A stretch of 63,156 bases of DNA, counting the filler, from Choristocarpus tenellus KU-1152 (lineage: Eukaryota; Protista; Phaeophyceae): NCBI GenBank assembly GCA_964200185.2. It is 6 parts of 6 records of this genome, joined end to end, with 100 filler letters (N's around TTAATTAATTAA, not from the genome) between each part and the next. Parts side by side here need not be neighbours in the genome. Positions count along the whole stretch, not along the records: positions 22,326 to 35,502 come from CAXNAD020001563.1; 5 more parts are not named here. One strand, written 5' to 3'. The number at the start of each line of letters is the position of its first letter. The stretch's first letter is position 1. Under the pieces are notes generated by a model. The model did no database searches. It saw only the letters and a list, made by a program, of their open reading frames with translations, and had not been told where the DNA came from. The position numbers and the translations under genes were made by a program. This document shows positions 1-63,156 of this stretch, one piece after another.

Positions 1-770
1 CACAGCATCATTCACAGATATAGTAGCCTTAAACTTTGGGGTAGGTCCCTCCCCCCCAACAATCCCCCCCAGGACTATGGCATTCACTTCAACCCCATCA
101 GGAGGAAGTGTACTCTTCGCTACAGCATCCTTCACTGATGTAGTAGCTAGCCTCAAATATTGATCCTCCACAATCGCCATCTCCTCCACTCCCCTCTTGG
201 GCAAGATCGACATCTCTAGCCCCAGCATGGGTTAGGTCAATACCTCTAGCATCATCCTGTACAAAATCAACTCTTCTAACCCCCAATTAATGTATTGAAT
301 AAGTTAAATAGTTAATTAATGTATTGAATAAGTTAAATGACTCAAAAATGGACAAAGTTAAATCGGAAAGTTTTTTGTTTTGATGTTGATTATTCTTTGA
401 CTGAACAAAACATCCTCCTGGGCAAGGTCATCAGATGCCACAACATCCTCTTCTGATGTTGTGTTCACTCCAGTCGCTTGCTCCAGATCAACATTCATTT
501 CAGCCACCTTTAGGGTAGAGGTCTCTCCTCCTCTACAATCCTCCCTGGGTTGATGGCATCTCCTGAAACCCCATTGTTGCAATATCCTCTTCTGATATTG
601 CAATCTCCTCAGATGTTCCACCTTTGACGGTATCTCCTCCAGCCCTTGTCAGGGTGAGTGCGTCAACTCCCACCTCCCCCTCAGTTAGAACTAGTCTGGA
701 CACAATCCTCTCTGTCATGTATAATACTTCATTCAGGTAGTGAGTGGTCTCGAGTTCAGGTCAGGAAGTG

Positions 771-2380
771 TCAAAAAGCTCCTCGATTAGCTTTCAAAGT
801 AAACAATCCATAGTTCTTCCCGGTTGTCTTCACAAATTCCAATCCAGGTCCTTCAGAAGAAGGGGTTAATCGCAAAGAATTTTCCCCTTTCCAATATATT
901 TCTTCACCGGAGTATTTCCCTGCTTGTATCATTGAGAAAAGGTTAAATTTTAACCCAGGGACAAGCGACACATTGTGCAAGATGAAGTTGGAAACTTCCC
1001 CATTCTGTACACAAGATAGTGACAAATCACCTATGACTGAACCTTGTAGAATCTTTCCATTCCCAACAGTCACTGATGTCCCTACCACAGGTTTTGGATC
1101 TATCAGAGCAGTATGATTATTCTTCATATGAACAGAACACCCACTGTCAAAGAACCAAAGCTCATCCACTTCCACAAAACTTCTATCATTGCTTACCTCC
1201 AAGCTGAACTGGTGTACCATTTGGTTTGTGTTCCCCATCATCAGCTTCACCAGTGTTGGTTGTATCGCCTCTCCCCTTCCCTTTTCCATTATTCCTCTTC
1301 CTTCGGGGATTTTGTCCAGACAATCCTTGACCCGATTCTCCCATAGCTCCAGCGAGTTTGGGACAACAATATGCCTTATGTCCTCTCGCTCATAGACATA
1401 ACATGCACCTGTGTAGAATCCAGAACATGAGGAAACAGCAGTGGGGCAAGAGGATTGAAAATATGGTCCTCCACGCAGCCAGCAGCACTCCACACATTTT
1501 GAATGCCGATCCTTTTAAAAACCAGTAACTCCACCTCTTGAACGGGCTCCTCCCACCATCAATGCACCTCCATTACTCACCATCCGTTGTTCTAGTTAGC
1601 GTTTACGAAGTTGTTAAGTTTCGCAGACTCTACTTTGAAGATTGAATCTGGCTTCATGTCCTCTCCCTGTGACCTGTCGAATTTCAATAAAATATTCTTC
1701 AGTCAAGCAATTATGTATTGCACTAAGTTGCTCCTCCTCACTCGGTTCATTCTGAATTGATCTCATCTTTCTGACAGTGCTGTCCATTTCCATGATGACC
1801 GTGGACAGATCTTCCCCCACAGGTAGGTGCAGCGAATTTAACTTTGATCTCATGGTAGCTCTCTCCATAATTCCACTTCTGGTGAAATGTCTCCTTAAAG
1901 CTTGAAAAGCCTCAGATGGACTGTCATGGTTGTCTGCCACTTGTTTTGTGAGTCCGCTCAAACCCATCACCAGAGCTTCCATGGCCATACTTGCTTTCTC
2001 CACTTCTCATTCTGACCATCTTGAATCATCAAAGAAATCACCACTCACCCCGATGTGATCGTCTGACAATAGTGTATCCTTCCAACCACCCATAGCAGCA
2101 CACGAAAGAAATTTTCTCTCAAACGTAGCATAACCTTCACCATCATCGTCACCACTATAAACCTTGAACTTGGATGGCAGTGATGTCAGTCATAGCATTG
2201 CCTGCCCAGCTGGTGCATCCGTTGCGCAAGTCTCCTAACCATCTCTTTGTCATCATTCTCAGACTCAACCACCTCTCCACCTTCTTCAACTGGTGTTCCA
2301 GATGCCGTTTCTCTATACTCCGCTCTTCTCAAACACATCTTCTGTAACTGACGGCTGCCTCCATCGGGACTCCCCATCAA
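771..2380 (-). mobile_element. Degenerate Ty1/copia LTR retrotransposon (gag + protease; frameshifts and stops; integrase/RT not seen downstream)
   Basis: ORF 1614-2003 resembles copia gag (SPSEAFQALRRHF...RSKLNSLHL). ORF 771-1493 has the copia protease motif WFFDSGCSVHM followed by VTVGNGK...GDLSL...LHNVSLVPGLKFNLFS. Confidence 0.85.
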
Positions 2381-3134
2381 ATCTATACTACGCTAGCCTT
2401 GAAAACTTAGCACACTTCAATAAGTAATGCTAGCTAGCACGTTAAAAGTAATTTTTTTTTCCAAGACTTGTATATCTAAATAACTAGATCAATTCCTTAT
2501 TGTGTAGAACAGGTTGTAGATGAAGTAAAGAAGGGTGAAAGGAGGAGTGAACATCCAAACCCAAAATGGGTGGGGGGAGTCCTTACCACCAAATCAATCC
2601 TATTCTGTGAATGACTAATCAAACTAATCACAAATTACTTCCTACAATGCTTCCTATTCCTGAATTCTTCCATATTCTAGTTCTTGAACCTAAACATATC
2701 TCCCAGTCTTCAGAACACAAACATTGTCTCTTCATCCTTAGATTGTTTCTTCTACAGAATCTTCTTTTACACATGAATAAAAAGCATATTCTTGACATTG
2801 GTAAAAGGCCAGGTTGGTTGTGCAGGGATTGGATTTAGGGAGAGGAAGGGGGAGGAATACTCAAGTTGTTTGCACCTACACCTACTTATGCTTCTCTTTG
2901 CAAGCTACTTGCATTAGCGAAAAAGGTGACCTAGAGGAGACACTCTATGTGGAACTATGAGGGAGGAAGGCAAAGTTTGATGGAGGAGTGAGATTCCTGG
3001 AGAAGTCCCTGTATGGGATGGTCTAGGCATCTTGGGACTGGAACTTTCTGCTGGTGGATACTTTGTTTGAGCTGGGATTGGAACAATTTGAGGAAGATCC
3101 ATACTTATTCAGATTGGTAGCGGATGGTGAGGCC

Positions 3135-3300
3135 ATGATGATCATGATTGTCCATGTGGATGACATATTTGTTTATGCCTGAGGGATCAGGGTCAGGCCA
3201 AGGTGTTGGTATCATTGAGGGGCTGAACAAGAAGCTGCCAGTGGTGAATTTGGGCGAGGTGACTGGGTTCATGGGTTGAATGAACAGGATAAACAGGAAG
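3135..3300 (+). mobile_element. Copia reverse transcriptase fragment
   Basis: Translates MMIMIVHVDDIFVYA (YVDD-type motif), then NLGEVTGFMG (DLGE..FLG-like); interrupted by stops. Confidence 0.65.
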
Positions 3301-4999
3301 GTTGGGACACACAAATGCTGCAGCTTCCCCTCTTGCCCATCAAAGAGGCACATTTTTTTTCACAGTGGACAGTGGATGGAAATAAGAGTTTAAAGGTTTG
3401 AGGTAGGCATGAACTTCAGGATGAGGAATTGGAAAGCTTGGACACTCAATGTGAACCAAAGTTACATATTGGCAATCAAGCCGAGCGTCATGGAACTGTG
3501 GGCAAGCTACCAACTATCACAAAGGGGGAGGTCAAGTAGGGGCCCTTTCCTGAAGGCTGTAGGTAAATGATTTAGGGGGGTACAGGGGGCAGTTATTGCT
3601 CACAAAGTGCTGCAAACCAAGTTCCATTAGCTCATGGGTTTATTTTTGGGATCCGGTCGCGGTCCTCTCTTAGCTCATCGATGTTGGCGACCATGCGACC
3701 CCAATTCCTCTTTCACCATGACCCTATGTCGGGATCTACAAAACCATCATCCTTCCAAATTCTCCCCATGGTCTTCCAATCAAAGTCAACTTCTTAGTGA
3801 TTTGCTTGGTCACTGTTGGTCAAAGACTCATCATTGCGGCCTTGAAGAGATCTGCAATCATTGCCCCCCTTTCACCAAGCTTCAAAACCTTCCTATTAGT
3901 AATCTCAAGCAACTTCTGATCAATGGGGAACAAAAGTGAAGGGGTGAAACATCTTTGGGATTTCAAAGTAGGTCTTGTTTTGATCGGTGTTTGCTCCACT
4001 CCATTGACATCAATTTGCACAAAATTTTGGACTGTGATATTTGAACCAACTAATGAGAATGCAGTCTGTTAAAACATAGGCTACTCATTTGTTTCTTCTT
4101 GTTGATATGATACAAAAACTGCCAGCTTGTACTGACTGTTATTGTCCATTTATTTATTGCATATCCCAACTCATCATCACATCGATGACAGTAGATAGAA
4201 GTATAGCATCAGTTGATATTCAGTTGATACACATCACACACAGGAACATCATAGCACATGTCATCCAAGTTACTTCGGAACTTGTTCCAAGTGCATTCCA
4301 CTGTTACCTTCTTTTTTGTTCTCTTTGTTGTTGTCTATCATCTCTGTTCTTTTTTTATCTGCATAAGACCCCAGATGCAAGTTAATTATTGGTTATTATT
4401 TTTTCATTGGTTGTCATTGCCCCCTCTGAGCGCCTCAAGCTCACTCTGCAATAGTGCCCCTGACGCACACTTGGATGTAATACATAGAGAGTTAAAACCA
4501 TATATGAAAACCCTTGTCAGCCAAGGTAACAAGCCTCTCCACAGAGGATGGACTTATTTCGTTGAGTATCTCATGAAATAACACTGAATTCACATCACAT
4601 CATTCTTAACTGAGAGATCAATGACTTCAGTTGCAACAGAATAAATACATCAGTGCTTTGCAGCACAACCACATCTACTCATATCACAGACTACGTATTT
4701 TACTCATCGGTGCTTTACAACACCATGGTTCCTCTTCACTCGTAGTCTAAGCATTTCGCTTATATATACAATGCATTCGATTCAGGTTTCAACAGGTTAT
4801 GAGCCTCACACGATTCCCCTTCGCCATCATGAAACAAGTCAGACAAAATTTCTGGTAAGGAATGAGGTGTGTTCAAAATTATCCAAATGCATGAAGTGTT
4901 TCCAATTAGAGGTAATTTTCAGGGTTACATTTTTGAGTGATTAAGGAGGTTAACTTTTCCTTGGATGTTTACAGCCAAGGAGTATGTCAAGAAATGCTT

Positions 5000-6900
5000 T
5001 TAAGCCTTGTGAAAGGTTTATAAGAAAAAGTTGATGGAATAGAGTACAATTGTATTCCAAAGGATAAGAGATAAGCATGGGTAAATAAACTATAGAAAGG
5101 AGGCGTTCAGAGATCAGAATTATTGTGGCAAGAAATAGGTGAGGAACGCTGGGATTGGATGCCCCCTTTCTGATAGTGAGGCACACTCCTTCACCTTCAT
5201 TTCCAGCCCAGCAACGAGATGATCAATGCCTAAATATACTGGAAGTCTTGAGAAACACAGCAAAATCGAACTTTCCATGCCTTGACTTGGACAATCACAA
5301 GGCTTTGGAGTCTGACCTGGGATGTTACAACACTGGCAGTACGTATATACATGCAATTCTGCAACTCTTGATGTGGCTATTATGCATAGCTATAGGAGCA
5401 CTTCTCCTATTGATGATGTATCCAATGAGGAGAGTGTGTCCTCTAAATATAGGGACTGCGAGCTTTTGTTTCAATACAACAGGGAACAGAAGAAAATCGG
5501 TTGAAATGGATACATGAGTTGGTATTTGGTATATTTCTGTTGTCTGATAGCAAGTTTGCATTGCTGCTATTCTCTTGTCTGATCATTTTTTTATTACTAC
5601 AGTTCTCTTGTCTCAAAAGACAGTTACTGGCTGGATGCATCTCTCTTGTGATAGCAAGTTTGTATTTCTTTAATTTGCTAATCTGAAAAAAGGGAGATTG
5701 CTGGCTTTCAACCAGTGTTGAAGACAATAATAGTACTCATCTATTTAAGCATGATGTTTCAGATTCTAGTTCATTTGCCTACATAATATCCCATTGAGAA
5801 CCCAAAGGGTTCAATTCCACAGTTCTGGTGAAACTTGAAAAGTCCTGAGTTGCTTCCCTAACACAAGTTCTAATTATGTGGCTGTGGCTTGCTGCAGCAA
5901 GGGAAACCAATTAACTTTTATCTCAAGCTTGATCACCACTACTTGAGCTCAGCATTCTTCTAAGTTCCCAAGTACAACACTCATAATTGGTGGTGAAAAA
6001 CATTCAGTTGAGCTATTTGGAATTCAAAAAGCCATGTCCTTCACTATGATGTCTACTCCAAGAGGTTAGCATGGAGTACCTAGAGTAAATGCCCAATTTC
6101 ACTGCTGGCTGAGTGGTTGGGTTTATGCTTATGCTGATGTGGTCATAACATCCATAAAATTTATGTTCCATACCGTCCAGACTCTGACAGAGTCTCTACA
6201 CCTAAGCATATATGCTCCCAAGTCCCATTTGTCTTGCAATCAGCTTCTGGGTTATCTGTGGAAGAGACCCATTGCAATTCCAAGGCACCAATAGCCAACA
6301 TTAGGATATTGTGGGCAAGGAGTTTCGGGATCTGCCCTTTCTTGCTGACCCAAAAGGAGTTTTGCCCATATCCATGGTGGCTCTAGTTCCCTTTATGAAA
6401 ATCAGGCACTTCTAACAGAACTGATACACAAGAGTAGACAAATCAAAACTATATTTAATTGTGTCATCCTTCCATGCCATACCTGGTTGAAAATCAGCTC
6501 CAGCATAAAACTTGATAATGGGCCCAAAAATGATACCTCCCCAAGAGTTGGATGAAACATCTAATCCTCCTCTTAGGTGGCCTGGTGTGTGTGACGTACC
6601 CACTGCACAGCACAGCACTGCATTGAGGCAGTTGTGTACTTCTATCTACACTTCTAGCTTGTGATGCATTCCGAATTTGATGGGCAATGATATCTGGGTG
6701 TCTTTCTTGCATGTTATGTTTTGGACATTTGATGAGTATAGAGTGATGGTACAGGATCAGTTATTCGCATACTGGAATGGAACACTTACCAGCAATCTTC
6801 TCAAGGTCGGCCAAGGTGGCCCTCTTGTTTTGCAAAGCTGAAGATAAAAGTTGTGTTTTAGCTGTTAAAGTTTTTCTTTTGGAAAAAGCAGGAGACAGCT
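5000..6900 (-). mobile_element. Possible highly decayed non-LTR (CRE-like) retrotransposon RT remnant
   Basis: Short segments in the expected order: LEKIAGKC (cf. RRLxAKC), QIRNA...SVDRS (cf. DIxNAFNSxDR), CGIEPFGFSMG (cf. GIxxLGxPIG). No long ORF. Confidence 0.3.
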
Positions 6901-8200
6901 GTCATACGTGACTCCCAACAATACTTGTCTGGTGTCTGGTAGAAACTTGCATTTCATGAGTGGCAGGTAGTATCTCTAGAGATAGAATACTGAGATGACT
7001 ACATAAACTGTCACGTGCACAACTTTTTTTTTTTAAAAGCCATCATATCATATCAAGCCCTCTACTGTGTATGATAGATGTGTATGAAGGAGACCTGCAG
7101 GAACCAAAGAAGATACTGTCTGTAATTCCCCTTACAGCTCAATCTGAAATATCGTGATGCTGACAGGTGTAAAGTTACATGATGAAAGCTGCATTTGTCG
7201 ACAAAAATCGCCTGCGGTACTCCGTACCAAGCATACTGAGAAAGCTTGGAGAAGCCTTCCACGGAAAAAGGGAACCACGAGACACATGCAGATGAGGTAA
7301 CTTTGACCATAGATCAACCAAAGTTTGATCTATTCCACGCTTAGGAGCCTCACTAGAATCGGACGCGTGTCCCATCATGGAGTGTCCCATTGTGCCAACC
7401 GGCCCGATTCCTCTAGTTTTTCTATTTCAAAGTCTGCCGAGGAATCAAATATCGGGTTCACATGGTTCTGGAATATTCTATCTTGCCCAGTTGGCTTGAG
7501 GTAGTTCAGTGTTTGAAGGGCATGGATTCCTATTATGGTGATCAGTACTATCCATATTCTCAACGACGCTTATGTCTACGTTATGACATTGTGGATACTG
7601 AATAGAGTGGTAATCTTTTACAGTATTTATTGTATGCGTGGAACACACTAGATACAAATTTGTTTCGATTCCCGATCATTATTCAGACCTTGGTATCAGA
7701 AGGAACTGAGTTTAGACTTTTGGGGTTGCTTCCACAAGCTCGTACCCTCATTTATCCTCTGCACTATCTCTCATCGGCATCTCTCTGCTTGATTTCCACC
7801 TGCGAAGGAGCTTGCGAAGTTCAGCAAGGTGGGGATGTCTGTTGTTCACGTGAGGTTGTCATGTGAGTGGAATAAACTCGACAAAGATTGATGGAAGGCT
7901 CATCTACTCCTTGCATGAGGAAACCATCCATCGGCTTTTTCCCCTTTTAGAGTCAAATGATGACAAATGTTGGTATTGAAAGTGGACGCCGATCGTAATG
8001 TTGGGGCTGTAGTCATTGTGGCAGTTGAGAAGGACGGGATGGGGGGGGAGATCGGTAGATGTTTGTTCACATGAACTGAATGTTTATAATGTATTTTAAA
8101 TACTTCAAATACTACAACTTCCTAGTATTTTTTGATGGCCTTACGATTTAGAACGTAGACGTTTTTGAAAACCTAGGTACCAATCTGTTGTCCTGGAAGA

Positions 8201-11200
8201 ATGGAAGGAGGGTCTAAGGGGCAAGGATCACGTGGTCCAAGCCATGGGAAGTTATCTTCTTCGCGACGTCGTCGTGATGGCATGGACTTGCAGGCTTTGG
8301 AGGATGACCTCCGAATGGAGATAGACCCAGCATTCTTCGAGCCAAGTGAACATTTTCGGTCAGTGATGGCCTGTATGGGACTTCAGTGACCAGCCTGCCC
8401 GCCACAAGAATACGTCTGTGTTGTTAACTTTCAAATTGTCTGCCATAGAATACAACTCCTTATAACCCACCCAACCTATGATACCAGTCCATTCAACCAG
8501 GTGATCGAAATCTTGAGCGTCAGCCTTGACAAAGACAAGGATGGGGAACCTGGAACAGAGTCCAATCATCTGGCTGGCAACCCTTTGCACAAGAACATCC
8601 AGCGGCAACTCAAAGTTTGCAGCGGTGTGGTGGAGCGCATCACGGTTGAGCATCACAGCAGCCTCAACAGCTCAGTGAAAGCAATGGGAGGAGTTGCTAG
8701 ACATTACAACCAGACACGTGATAATGTGGGAACACTCCGAGAGCAGCTTCGCGAGTGTAAGCAATTGTTGCAAACTGGTGCAAGTCAGACCGATGTGCGA
8801 GAGCTTTGGCAGCGGAAAATGCAATATTCACATGTGCTGAGGCTACTCGATGCTCTTAGCATGATCAAGGTGGGGAGGATATATTACTATGGTGGCATCA
8901 TGTACTATGTTGAACCCTTGGGTTGAAAATAACTATTCTTCTTCTCGCTAGTCGTTGATATACCAATTTTGAGTCTAATTTCGATGAAGCAGGCTTAGCA
9001 GCTCTTAGGCCGCCGAAGGTAGCATTCTGTCAGAATGGGTTTGTGTTAGGGTGGACAAAAACCGTTTTTTGCGATGCCGTAACTGATATTTCGAAAACCC
9101 ACACACAGGATGCTCCTGTGAAATTCGATCGCCTTGTTCGCCAGAAGAGGTTTGTTGCAGCGGTTGGCCTGCTCAATGCCTCATTGCTGAATATCTTCAG
9201 TCCAGAGCTGGTGGATGTTCCTGCAGTGGCAAGTGTGAGGGATGAGATGCTTACACAGAAAGGAAAGATCCTTGACCTCCTGGTGACAGAAATTGCTGAC
9301 GTCCTCTTCCTGCGCACAGCACCTGGAAGCTACCATCACATGGACCAGACAAGCGGTGCAGCCAAGGGTCGCCGAAGAAGGGAGCGCGGTGGGGCACTCA
9401 TGTTCAACACTGAGGAGTCATTTTCCGCACCCACAGCAAAGCGAACACAATCCTTTATTGCGGGGACCTCGAGGGGGAACACCAAGGATATCACCTCCGA
9501 GGCGAGTGATGGAATGGCTAGTGTGGTGCCTTCACTTTGGGCTGGTCTCTCTGTGGATGTGGGAGATATTAATGAGGAGGATGAAGGGGCTTTACATGAC
9601 CCTTCAGAGGAATTTGGGGTATATTTGCGCCTCCTGGTTGAGGCTGTGCGACGCCTAAGGTACCTTGATGATGTGGAACGGTACCTGCTTGAAAGGCTTC
9701 CTGATGAGATCTTAACCTTGAGTGCCTCGCACATGCGGGCTTGCATGCCAACAGATACCGATGATACGACTGAGGACAGTCGGGGAGAGGGTGAGGGGGG
9801 CAGTGCTGTTGTGCAGCACTTGATCCAATACTTAGGTCTCGCCTTTGATTCTTTTGTAAGAGTGCTCGTTAACCACATGCACCTGGTGCGCCTTCTTCAT
9901 GGTGCTCGCATGCGAGACCTCAGGGAGAGTGACCCAAGTGCGCCTGTTTTTGAGGCGGATGCCCCGTACAAAGAGTTCCTTGTGCTCTCCCTGTGGCAGC
10001 ATATCCAAATACACATAAAAGATGTTTTGGCAAGGCATGTTGCTGTCCCTAGTGTCATCTATGGAGGCAGTGGCATTGAGGAAGGTGAAATTGGAGCAGA
10101 TAGCTCTAGGGATGGATCCAATAGGAGAGGTTCTGATGTGGGACTCCTGAGTAAAGTGTCCAGTGCCTTACCTTTCCGTCCTCTAAGGCGCCCGGAGTCA
10201 ACCTCTTCCTTACTGCTAGGAGGTACAATGGAACTGGACAAAGAGAGTGCAGTGGAATACTGTAGGTGCTGCATGCTGGCCAATCCATCCCCCTTTATCC
10301 TTGTTCACATCTTTCGACCAACACTCAAGTTTGTTGAGGTGGAGCAGGTGGGTGCACATTAGTCAATTTCACAAGTGATTCCTCCATGAAGAATCATTTT
10401 GCATGGGCATTTGCCTTCTGGTATGCAATATAAGTGCTCCCTCACATGTAGCTGTCATCTTGTCGCTCTATATTTTATTGTAGGGTAAATTGAAAGCAAT
10501 GAAGAAGGAGGTGCTAGGGTCTGGTCAGGGTGGGAGGGAGCGAGGAAGGCGCCGGGAAGCAGAAGATGGATATGAAGATGACACCAATGGCTTGTCTTCA
10601 TTCTTGCACACAACCGTGCAAGATGTACTGCTTCCACAAATGGCCGCAGATTCTCTTGCTACACACACAAAGGTACTGTAGTACCCAGAAATGGGTCCGA
10701 AATACTTCAACAGAATACACAAATACACAGTAAGGAAGGGAAGTGGACAGGAAAGAGAGGGCTTCCTTCCATGTTTCATAACTTGTTGTGATTGTTCCCA
10801 TGAGTGGTGTAGATGCAGTGAAGTCTCAATCTGGAGGATGAGTTTGGAACATGTTGGTATCCAAGTTGGCATCAAGGTTTGGCAGGTATATTTACAACTC
10901 CACATATGCCAGCAGGTACGCATGGGTACGGTGGCCTAAATAAACAAGTACTTCTGTTTGTGCACATGATGACTATTGCTTAGGCTATTGCATGTGTTGC
11001 AGGTCATATTGTACCTCTCTCGTAAGAGATAAGTTCAAGTTGAAATGAGTGGAATGGGTACAAATTTCTTTGATGAGATATTTGTGGTGTTGAAAGTATT
11101 GCCAAGACTCCATGATATTTTACCATCCTGTCTGTTGACCTTGGCCTTGCTATAGTGATATTTCAAGATGCACCTGCCTAATGGCAGTGCCACTAGTAGT

Positions 11201-14200
11201 GCTAAGGGTGCTATTACTACTAACAGGGGTGTGGATGGTGCAGGTGCAAAATGTGAAAAATAGTGAATGCAATACAGTATGTTGGAAGTAAGAGCTGTGA
11301 AGAATCTAAAAATAGTGTGGCCCCTTAGCAAGGGAAGTGAACTGGACACCCTTTTGAGGTACTTCTGTAAGAAGGGAGTGCTACCCGAGGCCAGATAGCC
11401 TGTAACATCAGCTTTCTGTTAGAAAATCAATGTAGCACAAATATATTCTGAATCACAAGGAGAGTATTACCACAACTACATTTTGCCCTGGCTAGGTGTA
11501 TAGTGGAAGATGCATAATATGAACTATTAAAATTAATCAATTGTTTGTGACACATAATTTCTACTTCACTCAGGTAGCTGAAGATCCAGATTCTTTCTTC
11601 CCACGATTCATGGGTGTGTCTGGCACATCAGGATCAGGGGCTGGTGCAGGAGTGGCAAAACCCCGAGGTGTTACTGCACAATCATCAGCCTCAACTCGAG
11701 AGGCAATTTCCTTAAGTATGGCTGATGTACACCCTACCAAGGGTGCAGAGGATATTTATGCTCAAACTCGGAAGTTTTTCAGGGCCATTATCCAAATGCC
11801 ACAGTATGGGGAGCAGGTGAGACTTGCTGTATTCTTCTCTATTCCAGTTTTGCTTACTTCCACATATGCTACAACTCCTGAGTTAACTCATTGATAGTGC
11901 AACATTAGCCACAGCTCACGTAGTAGGCAGGAAGGAATACATACAAATAGTCCAGATCAGTTGTCTCCTCAGTTGACTCCTCTTGCGAAAGTGCAAGATT
12001 CATTTGTGGCAACCTGTTTTTCATCCCCATACGCCACTAACTCATGCACATAAGTAAATGTTGTGAAACTCTTGCTTGGTGCCTAACTCACACCTACAGA
12101 ACTAGCTCTAGATCAATGATGGGTAAAATTTGCAGGTTCATTTGTCACCCAAGCTTTCAGATGACTTGTCACTATGATTCATTAGTTGGAGGATTTATTG
12201 AGATATTTCGATTTGGAAAATTGTCACAAATCAGGGCATGTTCAACTCCATAGAACTATCGAGGAACAAGTGTGTAATGTTTCACACATCATAGAACTAG
12301 AATTGTGGTTTGGGCAACTGTCCCACTTTATAGAAAAATGTCTGCCTCAAGAGATGAATTGTGGTGGTGATAATCAGATTCCTCATGAAGATATCAGAGG
12401 GTAGATGTTTTCATTGGGTGCTGTCCATCAACCACATTCTTTCCGCAATGCCAAACAAGGCGACCTACCATATCTGTATTCGTTGACCTGACAAAAAAAA
12501 CTGCAAAATAATGAGTTCTATTGTGGTGATTTTGGGTTACCTGTGAAAAATTGCATAGTATATACTATGCAGTACTTTGAATGGCCTCAATTTGTCAATG
12601 GAAGCTTATTGCAATGGAGAAACTGATGAGGGAGTAAATGTTGGTGGTGGTGCTGTGCTGATGATACCTACAAGTACAAAATCATGCTTAGAAAATTTTG
12701 TTTTATATTGGGTTTCATTTTAGGTATGTCATCCCACTGCAAAATTCAAAACAAGTTCCTAAGGATCTTCAAAGCATTCCTGTTCCTTATCACGTGGCCT
12801 TTTCTTTCAGCCCCAGCTTGGCTAGCTGATTCTGCCCCATTAGTGTGGCCAGCTGTTTCAGCCCCGTTAATCTTGCTAACTAGCATCATGCATCATGCTA
12901 CCAATCATTCCCCCCATTTTGGTGTAGTGCCTCATGCATTTTTGAGGTTGCTGATTGGCTGTGGGGGGTGCCTGCAAGCCAAGCGTGGACCATGAGCAAG
13001 GGTTGTGCTGTTGTGATAGACCAGGCAGTCTGCTGTTTCTCTGCCATTGTACATACACATCACCTGTTTTACAGGCCCGTTACCATTAATACTGCTCTGA
13101 CTCTTCTTTGTTATTTTGGTGTTTTTTCCTTGTTTGCAAGTGATTACAGTGAACTTTCTGTGATTCCTGTAAGCCCCCCCCAAAATGTGTATGTGGACCA
13201 CTTCTCATGCCCAAAATTGGCTGGCAAGATTCCCATTATTAATAGTTGCAAAGGCTTGTTCGATTCTTGTTTGAACTCATGTAGCATGTGCGCTCTTTTT
13301 TCTCTGCTGCCACTTTTTCAGTTCTTAGCCTACAGTAAGGTGCAGCACAATCAGTGTGTATTTTGGTACAGTTCAAATATTGTGTTGCAATGGTAGTGAA
13401 AGGTTGCAGTCACTGCTGCTTGTGAAATGTACTATGTACCAGACTCTGGAGTAATCTCACCATAAAAGTGCCTTGAGGGCAACTTGCACTTACACGTGGT
13501 AAGGCTTTCAAAGGTGTGCCGGGCAACTAGTGTCACAATGCAGTATTGGAGATGGTTTCGATAGGCCATTGGTTCATGCTGGAGTTTGTTGGCAGGAGGA
13601 CTGCACTGTAATACATTAATATGTTATGTCTCAAATTGTTTTATGTTCAAATGGGTAATACAAATTGGTTCCTTTTCGCTTGTACACCAGATTTGTGCAA
13701 GATTTTTGCCTTACATGGTTACTACTGTGCCTCATTCAGATCCATAATACAATTCATGACCTATTCCATCAACCAACTATTGTATTCCTTGTTTTTTGCA
13801 TTTGTCAGCTCGCTGCAATTGTCAAATAATACCCTTGCAAAACAATAATATTATTCCCATATGGACAAAGCAAAGGTCACGATATGCACAGCAGTGGAGT
13901 GGGGAGAACTCACTGTACAGTTACAATGATACTCTACAACAATAGTACTGTATTCCATGGACACTTTGATATCACAATGAAAAAAATTGGACGCCAAGAA
14001 ATCTGCACCACTTCCAATGCTACCCCACATTGGTGTTTTTGATTTCACCCTACAGGAAAGAAACCTCCGATTTCATTGATATGGTATGGTAAACTCTAAA
14101 ATTTCATAGTATTGTAGTGAAGAGTGTGCATGCTTTTTCATGGTATAATAAATTGACTTATATTCAATTATGTACGAAGTCAAATTTTATGTTTTTTTGG

Positions 14201-17200
14201 CATTAGTTTGGGGGAACATGTGCAGCACCAGCATTGTTTCAAACAAGCAACTCTCACAGGATCATCTTAGATTTTGCTTCAGCTTTCTTTCATGCAGGTA
14301 GAGATAGTGAATGAGAAACAGTTTGAATATGGAAGTCGTCAAGAGTATTTTTTGTCTTTTGCAATACTTTTGTCCCTCAATATCTTCCCCCATCTAGATA
14401 GCAAGAATATCAGGGCTGTTCACTGGGCCAGACAGTTAGCATGTCCACTGTCAGTCATATGGTTGGAGGCCTGCTCACAGCCCAGTCATGTCGAAACAGT
14501 CGGTGCCATCGACTCTGTCATGTCTGAACTTGGTTGTACATGGCTGACCATAAGCCCCGGCCATGTTGAGCAGTGATGGGCATGGTCTCAGTCATGCTCC
14601 AACTTGGTTGTACATGGCCACTGGTAGCCCCACTCATGTTGGGTGGTGACGACTATGGACTCGACCATGTTAAAATATTGAGTAGTGATGGCCATGGTCT
14701 CAGTCATGCTCCAACTTTTTTACATGGCCATTGGTAGTCCCACTCATGTTGGGCGGTGACGACTATGGACTTGGCCATGTTAAAATATTTTATTTATGGA
14801 CGGCTAGGTAACACTTGGACCAGTCACACCATGGCCATGCCTTCTTATATACGATTTACTCTACTTTTATCTTGTTATCTATGCTATTACTGTAACTACA
14901 AAGTACTCTGGAGTACAATATATATATACTCCCTCTATCCCATAAGTCTGCAATGTTAAGGGTGTGACTTCTCGAGATGACCTCCGATGAAAAAGCAGTT
15001 TTTTATATTGGATTCCTTTATGTTTTTTACGTGAAAGTCCTTCTTTGTCGCTTTCCTCATGCCTATCAATCCACCAATACGCCACTGCATTGAAAGCCCC
15101 TCTGTCAATTCTGACCAATTTTGGTAGACTTCCCTCTCGCTGCCTTTTCTTAGTTCCAGTGTGTTGTACCTCAAAATTGTTACCCCCTAGCGACTTCAAA
15201 ATCTGATTGTACCACTTAAAGGGCTCTGCCACATCCCCTCTAAAGCTGCATTGTATGCACCATAAATGCTCTTTACCCCCTTCACGAGGTTGCTTATTGT
15301 ACCATAACGCTCCCTCCAAAAACATTCATATGCAAAGAACCCCAAATCATTGATATTGAGATCAGGTGACTGTGTAGACTGTATTACGAGCTTGGCGTTC
15401 CACCCCCCTTCACTCCTGGTTTCATTAAGCTTCTGTGGCATGTCTTTTTCCATATGGGGGATTGCTTGGTCCTGCTGTGCAACCACGTCCTCACTGTCCC
15501 ACCACGGCATTTTTTCCTTCAATGCGGGGAGAAAAGTCTCCACATATCACTCTCTCCTGACTCTACTTGTAGTTTATGGTCACATCAAAGTCGTACTGCT
15601 ATCCCATCTCACGGGCGAATTTCTCTGCACCTGATCGATGACGCCATCATCCCAGATTTCAACTTGCCGTTGAAATAGCTGGAAGAATCTGGGCATAGAA
15701 CACTGTAGATGAACATCACCTTAGGAATGTGATTCTTGTGCCGTCTGTACCTTGGTGGAGCCCACCCTTTCCTCCCTCGGAAACATGTGGACACACTCCG
15801 AGTCATGGATGAGGTAGAACCATGCTTCATGATATGAATTGTGTTGCAGTTACTTCTGTAATTGATGTGTTTCCTTGCTACTTCGCAACAGGACTTGTGT
15901 CACAGATGGTCAGGAGGCTAAGTGAGATTCGTATGACCTTGGCAAGGTGCTGAAATGTGTAAACAATGGGGGTGTGTTATACCCGTCACCAGGTGCAGCG
16001 TGGCCACTGAAAATGGGGTTGAAAAGGACCATTTTTTCAGTTCATATTGTCGGAACAGATTCAGAACTATTTTGGAACAAAATGCGAAGAACTAAAATCC
16101 GCTCAAAATTTTTTATCTTGAGCTTCAAGTTGAGCCATGCATCACTGGGAAAGTCTTAGTACTTGTGAAGAAATGGTCAAACAAAAGTAAACATTCATAG
16201 CATTGCAGACTTAGCCTGTATTTATTTTTGTTCACAGTGATTTAAGTATTGTGTAGAATGCATGATTACACAAGAGCAGGGGCAATGTAGAGGCCATTGA
16301 TAGGTGATTTCTTAATTTATTGACCAGTTCTATTTATTACGTCCCGTTACCCTTCAATGTTTTTGAAATATAATTGAAAGTTATATCAATGCCAGTACAT
16401 GTAAGTACCAAAACAACTTAACGGTGCAAATTTTGATCTACTCAATTGTTAGTTGTGTTGATGATGCCATGCGATGCGATGGCCCACTAGCATCTTTTCT
16501 TGCCCATACCTGTGAAGCAAACCACAACCTGAGTTTCTTTTCAATACGACAACCTTGGTCAACTTGTTTCCTTAACTTAACTTCCCTTGTGACAAGTTGG
16601 GGGAAGTGCAGCGTTCAAGTCTAGAGACCTACTTCACGCTTGTGAGCGACAAGTTCCAGGACCTTACAGATGGAAGGTAATGTTGGGTGTGTGACTCCAC
16701 ATTGTTACAGTGGTATTGCCTAAAAGTAAGGCTCTGCAAGACATGTGAAACAACTCAATAGTGCCAGTTGTAAAGTAAGAATGATCTAGTACATGTCAAA
16801 GATTAGTCAAATATTTTGCACTCTACAAGCTGATCCAGCCAAGGTGGACCAGTAGCCCAGAAGGCTTTAATCTTCAACCTCTCGACAATACCAAGTTTAC
16901 AAAATCTTTCATGGAGATTGAGGAATTGGTTCAGCTCAACAAAAACAGAAGCAATATTTTTAGCTGTAGTTTTGAAGTGATCGTCATTCAGGACCTTGGA
17001 AAAATGATACTGAAAAGGTTTATTTCTGACTTCCATTTGGAGTTAGAAATGTGGTTTCCAAGGTGAAGTACGCAGTTGAAAGATTGCATGTACCTCTAGT
17101 TGCAGATTCAAATGTCCACTGAGCTAAATTGTTTTGAGGTACGTATTATACCCAACACAGCAAGAAAAATCTGATATCTGCTGCAACTTGTTGAGTTAAA

Positions 17201-18324
17201 TAATCAAATTTTTGTAAATGCTCCATCTTTTTCTTAAGAAAAACGTCCTATCAGTCATTTTGCAATTTACATTTTTTTATGAGAAAATCCATTTTTTCAT
17301 GAACCATGATACTTTCCAACGTTACCATGTTCTTGCATATATCAAGACCAAATTACCTCAAGATTGTGTTTGTAGATTGAAACATTGCAGCAGATGTTTG
17401 GATTTGAGCAGAACTAATCCTACTTGATTGTACTGTTATTGATTAGATTGTTGGCTAATGTCTGTGAACTGAAAGGGTGAGGTGTTTTTCAGGTAAAGGC
17501 ATACGTATTGAAAGCTTATATTTTGATCTGATATGTTGTACAGTATTGAGGTTTATGTGCTCAGGACTATGACCAGTGAGCTACACAACACTACTGTACA
17601 ACTTTGTAAATATCTTGTTGAGGATGCATGTTGCTTTGTAAGCCAGAGTTTTTTGTTCCTGAACAGTCCAAGATAATATGAATTGTTACTGTTAACTATT
17701 TAAAAAAAAGTGAAACATGTCTTACGTTAAATACTCCTTACGTTCCAACTGCAAAATCATAAACCATGGTACATTCTGCATGGACTCCATCCCATGGACA
17801 GTGCCTCGAGGACTCGGCTGGAGCGGTGTGGGGATAAGCTTAGGGAACTCTTGAGGAGAGATGCACACTACACTGCTTACAAGGCACGCATTTATGGTGA
17901 GATCCATTCCAATTTCAGCTCAATACACAAAACCTGAAGTAGTGTGTGTTGTGTACTTCCCACTCGTGTTCTCTTACTTGCCAAATAGGTATCATGGCCT
18001 CTGTGCACTATGCAACCAACACCATGCTTTCGTGTTGCCGCTATATTCTATTCTCATGATGTTGACGAGCACATAGGTGGTACTACCCCTTGGGACAATG
18101 AGATAATTGGAAAGGAAGGCATTCCACATCTTCAGAAAGGACAGGGATACAGAAGCGCAAGTGTGGCTAGTATCCAAGGTGTGAGAGGTAGGGAACAAGA
18201 ACGGGGAAGAGCAGAGACCTCGACCACAGCGGAGGAAGAGGCTGATGATGTTTTTGAGAGTGAATTCATTCTTCTCAGAGACCTTTGGAACTTCAATGCT
18301 ATGCCATATCCTGTTGCCAAAAAG
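8201..18324 (+). CDS. SEC8: Exocyst complex component Sec8/EXOC4, 5' part. Predicted exons 8201-8358, 8488-8869, 9109-10347, 10484-10672, 11574-11816, 16597-16676, 17802-17896, 18077-18324; 3' end not found before the contig break
   Basis: GT-AG exons join in phase. The N-terminus matches the Sec8 coiled-coil region: EHHSSLNSSVKAM...LRECKQLL...VRELWQRKMQYSHVLRLLDAL..IKDAPVKFDRLVRQKRFVAAV. Confidence 0.8.
14572..14789. repeat. Two-copy tandem repeat (~112-bp period) inside an intronic dispersed repeat; a related copy lies inverted at ~21530-21700
   Basis: agtgatgg(g/c)catggtctcagtcatgctccaactt...ccatgttaaaatatt occurs at 14572 and 14684. Confidence 0.8.
14929..16214 (-). mobile_element. Degenerate Tc1/mariner (plant DD39D-like) DNA transposon in a SEC8 intron
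   Basis: One end reads TA-CTCCCTC (Stowaway/mariner TIR start). taagtctgcaatg (14943) is inverted at 16201. Transposase motifs HIPKVMF, FNGK and QQDQAIPH...QSPDLNINDLGFF are split across frames. Confidence 0.85.
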
Positions 18325-21300
18325 GTAAGTGAGTGTGACAATAACTGATAGAATAGAAGTGTTTGGTCCTTTTGTCAACCAATCATCTACACAATTATTG
18401 CGTTTCAATCTTTGTATTAACAAGCACAACCTCCAAGTTTTTGGTGTTGTATCCAAGAAACAAAAAACTAAATCATGTTAGTGCCTGCAAATACCCTGGA
18501 AGTATTTTGTCTTCTAACATGTGATCCAAACTAGTATGTGTATGTTTAAGTGCCTTGTTTTCTTGTGCTGTGGGCTCTGTCACTATGCTGGGTGAATTAC
18601 ATACATAATTAAGTGGCATAGCAAAACAAAAGATCAATTGCATCAAAAAGAAATAACACTTGGGAGAAGGTGGATTTACAGGCGGGTTGAAAGGGCCTCA
18701 GAAGTGTTCTTATGGCATCATCCTCCTGCAGCTGTACATAGTTTCAACTCATCCGTTCATTGCTACCATGCAGTTGAGGAATATTGATGCACTCGGGAAG
18801 AGTTACATTAAACAACTAAGTATATGACTAGTTTCCATTGATTTGTCCACAGATCAACAAAACTGAAAAAATTAAATCATCATAGCGCTGCCAGATGCCT
18901 TGACCTCATGCATATGCACGCTTGGGTATTTGTGAAAAAAAAAAGAAAAAGCAGTTTCGACCACCAATTAACTTTGTTTCTAGTGTTAGTTACACCTTAT
19001 TTAGTGGGATAGAAAATATATAGTTATGCAATGTAAATAGCTTTCTTGAAGGGCATCCACTTTTGTCATGCCAACTAGGTACGAGGTCCTGCCGTGATCC
19101 TTGCATGAACCTGCCAACAAATGAAATCATTTATGGGCTGTGAATTGGCAGTCGTCAGTCCCAGTATGTAATCACCCCAACAGTAGTTGATTGACACAAG
19201 TTTCTCTGATTAGTGGTTACAGCAATTGACGTAAGGATATTGGGCGATGGTGGCGAAGTTATATGAACTCAACCCGGCAGGGGCCACCATAGTTTAAGAG
19301 AATCCCTGTCTCCATATATGGGCTGCCTCAGCCAAAAGATCAGCGCATTTCATCAATTTGGGTATTTAGTATGACTGGGTTCCAGGCCAGGCTGGCCCAT
19401 GGCTTGACAATGTTGAAATCATGAACCCACCTGGCAAAAGTATATTGATACTGGACTGCCCCACTACCTGGCTATGTTGAAGCAGTTGACAGTCAACAAT
19501 AAAGGATTATATTTTACCTGTTGACCAGGCTGAGGTGAGTTGTGCTGGTCTAGTCAGAATATGTTCAAGTTTATCCCAATACATTTTTTTTCATATATAT
19601 ATTCACCCACCCTGTTCTTCTCCATGGTGCTTCATTTAATAGAAGACTGGGACATCCTCCTACCTTTAATGTTTTGATGTGGTGACAGGCTGGCCATGGC
19701 CCAGCAGTATACAGTCTCTGACTGCCCTGGTCCAGACATATCTGGAAAAAATTGGAAATATTGGATCCGGTCCAGCCTGCTGGAAAGCCCTTAGAAAATG
19801 TACTGTTTGCCTCATTTCCTATCACATTTGACCTTAAACAGTGACGATTAGATGATCCTTGTCAATATAGAGCAAGGTTGATGTGAAGTTAGCTGTAAGC
19901 CCAGGTCTCCTTCCTTGGACCCCGCCCTCCCTGGCCCCATTAATTGCATTCTGGGAACCTCTTAATTAACAGCAATCATCTGCTATTTGTACACATGGCA
20001 GGAACCTTCACCAGACCTGGTCTTCTTGCCTTAGTAGGTGCCAACCTCCGTAGATTGTGTAAATATATCTGTTGCAGAGAGACCTTGAAATGAATCTTGG
20101 GGATTGTCTTTGTCTCCATGTATGTTTGACTTTCTTCTTTCTGCTGTTCGCATACAGTGTGTCCCCCACATCAGCAAATCTTTTTGGCCTGTTCTTGCTC
20201 TGTGCCCGGAGCCTGTCTAAGCAGTGTGGAAGGCATGATATGATTGGCTTAACTCCATATATTAGCCCTTGGTGATGTGGTCAGATCTGTTGAGGCAGTA
20301 ATCACCCTCATCCTCTCCACCTCCAGAGCTCAAGCTCACTGTATAGGTACTAACAGGTGCTGGGGTAGTGTGCTATAATTGCATAAACTTCATTTACTAC
20401 CTGCTTCAATCAGTAGTGTCAAACAGTGGTAAATAATTAGCACCTGTGACTTCAATGCTGAAAGAGCATTTTGATTCATGAGAAAGAGTTTGTTGTCTGC
20501 TCATTTGTATAATTTTGTTGGTTCCTTCAGAACTATTAATTTTAGTGATGTGGTTCCCAACTTGGTTATTGAACTGCCAAATGATATCTGAGATGATCGA
20601 TCAGGTTGCTTTTAATGGTGTTCCATTTTGGTCCAATAGACCAAGGACCAAAATGGACAAAAAAAACTCTACCAATAATAGAACAGGTCTTGATTTGCAC
20701 AAGAGATTTCTGATAAAAGCTTCCTAGTCCTACAGTCAAGTTGTTTCGTACAGTAGGATAATGTGGCCTTCTCTTGGAGATCAGACACAATTTTCACTGA
20801 CTGGTGGTTACCCCGTGCTATGGTGAGTCCTGTTCTATACTGTAATATAAGTTATATTAAGCTTGATCTTTTCAGCAGAGTACCAAATCCAACATGCTTA
20901 GAGTGCCATATTGGGTCAGAAGATAACATTGTTACCAGGATCCATCCACAAGGAGCTTTGTTTTGCATATACACCATATTATTAGGGTTTTGATTATGCT
21001 ATTGCCAACCCTAACCTTTCCCAGAATGCAATTATGTAGAAGTCCTTTAATTCCCAAGTAATCCAAGAGATACTCTCATCTGTCCAACACTGACCAATTG
21101 CCACTAGTACCTCATGATTCCAAGTCAGATAAAAGTGTGAGATTTGAGTGTTTCGAAACATTAGCGGATACTTTTCAAGCCCATTTTTCCTAACGTATCA
21201 AAAAGCAATTAATGAAGTTACACACTCTAAAATGAATGCCTTCATGTCTCCCATGCAATACCTGTGAAGGTCAGATACCGCAACAATAGATTTCAAGTGA

Positions 21301-22225
21301 ATTACTTCAAGTACAGTAAATGATCCATATCCATGAGTAGTACAGATATGTGAAAATGTAGGAACTACAAAGCAAATGTCAAATCAAATCTCATGGAGTA
21401 AAGTATCCTACAATGTATTTATTTTTCACTTATTTTGAGTGAGTGGGTCACTGTGATATCTATGCCATGGCCAGTCTGCATGTCAAAGGTTTTTTTCCTG
21501 GGTGATCATGGGCAAAATGTTCTGACATAGCTGATTCAATGGCCATCAACTGCTTCAACATGGTCAGTTCTCCAGGGATCCAGGTTCAAGCAAGTTTGAA
21601 CATGACCAAGTCTGTGCCATCATGTGTTTCAACATGACCACACCACTGCCTGGATGGTGGAGATGCTAACAGCTCAAACCAGTGTAGGCCCCTGACTTAG
21701 TGAAGTTAAATACAATTTAACTACCTTTGAGGTCTGGAAAATGTTATGTATTATGAAGTATGCAGTTCTTTTATGGTCCAAGCAACACAATTTTAGTTAG
21801 CAATTGATTGCTGAGTAGTATATACCAAAGATGGAATTAGAAGATGAAAAGAGGACCACATTGAAGAGCCTTCAGAGGATTCCAAATCTGGTCTTGAGTT
21901 ACACATTTCAGGTCACAATGATCCAGCTCCTCCGGAATGGACAGTTAATATGAATATTATTGACGCATCATTATGCTGCATCATTTTGGGAATGACCCAA
22001 GAATTAAAGCAAGAACTTGCAATCATTGGAATATTGTGCTAATGGACCTCATACATACGCACATATTCTAAGATGGTATTACACAACACAGAAGCTCATG
22101 TAGAGCTCAATTGAAGGGGCTGCAGGTTGTTGCAGAGAAACTAAGAGTGACTTTTTGGACATCTGTTTCTTGACCACTATGATAGGTTTTTCTCATGAAA
22201 TTGGGTCAAAGTATCTTGGGGGGGG

Positions 22226-22325
22226 NNNNNNNNNNNNNNNNNNNNNNNNNNNNNNNNNNNNNNNNNNNNTTAATTAATTAANNNNNNNNNNNNNNNNNNN
22301 NNNNNNNNNNNNNNNNNNNNNNNNN
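22226..22325. other. Artificial contig spacer N44-TTAATTAATTAA-N44
   Basis: Six-frame-stop linker, identical at five positions. Confidence 0.97.
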
Positions 22326-23100
22326 CCCCCCCCAGATACTTTGGCCTAATATAGGTTAGAACGATAACACTTTACAGATACTTTGTAGTTACCAACCATT
22401 GAAGGGAGCATTGTTCTATTGTTGGCTTTCAAATTCCAAGAAAGTTTTGTAGAGTTATCTTTTGCTTACAGAATGCTGTGATATGCTTTGGGTTTCCCCC
22501 AACATATCTGGAAAATACCTTGAACATAATTATCCAAATATGTAATAAAATAAATAAACAATAGGCCTTCTTCTAGATGTTACTTTTGTAGAAGTGCAGG
22601 CAGCATCTTACCTCCCACACTCATCCAACAGCAATGATGGTGTAGCTGCTGCTGCAGTTGAGGCGCGAAAGCGCACTCACTATGAGGGATCGTTTGTCCC
22701 TCGTTGTTATAACCTCAGCACCTTCACAATAATGGGAAGTTTTAGGCGCCTCAGTAAGTAAGCAGAAAGTTTTCTGGATGAGCTAGATATGCACATGGTA
22801 GGGGGGAGAGGGGCAGGAGGCTACAGCAGAAAAGGGACTGTCAAATCCCGTCTACGACAGATAGTCTCGGTCACAACGCATGTAACCCTATCTAGGCGTG
22901 TCATGCCTTTTAAGCTGGAGACACCAGGGAGATGGGCAAGGAGAGCCTTGTTAGATTCTTGGGATGCTTCCCTAGCTCCTCGCCCTGGGGTGGAGGATAA
23001 AGCTAGGATGGAGGCACAGGGAGGCAGTGGCGCAGCATAGGTGATAGTAAAATAGTGAATAGGTTAACGTCTTTCACACATACGACAATTGTTACTTTTT

Positions 23101-23292
23101 TAGGGGTTGTTCTGACATGTGAATAGTTTTCATTGGCTTTTCCTCTGATACATCTCCAAATTGTTGGAGTGGATAATAATATAGTATGTGACATTTTGGA
23201 GATGTCTGAGGGAGAAAACCAATGAAAACTTTCACATGTCAGGAAACCCCCTAAAACCAATGAAAACGTTTCACGTGTTAGAAATATCCCTA
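23101..23292. mobile_element. Foldback MITE-like element (~60-bp inverted arms, TA ends) with a duplicated right end
   Basis: taggggttgttctgacatgtgaatagttttcattgg...catctccaaa (23101-23160) is an imperfect inverted copy of 23193-23253; the right arm is repeated at 23254-23292. Confidence 0.75.
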
Positions 23293-23486
23293 ATAAAGTA
23301 AATATAGTTGTACATAAATGTGAAGTATGTGGTGCTTTTGTTGAATTTGAACACAACTACTTCGAAAACTTCCACTGGAGGTGCACATTCAATATATAGG
23401 AACCTACATCTACTCAAACACCAGAACATCCCTTCTTGTTGTCTGTTGATCCAACTCCAGGAAAACTGTAGAATTGAGCCCCCGGC

Positions 23487-26400
23487 ATGGAAACTGTTGA
23501 TCCTGTTGTGTTACTGGAGAAGATTTGCTCCGCTGATCTCCCTTGGGAGCAGCGATCCTCCTCATCAAAGTTACTATTGGAGCTGGTGAAAAGTCAACGT
23601 GTGAGGGACTTCGACATCAACTACGACCTGGTTTTCAAGGCGGTGCGGGTGGGGTGGGAACACCGTGATGAACAAATGCGTAGCACACTGCAGGATTCTC
23701 TTCGTGGCTACATCAACATTCCGGAGTTCGATCCTTCATTGGCTTCCGTTGCCATCAACAATAGTTTTGTGGTCGAACTCTGTGGTCGCTTCAATGCAGG
23801 GGTGGACGGAGAGCGATTATTTCTCCGCGATATGTTGTATTGGCTTTATGAAAAGTTCCCAGATAGGCGGCGTCAGTTACGGCTGCAGATAGGAAGTCTC
23901 CTTTCGCGATTCTTCCTTTCCCCCAGTCGCCATACTCACATCGCGGAGGTGCTGGAGGTGCTGAGGCATGTGGTCAAGGGGTTCGCACCAACGTTACATC
24001 AGGTGCACTAAGGGTGGCACAACCTTTTTGTCTCACCATGGAGCTAGATTAAAAATCGGCCTTATTCGCAGTTTGAGGTGGTGATACAAAATCAGTAGAG
24101 TAGCGCAAATACGTTCTCGCAGCATGTATGATTGGGGCTAAAGGTACGACCGCTTCCTGTCAATCCTCCCTTGTACGCAGGCACATCTTCGTCTCCTTAC
24201 TGACATTCTTCTTCCCCTTCACATGCCAAATGATATGGCAGTCTGGAGGGACCAGCTTCCTCTGATTGGCACTTATCACGAAGAGCTGGTTAAGTGCATC
24301 GTTCCTTTTATCGAGAGGCAGCCAGCATTGGCTGAGGTTACAATCAAGGCCGTCGTGAAAGGCTGGCCAGATGGTTTTGAGTCCAACACTCCCAAGGTGA
24401 GGTGCTACTTGACAACTTGCTTTGAAATAGTGACTCTACCCTCCCTACTGCCCAGGTTTCCTTCCCTAGTGGTCCTTCGAGCAGCAAAATATAAGCCTCA
24501 ATGGGGAAGTAAGGTGGACGTAGGTGACAAAGCCTGTTCTATATTGGCAATCACCACTCCAAGTGGACGAGGTGCTGACGTTTTTGCTCTATACTTGTGC
24601 CCAGGAAGTGCTGCTATTGCATGAGCTCTCCATTCTCCTGCGCTTTGTTTCCGTGGAAGACTTTGATTGTATAGCGTCCTTGATCATACCAAAGGTGAGT
24701 GAGCGATGCTGGGTTTAAGATATTACAGCAAAGCCTTTGTGGCATGAATTGAGAAGTAGCATGATCTTATCCACCAATTTTTGAGCAAGTACAAAAGTGC
24801 AAAATTGTTATTTGCGTAATTGTGTAATCTTGATGCTATATGCAACAGATTGCAGGATGCCTTCGACTTGAGAACAGCCGGGTTGTGGAGCGTGCTCTAT
24901 TCCTTTTCCAGGAAGAGCATTTTCTCCAACTTGTTAAAGGACAGGATAACAATGTGATGTGTCTCCTTGTAGCTTCTCTTCTTCGTGATGGTCAGCCATT
25001 CTGGAACCCAACAGTGACAAAGGCAAGTGTGATTCATGAGTGGATGGGTATCCTTGGATTCTGGTCATTGTGTGCCAAGGATCTGTTACAAACAACCTGA
25101 GATGGTAATTCAGACAGTTCCAATGAACACCATATGGAACGGGGGTTTTGATTTTGCACAACTTTGGTGGACACTGTTCCATATTTAGTCATGTAGATTG
25201 AAAAAGTTTACAATCTGATAATGAAGACCTATCAATAATGTTGACTTTGATTTTGAACTCTATCAATTACCTTTTCTTGTCAACCCTCCACAAGAAATGG
25301 ACAAATTTGTCAAATTTGGTAGCTTCTCACTTAATTTGGATGGATTTGTATTTTTTTCTGGAGTGCTGGGCCTTGTATTCTACAACAGTGCTGCATATTC
25401 ATTTTTTTTTCTTATACCCCTTCTGGCATGTTGAAGATGACAGCCCATGTACTAGAGACTCTGGAAGGACTAGACTCTGAGGCATTTGCAGCAGTCTGTG
25501 AGACACTATGGGGAGGAAACAGTGGTACCAATGGTGCAGATGATGCACTAGGTATGGTCCATCTTCAAGGAACCCAGACCATTGCTGAGACATCAGGAAA
25601 GATCCAGTCCAAGTCAAATGAGGAACAGGTCTCGAAGGTTACTATTTTGTGCCTTATAACACTTTTCCTTTGTAGTCGTTGTATTGTGAGTAGGTGCAGA
25701 GTGTCCATAAAGGTTACACTCATCTACAGTATCTAGATAACAATAGTGCATTGAGTAAATGTTCAAAGTGGGTCCGGGCAACTCCAAATGCTGTGCTCAA
25801 TAGTTCATGTCTGAAGAATTTGTTGTGCTTGGTTCAGCAATGCGAATAACCTACACAAAATATTGTTGAACTTTGACAAACATATCCCTTCACACGACTT
25901 ATTTGTATGGTTTCACATTTGAAAATACTTTAGCTACTCTTTGTCCTCCATTTATGACTCCATTTCATGCAATACTGACATATCTTTGACAATTTAATGT
26001 TGACTGTAAGAAATCTGTGTTGTTGAGGTGTTGATGGCAATCTCTCCCTCTATATAGCCACTATGCGCATCAGTTGGTTTCAAATTTTAAATTCCGGTCT
26101 GGTACCAATATGTTCAACAAGGTGAGCCTGCAGTCATGGCCTTGCTCACAGTCATGGTAACTGCCTGAGCTGATGAAAATCTATGAAGTTATGACACTCA
26201 GGTACTACTCCCAAAGTATCAAGGCTTTTTGCCTCATTATTGAAGTCTGGTTCAAGCTTGCTCAATTGTGTTGTGCACATTTCAACATCATCTGTCATCC
26301 TTTTGTTGCTGTCTCTGCTTTGTCCCCCCCTCCCCATCAGAACATGATGCCAGCGACTCCTAGTGAAAATGCTAACCTTGCATCCCTGAAGGGTGGCATG

Positions 26401-29343
26401 GGTAACTGGCGTCCACCTAATCGTCGTGGCAAGTATGGCTCCGAAATGAAAGATATTTCAAGTGCTCCTCCCGTGACAATTACTGGTGTTGCACCATGGG
26501 CTAATCAAACACCTAAGAAACCAATTTCAATCCCTCATCAAGACACAGGTGGAACAATGATTGGTAGCATGTCTAAACAACTGCCCCCAACCCAGAGACT
26601 GAAGAGATCTCAGCCAGGCTTTGGTGCGAAGTCCCTGACTTCGAGTGATTCAAACTCTGGTGTTGGGGTGGAACAACAGCAGCAAATAGTAGAGCAGACA
26701 CTTACTGGTGGATGTGGCCGCACTGCAGGAACAGGATTGCAGCAAGTCCGGGCATTCATTGAGAAACTTAAACCACAAAAAAGGCATCGCACAGGTCCTT
26801 CATGGCAAGAATTGCAGATGGAGCCAACCCCTACATTACTGCCAAATCTCAGGTGTGTATTATGCAATACTAGTTTTGTTGCTTAGTGTACTAAGTCAGT
26901 TAAATCTAACATTGTCTTTCACTGTTCAGTTCTTGTTTCTCAAGGGGTTTTAATGTTGCCGTGCAGGTTTCATGATTTGGTGTTTGGCCAAGAGCTTGGG
27001 GAGGGATCCTTTAGTGTTGTGAAGTATGCACGACAAATTGTAAGGGGTGCACCTCAGAGTGAATGGCCAGAGTACGCTGTGAAAACCATATCCACCGACC
27101 GCATTGAGGTGAGTGTATATAGTGTGTATAGTGTGTATAGTATGTATGAACCTTGTCACCCTTGGACTTGCTATCAAGTTGTGTTCTCTATTTGCGTGAT
27201 CAGGGCAGCATACAGGGTAAAAGCTCAGGGGTGAAGGAACAAATAAACATGTCATATGAAGGCTTCCCAATTGTGGTCATACCACCCTTTCTTGTTATCA
27301 ATATACTTCTGTAAGATTGTGTAAGATGGCACCCTCTTAGGAGGCCAATAACCTGTCTTCTCCAAGTTTTTCCCTTGCCTCTATTTCCCTTCATTCTTGA
27401 TGGTAATGTGTTTTGATCAGCACTCAGTGTACCCATTTTGTAGGCCATTGTGTTTGAGTGCGGGGGTGCCCTGGCTCTCAGGGTAAGTAACGAGATAGGG
27501 ATAAAATTGTGCAGAAGGATATTTTTTATTCGGAGTAGGAAGGGAGAGGGAGAATAAAAACAATAGATGTATATAGTGCACAGAGGTTACAAAGTACAAA
27601 TTATATGAGAGCTGGAAGGGCTCATTTTTGAGCCAACATAACTGTAAGTGTTGGTTCAGTGTGGTTCTTTGCAGGGCATTTGTTTTGGTAAGGTTAGGTT
27701 GAACATTTTGCCACTCTGAGTGCTTTTTAAAATTTGAGATGAGGCCCAGATATTTACTATTGAACTAAAATGGATGTTGCCTTAAAACCTCCATGCAGGA
27801 ACTGCGGTATGAGAGGTCAATCACTAACGAGATAGCGTGTTTGCAAGTCTTGAGTCACCCAGGAATAGCTCGCTTGGTGTCTTCATTTCGATGGCGGGAT
27901 GGTGCATTCCTAGTGCTGGAGTATGCCTCTCGAGGTGATCTTCACACATATATCAAGGACACTGGTTCGCTGGATGAAGCATCCACAAGGTGCCTTAGAG
28001 ATTCACTATTGTTTTGCTATGACTTATCCTTGGTCAGAGTTCTTGCTGATAGGGTTCAGTGAGTTGGAATGTATTGCTCAATTGGATTGCCACCTTGAGG
28101 TTACAGGTGATTGATGCTTTGTCAGTCTCAGGAGGTTTACTGATGAAATCCTTTCACTTTTTTGTGGGAATGCATTCTGAGGTATGTACAACGAGGTCAT
28201 TTCAGATACGTACAATATGCAAGTATGCTTGGATTCGCTTCCATGCACCCAGATCTCTCTTGAAAGTTTTAGATCTTGAAAGTTCACCCGTGTCAAATGC
28301 TGATGTTACAAGGTTTGTTGTCGGAGAAGTGATTGCGGCACTGTGCAGTGTGCATGACTGTGGTTTCATTTATGGAGACCTCAAACCTGAGAACATACTC
28401 ATCACAGAAAGTGGCCATATTAAGGTGACAGACTTTGGTGCATGCCGCCCAGTCACTGAGGTTGCCAAGGGCATCCTGAAGAAGAGCAGGAATGTTCTAT
28501 GGGAATTGAGGGATGGTGACTGGAGGTTGGCTGCTGGTCTCCCTGCGAACCCCACCTACACCCGCCCCCTCCTCAGTGGCCGTTCCACAATTGAAGAAGA
28601 GGATGAAGAGATGCGAGCTGAGGGCACTGCAGCTTATCTACCACCAGAAGTAGTGGGTGGTGGTATGCCTAGCAGAGAAGCAGATGCTTGGGCTCTGGGA
28701 TGTGTAATATACCACTGTATATCAGGAAGGCCACCAGTGTTTTCAGAGGATGATAATGAGACACTTGCTAAGGTGGTGAAATTTGCATCCATTCCTACCG
28801 ACTCACCTGAGGGCAATAATGAGAAGTGTCTACCAACTCTCCCCTTGTCAGTTTCCAAGGATTGCCGAGCACTTGTTGGAGCCCTCATGGAGCCAGATCC
28901 TGTGATACGTGTGGGTATAGAGGAAGCTGCATGGCATATGTTCTTCACTAGTGAACAAGTGGATGTCTTCAGTCTTCACTGCAACAAGCCTTTGGAGTTG
29001 GTGCGGGGAAGCGTGAAGCCTAACCCAGATGCAGCTTGGTCACGAAGACAAAATTCTATGATCTGGGCACCAATGCCACAAGAATATAGGTGGGTTTAAG
29101 CGGGCACGTAATTGAGCTGCTTGATGGACTAAAATAATCTTCAATATATAGCTTCACATCAGCACAGCCTGTATTTGAACGTAAGGCAAAATCACCCTTT
29201 CAATTAACTCTTTGTATCTTTGTTGTGTGCACAGGTGTGATGAAGTGTCCAGTGATATGATGCCCATAGAGGAGACCGAGGTGGAGTGCGATGCAGAATT
29301 TGTTCCATTTAGGACAATGGCACTTGTTCCTCTTCTTGAGTGA
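23487..29343 (+). CDS. PP2A B56/B' regulatory-subunit domain fused to a PDK1-like Ser/Thr kinase, ~975 aa. Exons 23487-24002, 24181-24396, 24605-24694, 24849-25022 (GC donor), 25437-25637, 26341-26852, 26967-27108, 27799-27989, 28313-29089, 29235-29343
   Basis: Ten exons join in frame. B56 motifs: ERLFLRDMLYWLYEKF, IAEVLEVL..VVKGFA, ILLPLH, YHEELVKC, WP...NTPKEVLLLHEL, VVERALF, FWNPTV. Kinase motifs: FGQELGEGSFSVV, YAVK, LSHPGIARL, LVLEYASRGDL, YGDLKPEN, TDFG, GTAAYLPPE, DAWALGC. Confidence 0.85.
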
Positions 29344-29793
29344 ACTGGCCAAGTTATGGAAGCTCTGCAAGTCTGGTGTGCAGCACATCTATAGAACTAC
29401 AAACATACTTCATGAGAAATGCTAAAATGCCCTTGATGTGTGTAAGGAAAATGTTGCTATTGAATACATATTTGGATGAAATAAGAAAAAAATGTCTTTA
29501 TCTACCAAAATTGTGCAATGGGCCATACATCCCCATGCACAAAGTTTAGGCTCTAGGAATCTACATTTTAAGTTTACATTTTAAATTTCTTGTACATGTT
29601 TCTAAGCACACAAAAATCTTCCTCCACCAGGAAACCTCTACAGTTTATGTTTGATGAGGTTTTCAACCATCGCATATTTGTTGAGACGTTTGGTGTTGCC
29701 TGGTCCTGTCTTTAAAACCAGCATGTTGTGCTCCTGTATAGTGTATTCAGAACTTAGAAATGTTCACTTAGTGGATATTAAAATTGCAACTGT

Positions 29794-32329
29794 TCACCTG
29801 ATACCATGGTGTTGAAATATATCATGCATTGAGGTCCAGAGCCCAGAATTCTCCAAGCGTTGTTGGCACAACAGTTCCAACCTACTGCTTCGAGCGGCAA
29901 GGTGACTCAGCCTTGTCCAGATTGTTTTCAGCTTCTGCACCACTTCCATGTCCAGCCCATCTGACTTGATGTAAGGTTGTTGGAACACACCCAAATTGAT
30001 GTGTGGTGAGGCCACAAGGCCTTCCATCTCAGCTTCAACCAGGAGTTTTGAACACTGAAGCAGATGTGCTACATATACTTCAGCGAATGGTGTGTAGAAA
30101 TGAGACAATTCTGCTAGAAGCCATGGGTCCAGCAACCAAAGGTTGTCATCCTTGAAAGCTAGAACCTGAAAACATCACAAGTTACAAATGTTACAATGAA
30201 AGAGAAAACTAGAATGAGAAAGCTAACTGTTACATCTTCTGCTTTCACTGCCACTAGCAGTATTGTCACAGCAGGTAAGTATTCAAAGCATGAAGTGCTT
30301 GGTCTAGTGGGGTGTTTTAGAACTCAGATCATGATACGTATGATGAATCAATTCATCAATCCTACTGTCCCAGAGTAATCAAGAATACCTGATGAAGTAG
30401 CTCATTGTGTGGTGGTGCCTTTAGTAAAGGAATTAGATGTGAGAGACTACCCAGGCCTTGAGCCCACAAACCAAGCTGTTGCTCCCCAGAGGTCTCTGAC
30501 TGTAACATTGATCTTCTTTGAATCTCTAGTAGCATCAGACACATTATTTCCTGGCGGAATAAGGAACATTAATCCAAAGTTAGGCTAAATATTCACGCCA
30601 CAAAGCTACCGGCTGACCAAATCGGTGGCAAAGAATCAGGCCCTGGGGACAATAGTTGAAGGTGTGGGCATTAAAAGACATAAAGCTCCAACAACCAGAC
30701 CATTTCTTTGCGTTGGACAAAAAATGTTAAGAACAAAACTGAGGGACCTGTAGGTGGTGCACTTGCAAGTATTTATAAGTAATATCAAATGCAATTTAAA
30801 TGCATGAAGCATGCGTTTGGTTAAGAGTAGCTCTTGGAACTGGTGGTAGTCCAAACAGGTACAAATTTCATATTTGATGTGATCACGTACCAGTACCACT
30901 GGGTCACCACGAGCCAGTGCACTCATTCTGTGAAGGAAAGCTGCTGTTTCTCCCTCTTGCATGTGAGTATCTGTGTGGCCACTTTTATCCTCTTCATGCT
31001 TGCACATTAGCAAACTGTAGCAGTTGCTGGCATAAGCACGTTTCTGTGCAGTCTCTATGCTGACTTCGTATGTGCATGGTGTGATGGGTAAATGCACATC
31101 TCTGCTGAATCCCCAAGTACAAGAGCAAGAAGGGATTACAGATATCCCTTCCCCTTTCATCAGCTTGCATCCTGTACTTGATCCCCCTCCCGAAGAACAT
31201 GCATTCAAGGCTGAACAAGCATGCGATAAGATGGCTGTGTTTGCTCGAGAGCGCATCACCTTCGATGCATCATCAACAAATACACTCAAGGATTTTGAAT
31301 ATACTTCAGGAGGGCTCGGACAATTCCCTGTGCAAGGGGCATGGGTTGAACGACAAAGGAAGTAGCGCTGCAAATAATCGAGGTATGAGTTTCGAGGCCG
31401 GACGAAAAAAGCTCGACGCAAGCTCGAGTGCTGAGGTCAAGGGTAGAACTCGATCAATTGAGCAAGTAAATGATGTGAGGACTTCCATCAACATCTTTCC
31501 GAAGACGATATTACAAGTGGCCAGACTAACACTAAGGTCAGATACTCAGTGAATTATAACACGTTAATGAAGCTGAAGCAGGATAGTGACAGCAATATCT
31601 CACGATAGTAGCGAATGTAAACTTCTGGAGAACGGGGCTTGCTGTACCACGTCCTCGACCAAAATCCATTCGAGGGCACAGGACGCACCCTGATTGGCAG
31701 TGAATAGCGAAAGAGAAGTGTACTCCCTCATTATCCACTTCATCAGAAGCTTGGGCCTGGGGTGATCCCCCAAAAACATGCTCCCCATCATAGAGAACAG
31801 TACCCATCTGCGGGCTGCAACAAACACACGTAAACACCAATGTTGACAATGAAGATAAAACTGTCAATGTTATATTCACGTCACAAGCTACAACTGAGGC
31901 TACGAATATAATTTTTAGCTTACCTTCAGCCAGTCGAGACACGTTCACGTCATGGGGCCATACTCTAGTGTGGAAGGTTGCATCGAGCACAGACTTTAGT
32001 CTTTGCCTCCTCCAGTCCTCTCTGAGCGACTCCACCACCTGCCAAGCGAAGCAAGGTTTCTCAGATGTCCAAAGAAAAATGCTTCTGGCAAGGATGCTAT
32101 AATCTAGGAAAATTAATGGAGACGACTTGCATCAACGTACCTGCTCAATATAGGTACCCCATCCCATCGCACGATCAATGGTGGCTTTATCGAACTGGCG
32201 CAGCTTCGGTGTAAGTGTCATGTCCACGATTTCCACAAGACTCACCACTTGTGAAGTGAACATCTCAACTGTGAGAGAAGGATGCCAAACCAAGCCATCC
32301 TCATCCTGGGTGGATATGGGTGATCTCAT
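29794..32329 (-). CDS. FANCF: FANCF-like protein (Fanconi anaemia core-complex subunit). Exons 32329-32141, 32038-31924, 31814-31648, 31367-30891, 30550-30389, 30165-29794
   Basis: In-phase GT-AG exons. N-terminal LVEIVDMTLTPKLRQFDKATIDRAMGWGTYIEQV resembles human FANCF (recalled) FSELLAVSSTTYVSTWDPATVRRALQWARYL. C-terminal LDPWLLAELSHFYTPFAEVYVAHL resembles LLTLVTSRHPALSPVYLGLL. Confidence 0.65.
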
Positions 32330-32433
32330 GATCCTCTGAATTCGAATGCGGTGTAATCAAAGTTCCATAATTTCGCCTCTCGGTTTTATATGTCCTTCAC
32401 GGCGTTTGCATTGTTGAAAGGTTGAACTAAGAG

Positions 32434-34991
32434 ATGGGGTCAATTCGACAAGGAGAAGTTTGGAACTTCTTTAAGGGGTTGCAACCCATGGGTAATTCGG
32501 CTGGGGGGGAGACAGCTTCTCCCCATTCTCCCCCCGTCTCCTTACATTTCAAGCGAGGCAAGAAATCCTCGGGATCTACTTGCTATTTGGCGGAGCAAGC
32601 ATTCACTTGGGAAGCCCTCACAACCCACCCGGAGTTCCGGTCCTATGTACTGCGCCACCTTATGCATGAGGGCTTTTTATTATCCGTGATAGAATACAGT
32701 AATGAGGTTGATGCCTGCGAAGGTATCGCCTACTTCAAGGTGTGTACAACACAATTCCACCTGTGTCGATACAATAGATGCAAAAGTTGGATACAAATTT
32801 GAGGAAACTTTCTTACAAGACCTTTTGATTATCGATTTGCTTTGTTGGCGTATTGATCCCAACGGATTCCTCTACGAATCCTTGGGCGTTGTGTAGAAGT
32901 TAAATGAGAGGATACTGCACCTGGGCAGCTCGGTGAGGCAACTCTCCTACCTACAGTTGGTAACCTGTCAGTCGAGAGGTTCCCGCCTTGGCCACGTGGT
33001 TGGTTACACCATGTTGTCACACTGGTACGCAATTCAACATCGTGTGGAGATCATAGAGAAGGGGTGATGCCGTTATGGTTGCCATGTGTCACTTCCGCCT
33101 TCCCTCCTTGATGTGGTCCCTTCCCCCTATGTTGCCAGCATATGAACGAAAAACAGCGCCACATTTTGCGTCGAAGACTTGAGGCATGGCAACGAGCTTC
33201 TGGTGCAGGTGTAACTGAGAGTGATGGCATCAATTCCGAGTCTGCATTTGGAGAGCTACAGCTGGCACAACCCGTACGTACGTTTGGGCTTGTCCCTACG
33301 TTGCAGCGTCGAGTAGCAGTGCTTCGTGAAGTCGGCAATGCAATCAAAGAGGAACAGAGGTAAGAAATACCGAAGATGAACATGAAAATAGCAATACCTT
33401 GTGTTGATGCGCAGAGCTGAAATCTCCTTAGCATTTGTGCTTCTGGAGTAATGCCGAGCACAAATTGCCAACAATCTCTTAATACTGTCAATAGTGTGGA
33501 AATACCTGTAAGGAAAACTACCTATGGACGATTAACTTTGCTACAAAAACGACCTTGTGGTGAGAGCGACCCAATTCTGCCGCATGTACTGCTGTGTGGT
33601 GTATCACCTAGAAAATTTTACATACTTTCCTCCTGCACGTCAGGTCTCACTGCCGTCCCTACATGATAAGGGTAAGGGCACCGCCACCAAGGTGTGCTTC
33701 AGGGGAGCACGCTGATGTGCATCTAGGGCTGACTATGAATGCTGTGGCCATGCGTTCCCTTGCCACTATAGCGGCACTGATACCCACACTCTCAGCTTTG
33801 GGGTCAATGACACCGGCATCACATGACAGAGGCAGGGTTTTGGAGCTAGCGAGAGCCCCGTTCCGCGTGCTGGCAGAAATGCTTGAGGACTTCCCACCCC
33901 TAAGTTTGGTGAGCATATAATGAAAACAAGTTTAACAAGAATGTCTGTTGTGAATTGCTTCAAGTTTTTCAGTCTCAATAGACTTTGAGGTTCGCCTTTT
34001 TTCACAGCCAAAGTCAATTGTTGATCTGCAAGTGTTTTTGAAATGTATTTTAATGTCTAGTGTTTCCATAGTAGAATGTGAGTTACTGTGTTGTCATTGC
34101 TTTGCTTCGTTGTGTATGTTTTTTGTTTTTTGTCCCCACTATTTCCAGTTCAAATATTGGAGCCCAATGCCAATGGAACCTGAGAAGAGCACACCGATCA
34201 GGCTGGGCTCTGCAACTGCAAGCTCTGCCCCAGCCCTTGCCCACCTTGCAGTGACGGGAGGACCGCATGTTTGTTGGCAGGCTTCGCCACCATGCACAGG
34301 GTGCATCACATGGCAGGTGAATTAAAGAGGAGAAGTAAAGAAGAGATGTCACTAACCGGTCACCTATTTTTCCATAGGTTTAATGCTTTTTTGATAATAT
34401 TAGGAATGAGATTGAAGGTGGTGGGACTTGTGTGTGGTACTGTTCTTCCAAACTGCACCCTTGAAACAGGTCAAATTGTAGTTTGTACAATTTATGCATA
34501 TATCTTTTACAGGTTCTGCCCAATTTGTGGTGGAAGGATAAGAAATGAACTTTGCTTTCCTGTTCTCTCGCCCAGTGATGTAGAGATGTAATGTTCACTT
34601 TTTTTGGTCTTTACTATGTCTATTTCTTACACCCTGTCCCAACTGGATATTTTTTGGTCTTTACTATGTCTATTTCTTACACCCTGTCCCAACTGGATAT
34701 GCGCACCAAACAGGTGGCGCTTGCTTCACCTGTTTCAGAATTGTCATCTGTGAGTGTTCAGTGGGGTGCTGGGGATCCAATGGTGAATGCAGATCAGTAT
34801 TCAACTCCATCGTTAGTATGCATAGAGGCATCCACAGATGAAGGGAAAACATGGGCCTCCATAATGGATGGCAAGGGAGCAGATGTTGATGTAATTGCAA
34901 GGGCTTCACCAGGATCATCCCTTCACCGCTACCCTGTGTCACTGTCACTCATTAATTCATTCTCTAGGAGTGCAAAAGGGAATGAAACAGG
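32434..34991 (+). CDS. 5' part of a probable giant HERC1-like/HECT E3 ubiquitin ligase. Exons 32434-32739, 32897-32959, 33139-33359, 33644-33908, 34149-34316, 34714-34991; truncated by the contig end
   Basis: In-phase exons. LQRRVAVLREV and LEDFPPLSL resemble the HERC1 N-terminus (LRKRLLVLQRV; SLPPLSL). A DOC/galactose-binding-like segment follows (CITWQVAL...IEASTDEGKTW). No HECT domain is visible in the window. Confidence 0.5.
34601..34700. repeat. Perfect 50-bp tandem duplication just upstream of a splice acceptor
   Basis: tttttggtctttactatgtctatttcttacaccctgtcccaactggatat x2. Confidence 0.95.
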
Positions 34992-35194
34992 GTGAGCCTC
35001 TTGTTAAGTATTCAACGGGTTAACAACTCTGGTTGTATGTGATTAGAACTGTAGGTGAAGCATTGCTCTTTAGATGGAAGTTTATTTGTGGGTTAAAGTT
35101 CGACTACTGGCGGTTTCATTCTATCTTTGCATTACTGCAAGTGGGTTAAACCATAGGTAGTCAATCTGTCTCTTCTTTGTGTTCGAAATAGCTC

Positions 35195-35338
35195 AGCAAT
35201 CTCCCAGACTAGCAATCTTCCAGACTAGCAATCTCCCAGACTAGCAATCTTCCAGACTAGCAACCTTCCAGACTAGCAATCTTCCAGACTAGCAATCTTC
35301 CAGACTAGCAATTTTCCAGACTAGCAACCTTCCAGACT
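35195..35338. repeat. Minisatellite, 16-bp unit AGCAATCTTCCAGACT x9
   Basis: Directly visible; minor substitutions and no spacers. Confidence 0.95.
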
Positions 35339-35411
35339 GCGAAGTCTATGCCACCTACATCTGTCGTGAAATAGGTGCAGGAAGTATTTCAGCATATATA
35401 TGACATACTAT

Positions 35412-35479
35412 GTTAAAACATAGGCTACTCATTTGTTTCTTGTTGATATGATACACAATACTACCAGCTTGTACTGACT
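35412..35479 (+). repeat. Dispersed repeat, second copy of 4068-4138
   Basis: gttaaaacataggctactcatttgtttctt...gatatgatac...ccagcttgtactgact at both sites. Confidence 0.85.
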
Positions 35480-35502
35480 TTTGATTGGTGCACTGCACTC
35501 GT

Positions 35503-35602
35503 NNNNNNNNNNNNNNNNNNNNNNNNNNNNNNNNNNNNNNNNNNNNTTAATTAATTAANNNNNNNNNNNNNNNNNNNNNNNNNNNNNNNNNNNNNNNNNN
35601 NN
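35503..35602. other. Artificial contig spacer
   Basis: N44-TTAATTAATTAA-N44. Confidence 0.97.
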
Positions 35603-36056
35603 GCAGGCAGTGGACCAAGTGGGAGTAGGGGTCTTGTCAGGGTGCCTTAACCACAACACAAAACACAATACAAACTTGGACGTTGTGGTGAGTGTGACTA
35701 CAGGGGCATCATCCTCCACCCAGCAGCCACACAACGTGCCAGCCCACGCCTTCGCACATTCTAATGTACACCCTGCCCCCACATTGTAAAGAGTTCAGGT
35801 CGGGCTCAGGAGTGCCCTTGCGCTTTGACCAACTATTTCGGGGTAAGAGGGGGTGCGGGAGGGGGGGGGAGGGGGGAAGGGGGGGAGGGGGAACTTTTTC
35901 TCGAGCCCTAAGGGAACACAAAAAGACTAAGATGTAAGAAAGAAGAAGGCAATATCACTCCAACCACGTTTTGTATGTAGTATCCAAGGTGTGCGGACAA
36001 GGGACAACCATGACGCAACTCTGTTTCACCATCAAGGCTGGAAATTATGGGGTATC

Positions 36057-39000
36057 CTAACCATGGAAGGGATTAACCTCGTATCTATTCCTCGCATCCT
36101 GTTTCCAATATTGATTTTCTGATGATGTCACAAACTCTCCCTCGATCTGTTTTCCTCCTCCTTGCCCTGCTCCAACCCCGTTTTGCCTCCCCCTCCCCCC
36201 CTCGCGCACACCAGGCCTGCATTTTTTTATTTTGCCTTCCTGTTCTTTTTCCACCTCCTGCTTACATGGGCCCGAGCACCGCGCTCCAAGCTGCAGTATT
36301 GTCTGAGCAGCCTGATGATCACTGTCGGGTATCCCTGTGCTATCTTGCTCCTTCTCACACCCTACATCTCGCCAGTTGACCTTCCCCTTCAACGGATACC
36401 ACTCTCCCTTTTCAACTTCCTCTCTGCTGCCTTTCATATCCTCATCAGTACCACCCACCCCACGCCGAACTGCTGCCTTTGTCAACCCTGCCCCTGGGCT
36501 GCCTTGTCTCAACCCAAAGCCATGTAGGTCTTGTGGATCGCAGCAGTCCTTGCCCATAACGCCTCCTCTGCCCAATGACTTTGGGGGCAACGTTGAAGCC
36601 CGAGGGCAGCTCGAAGCCCACTCTGATGCAGCTGGGGGTGGAACCAGACTGCCTTCACGGGCGAGCCTAAACGGCTGGGGCTGCTTACTTACAGCGTCCC
36701 TACTTTGCCTCTCTTTCTCCCTCCCTTCTACCACTGTGGCCTGGTCTAACATCTCTTGCCTTGCCCTCTCGTTGGTCCTCCAGCCCCTGGCCACATCACC
36801 CATACAGCCTGAGTGGGGTGGCAAGTGCGGAGGGGGAGACGATGACTGATGAAGCTGCCATAGCTGTGGCTTTAATGATACGCATGATGGTCGTGGAGGA
36901 AGAGGCTCATCCTTGATAAGCACGCGTTGTCTCTTCTCAGGACGGGCTGAGGGCTGAACTGGGGTTGCTGCCCTGAAAGACAGAGGAGGGGGAGGAGGCA
37001 TTCCTCTCTTGGAGGCCTGCTTGGCCTTAAGCATTGCGACGAGCTTGCTCTTCTCGATGAGCAGGGAATTGAATGCCTTCCTGAAAACCTGTGTTTTGGA
37101 AAAAGCATAACCAGTTAGCGTTTGGGTTGGGGTGTTTATCCAAGTATTCTCCCCTAGACAGCTCAGCACACACATGAACTACATACAATTCATCCCCACT
37201 GTTGGAAATCAGTGTGGTCTGGCATTCTGTGCTCCTGACCTGCGGGCCCTGGGCTCCCACTAGACGGTAGACCCCTGGATATCCCTCCCTGGAAATCACG
37301 AAGTATGGTGCACCAATGACCTTGTTGACGCGAGTCTCTTCAAGCATTTCGCCAAAGATGTCAGTGTCACTGCCACATCCTCTGAGGTAATCCCCTGCTT
37401 TTTCCACGCCCGCAGTCTTTGCCAGGTTCTCAAGCACCTGCATTGGTTTCCAAGTAGTTGACCTTGAGGAGGGATGTGGAAACTGGATATATGGATGGGA
37501 ACACATAGAGAGAGTAACAGGGCAATTTGTTTGTACCACCTCTCGGTGTACCACTACGCCCTATCATGTAGTCAACACATGGTGAAGCCTTCCACACGAG
37601 AAAATATTAATTGGGCAGGGGGCGTTACCCCTGTCAATAATGGTACCTTCATCCTGCCCACCACACCTCGATATTGCTGATATCTGCCCTGTGCTTGAAG
37701 TATGCCCTAAAGATAACCCCTGCCAGTTGTGTCTGTTTCCCATCCTTGCCCGTGGGGTCCTGCTCCTTGGCCAATCGCATTAAGCGTAGGGCGTTGGTGC
37801 TGTTGTAGATCTTTCGGCGTTTGTCAATAGTCAGGCCAGCAGCCCTGCAAAACGCCAACCACAAATTTGCCATAATGTGGTTGGGTTGAAAGCACAGTTG
37901 GCCAGATTGACTGATGGATGGATTGATGGATGGATAAAGAAAAGTAGGTAAGAAATACTATAAATAAGTATTGGTATCTGACTCGTCTCCCCCTACCAAA
38001 AAGATTGATATATAAGCTCTATCTTTCCCGCGAGGCAAAATAAAGTCCGAGTAGGGGGTGTAATATTTCTCACGCGAAGGGATAGACGATAGGGGTCGAG
38101 ATCCTGCCTCATGGACAAATGAGTAAACACGTCTCTAGGTTTGTGTGGATTTATACTTTGCTGGCAATCACCAGTTTAAAAGGGGTAGACAGATTGCAAC
38201 ACTGTGTTCTGACAGTTTATGTTGCTCTGCATGACCCACTACCGAGGGAAAAGAAAGAGAAGGAATATTAATATAAATTACGCGCAAGAGCATTTACGTC
38301 TCACCTCGTTGCGCGATCCACTACAGACCTGCAGGCGTCCGGATCACGACCATTTTGGGCTGAGAATGAGGAGAGGAAACTGTCGAGGTCCTGCCCTCCT
38401 TCCGGGATACCAGCCGCCATCATATAGGGATGCCAGGTCACGTGGAAGCTAGCAGACTTGGTCGACGAGATGCCCTTTAGCATATTTTCCTGTGGCACAG
38501 CAGAGGCGGGGTGGGTAACGAGGGAGTAGATGTTGGTTTGGAAAGGTGATGTCTTGGCCAGTCACCCCCCCAAACTATCACCTCACTACCGATGCCAAGT
38601 CGCATCGAAATCAATGGCTCTATTCAACGGGTGAGGACAATAAATATCTGACGATGTACATTTGCCTTTGTTCACTGAGTGGTCAATGATTCTCCACTAA
38701 CGACACTAACGAAAGATGGGACAAATCACCACAACTCTCACCGAACCGATGTAGCTCCAAGGGCACACCATATCCGCGTAAATCTGGAGATATTCAGAAC
38801 GCAATGAGATGAGTGTCGGGAAAGAAATACATTACGGGATTGGTGAGAATGTATGCCACGAGCTGGTTCTGTCCGTCGAAAATGAAGGATAGGGAGGAGG
38901 GGTGGCTTATCTCCCTCTGGGCGTAACCAGAATTGGTGATCTGAGAGGACATAAGGTTGAAAAATTACAAGCCGTATCCATCACAACATCTACAACAACC

Positions 39001-39114
39001 AAAGCCTGACGTGAAAATTGTCAAGCAGAAGGAGTATCATCTATACACGGACAGAAAAAAACTTGCCTGGACATTGAACAACGGACTGGTCGAATGTTCC
39101 ATATCGTTGGGCAT
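36057..39114 (-). CDS. FrnE/DsbA-like thioredoxin-fold protein with a long low-complexity C-terminal tail. Exons 39114(or 39102)-39067 (GC donor), 38783-38742, 38489-38305, 37844-37667, 37437-37240, 37088-36057 (3' end uncertain)
   Basis: Spliced protein reads FNVQIYADMVCPWSYIG...VTWHPYM...NSTNALRLM...LAGVIFRAYF...DIS...VIGAPYFVI...LVGAQGPQVF, matching the FrnE-type DsbA family pattern. Confidence 0.85.
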
Positions 39115-40699
39115 TATCACTTGATGTGGCACTCTGGTGAGATACACCCCTTCAACCAAAGGTGGATGTGAGACTGGGCTTGGCTTCGTTTATCTTCGGC
39201 GTCGTTGTTACATATATAGATGCCGTCTTAGCAATCTAGGTTATGGATGGACATTTATGAAGGGGTCTGTTGGTATGGCTTTAGGACAATGGACTAGGAA
39301 CGGTACATATAAGGCACTTCGGCGAATCATGTGTTTGGGTATATTTAAATAGTTAGTCTGAATTAGGAAAGAATATTCTATCACGTAGAACTTTATTCAA
39401 TACTCCCGCTATTCTGCGTACTGAAAATGCAACTGCAACCACACGGGAGAACTTCTTCCCTACTTCCAACAATCTGTTATCGGTGTATAAAATTGTTCCC
39501 TTGAATCGGTGTATATATGAATGAGCTGAGCAAATATATGACCGAGTATATTGATAATTGTATTACAATAAAAAGGTACAATTAGCATCAAATTTATAAC
39601 TAATTGCTGTGCATTTTTTCCCTCACACAACAATTCTGGATTAAACGTGACAAATAATTGCTATCACCGACAGTTTCTGTTTTGGTTGTGGGACGTTAAA
39701 GGACAAATCACGCCTCCAACGCCGCCACGATCTGTTATTAAGTTGAGTTGAATAGATTTCTGATCTTTATTGGATTTGATTGGGGAAGAGAGAAATGAGA
39801 TTGTTAGAAAGATCACTACTTCTTGAAAGAGCAGGTTTTCATGGGTTGATAACTCTTTTTGACCTTTGCCTATTGTTTTGGTGATGTCATCAATTCCTTG
39901 GGGACATGGGGGTCAATCAGGAACGATGACAAGATTTTATGACAAACCGAGGGATGTTCAACCATATTCTGTAGAGTGAGAACATGTTTTTGGGGTGGGT
40001 GTTGGTCTGACCTTTCTTCTGTCTGGCTCAAGTTCTATTTCATTTGGCATCACGGACAGGATAGGTTTATCTTCCTTGGTGTAAATTTCAAGCTCGTGAC
40101 CTGTGAAAGAGGTATGCTACCTCAAAGTTCTGCATCTGAGTCATAGGAAGAACTTGGAGGAAGCATCTTTACTGCTCCTTCAAACTCTAACATCCGTGAT
40201 AGCATTGGGGGTATCTTCAGAAAGGAGAGTCGACTGTGGACAACATATATGGACGGGATATATGGAGAGACGATGGTCAGGCAGGTATATATGGACACTG
40301 TCATGGAAAGATTGGTAGGTGGATGAGTTGTCGAAGTAAACTGTACTATGCATATAATTTTTTATTCCTCAAGACCTGATGTTGAAGCGACGTGAGGAAG
40401 ACAAGCAAATTACTGTTTCTGTCTACCAACTACCCGAAATAATTTGTTATTTTGTAGTCGGTAGAACTCGAACCAATAGTGTGCACGTCATCAACAGCAT
40501 GTTGAGTCATGTCCCAGTAGCAAGACATCTTATGGTCCAGCATAATACGTAACTTCGGATGAGTCCAAAGCCTGCTAGGGATCGCCCTCTACATCTGGAT
40601 GTTGATCAGTGACTGTTGAGTACACCCAATCGTCCTGCCCACAATGAGCTTCTGAACATTGGGTAGAAGGGTTGACAGCCCCAAATCATCTTAGTTAGG

Positions 40700-41180
40700 C
40701 CTCCACCCGACTACTCTGAATAGATCAGAAACCTCCAAAGATTAGGAGTACGTTACCCATCCCCATGATTAATACTTGAAGAGAGTACATGGGTAAGCTG
40801 GTGGAACTAGTTTCCTCAATCGATCATGTGTTCAAGTTGATCGAGATATATGGTAGGTAAAAACGTAAGAAAATTGACGGGAGATGTTGGAGTTGATACT
40901 TCCAGGGTGTAGCAGGTGAGACTTCGTCCTCAAGAACTAGACCTTTGTCATATGATACACCCCTTGCGTGTCAATGTGTGGAAAATATCAAAGACCTCTG
41001 GCATTTGTCCGAGTAGATAACCAGAGAAGAAGTGTTGGATCAAGCTAATGTTAAGGTTTGACCAGTATGGTGGCAACAATAATATCGACACATTCCGCGA
41101 GTTTAGTGGAGGGGATATCATTCTCATGTGTCCTCCGTCGATTAAAAGCTCTTGCCACAAAAAAATGGTGTAATAACAAG
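40700..41180 (-). mobile_element. Decayed copia RT remnant
   Basis: Fragments FFVARAF (cf. ARLVARGF) and GQMPEVFD (cf. EQPEGF) in the expected order; frameshifted. Confidence 0.4.
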
Positions 41181-41647
41181 TCTAAGTGCATAAACGACGA
41201 TCATATCATTGCTTCGGTTTGACAGATGACAAAGTTTACCTCCATACAATAAAAAGGAAGACAATTTTTGCACTCCAACAACGTGGGATAAGAGTCAAAC
41301 CAAGTCAGAGCTATGCAGGGTGGCATTTTAAGGATTCCGAGAAGGGTAAATCTATTTAATTTTTGCACAATTGGAGAAGAAGTCTTTTGCTTAATTGTGG
41401 TGTCATTTGTATGTGGAACGGGAGAACATCATTTTTACGTACACTATTGTGCACATAAAACAATGAATAGTATGTATTCTCAACGTAAGAAAGATGTCTT
41501 GGAATGCAAAAGGGTCCAAACCTTCCTACCTCTCAATTGGTTGTGCTCGTATGTTATTCTCGGCCCTTGAGCCTTTGTGATACCGCATTCTCTTTCACGC
41601 CTGGTCTTGCCAACAGGCTATCCCTTCACCATGATATAGGAGGACCC

Positions 41648-41747
41648 NNNNNNNNNNNNNNNNNNNNNNNNNNNNNNNNNNNNNNNNNNNNTTAATTAAT
41701 TAANNNNNNNNNNNNNNNNNNNNNNNNNNNNNNNNNNNNNNNNNNNN
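41648..41747. other. Artificial contig spacer
   Basis: N44-TTAATTAATTAA-N44. Confidence 0.97.
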
Positions 41748-41805
41748 GGGGGGGGGGTGAGTGTGGGAGATGCTGATTTTGCGTCGGTGGTGGGCAGGGA
41801 GAGGG

Positions 41806-41856
<51 letters not shown>

Positions 41857-42100
41857 CTACATCAGGGTGTCCATTTAGACCATAATCAGGTAAGAGTGCA
41901 TTTACATTATCCATCCGACATATCCAACCAAATCATCCAAACCTCGCGGCCTGAAAAAATTGACCATATCAGCACAGCCGCCACTCTCCCCCCAATACTT
42001 TGAGCCTTAAAGTGCACCCAAGCATGAGAACACAAATATGACCATAATACTCAGTTACCACACTCTTCCATGCACTGGGCGATACTGACATACTCTGTAC

Positions 42101-44599
42101 CTCTGTGAGGCTGAACCACTCTTCAGGATCTGAGCTAGGTGTAGCAAGGATGGTGACCTCAGTGGTCTTGAAGTCAACGAAGAATTCCTCAAGGCCGAGG
42201 TACTGCCCACCACTTTCTGAATACTCCGTCTCAGTAATGACCGTCCCCTCACTGATGATCTGGAATCTACGTGTGCGAGTGTCACCCAAGTAGAAGCCTG
42301 GTCAGAGCATCATTAGGCAAGGTTGAGTGGAATTCAAGATGAGTAGAAGTCAGAGATATATCCTTCTGGTCAGATTGTGGTGGATCGGTCCATTTTCGTT
42401 TTAAGGCATAAACGGACTATGAACAGGGTATCACCATAAATGCAGAAAACATGTGTGGAAGTGTCGTCAGTGGTGGGAGTTGTACGTAAAGCTTGACAAT
42501 TTGAAATCAGCTACCCCAATCCATTTCGCCTTGGCGCTAAGCATTCCATTACCTTCCAGCTTTGACACGTTGGAGACTATTCATGTTGCCAATCCCATGC
42601 CCTACATTCTGTAATACAAGTAAATGTTGAGGAGTGATAGAAAGGAAGGAACCCCATATTTGGAAGGATTTATCGTACAGAGAAGACGTCCGTTGCACTC
42701 TTCCAACCCAATTATTTTCCTTAACCTTCATTGCTCACCGATACACACGGCCGTGAGTGTTTGAGGTGAGCTGAACGCGTAGGTGATCGAGCATTCACTC
42801 ACACCGCTAATGGATGTAGAGCAGGACCACCTGGATTCACCATCCATGTCTAAGTCCTGTTGTTGTTGCATATAGGACGCACGTTCGTTGCGGTGGAGGA
42901 GGGTGACTAACTTAGTTTGGATATCGAAAAATATCATTGGGTCACCTATGCAGATAAATGCAACAACACTACGAGTACACAACAGATATAATGATCATGT
43001 TGGTGCTCAACGTGGTTCGGATATACGGATATTGCATACTGGTGGTTATAGAGTGATAAACAAAATACATTCAGCAAATGACGATGAACTGATCTGAACA
43101 GCTGTTGGTGCAGCAGAGGTGGTGAAGTGCAAATAACTACGATGTATCTTTGATTGTAGTTGAAACATGCAACACCTTTGCATAGAAATACCTTCGCATA
43201 TCCAGGAGATAGACAAAAGAAATTTGTAGAAAAAATATAGATGATGTGGTTGCAGTCTATCTATTATTGAAGTAGTAGGTGGTAGCGAACTTAACAGAAG
43301 AGGGCATATCTGCGACACATGTTCTTGGTATGACTCCTGAAATAATTCCTTCTTTTTGACCACCCTCTGTAGTACCAGTGAAGGAAAGTTCTTTTCGTCA
43401 TGGGTCAAGATTAGTACTTTGAATTGACAAAAAAAAGGAAGGATTCTACATCATCTAAGTGCTGTCATCGTGGCACAGACCAACCAGCATATCAACTACT
43501 GCACCTGTCGTACTATTAGCAGCTCTTTGTCGTGTTCGTTAAATTATCTTGCATCCTACTTCTTTATTCACCACGACAACATACGCAAAATATCAGTTGA
43601 GCTAGCAATAATATATGTATCTATTATTGTACACAAGAAGGTAGGAAGCAATGTAAATAGTGTTATGTGTTGGTTGTGTGCTGTCCTTGTCTCTCCCCCG
43701 AAAACACCTACAAAAGGTAAGCAGGTCATACGCTATGCACTCCAGAGTATTTATCGATTGAGAGTGAATATAACAATCTCTGGAAAATGTAGGTGATACA
43801 TACGTACATCTCGAAATACAAAGAATAACCAGTGAACCGGCCCATCCTGATTGAAAATGTACTTTGTCGGCTTCCACATCGAACGCGTTAGCGATGAGAT
43901 ACTCCAATAACACTTGAGGCGCATGGTGGCAATATATGCCCTACTGGACGCTTTGGTGACGCCAAATTTTATGTAGAACGCATTGATGCGACGATTGCGA
44001 AAATTGTGGGCGGAAAGAAAATTGATACAGGCAAACATAAAACCCCTAATGACGTTTCAAAAGTATGAAAGAGAGTGGCAAGGTCGACGGTCGATAAACG
44101 CTTTTTCAAAAAGAGTGAGTACCCGGGTCAGCTCAGGCTTGCAGCCATCCGTAAAGCAACCGTTGTTTGCCAAGCTGCGAACGTCGTACCCCGTTGCCGT
44201 GGTCGTCACGGTGGCCTGGTCTCTCACTTGCACGCCACCTGAGAAACCAGGAAGTTATCAACGTCTTTGCGTCATATAGGGATACGGATTTCATGTGGCG
44301 AGGCTGGTTAACACAACGGAATTGGTCCCGACGTGTATGAGCGCGCTTGGCTTAGAGGAGGTCCAAATGATCTTGGGGTACCCGTTACAATCGCTTGTGA
44401 GCTCCCATACTTTACATCCTTTAAATCGGATCTACTTGCTTGCTGGAATTTGTTGCCTGAGACGAACGATGATGAGCACCTGCACAGACGAAGAGATTTC
44501 ACTGCTAGAGCATCTACAATCGTTGAGATACCTACCAGTGAGATCAAACGTGAGGGCTAGGAGGAGTCCCCCGATGAGATTAGCTGTCCATGGAGCCAT
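42101..44599 (-). CDS. Secreted protein with a brown-algal F5/8 type C (discoidin/CBM32-like) domain. Exons 44599-44536, 44238-44123, 42856-42739, 42297-42101; 3' truncated at the gap
   Basis: Signal-peptide-like MAPWTANLIGGLLLALTFDLTG, then ATGYDVRSLANNGCFTDGCKPELTR|DLDMDGESRWSCS...CSITYAFSSPQ...IGFYLGDTRTRRFQI...EWFSLTE. Splice phases are consistent. Confidence 0.75.
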
Positions 44600-46149
44600 T
44601 CTTCCACGAAACTGTTGTGAGTGTACTGTGCCTGGTCGTGATGTTTCTCTTAATGGGATGTTGGAGCAACGAAGGTGTAAAAGACTTTGTGGAAGAAGGG
44701 GTTACAGGAATGCTCGCTTTTGATTCAATTTAGGAACGACAGGTTTTATGGAGGAAAGACCAAAAATTGATGTTTGTAGAAGTTTCAAGTTCTAGAATCC
44801 AATGTTCTTTGTTTGCATTTTCTCGTAAACTTATTGTTGCTCTTAGATCACCCCGTACTTCCTTTTTCGGGGTTTGAGGTTTGACGGTGACCTGCCTGGA
44901 ACTCTGGTTCAGGTTGCATCTATTACATTTACATTTTGTATTTTATAGAATCTTCAGGTAGTGATTTATTATATGGTTGGTACCTCAGGTGTAAAGATAA
45001 TACAAATATATTGGTATTTTGTCTCTACTCAACCCCATCTACACATTTTGGAAGAACTACACCGAAGCACTATTAATACTATTATAACTATAAATCCCCA
45101 GTACTAACTATCAAATACTACTGGATATATATATTACTGAGTTGAGTGGTCGGACGAGTCAAGTTTGTGAACGATGTATATTTTTAACATTGATGACAAT
45201 TTCCTTGTTCATCTGCACAGATTGGTGGGTCGTTGTTGTTGAAAGACCAGCAATAGTTTCCCTCAACCATACAAGACTTCAACAACATATTGATGGTAGA
45301 CCTGTGTGTAATATGGTCCCGTTTCGATGGTGCAACTAGAATAAAAAAATATATTATCTTATTTTTTAGGCGATATAAATATTTATATTATTATGCCCGC
45401 TGACATTTTGCAGTTATCAATGTTGTGGTTAGGCGTCACGTGTATTCTAACAACCCTAACCCTAGAACATTATTGTTGTACCAAACACAAAATACAAGAT
45501 GTTCTACCCTCTCTCTGGATAAACTTTGAGGTATCCATCAAGATTTTAGGTGTCAGTAATCCAGGGATATCTTCAAACTGTAACAACAACAATAACTTTA
45601 CTACTAGAAGATGCAAATTAAAGTAGAACTAGTCGTCAGGACGTGACCAATTCCTACCGATCAGATTTTTTGTCTCCCTTTCGGCGAACTCCTACCTCAT
45701 GTACAACACAGACAACTGACAAGACCCTGGTCATTCCTACTATGTAATAGTATCATTTTGAAATCTGAAAGGAGCGATGTTTTGGAAAATTCCAGCGATT
45801 GAATCGGTCAAACTAAATGATATATCGCAGTTGAATTGAATCTTAGGATCAATAATTCGGTTATTTACTATTTTTTATCTATGGAATCATTGGAGGAGAG
45901 AAGAAGCACAATCACACACAAGCAGACGAGCACCATACACATACTAAATATAACAAAATGTGCACGATGAGTGTGCTGAAGGCACCGTTTGGTGGAGTGT
46001 GCGGTAGGGATGGCATCGAATAGAAAAGGGATAAAAGACACCATGAAATCAGTCCGCAAGCAGCTGCTGATCTCTACTCCAAGGCCAAGCCAGTGCAAGA
46101 AGCGATTAGAGGAGATGAGGAGATCAAGAATCGAGTCGAGAAGAGTGAT

Positions 46150-46610
46150 GCAGTGTACCAACGCCTTGGTGGTCCGCTTATCCCATGGTTCGAGTACCTT
46201 TTGTACACTGCTGGGTAAAGGGAGGGGAGTTCCAGTTCGGGCGGGATAGATGTCTTCTAGTTCAAAGGCACGGTATTAAGTGGATGATGAAGGGGTGTTG
46301 TTGGATGATTTTGGAGTGGTTTCTTGTCTTCACTAACTGATTAATAAGCAATAACTTTCAAGGTAAATTGAACAGTTTCTGAGCCTTAGTAGTATGAAGA
46401 CCGACTTGAAGATAATTGCTTTCTGGACGGGGGTCACAGGAAGGTCATTGGAGACCTAGTCCACTTGGGGACTATCATTGATAGGCCACGCTGGTGGAAA
46501 GGGTTTGTGCGACATTACGGCGAGGGACTGCGAGATTCCTGAAACACCCACCACCATCTGGGGACAGGCAGTGCGCATGGCACATGCCACGTACATGAAG
46601 AACAACAAGG
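46150..46610 (+). mobile_element. Decayed copia pre-integrase/integrase remnant
   Basis: YQRLG (cf. WHxRLGH), LVH, and IWGQAVRMAHATYMKN (cf. LWAEAVxxAxYLxN). Confidence 0.45.
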
Positions 46611-47100
46611 CGTTATGGTCTATCATGTGTTATTTCTTGCATCCAATTTTCCTGTTCGTTTTTCTCTTTCCCTCCTACTCTTTTGATAGTGTTTTTTCCA
46701 CGCCTGCAGGTTCTCTTTCCTTTTCTTTTCATAATCCTCCATGCCTCCTCAAGGAGTATGTATTGCTTTCTTTAGTCTACCTTTTCGACCACAGATCTAG
46801 GATCACTGGGACTACTGCGATCATAAACAATTTTTTTATTGTGGACGTCGACCTCTATGTGGATTTTATTAAGTGATGTACCTTTGTGTAGTATTTGTAT
46901 CCTGAAAATAAACGATCGTAATGTGGTCGTTGCGCAAAATACTCCGGAGTATGAGGGAATTGAAATTTTGGCATTTTGAGGACAAGAAATGGGTCAAAAG
47001 TTGAAGCGAAAATTGGAATTTCCGAACTTCGCCCAATTTAATGCTCTCTTTGTTGTTCTCCATTTTCTGACTTCCTTTACGATGTCCTCAACAACAGGGC

Positions 47101-47298
47101 AGTGCGCAGGGGAGATCCCCTGTCATCGGGAGTCCCCACTGTCCTTGGGGAACACTTTTCGTACTCTCAATTTCGATAATCTAACTCCAATCTAACCCCA
47201 AACCCTAATCCTAACCAAAATAACCCTAAAAAAGTAAAGAAAAGTGTTCCTTGAGGGCAGTGGGGGCTCCCAGAGGCAGGGAATCTCCCCTGTGCACT
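47101..47298. mobile_element. MITE-like hairpin with ~60-bp imperfect TIRs and a telomere-like (CCCTAA variant) core
   Basis: agtgcgcaggggagatcccctg...ggggaacacttttc pairs with gaaaagtgttcc...gggaatctcccctgtgcact; the loop reads ctaacccaaaccctaatcctaacc. Confidence 0.8.
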
Positions 47299-47639
47299 TC
47301 AACAGCACACGAAAAGTTTGACTGTGGAGAAAGCGTTTTGTACAGAACCTTCTTTCTCTGCTCACCTTCCACACAATGCACCACATCTCTTAATCACTAT
47401 GGCAAGCACTGCAGTAAAAGAGAATTTGAGCAATAAGGAGTCAGTGACACACCCTTGGGGAAGACTTTTGTTGAACACAAACAATTCCGAGCACTCCCCA
47501 CCAACCATCTGTACACAAGGTATTTTCACATGAAAATGAAATACGACTGAAATATTATCATCTTTGCCAGGAACACTAAACTTGATCACTGCTGTCTAAA
47601 AGACCTAAAGTATCTGGGGGGGGGGGGGAACTACACCAG

Positions 47640-47739
47640 NNNNNNNNNNNNNNNNNNNNNNNNNNNNNNNNNNNNNNNNNNNNTTAATTAATTAANNNNN
47701 NNNNNNNNNNNNNNNNNNNNNNNNNNNNNNNNNNNNNNN
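47640..47739. other. Artificial contig spacer
   Basis: N44-TTAATTAATTAA-N44. Confidence 0.97.
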
Positions 47740-48011
47740 CGCTAAGCGGGCCCCCATGGTCAAACCGGGTGGGAGGGGGTACGCCCAGTGGGGGAGGGGG
47801 GGCGGGATGTGGGGGGGGAGAGGGGTGAGGTCACAAGTCGCTCCCCTCTTCTTGCTGCCTTAGTCATAGGATTATTTGAGGGGGGGCATGTGAAAATGCT
47901 TTTGATGGCAGTGCTGGCAACATTCAAGATCAATTGTTGGGTTTATGATTGAGGATGACGGATCAACTGAGCTGATGACCAATATGTCAAAAGAGTTGGT
48001 GGTTAAGAGGA

Positions 48012-48642
48012 GTGTGTCTGTGTGTGTCTGTGTCTGTGTCTGTGTCTGTGTCTGTGTGTGAGTGCCAATACCAAAGGATGGAGTTCACGTGCATATGCAA
48101 AGTGGAGCAAGATAGTCTGAGGACTAATGTTCATACCATACCCTTAGAGATGGCAAATGGAATCTGGGGGGGGGACATGATCCAAACAGAAGAATTCAAA
48201 TTCTTAAATTTTCCCACGTGTTTGTAATGGTCAGATCGGGACAGCAACAACAACAACAACAACAACAACAACAGGAGGAGGAGAAATAGGAAGGGGATAG
48301 TAGTTTCGACATGCAAGGGTTGGAGGTTTGGCTTGTTTTTGGAGGTTAGGTTATGACTATGGTGATGATATATAGATTGAGTGTGTTGCAGTGAATAGGT
48401 CATGAGATGATGATAATAATAATAATAATAATAACGTAGGCAGATTAAATCCCTGAGATTGTGTGTGTGTTGGGTCTTGTCTGTGGGGGGGGAATCAAAA
48501 TGAGTAATAAATCATTATTACCATGAGAGTGTTTCTCGAGTGTCATAACGGTGTATTTGTACTTGTGTGAGCTAACGACGATCTGTTCCATCTACATTCA
48601 TGACGCAGATCGTCATTAGGTGTGTGTGTGTGTGTGTGTGTG
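48012..48642. repeat. Microsatellite cluster: (GT/GTGTCT)n ~48012-48060, (AAC)n ~48245-48272, (AAT)n ~48412-48434, (GT)n ~48620-48642
   Basis: Directly visible. Confidence 0.95.
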
Positions 48643-50599
48643 AGCTAATGGTAACTACTACGACTACTCTTGAGAAAAAAAATTGTACTTGGAAGTAAAT
48701 AGGTAGGCAGTATGAGGTAGGGGTGATTATTAATAGTATTTTCATTATTTGATGGAGCCATTTCTCGTATTGAATCAACCCGTACATCTCTCTTGATGAA
48801 GTATTGTATCTATTGTCTATTGCAGAGCAATTAATACATGGTATTTTCCAGGGGTTGTACATGAACAAGTGGTTGAGGGGAATTGGATGATGCAACGTGA
48901 CAGTTACATTTTATGACTCAGGACTTTAAACGTAGGCAATGAGTTAGGCTAATCCTTTTTGTCTATGTACTGTATATTATTATGTGCAATGAAATTTTGC
49001 AGAGTTTGTCATGGAGTGAATAAGAATAAGCATACAAGGTACAGAGGACAACAACCATGACAACAGCAGAGTCTGCATTACACTTAGAGTAAACGCCTTC
49101 CGATACACACAGAGGACAGACTTGTAATGTATTTTTAAAGCAAGAAAACAAGAAACCCACTATATTCAGACAAGTATACCTGAAACTGCTCTATATGCAT
49201 TGTTTAGTTGTTTGGCAATGAACAGTTGATGTAGTGGTGCTGTACAATATGATCCCTAGTATCGTGACAAAAATCGTCCCTTCTGGGAGGGGCTGTACCC
49301 ATCACAGGTTGCACGTCTAAGACAGAAGGACAGGGGAAGGGAGGAAGTGTGGTGCGACCCCTTCATCTTTGCATGCAATAGATATTGAGTCAAGGAGTTG
49401 TGTCGAAATCTGACCTACATACGAACAATACCTACTATTCCTATTTTGCATTGGAAGTTTCGATCCAAAGACAATGTGGTAGGTGCCACAGACGGAACAC
49501 CTGTCTGTTCTGGGATGATATACATAAATATATTTACGTATGTATGATTAAGGATATTAGTAGAAAGGTGAGTAAGAGGAAACACCCATGATAAATGGAG
49601 GTTGTATCTATCTGCCACCTGTTGGTGTCTTGAGAACTAGTCGTTATTCTGGGTAGCTCCAAAAGAAACCATTCTGGTAGGTCCGGTAATCCCTGCACAA
49701 GTCTCCCCAGATCACATATCTTGAACAAGTACTTGAATACGTCCCACAGAATATCTTTTTTTAAATGTGACATTGGTTTGTTGTCATACCACCTTAACTG
49801 TGTTATCTACACTCTACCACAGCATCACACTGAAAAAATGCAAGCCTCGCACTCATAACAGGCTAGAAATCAACTTCAACATATTCGTGTCATAGACTGT
49901 TGGAATGGACAATCCTTTGCAACCCTAAAGACATGTTGCACAAAATCCCTAACACTGGAAAAGCTAGGCACTGCCATTTTCTGCCCCAAAAGATGCCTGG
50001 TGTGATGCGAAAATGACCCGAAAAAAACAGCATACTACGTTGGATGAAGAACAGCATCAAAATCCATGCCCAGGTCTCCCAAGCCCATGCCCCCTGAACA
50101 GGTAGTCAAGTACATCCAGAAGACTCCCTAACCATGGTAGGATGCAGAGTGAATGGATATGCACTGCCTTCCAATGTTTGATCCGCATACCACTGCTGTT
50201 TACCTCCAACAGAGCAAGTTGCACAGTAATAATATGCCTTTTTACCACACACACAAAGCACTTCTGCATGACACACTTCCTCCTTCCACCTCCATAACAC
50301 GAAAGCTTGACTGCTGACACACATTAGTAGTAGGGAAGGCCACTCTGGACATAATAATCTCATTATCACTGGGGTTAGGGTTAAGGCTTTCCTAGGAGAT
50401 GCTGCAGCTCCTTGTCTTCTGCAAGCAACAGTTTTGATCTCTGCCCTGACTCCCCAAGGATTCCTCGCAATCTTTGAAGTATGAGGCATCCCAGACTCCC
50501 CTACATTGCCATCCAACCCCCTCAATGGTGACGATGTTTACTCGTCGAAGGTCAGCCTTCAGGAAGGACAGACACCATGCTCACCTTCCATCACCATGT

Positions 50600-53500
50600 T
50601 GTTAATCTACAATAGGCGTGCAGTATGTAAGGGTTGATGAAGAGTGGCTGGCGTCAGGTGGTGATGACAGGGATAGCTCAAAATCTTGCACATGACCAAC
50701 CTCCCACATGGGTACCTGCTCCTGTGGCAGTGTGATACTACTTCAAAGGACCCACAAAATTCACCTCAGAAGACACTTGTAAGCATCAAGTTTTCGTGGT
50801 CTCACTACCCCACATGTTAGAACCTTTGCAGTTGAATGTAGGCAGTCTTCAATCAACGCACACAGGTCTCTGTTTAGTGTACCGACTTTGAGTTTTACCG
50901 CTAGACCTAACGACGAATATATGGCCACAGCACAGCAACAACATGAAGTAACATATAATATCAGCCCTAGCCCAGCCTTTGTTGCTCCTCCAACAAAGTA
51001 CATCCAATCCCCGACAATATGCTCCCCATGATTGTCAAGCGATGCTTTGTACTCCACAACACTTGGCCATTCTAAAATTGGCATCTCACCACATTGGAAC
51101 AGACTCCTCCGTAAATATGAGTATTCTTTGTCACGTATGTATGAACCTGGTTCAGGTATATTCACCAACCTATCAGAGGTAAACTCTCTTGTTGCTTCCG
51201 ATTTTCTAAACATCTTACCGTGCTCCCTCAATGCAAAGCCCATAGACAAAGGTCCCCCCATCCTATCAGTAAAAGGCAACATCCACCATCTCCATAGATA
51301 CTGGAATATGTGTTTTTGGTTGTCAATTTGTCCAGGGAAGACCCAGTGCTTTGTGTTATGTCCTGGACAGATTTCATATCCGGCGTCTGTCTCCAAACCA
51401 GGAACTACCTCAGCAAACACACACATCACATCCATCTCACCTGAGAATTTTTTCATCTGTTGATTCTGTGCAATTAGATGGGGGAGCACCTCTCCTGAAT
51501 ACTGAATATATTATTGCCATACTTACAGAGAGTCTATCTCCAAGCACACCAACCCATTTGCAAAAAATAATATTAGTCTATTTTCAGGGCAAGTGCACTC
51601 TTGCTCTGAATGTCCTACCGAATTCAGGGCAAATCAGTTTGTAAAGTAGGCCTACCTTCCACTCTCATACATTTCACCAAGGTGTCAGTCACAACCATAA
51701 TACAGGTTTCAAAAATGATAGGTAATACCATGTTCTCTGATAAATGCAGTATCAAATAATCAAGGATAAGTATCCTCAGCAAGAGGCATTTTCGTAAAGT
51801 AAATCCTTCTTAACCATGAAGAATTGCACAGATTAGGACTAGGCAGCAGCTCACTAGCAAAAAAATGTGAGAGAGTGATTACCCTAGCTCAGTGGGTCTC
51901 CAAATTTCATCTGAGTGCTCCAGTCCCCTGTAAAAACCCCTTTTGAAAACCTGAAGAGTCACATCAATTGGTGCTACAGTGCAGTGTTGGCACTCACTTA
52001 CCTGGCTAACAGTAGTGAGATAAAGCATTGCATCGAACAGCCCAGGAAGTCAGGCACAAGTGGTTGTGACCAAATAGATCTTGTACTGACATGTTATCTT
52101 ATACCCACATGCTATCTTGTACCCACTCTGCTACCTGCTCAATACACCACACAGCGTGTCCATCAGCTCGCTCAGCTAGTTTTTCTTGGAGGGTCAGGTG
52201 AGCTTCCCCAATACACACATTGCGTTGAAGGTTTGGAGTCAAGCAGGTGAGGACTGCAGGAATTCAAGGTGTTGAAACATCTGGTATTGATAATATTCTT
52301 GAGGGGATGAAAACCTGGAAAAGAAAGAGACCTACACCTCTATCAAGAGCACGAAACAATTCTGTCAAACAAATGGAATTGAAAACCATGGATTGTCAGA
52401 CCCTTAGAGATTCATGAGCTGAAAGCTAGAAGACTCGCGCAGCAACCAATTACCCTATGCAACCTGCAAGTCTCGTTGGCCAATAAAATGAACCCTGCCA
52501 GCCTTTCTATTTGGCCCACTGGCTGGCCCAGCTTATTCATATGCTTGGGAGCGTGTATCAAAGCTGGAAATTGATTGTCAATGTGCACTCTCATGGGGAA
52601 AGCAAAATTACGTCGGAGCAGTGATCACAACTGGTCAAGTGGTCTGTGAAAAATGAGTACGGTCCAAATCACCTTTGACCTGGAAGGAGGAAGTAGGAGA
52701 TATACAAAGGATTTCCTGCTAGAGGAGAACTTCAACAAAAAGAAATGTTACGTTTTCTGAGACATACTGAGTGTCTATAATAGCGTTCTCTGGGACACTT
52801 ATTCTCAGATACTTGAGGTAAATGGTTAAACCAGAAACTCAGAAACTCACCTACCTATTCCCAGCGCAACAAAGTAGAACCAACGGATGCTGAGCAAGCA
52901 GCCCTCCATTTGGGTAGGCCTTGAGAAGGAGCTGTCCACCTTCTGTTTAATAAAGACTGCCCATGCTCGAGTAAGATTTGGCTTGATGTCAGCAGGTGCT
53001 CAATGGCCACCTGTCAATGTGCATGAATGAGGATGAGCAGTGGGGCATTCAAGTCCAACAACCAGGCATGATTTGGAGCTTGCCACATTCACATCAAAGA
53101 AACTTGGCATGAGCAGCAACAAGAATGCGGGTCCATTCCACTATCACACTAAAGGAAGCCCATACATATTCCGCCAAAGACACTATTCCTAACCTTGATG
53201 CAGGGCTGCGTAGGACTCTTGGCATATCTTCATGCTGGACAATGGGGATGGTTTTCCGCAGAGATGAAGTACCTAACGAGAAGAGGGAGAGTAGAAGCTG
53301 CTTGCCTGATGACCAAACCCCCAAAATATTGACTGAGAAGCGTAGCACCTCACAATGCATCAATCAACATTCCTGGACAGCCGGGGTTAAGGAACACAAA
53401 TGATCTTCTCGTGAGCCACTGGCCACGGAATCTATGCCTTCACCAATTTTTTTCTGTTTCTACTCCATTATTTGCTGCATTATTTGGTCCCACTACTGGT
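50600..53500 (-). mobile_element. Probable degenerate DNA transposon (CMC/EnSpm/Plavaka-like transposase remnants)
   Basis: Intronless, broken minus-strand ORFs (242 aa at 50761-51489; others to 53363). Weak motifs: DVNVASSKSCLVVGLECPTAHPHSC (D..A..G..C..C-like) and PNL. Confidence 0.3.
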
Positions 53501-56284
53501 ATCAAAAGTGGAGTTACACTAAATGCTTTTTCCGGTTGAGAAATAGTTTGTACTTGCGTAAAGTAGGCGGGGGAAACCTGATGGTGTAAGACTAGGATAC
53601 TGGGGTAGGTAATGATTATTCTGAACAAATATTTGATTCTTCCTTAGAGTAGCTGATATATTGGGGTTATCCATAATAGCGGTTTATGCCTCGGCAGCTC
53701 TGAGTTCTTCCCTGTGCGTGGATACTATCTTGTTTGTTTTAGCAGCCCACTTCTTTGAGATATGAGAATGTCAAGAAATTCAGTACAATGCACTGTTAGA
53801 TTAGATCTTGGCAAAATTGTTCATTTTCGTACCATTTGAGTTGGACACACCCTTGAGGTGCCTTGCTGTCCTCATTCACACATAGCATATTCAGCTCAAA
53901 TCCCTAACTTTCCCAAGAAAGCTGCTGTATTAGTTGTACCACTTTACAGCAGTATGTGTGCACTGGAAGATACATCGATTTTCCCTTGTGTTTTTCTCCA
54001 CTGATCCCCAGTCAACAGGCATGGGTCTTCCTGGTTTTCATGTCTACTCTCTAACTCATTTCGGTTTTGGGAAGTCCAAAGTGTATCCACATCGTGGCAG
54101 GTGTCAAAGGCTCACCCCTTGTGTGGTGATGTCTGGCATGTAAATATGCTACAGTTGGCAAGAGTATATACTGAGGCTTTTGTGCTTTGTGCCGCTACCT
54201 TGCTACATACCTCAATTCCTAAAAAAACGGTGATGCCAAATTAGATTCATATAGAGTAGTTGGAAGCACGTAGGCATTAATGCCAACAGGTGTACTCCAT
54301 TCCAGAATACTCCTCAGTATACTTATTGATTGAGACCATTCAACTGTCCCACAAGAAACAATGAGGATCGACTACATGGTTGCTGGCTGGCACGGAAGGT
54401 GTGTCATAGTCTATGACAAACAGGACCCAAGACCTACCAGGAGGTGGCGTGCGTGCCATCTTAGACGATTTCCAACAAGCACCTGAGGTGATCATTTTCT
54501 TGCACTAACCACCGAATGTCATCTTTAGTAAACCTGGGTAGAGGTATGATCAGTTGATAAGTGTCAGATAGTTTGTAAGATTTGAGCCCAGGGGACAGTA
54601 TGGGCATTACATTTGAGTCCTCTTCAAGTATTGGGCAGCATTGGGATTAAAAAAGATGAAAATGCAGATAATGCACTAGAGGTCTATCAGAAATAAATAC
54701 TGCAATCAAAAACCAACGTAGACATCAACAGAACACACTCCCACCATTCCCAACTCCCATCTCCCCTACCTCTCTGTCTCCCTGTCTGCACATTAACTCC
54801 TAGATGATTTGGGGAGCACTTTGTTTCCGTCAGAGACTAGCAACAAGAAGTAATCCCCCAACACACCTCTCATCCATTCCAATTACTGGATTTGACACAG
54901 GTGAACTCCAAAAACGAAGAAGAGGGCTCTTCCTTGAGGAACATCCCTATTGACTCAGAAAACCCTGCTGCCCCTTTCACTATCTCCTACCTTACAAAAT
55001 ATCCACAATGACTGCACTCCCTCCTTTCCCATTCAATGCCTGAGTTTTACCTCACCCGTAACCTCTTCTGCTTCCCCTCAGAATGCGAGATATAGCACAA
55101 AAACAACAAAACTGCCCCACTTCAACCTCCTGACAAGCACGCCTCCTTACAATAGCATTCATGAAGGAGAAAAGCTGCTGGAATACTTTGCACTCCAGTC
55201 AGTTATATCGATCAAGTGCATCGAGTGCTTTATCTTTGGTCCATCCATCCATCCATCCATCCACTCACTAGTTGACTACTCATTCAAGCAGAGATCAGTG
55301 AAGAATAAAATATATCGACAGGAACGACTATTGCGAGCATCAAATGAACTGCTCCACCAAGAGAAAATAAAGAAAAAGAGTTGAAAGTACAAAAAAAATT
55401 ACTTGAAACAGAAGAGAAAATTATCATCACGAAAGATTATGAACAATAAAAAAAACGTGGTCAAGATGACGCAACAGGTATAATTAAAATAAATATGATA
55501 GAAAGAGAAAGTCTCAAGTATTTCACAAACGCTTGGCACCTTGCTGTGATCAATGACATCCAAAAGAGAATATCTCTGCTCCTCTTCGAAACATACACCA
55601 AGCAAGCAGCAGAATTTTCTAGCTCCACATAGAAAGGAGGGAGCAAGCAAGACATTTGAAGCTACAGCTTTACATCCTCAAACTTCCCTTCACTAAATTA
55701 CAAAAACCCGGAGCTCTTCCAAAGTCATAATGTTCTACCACATATTTTTTTAATTTCGGTACTACTACACACTTACATCACAAGGCCAACAAACATGAAC
55801 AAAATGAAACAGTCATGGTGTCTCACTAATTGCCACTCCTACTTCACACAAATAACCACAACTTTTCCCCACTTCTCCCCACATTTACACAGGACACTGC
55901 ACATGTCGAGTGAAGCAATATTGGGGCAATCGATGTTCAATACCCTTGAATACACAATGTAATGCTACCACCTTCAACCCTGCCAGTACCCTCTGGGTGT
56001 TGTAAATTCTTGTAGTGAGTACTGTAACAAGCCTGACCCGTTACGTAAGACTCTTATCAACAAAATTGCCACCATCACACATGTAGTGCCACCATCTACA
56101 AAATTAAAAAAAGAAAACCAGCCTCAAGACTCCAAGTAATGGACGTGAACTCACTCAGCCAGCCAACCACCAGGACAAGAGGTCTACTTCTAAAGGGCTT
56201 CTAAGGGGACAAGAGTGTAATAGGCCCCTCCACCTTATAAACCTCTTGAGAAGCAACATAGCATTCCCTATGCTCTCATTTCGA

Positions 56285-56931
56285 TTATGAATCTAACAAA
56301 TATGAATGATTGGCAGCTATTTCCTCCACTGTAGGTATTCCCGCCCTGGCCCCAGGCATGGAGAGCTTCTTGGCCGCAACTAGGCTTGACAAGGCAACCA
56401 TCCTATGAAGTGATCATAGAAAAAAATCCAAGTGAAACAAGCGAGGGATTGTGGTTGTGGGTCAGATAAAACAACAATAATAACAACACAGCTGGACATT
56501 GGACATATCAAGTATTACCTAATGGGCTGCAACATGGCTTTGGTTTTACCATCTCCGATACTAAAATCACCAAAGCAACAAAAACCCACATAAAAATGCA
56601 GCTCAAAAAGGAGTAGGGGAAAATAACAAATCTAGGGTTAGGGTTAGAATTTGCGGAACAAAAGGCAACACAAAATACACCAATCAGAAAGTGCTCACCA
56701 CAATGAACCATAAGAACGTTGCAATACTTGCCCTTCAACCTTGAAACACAACAGCCGAGAGACGAACTGCACCCTTCAACCTAAACTACTACAGTGCCCC
56801 TCACCGACCAAGCCCAGAGTGGTCCACAATACCCCGAACAAAAGCAGCAATGAACGCATCCCCTGCCCCTGTGGTGTCCACAATTGATGACGCTTCGACG
56901 GGCCAGGATGAAGCTTGCACTACCCACATAT
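56285..56931 (-). CDS. PfkB/ribokinase-family carbohydrate kinase, last two exons (56931-56805, 56402-56285)
   Basis: PfkB signature VDTTGAGDAFIAAF; final exon MVALSSLVAAKKLSMPGARAGIPT...*. Upstream exons are lost at the gap. Confidence 0.9.
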
Positions 56932-57140
56932 CTGTCAGTGGTTTTTGACCCACCTGCTTGCGGGTCGTATCATTAGCAACCCCATGAAAGGTGTACAAAT
57001 TCAATATTTTGTGTGTGTTGTGTGTGTAGCTGTATGTTTCTCTTTGGGGGGGGGGGGGGGGGTGTGGCAGTAACGTCCAAGACCACCAGGACAAGCATGT
57101 GTAAGTTTCATGAGAGGGGGCGTGGAGGCTCCAAAAGGCG

Positions 57141-57240
57141 NNNNNNNNNNNNNNNNNNNNNNNNNNNNNNNNNNNNNNNNNNNNTTAATTAATTAANNNN
57201 NNNNNNNNNNNNNNNNNNNNNNNNNNNNNNNNNNNNNNNN
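57141..57240. other. Artificial contig spacer
   Basis: N44-TTAATTAATTAA-N44. Confidence 0.97.
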
Positions 57241-58052
57241 CCCCCCCCCCCCCCCCCCAGATACTTTGACTCAGGGGGAGTTTTGTACTATGGATGTGGC
57301 TATGTGCTTGAGAATAAAGTTATATGCCAGAGTATGGCATTGGGGTTATTGTTTGGGAAAGTCCAGGCATTCAAGAGGACAATCTTGCTTCCTGTATTTT
57401 TTTGCGTCTGTACGGCCACTAGGTGTATGTTGTTGCTTGTCCTGTAATCCTGGGAATGATCTCCTTCATTTTGGAGATGCAATTTTTTGTCATTTTTCTC
57501 ATGCTTGTGATTTTAATGCAGAGGAGCTTACAATACCACAAGAGGCAGCTATAATCAATGTATGCTACCTCTTTTGTATTGAAGTGGCATCGCTCACTTC
57601 TTGTTCTCTCCTGTTTTGTACCCATGTTGCACTACACTAATTTGCTATGATTAGTGGTGAAATATGAGTGAAAGTATCTTAGAGGGTACAACTGTTGCCC
57701 TGTTTGTCCATTTGGGGCTTGACTTCCTTCGGGGGGTTTCATGACATTTTCCTACTACAAAATATTTCGGAGTAGGTAAAATGTGTACGTTATGAAAAGG
57801 TGTATCCGGAACAAGGATATTGACACTTCCTAACAAACACGATAACCAAAATTACATCAAAATCGCAACATTGTATTTTGGTCCCCAAATGGACACAGCT
57901 CTGCCCTCTAAGTTACTTTACCTCATGTACTCCGGAGCACTAAGATTTAGTGTTACAGTTGAGGCTGGGAGTTTAGATTGACCTTTCAAGCAATCAATCA
58001 TTTGCTTCTCTTTTGTGTGAGTGGAATCAAGACATGACTATACTTGAAGGCA

Positions 58053-58223
58053 GGCTCAAAGTATCTAGGGCAGGTGGTGGCTGTCCATTCACGGCCCATG
58101 TTTCCATGTTGTGATTCTTGAGTGATTTGGTTGCATGAGTTGGATGGATAATGTATATGCACTTCTCCTGGTCAGGGCCAGAATGGACATCCTGGTGTAG
58201 ACCTCCCCCAGATACTTTGAGCC
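58053..58223. mobile_element. MITE with ~23-bp TIRs (GGCTCAAAGTATCTGGGGGAGGT family)
   Basis: ggctcaaagtatctagggcaggt ... acctcccccagatactttgagcc. The same TIR motif recurs at 22203, 22326, 41986, 47604, 57241 and 63081. Confidence 0.8.
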
Positions 58224-59068
58224 ATATTCGATGTCCAGGTGGCTGTCATTATGCAGTGCTACAAATTCCCAAGGTGTTTGTTTACAGTTTGTTGCTTCAA
58301 AGGCTCCTCATCCATGATGTATATCTCGTTTTCCCTGCAGGGGATATTATATTTCGGGTAGAAGGATAGGTGGCAGTACAGAAATATTTTTTTGAAAGAT
58401 ACCATCAACATTATGTTGGGTTTTGCTTATAGTAGTTGAGTGCCGTTCAGCAAAGTGAGTGTAACTGATTTGTCATTGTCTGCCGATTTTGACATTGGAC
58501 CAGATGTTGCCATGGGTAATATATTGTGTTGGTAGTTTTATCGGAATAGGATGGGACTGTTGTAGTATGAGCATTGGATTATTGGGAACAGTCTCGTAAG
58601 GGACCATGTGTATTGTTCTGTTCCTATTTTTATATAGAAGTCTCTTGAAAGTGATCAAACTTGTATAAACTTTTTTTTTCCCCTCCCCTGACAAGTCTGC
58701 AAAATGTCTGAGGCTGTAAAAAATATTTTTGGGGTTGCCAGGAAGTCATAAAGGGATACATTATACAACTGACGATATGTTCTTGATCACTGTAAGGCTG
58801 TTGGTTTCTTCCAAACACATGTCGTACCACTGATCTCCACCTACTCCATATGTACCTATGATACTGTCAAATGATGTAGTACCCACATATTGACCCCACC
58901 GTAAGTAGCCGCCAACAACATCGAGATTATCAGCAAAATCAGCACTGCGCTGCATACTACAGCCCTGTTTTCATCCCTCGTGTCATTATTTTATGGCAAC
59001 CTATGTCACAAACCCCTATCTTTTCCTTCCCTTTGTGTGTTTCCTCCCCTTGCATTGTGACATTTCAG

Positions 59069-59200
59069 ATGTCCAAAGTGTATGAGGAGGCATCTTCCAT
59101 CAGCCGTGAGTTCAATGCCCGCGGGGACCTGGAGAAGGGCTGCACCATTGCTGGGTTCCTTCGTGTGGCCAGGGCAATGGTCACACACGGAGCTGTTTAG
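59069..59200 (+). CDS. gdhA: NADP-type glutamate dehydrogenase, terminal exon only
   Basis: After a pyrimidine-rich acceptor: MSKVYEEASSISREFNARGDLEKGCTIAGFLRVARAMVTHGAV* (cf. GANIAGFxKVAxAMxAQGxV). Confidence 0.85.
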   Translation: MSKVYEEASSISREFNARGDLEKGCTIAGFLRVARAMVTHGAV

Positions 59201-62200
59201 ATATGCTCAACGATCATCAATGGTTGTAGCAGGCGGGAAGTCGGTGGCTTACTTAGCCTCTTGTTCTCATTGGATACTTGCTTAATTTGGGTGTGAATCT
59301 CATGAGCTGTAGCTTTGCAAAGTATGAGGAGGGGAGAGGAAACGGTCAAAGATGTATCAAGGTATATGAATACATAGTGATAAATAGGTGAGTGGTTGTG
59401 CTCGACTGAAGGGAACTTCATTGGCATTGTCTTCTTCTAGCCTGGTGGTGAATTAAAAGAGCTAGCACAATGAGATGTTGGAGGGAAAGGCTAGTAGCAT
59501 GGGGACGAGGATGAGGGAGGCATGAAAGCAAGGACCTAACCCTAACCATATATTTTTTTCCATAGGTATATTTATGTTAACTGTCTTTGCGTGTTGACTG
59601 GCGGTGGTTACGAAGGATGACATCCATGGTATGGAACAAGGAGGCTGAGGGAGTTCGAAATCGGCAACAGCTTGACTTTTTTCATGGCGTACTGCTACTG
59701 GTAGTTAGTATGTGTGCTCCATGTTGGACAAGTTTGCTTTGCGTTGTGCTTTCGAAAAATTTGTTCGTCTTGATTTTGCTCATTACTGAGTGTTTGTGTT
59801 GCTTCCTCTATTATTTTTGTTACCCCAGTAGTGTGCGTACCCATCCCTGCAACATTTGGATCATGATGAAGCTATAGTAGCCCTTATCGTGCCTTGCAAT
59901 AGTGTCTTTCTGAAAGTGCATGGGCCTAGCTTGTGTGTTACTTTTCTTGTTATTAAAGCATGCGCGAAAGGTCAATTGCATAGAGAGTGTAGCAAGGGTT
60001 CTTGGCCACACCGAAGGTGCAGAAAGAAACAAAAGGTTACTGCCCTCAATATTTTCATCAACACTCAAGGAAGTCAGGGGTTCACAGGCAATGACAAAGA
60101 GGAGAAGTAGAGCTCTGGCAGTATTTTTTTGGGTGGTCAAATTGATTTTATCATCTTCTGTGTGCTTTGCCATTATCCATTATGAGAAGCATAAAGAGTA
60201 TACTACTGCTGGGCACAGTATATTGATAAAGGGAATCTTTTATTGATCGGGTATACTACTCTAAGAAGTATGCATGTGTTTGTGTGTGCGTGCATTCAAT
60301 GCATCTACTCTGAATGCATATTCTCTGGAGTGATGTAGAACACCACTCGGAGTTAAACTTGACTGTCCTTACTACATTAGTCGATCATATCATATAGGGG
60401 CGGCCTACTGCTGCTCCAGAGAAGTTTTTTTTATAATTATGACTATTTTGAGGAGAACAGGACACCATGTGGGACAGAGGAAAATGTAGTTATGCTTTGG
60501 GAGTGAACTTTTTTATTCTTCATCATATTGAGACTTCCTAGTAACTGCTTTGGACTAAAACAACCACCCAGAAACTGAAATATAGCTTTCTCTAGAGAGG
60601 GATTTCGATTTTGCACCTACAAACTGCCACATGCCCAATGCTGACCTGTTTTGCTGTCATCTGTGCAACGAGTTTAACCCTTCAAAGCAATATGCGATGA
60701 ATATTGACAGCATGTAATGCAACCAACAGTCTTAATCACGTGCTCCATGAGCACAAAGTAGGGCAACCTTGTGCTCCCTTGTGTGTTGCACACGGTTGAA
60801 GTCAGCGCTGGAGAGGAAAACGAACCAAGGATCCAAGGTCATAGGAGGCATTTCTATAGACACAGAGAGCATGAAGTGAATAAGTTGCAATGAAAGACCC
60901 TCAACATATCCCTAGACCTCTTTAGGTAAGGAACGATATCTCTTTGCCATCCTTCTGATTTGTAGAGACACCTGTGGACTTTGCTACACTGATGGACTTC
61001 AAGTTTTCACTTCATACAAACCAAGAAATCAAGGTTCAATTGTGGACGTTTAATGCATTGAGGGGTCTGAGTTGACTTAGATGCAGAAATCGGCAGTACA
61101 AAACATCATAGGCGGTGATAATTTTCTTAAACTGGAAATAGTCCAGGTTAGACCCAATAAGTAGTGGTATCCCTGCAACAGTTGGGATAGTGAGCCAAAG
61201 TGTTCGAGAGGTACCCAGGTTTTGCCATTATGCATTTAAAGCCAGTTTTTCAATCTCTCACAATTCCCTCAAATACATTTCTATGAATGACTTTCTAAGT
61301 TTTGACCTCCTATTATTGATTTCTCTATTGCTTGAAAAATTTCGACATAATTCACAAAATGTCCACACACATTTGTCAGCAACTTCAAAATGCAACCCTG
61401 GGTGGCCTCTCCTTTACATTGACCCGGTTCAGTGATACTTGACAATGACTCTGGACGGATTTGTTAAATCATATCTAGTACTTAAAAGCATGTATTGCTA
61501 CATACCTGTTGTGAAATCTTAGTACACGTCTGCTACCCGGTTGGAAAAACAGAAAAGTTAAAAGGTATAGGAATGCAGAGTCTAACTGAAATTTAACCTA
61601 ATCAACAAATCAAGTTTTTTCGATGGGTATTGATGAGTGTTTAGAGTACCTCAGATGTCCCTCACCACTTAGCCCCATTGCATACTCTGATTCTTGCGAG
61701 TCATAAAGGGTAAAGGGATCAGGTGATGGGGGTCCATCGTTGTGAGCACAGGCATTGATCACTGATTTTGTATTGAGCAGTGGTAGAAGTGACTGTGGGA
61801 GCAGCAGTGACAGTGACCGTATTGATAGCAAAGCATCGAACACAAGGCCATCCCCGCCCCAACTTGAAAGGTCCTCCTGATGGAGACCTGTTCAAAAACT
61901 CAGTTGTGGAGAGGAGCTAGTATGATTAATCTACCAATGGTGTAACTAAAGTGGAGTCTGGCTCAGACCCAAAGCATTTAAGAGGGTAGGGCCGCGTCCG
62001 TTCGTGATCATAAATCTAATATTGAGATTTTGATAAATTTGTTTCTATCGTGTTTGTTAGCAAGTGTAAATATCCTTGCTCCAGACACACCTTTCATAGT
62101 TTTGTAGATTTTAGGTAACTGTGTTCACAAAGAAAACGAAATAGGCATAAAACAACCGTGGGAAGCCAAGTCCCGGGCGGACAAACAGGGCAAAACTCCT

Positions 62201-63156
62201 CTTATATGCCTCGACCCTCATGGTGGAATCAATGTATGCTTGATCTACAAGAGCACGTAGTGGTGGATGTTATAGGATCGAGGAAGCCACCAAACAGTAT
62301 GTGTGTCCAATCTATAGAAGGGCACCTGAAGATCTTGGCTACGGAGAAAGGAGACGGCAACATGGGTCTTGAGCTTCTCAATCCAATTATTGATGTCTAC
62401 TAAAGAGTTCATGCAAGGAAAAGATGCTGTTGACAGGCCGATGAGGTGCTAACTGTTTGTGCAGTTTCCCCCTACCAGGGTGACAGTAGTATTGCAGTAC
62501 TCGGCAGTGGAAACGGTATTGAGATCAAGTTGAAAGCCACAAAACCACCATAGGTACGCCCCGTTCAAGTACTCGCTGGATTGATCATCCAACGTCTTGA
62601 CCATACTCTCATTCACCTCCATACCATGGCTGAGAAAAATCTAGTTATAGTTTGTCGCATGAATCGAAGATGTTGGATAGGCAGGAAATAAGGAGTTTGT
62701 GTAGACTTTATGGCCCACTCCCATATTTCTGCTTGCTTGAGTGAAAACCAGACTGATTTTATCTCTACAGTTCAAGATTATTCACCAACTGTTGAATGCT
62801 TGTTTCATGTCACCGTATACTCTGGCATATTGACTGAAACGTTCTAGATACGTCTAAAAATATCTAGTTCACTTTTTTTTTTTTTCTACTACTACTAGAA
62901 GGTGGGGCAAACAACTTAAATCTCATCGAGTCATACTCGCAGAACATCCCTGTCATATCATGATCTAAATTGGGCTAGGCCACAGTCTATTCCAGTCACA
63001 CTCTTCAACAAACCCAGTCCAGCCATGATCAGATACAATGTACTTGGGCTGGTCCATGGTCAGGTCTGGTTTACGAATCGGGTCAAAGTATTTGGGGGGG
63101 GGGGGAGGGGGGGATGGTTTGTGAGGGGGCGTCTGTTTGGGTCAAACAACTCTTTT

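Follow-up and report, generated by a model that had tools for sequence, protein, structure and literature searches.

Does a single gene of the brown alga Choristocarpus tenellus KU-1152 (GCA_964200185.2) join a B56 subunit of protein phosphatase 2A (PP2A) to a PDK1-like kinase, and what could the B56 half be doing in such a chain? The question is raised by positions 23487-29343 of the window (the whole stretch of DNA analysed, 63,156 nucleotides). To our knowledge, B56 domains have been described solely as PP2A subunits.

Gene structure and splicing

The ten exons (Table 1) follow one reading frame of 975 aa whose sole stop is the terminal one, as the earlier note had proposed (ten in-frame exons, about 975 aa, no internal stop). 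All introns (9/9) are present as spliced joints in contigs of sequencing run X3, including the three junctions which that note had singled out, 25022/25437 (with a GC donor), 25637/26341 and 26852/26967, and a second donor at 25628 is used beside 25637. Run X3 has no RNA record and provides separate contigs, not one continuous exon 1-10 transcript; it is considered cDNA-like because its joints are spliced. Unspliced X3 contigs extend over introns 4, 5 and 7 as well (depth 46, 63 and 32, respectively), so there may be a minor kinase-only transcript. The nine ORFs downstream of the gene in the same piece gave no Pfam match.

Table 1. Features of the B56-kinase gene in the window (residue numbers of the pocket are those of human B56gamma).
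Feature	Positions	Strand	Content
Exon 1	23487-24002	+	Start codon; B56 HEAT fold, first half; acidic internal loop absent
Pocket equivalents in exon 1			H187 (Y here), Y190, R197, R201, E226, I231 (V here)
Exon 2	24181-24396	+	B56 fold; H243 equivalent; family-specific WRDQ insertion of ~10 aa
Exon 3	24605-24694	+	B56 fold
Exon 4	24849-25022	+	B56 fold; GC donor at 3' end
Exon 5	25437-25637	+	Last B56 helices and start of linker; alternative donor 25628 (3 aa shorter)
Exon 6	26341-26852	+	Disordered linker and conserved N-terminal extension of the kinase
Exitron	26429-26728	+	300 nt, in frame, GC-AG, within exon 6; X3 joint 26427/26728
PPxTxTGVAPWA linker motif	26467-26502	+	Near-invariant
Exon 7	26967-27108	+	Glycine loop of the kinase, 26998-27015; catalytic lysine (YAVK), 27073-27084
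Exon 8	27799-27989	+	alphaC helix and hinge of the kinase
Exon 9	28313-29089	+	Non-RD catalytic loop, 28371-28394; DFG, 28431-28439; C-lobe; long activation segment with RxEGT end at 28614-28628; near-invariant WxRRQxS motif, 29037-29066
Exon 10	29235-29343	+	Contains the LxxIxE-like C-terminal motif
LxxIxE-like motif and downstream acidic residues	29257-29286	+	In exon 10; putative cis ligand for the B56 pocket

Pfam profiles were run exon by exon. B56 (PF01603) was found above its curated cut-off in exon 1 (E = 6.5e-14), exon 2 (2.5e-8) and exon 4 (2.4e-8), the matches running in order through profile positions 117-363. Exons 8 and 9 matched Pkinase; the proposed order of the two domains is thus borne out. 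The P/S/G/Q-rich composition claimed for the linker was also recovered, at about aa 360-525, which the model predicts to be disordered. Whole-chain comparisons and models used the public protein P0291, which is identical to the gene in exons 1-4 and 6-10, has introns 4 and 5 spliced unlike the cDNA joints and carries about 30 wrong residues in the linker; I947, E949 and the like follow its numbering.

A conserved family

The chain of B56 and kinase belongs to a conserved family of 204 proteins (173 non-redundant) from brown algae, xanthophytes, eustigmatophytes, diatoms, chrysophytes and haptophytes, with further members in dinoflagellate and choanoflagellate transcriptomes. Both domains often lie within one uninterrupted ORF, and relatives with single ORFs of 3078 and 3342 nt were found. 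The FastTree tree of the family is unrooted and has no outgroup, so it says nothing on origin or transfer. The earlier note had supposed that the fusion might occur unannotated in other stramenopiles: the occurrence holds, but the architecture had already been annotated, since CBJ26298.1 from Ectocarpus siliculosus, like KAG5176227.1 from Tribonema minus, bears the double name PDK1 / PP2A regulatory subunit. No paper on this family was found in the searchable literature, and the Phytophthora kinome paper does not mention a B56-kinase fusion.

Regarding the linker, the PPxTxTGVAPWA motif is present in 194/204 members, in 1-4 copies each. In the Choristocarpus gene it lies inside the exitron, whose joint was seen in one contig at depth 88. 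Splicing of the exitron removes 100 aa and gives an 875-aa isoform, which would probably lack a partner-binding site formed by the PPxTxTGVAPW motif.

Kinase domain

The best PDB matches of the kinase are PDK1 and yeast Pkh, both by sequence (E = 6e-37, next family 2e-29) and by Foldseek (TM 0.87-0.90). The first reading of it as PDK1-like is therefore upheld as a description of sequence and fold alone, and the regulatory residues of PDK1 are not kept. The catalytic lysine, alphaC glutamate, catalytic-loop Asp/Asn and DFG aspartate are conserved at 98-100% in the 173 sequences, with K605, E624, D699, N704 and D717 at 100%, and the kinase looks active. HRD is found in 0/204 members, which makes this a non-RD kinase; the activation-loop serine S241 is not kept, its position being Arg in 95%, and the activation segment is 66-115 aa long. 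Furthermore, the PIF and phosphate pocket of PDK1, which we take to be K115, I118, I119, V124, R131, Q150 and L155, is changed (K115 to T in 80%, V124 to E in 82%, R131 to I, L or V, Q150 to R in 90% and L155 to A or V). A C-terminal PH domain is typical of metazoan and most plant PDK1; its proposed absence here was confirmed in every exon and in all scanned homologues. Database labels of family entries are PDK1, Aurora-related or PKA, and these names are to be corrected because the proteins lack the regulatory hallmarks of PDK1.

B56 domain and its pocket

Model residues 1-348 align to B56gamma 35-402 (Z 31.9), the fold matches B56gamma and B56delta with Z 31-32 and an rmsd of 3.1 Å over about 330 residues, and the sequence match to B56gamma reaches E = 9e-38. 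The acidic internal loop, which touches the PP2A catalytic subunit (PMC10485637), has its motif in 0/162 members with a full N-terminus versus 50/61 canonical B56, and DSEDxxER (DSEDPRER, 172-179) in 0/162 versus 55/61. No family residues align with B56gamma positions 104-130. Many canonical residues are kept in the C-terminal helices (H255, Y263, H264, K300, E307, E344, W382 and N383 are matched), which could still serve PP2A contacts. PP2A holoenzyme assembly has probably been lost.

Residues of the LxxIxE pocket were conserved selectively. Among the polar residues of B56gamma 160-253 that are invariant in canonical B56, non-diatom members keep 6/11 of those in the pocket, as listed in PMC4930772, and 0/13 of the others (Fisher p = 0.003). 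The pocket positions compared include H187, Y190, R197, R201, E226, I227, S230, I231, K240 and H243. Across the family, Y190 (96%), R197 (97%), R201 (90%), I231 (85%) and H243 are conserved, H187 and E226 are kept mainly outside diatoms, and R188, S230, K240 and T184 are changed. In human B56, R201 contacts the additional Glu of strong LxxIxE motifs (PMC7108865), and H187A abolishes binding (PMC4930772); the Tyr at H187 in this gene and the four changed positions speak against the clamp proposed below.

C-terminal tail

The end of the chain carries the motif (L)xxIxE..E...F in 137/146 members, versus 3.9 in shuffles, and I947 and E949 are near-invariant. Non-diatom tails have textbook LxxIxE sequences. 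Diatom tails have lost the Leu and keep I, E and the second E, and the Leu sub-pocket of their own B56 domain is also changed. The motif Leu co-varies with H187 (26/31 versus 4/88), an association that is reduced to 1-2 informative pairs (p about 0.5, not significant) when kinship is counted.

AlphaFold gave pLDDT values of 87/93/94 for the tail with B56 present (residues 931-960) and 62/80/72 with B56 absent (934-963). A point against contact with B56 is that the tail is moderately ordered (72-80) even without it, so that some of the tail could be docked on the kinase; the kinase-only model shows new strands at 779-781 and 926-928. Alignments to PKA, Akt and an Akt-PIF chimera end at 928-931 in the full model or 907 in the kinase-only model, before the hydrophobic motifs. 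The ordinary AGC hydrophobic-motif path was considered for the tail and is supported by neither model, as the alignments end early. The structural alignment to closed B56delta was not able to reveal the tail in the pocket. A contact between the tail motif and the B56 pocket of the same chain is what we infer.

Proposed mechanism and alternatives

The earlier note offered two roles for the B56 half. The first, a kinase tethered to PP2A, loses ground with the absence of the acidic loop and DSEDxxER from every member that has a full N-terminus. The second, a docking module, agrees better with the data, and its likeliest ligand is the C-terminal LxxIxE-like motif of the chain itself. Conservation and models together lean, by a modest degree, towards a B56 domain repurposed as a cis clamp on the kinase tail rather than a PP2A tether. 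Binding of the tail motif to its own pocket would fold the chain into a closed loop. As a non-RD kinase needs no activation-loop phosphorylation, control could be exerted through the position of the tail: docked on B56, the RRQxS segment would follow the AGC-tail path, and after release it could lie on the activation segment like a substrate, S925 then being likely to serve as a pseudosubstrate or to be autophosphorylated. The switch might be flipped by phosphorylation of the tail or by outside LxxIxE proteins.

Two other readings are less likely. The chain could still be a PP2A B subunit that brings the A/C core to its own kinase in a kinase-phosphatase holoenzyme, where the tail may shut the pocket in the manner of B56delta. 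The entire B56 fold and the matched C-terminal residues agree with it, but the loss of the acidic loop and DSEDxxER in 162/162 full-length members, and of most of the remaining surface residues of 160-253 that are invariant in canonical B56, makes it unlikely. Both halves could also act in trans, with the pocket docking outside LxxIxE substrates for the kinase and the tail recruiting another, canonical PP2A-B56 by which the kinase is dephosphorylated. Such an arrangement, in keeping with the textbook motifs of non-diatom tails and the preserved pocket core, seems more doubtful still: diatom tails lack the Leu that canonical B56 needs, the Leu sub-pocket is changed alongside, and model confidence of the tail is higher with its own B56 present.

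A tail of the ordinary AGC type, docked on the N-lobe of its own kinase (W919 as the NFD aromatic, S925 as turn motif and F958 as hydrophobic motif), with B56 as an unlinked scaffold, is quite improbable. The full model does track the PKA/Akt tail path up to 928-931 and the tail keeps its order without B56; however, the early end of the alignments in both models speaks against it, and the near-invariant I947/E949 and the selective conservation of the pocket would be left unexplained. Hardly any weight is left for two adjacent genes merged by a wrong gene model. Intron 5 is partly found in unspliced contigs, exon 6 has its own Met and some entries are kinase-only, but the cDNA shows the two linker junctions spliced, relatives have both domains in a single ORF, and in the locus of the kinase-only entry from Skeletonema the B56 part lies immediately upstream, so this reading is largely refuted.

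Returning to the cis clamp, a wider proposal is made tentatively and with somewhat less than even confidence: the family could be a widespread protist kinase class with B56 as its SLiM reader, in which the tail clamp is opened by outside LxxIxE proteins and the exitron swaps the docking motif. If true, the kinase would share a docking code with PP2A-B56, and a phosphatase adaptor would have been repurposed for kinase control across diatoms, brown algae, haptophytes and other protists. The mechanism is directly testable, since Nannochloropsis, Ectocarpus and diatoms carry the family and are genetically tractable.

Comparison with known systems

CBJ26298.1 and KAG5176227.1 are orthologues of the same architecture that were only named, without analysis or experiment in the searchable literature. 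The family resembles the human B56/B' subunits (PPP2R5A-E) in its HEAT-like fold and in residues at the core of the LxxIxE pocket, and differs in the kinase fusion, the missing acidic loop and DSEDxxER, the WRDQ insertion and the absence of the acidic patch E276/E310/D313. In B56delta, the cis-SLiM L595TASQE600 closes the pocket of its own chain (PMC10769853), and the family would resemble this closed form in having a C-terminal LxxIxE-like motif proposed to fill the pocket. However, the motif of B56delta inhibits a phosphatase holoenzyme, whereas that of the family sits beyond a kinase, in a chain whose PP2A contact elements are absent. Compared with PDK1 and Pkh, the family is non-RD, has neither a PH domain nor an S241 equivalent, and shows a changed pocket and a long conserved C-tail. 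Phytophthora and plants have kinase-PP2C-cNMP fusions (PMC3019232), which also unite a kinase and a phosphatase-related domain in one chain, in Phytophthora within a stramenopile. In those fusions the PP2C is catalytic and the kinase inactive, whereas here the kinase looks active and its partner is a non-catalytic adaptor.

Gene structure and splicing

As the earlier note had proposed, the ten exons join in frame without an internal stop, giving 975 aa and one terminal stop. Exon-by-exon profile searches of the gene model put B56 above the Pfam cut-off in exons 1, 2 and 4, with matches that follow the order of the profile; Pkinase passes in exons 8 and 9. The gene's stretch is contained in three runs of the same study: in X1, which may be where the stretch comes from, a single DNA piece covers all of it, and in the cDNA-like run X3 all nine introns are present as joints in contigs, which are no proof of a single transcript. 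Among them are both joints flanking the linker exon and that of intron 4, which has a GC donor; introns 4, 5 and 7 occur unspliced too. In X3, an alternative donor leads to a 972-aa isoform, and a 300-nt in-frame GC-AG exitron in exon 6 (one contig, depth 88) leads to an 875-aa isoform in which the conserved linker motif PPxTxTGVAPW is deleted. The exitron donor, GCAAGT, is identical to that of intron 4.

The public Choristocarpus tenellus protein P0291, used as whole-chain reference and for residue numbering, is identical to nine exons and mis-spliced around exon 5: introns 4 and 5 are spliced differently from the cDNA joints, which adds two residues where exons 4 and 5 meet and about 30 residues of intron origin ahead of exon 6.

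Coordinates of the features discussed
Feature	Sequence	Position	Remark
Introns 4 and 5 region	window	25023-26340	P0291 differs from cDNA joints
Alternative donor	window	25628	
Intron 5 segment	window	26133-26165	33 bases match another contig in all three runs: short repeat elsewhere in genome
Exitron	window	26429-26728	
Start of linker motif	window	26467-26484	
Downstream stretch	window	29794-35000	nine ORFs, no Pfam match; GC-richer stretches may be exons of another gene
Skeletonema marinoi B56-coding DNA and kinase	L001	2112-6351	

Distribution of the family

Both domains were present in 204 proteins from the homologue searches, of which 173 are non-redundant. The fusion, suspected earlier in other stramenopiles, is indeed present in Ectocarpus, Scytosiphon, Discosporangium, Tribonema, Chrysoparadoxa, Nannochloropsis, many diatoms and Spumella. 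Chrysochromulina and the transcriptomes of Polykrikos, Biecheleria and Diaphanoeca are further named sources; these transcriptomes could include sequences of prey or contaminants, although Diaphanoeca has several close relatives among the sequences found. No oomycete is among the named sources of these homologue searches. Judging from sequence, the fusion is real and old, because relatives carry both domains in a single ORF without interruption (3078 and 3342 nt) and because a 398-aa Skeletonema marinoi protein with a PDK1 annotation corresponds to the kinase half of the fusion, with B56-coding DNA upstream in its own locus.

The ESM Atlas holds a 159-member cluster with both domains. The architecture had been thought uncharacterised and perhaps unannotated elsewhere; literature searches gave no paper on the family, but the database name of Ectocarpus CBJ26298.1 already combines PDK1 with a PP2A regulatory subunit. 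The family is conserved, named in databases and apparently unstudied, and it offers a case in which repurposing of a phosphatase adaptor can be put to the test.

Two other proteins were observed. P0156 (Cymbomonas, 860 aa, partial), with an N-terminus like family exon 1 and a B56 without kinase domain, may be a green-algal member of the family that has been truncated. P0187 (Symbiodinium, 1065 aa, predicted) joins B56 to a Sulfatase domain, which may be a gene-model artefact.

Kinase and linker

PDK1 is the best match of the kinase by sequence and by Foldseek, in line with the PDK1-like kinase claimed earlier. Since catalytic residues are 98-100% conserved (173 sequences), the kinase is most likely active. 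By sequence and fold it resembles PDK1, yet it does not pass as one: the S241 position is Arg, and PIF-pocket and phosphate-pocket positions are altered. The HRD arginine is found in 0 of 204 members, non-RD throughout. Its long activation segment contains R722 and E780 (P0291 numbering), both invariant, which may pair and hold the loop without phosphate.

The linker motif occurs in 194 of 204 members, in 1-4 copies, and is left unplaced by the AlphaFold model. The start of the motif agrees with the PxIxIT pattern of calcineurin in 176 of 265 copies, but in Ectocarpus and Scytosiphon one key position is Ala, and the calcineurin reading is no more than a weak lead.

B56 part and tail motif

In the AlphaFold model of P0291 (107 sequences, mean pLDDT 81, pTM 0.68), residues 1-348 superpose on B56gamma 35-402 (Z 31.9, rmsd 3.1 A). 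The internal loop 104-130 (human B56gamma numbering), which touches the PP2A catalytic subunit (PMC10485637), is lacking in the family. Its acidic motif appears in 0/162 members with full N-terminus versus 50/61 canonical B56, and DSEDxxER in 0/162 versus 55/61.

Across the family, pocket residues for LxxIxE (list from PMC4930772; B56gamma numbering) are conserved at Y190 (96%), R197 (97%), R201 (90%), I231 (85%) and H243 (61%); R188, T184, S230 and K240 are altered, and in diatoms H187 and E226 as well. Among canonical-invariant polar positions within 160-253, non-diatom members keep 6/11 in the pocket versus 0/13 elsewhere (p=0.003).

After the kinase, the tail carries a near-invariant WxRRQxS and then (L)xxIxE-x(2,3)-E...F, the latter in 137/146 tails versus 3.9 in shuffles. 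Outside diatoms this is usually a textbook LxxIxE with an extra Glu, which in strong ligands binds B56 R201 (PMC7108865). Diatoms have mostly lost the Leu of the tail, alongside H187 and E226 of the B56 part; this joint loss amounts to roughly one evolutionary event and, with kinship counted, the co-variation is not significant. The modelled tail has no regular secondary structure, and its pLDDT is 87-94 in the full model versus 62-80 without B56. In the B56-less model, residues 926-928 and 779-781 turn to strands, as would be expected if RRQxS paired with the activation segment in the manner of a substrate.

Possible mechanism

From the observed anatomy and conservation we infer, with moderate confidence, tail-pocket contact, direction of regulation and loss of PP2A binding. 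On this preferred reading B56 would have become an internal clamp whose pocket grips the kinase's own tail motif, and tail position would set activity in a kinase needing no activation-loop phosphate. A retained PP2A holoenzyme, close to the tether or switch proposed earlier, is unlikely; the B56 fold is there, but the missing acidic loop and DSEDxxER make PP2A binding improbable, while the C-terminal B56 helices, which keep many canonical residues, leave some chance of it. Docking in trans by both halves seems somewhat less probable again. An ordinary AGC tail is very doubtful, as the tail leaves the hydrophobic-motif path in both full and B56-less models, and two separate genes are scarcely conceivable beside the single-ORF relatives and the spliced linker joints. 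The internal clamp with its tail in the pocket would resemble the B56delta C-arm, which fills its own B56 pocket in PP2A (PMC10769853).
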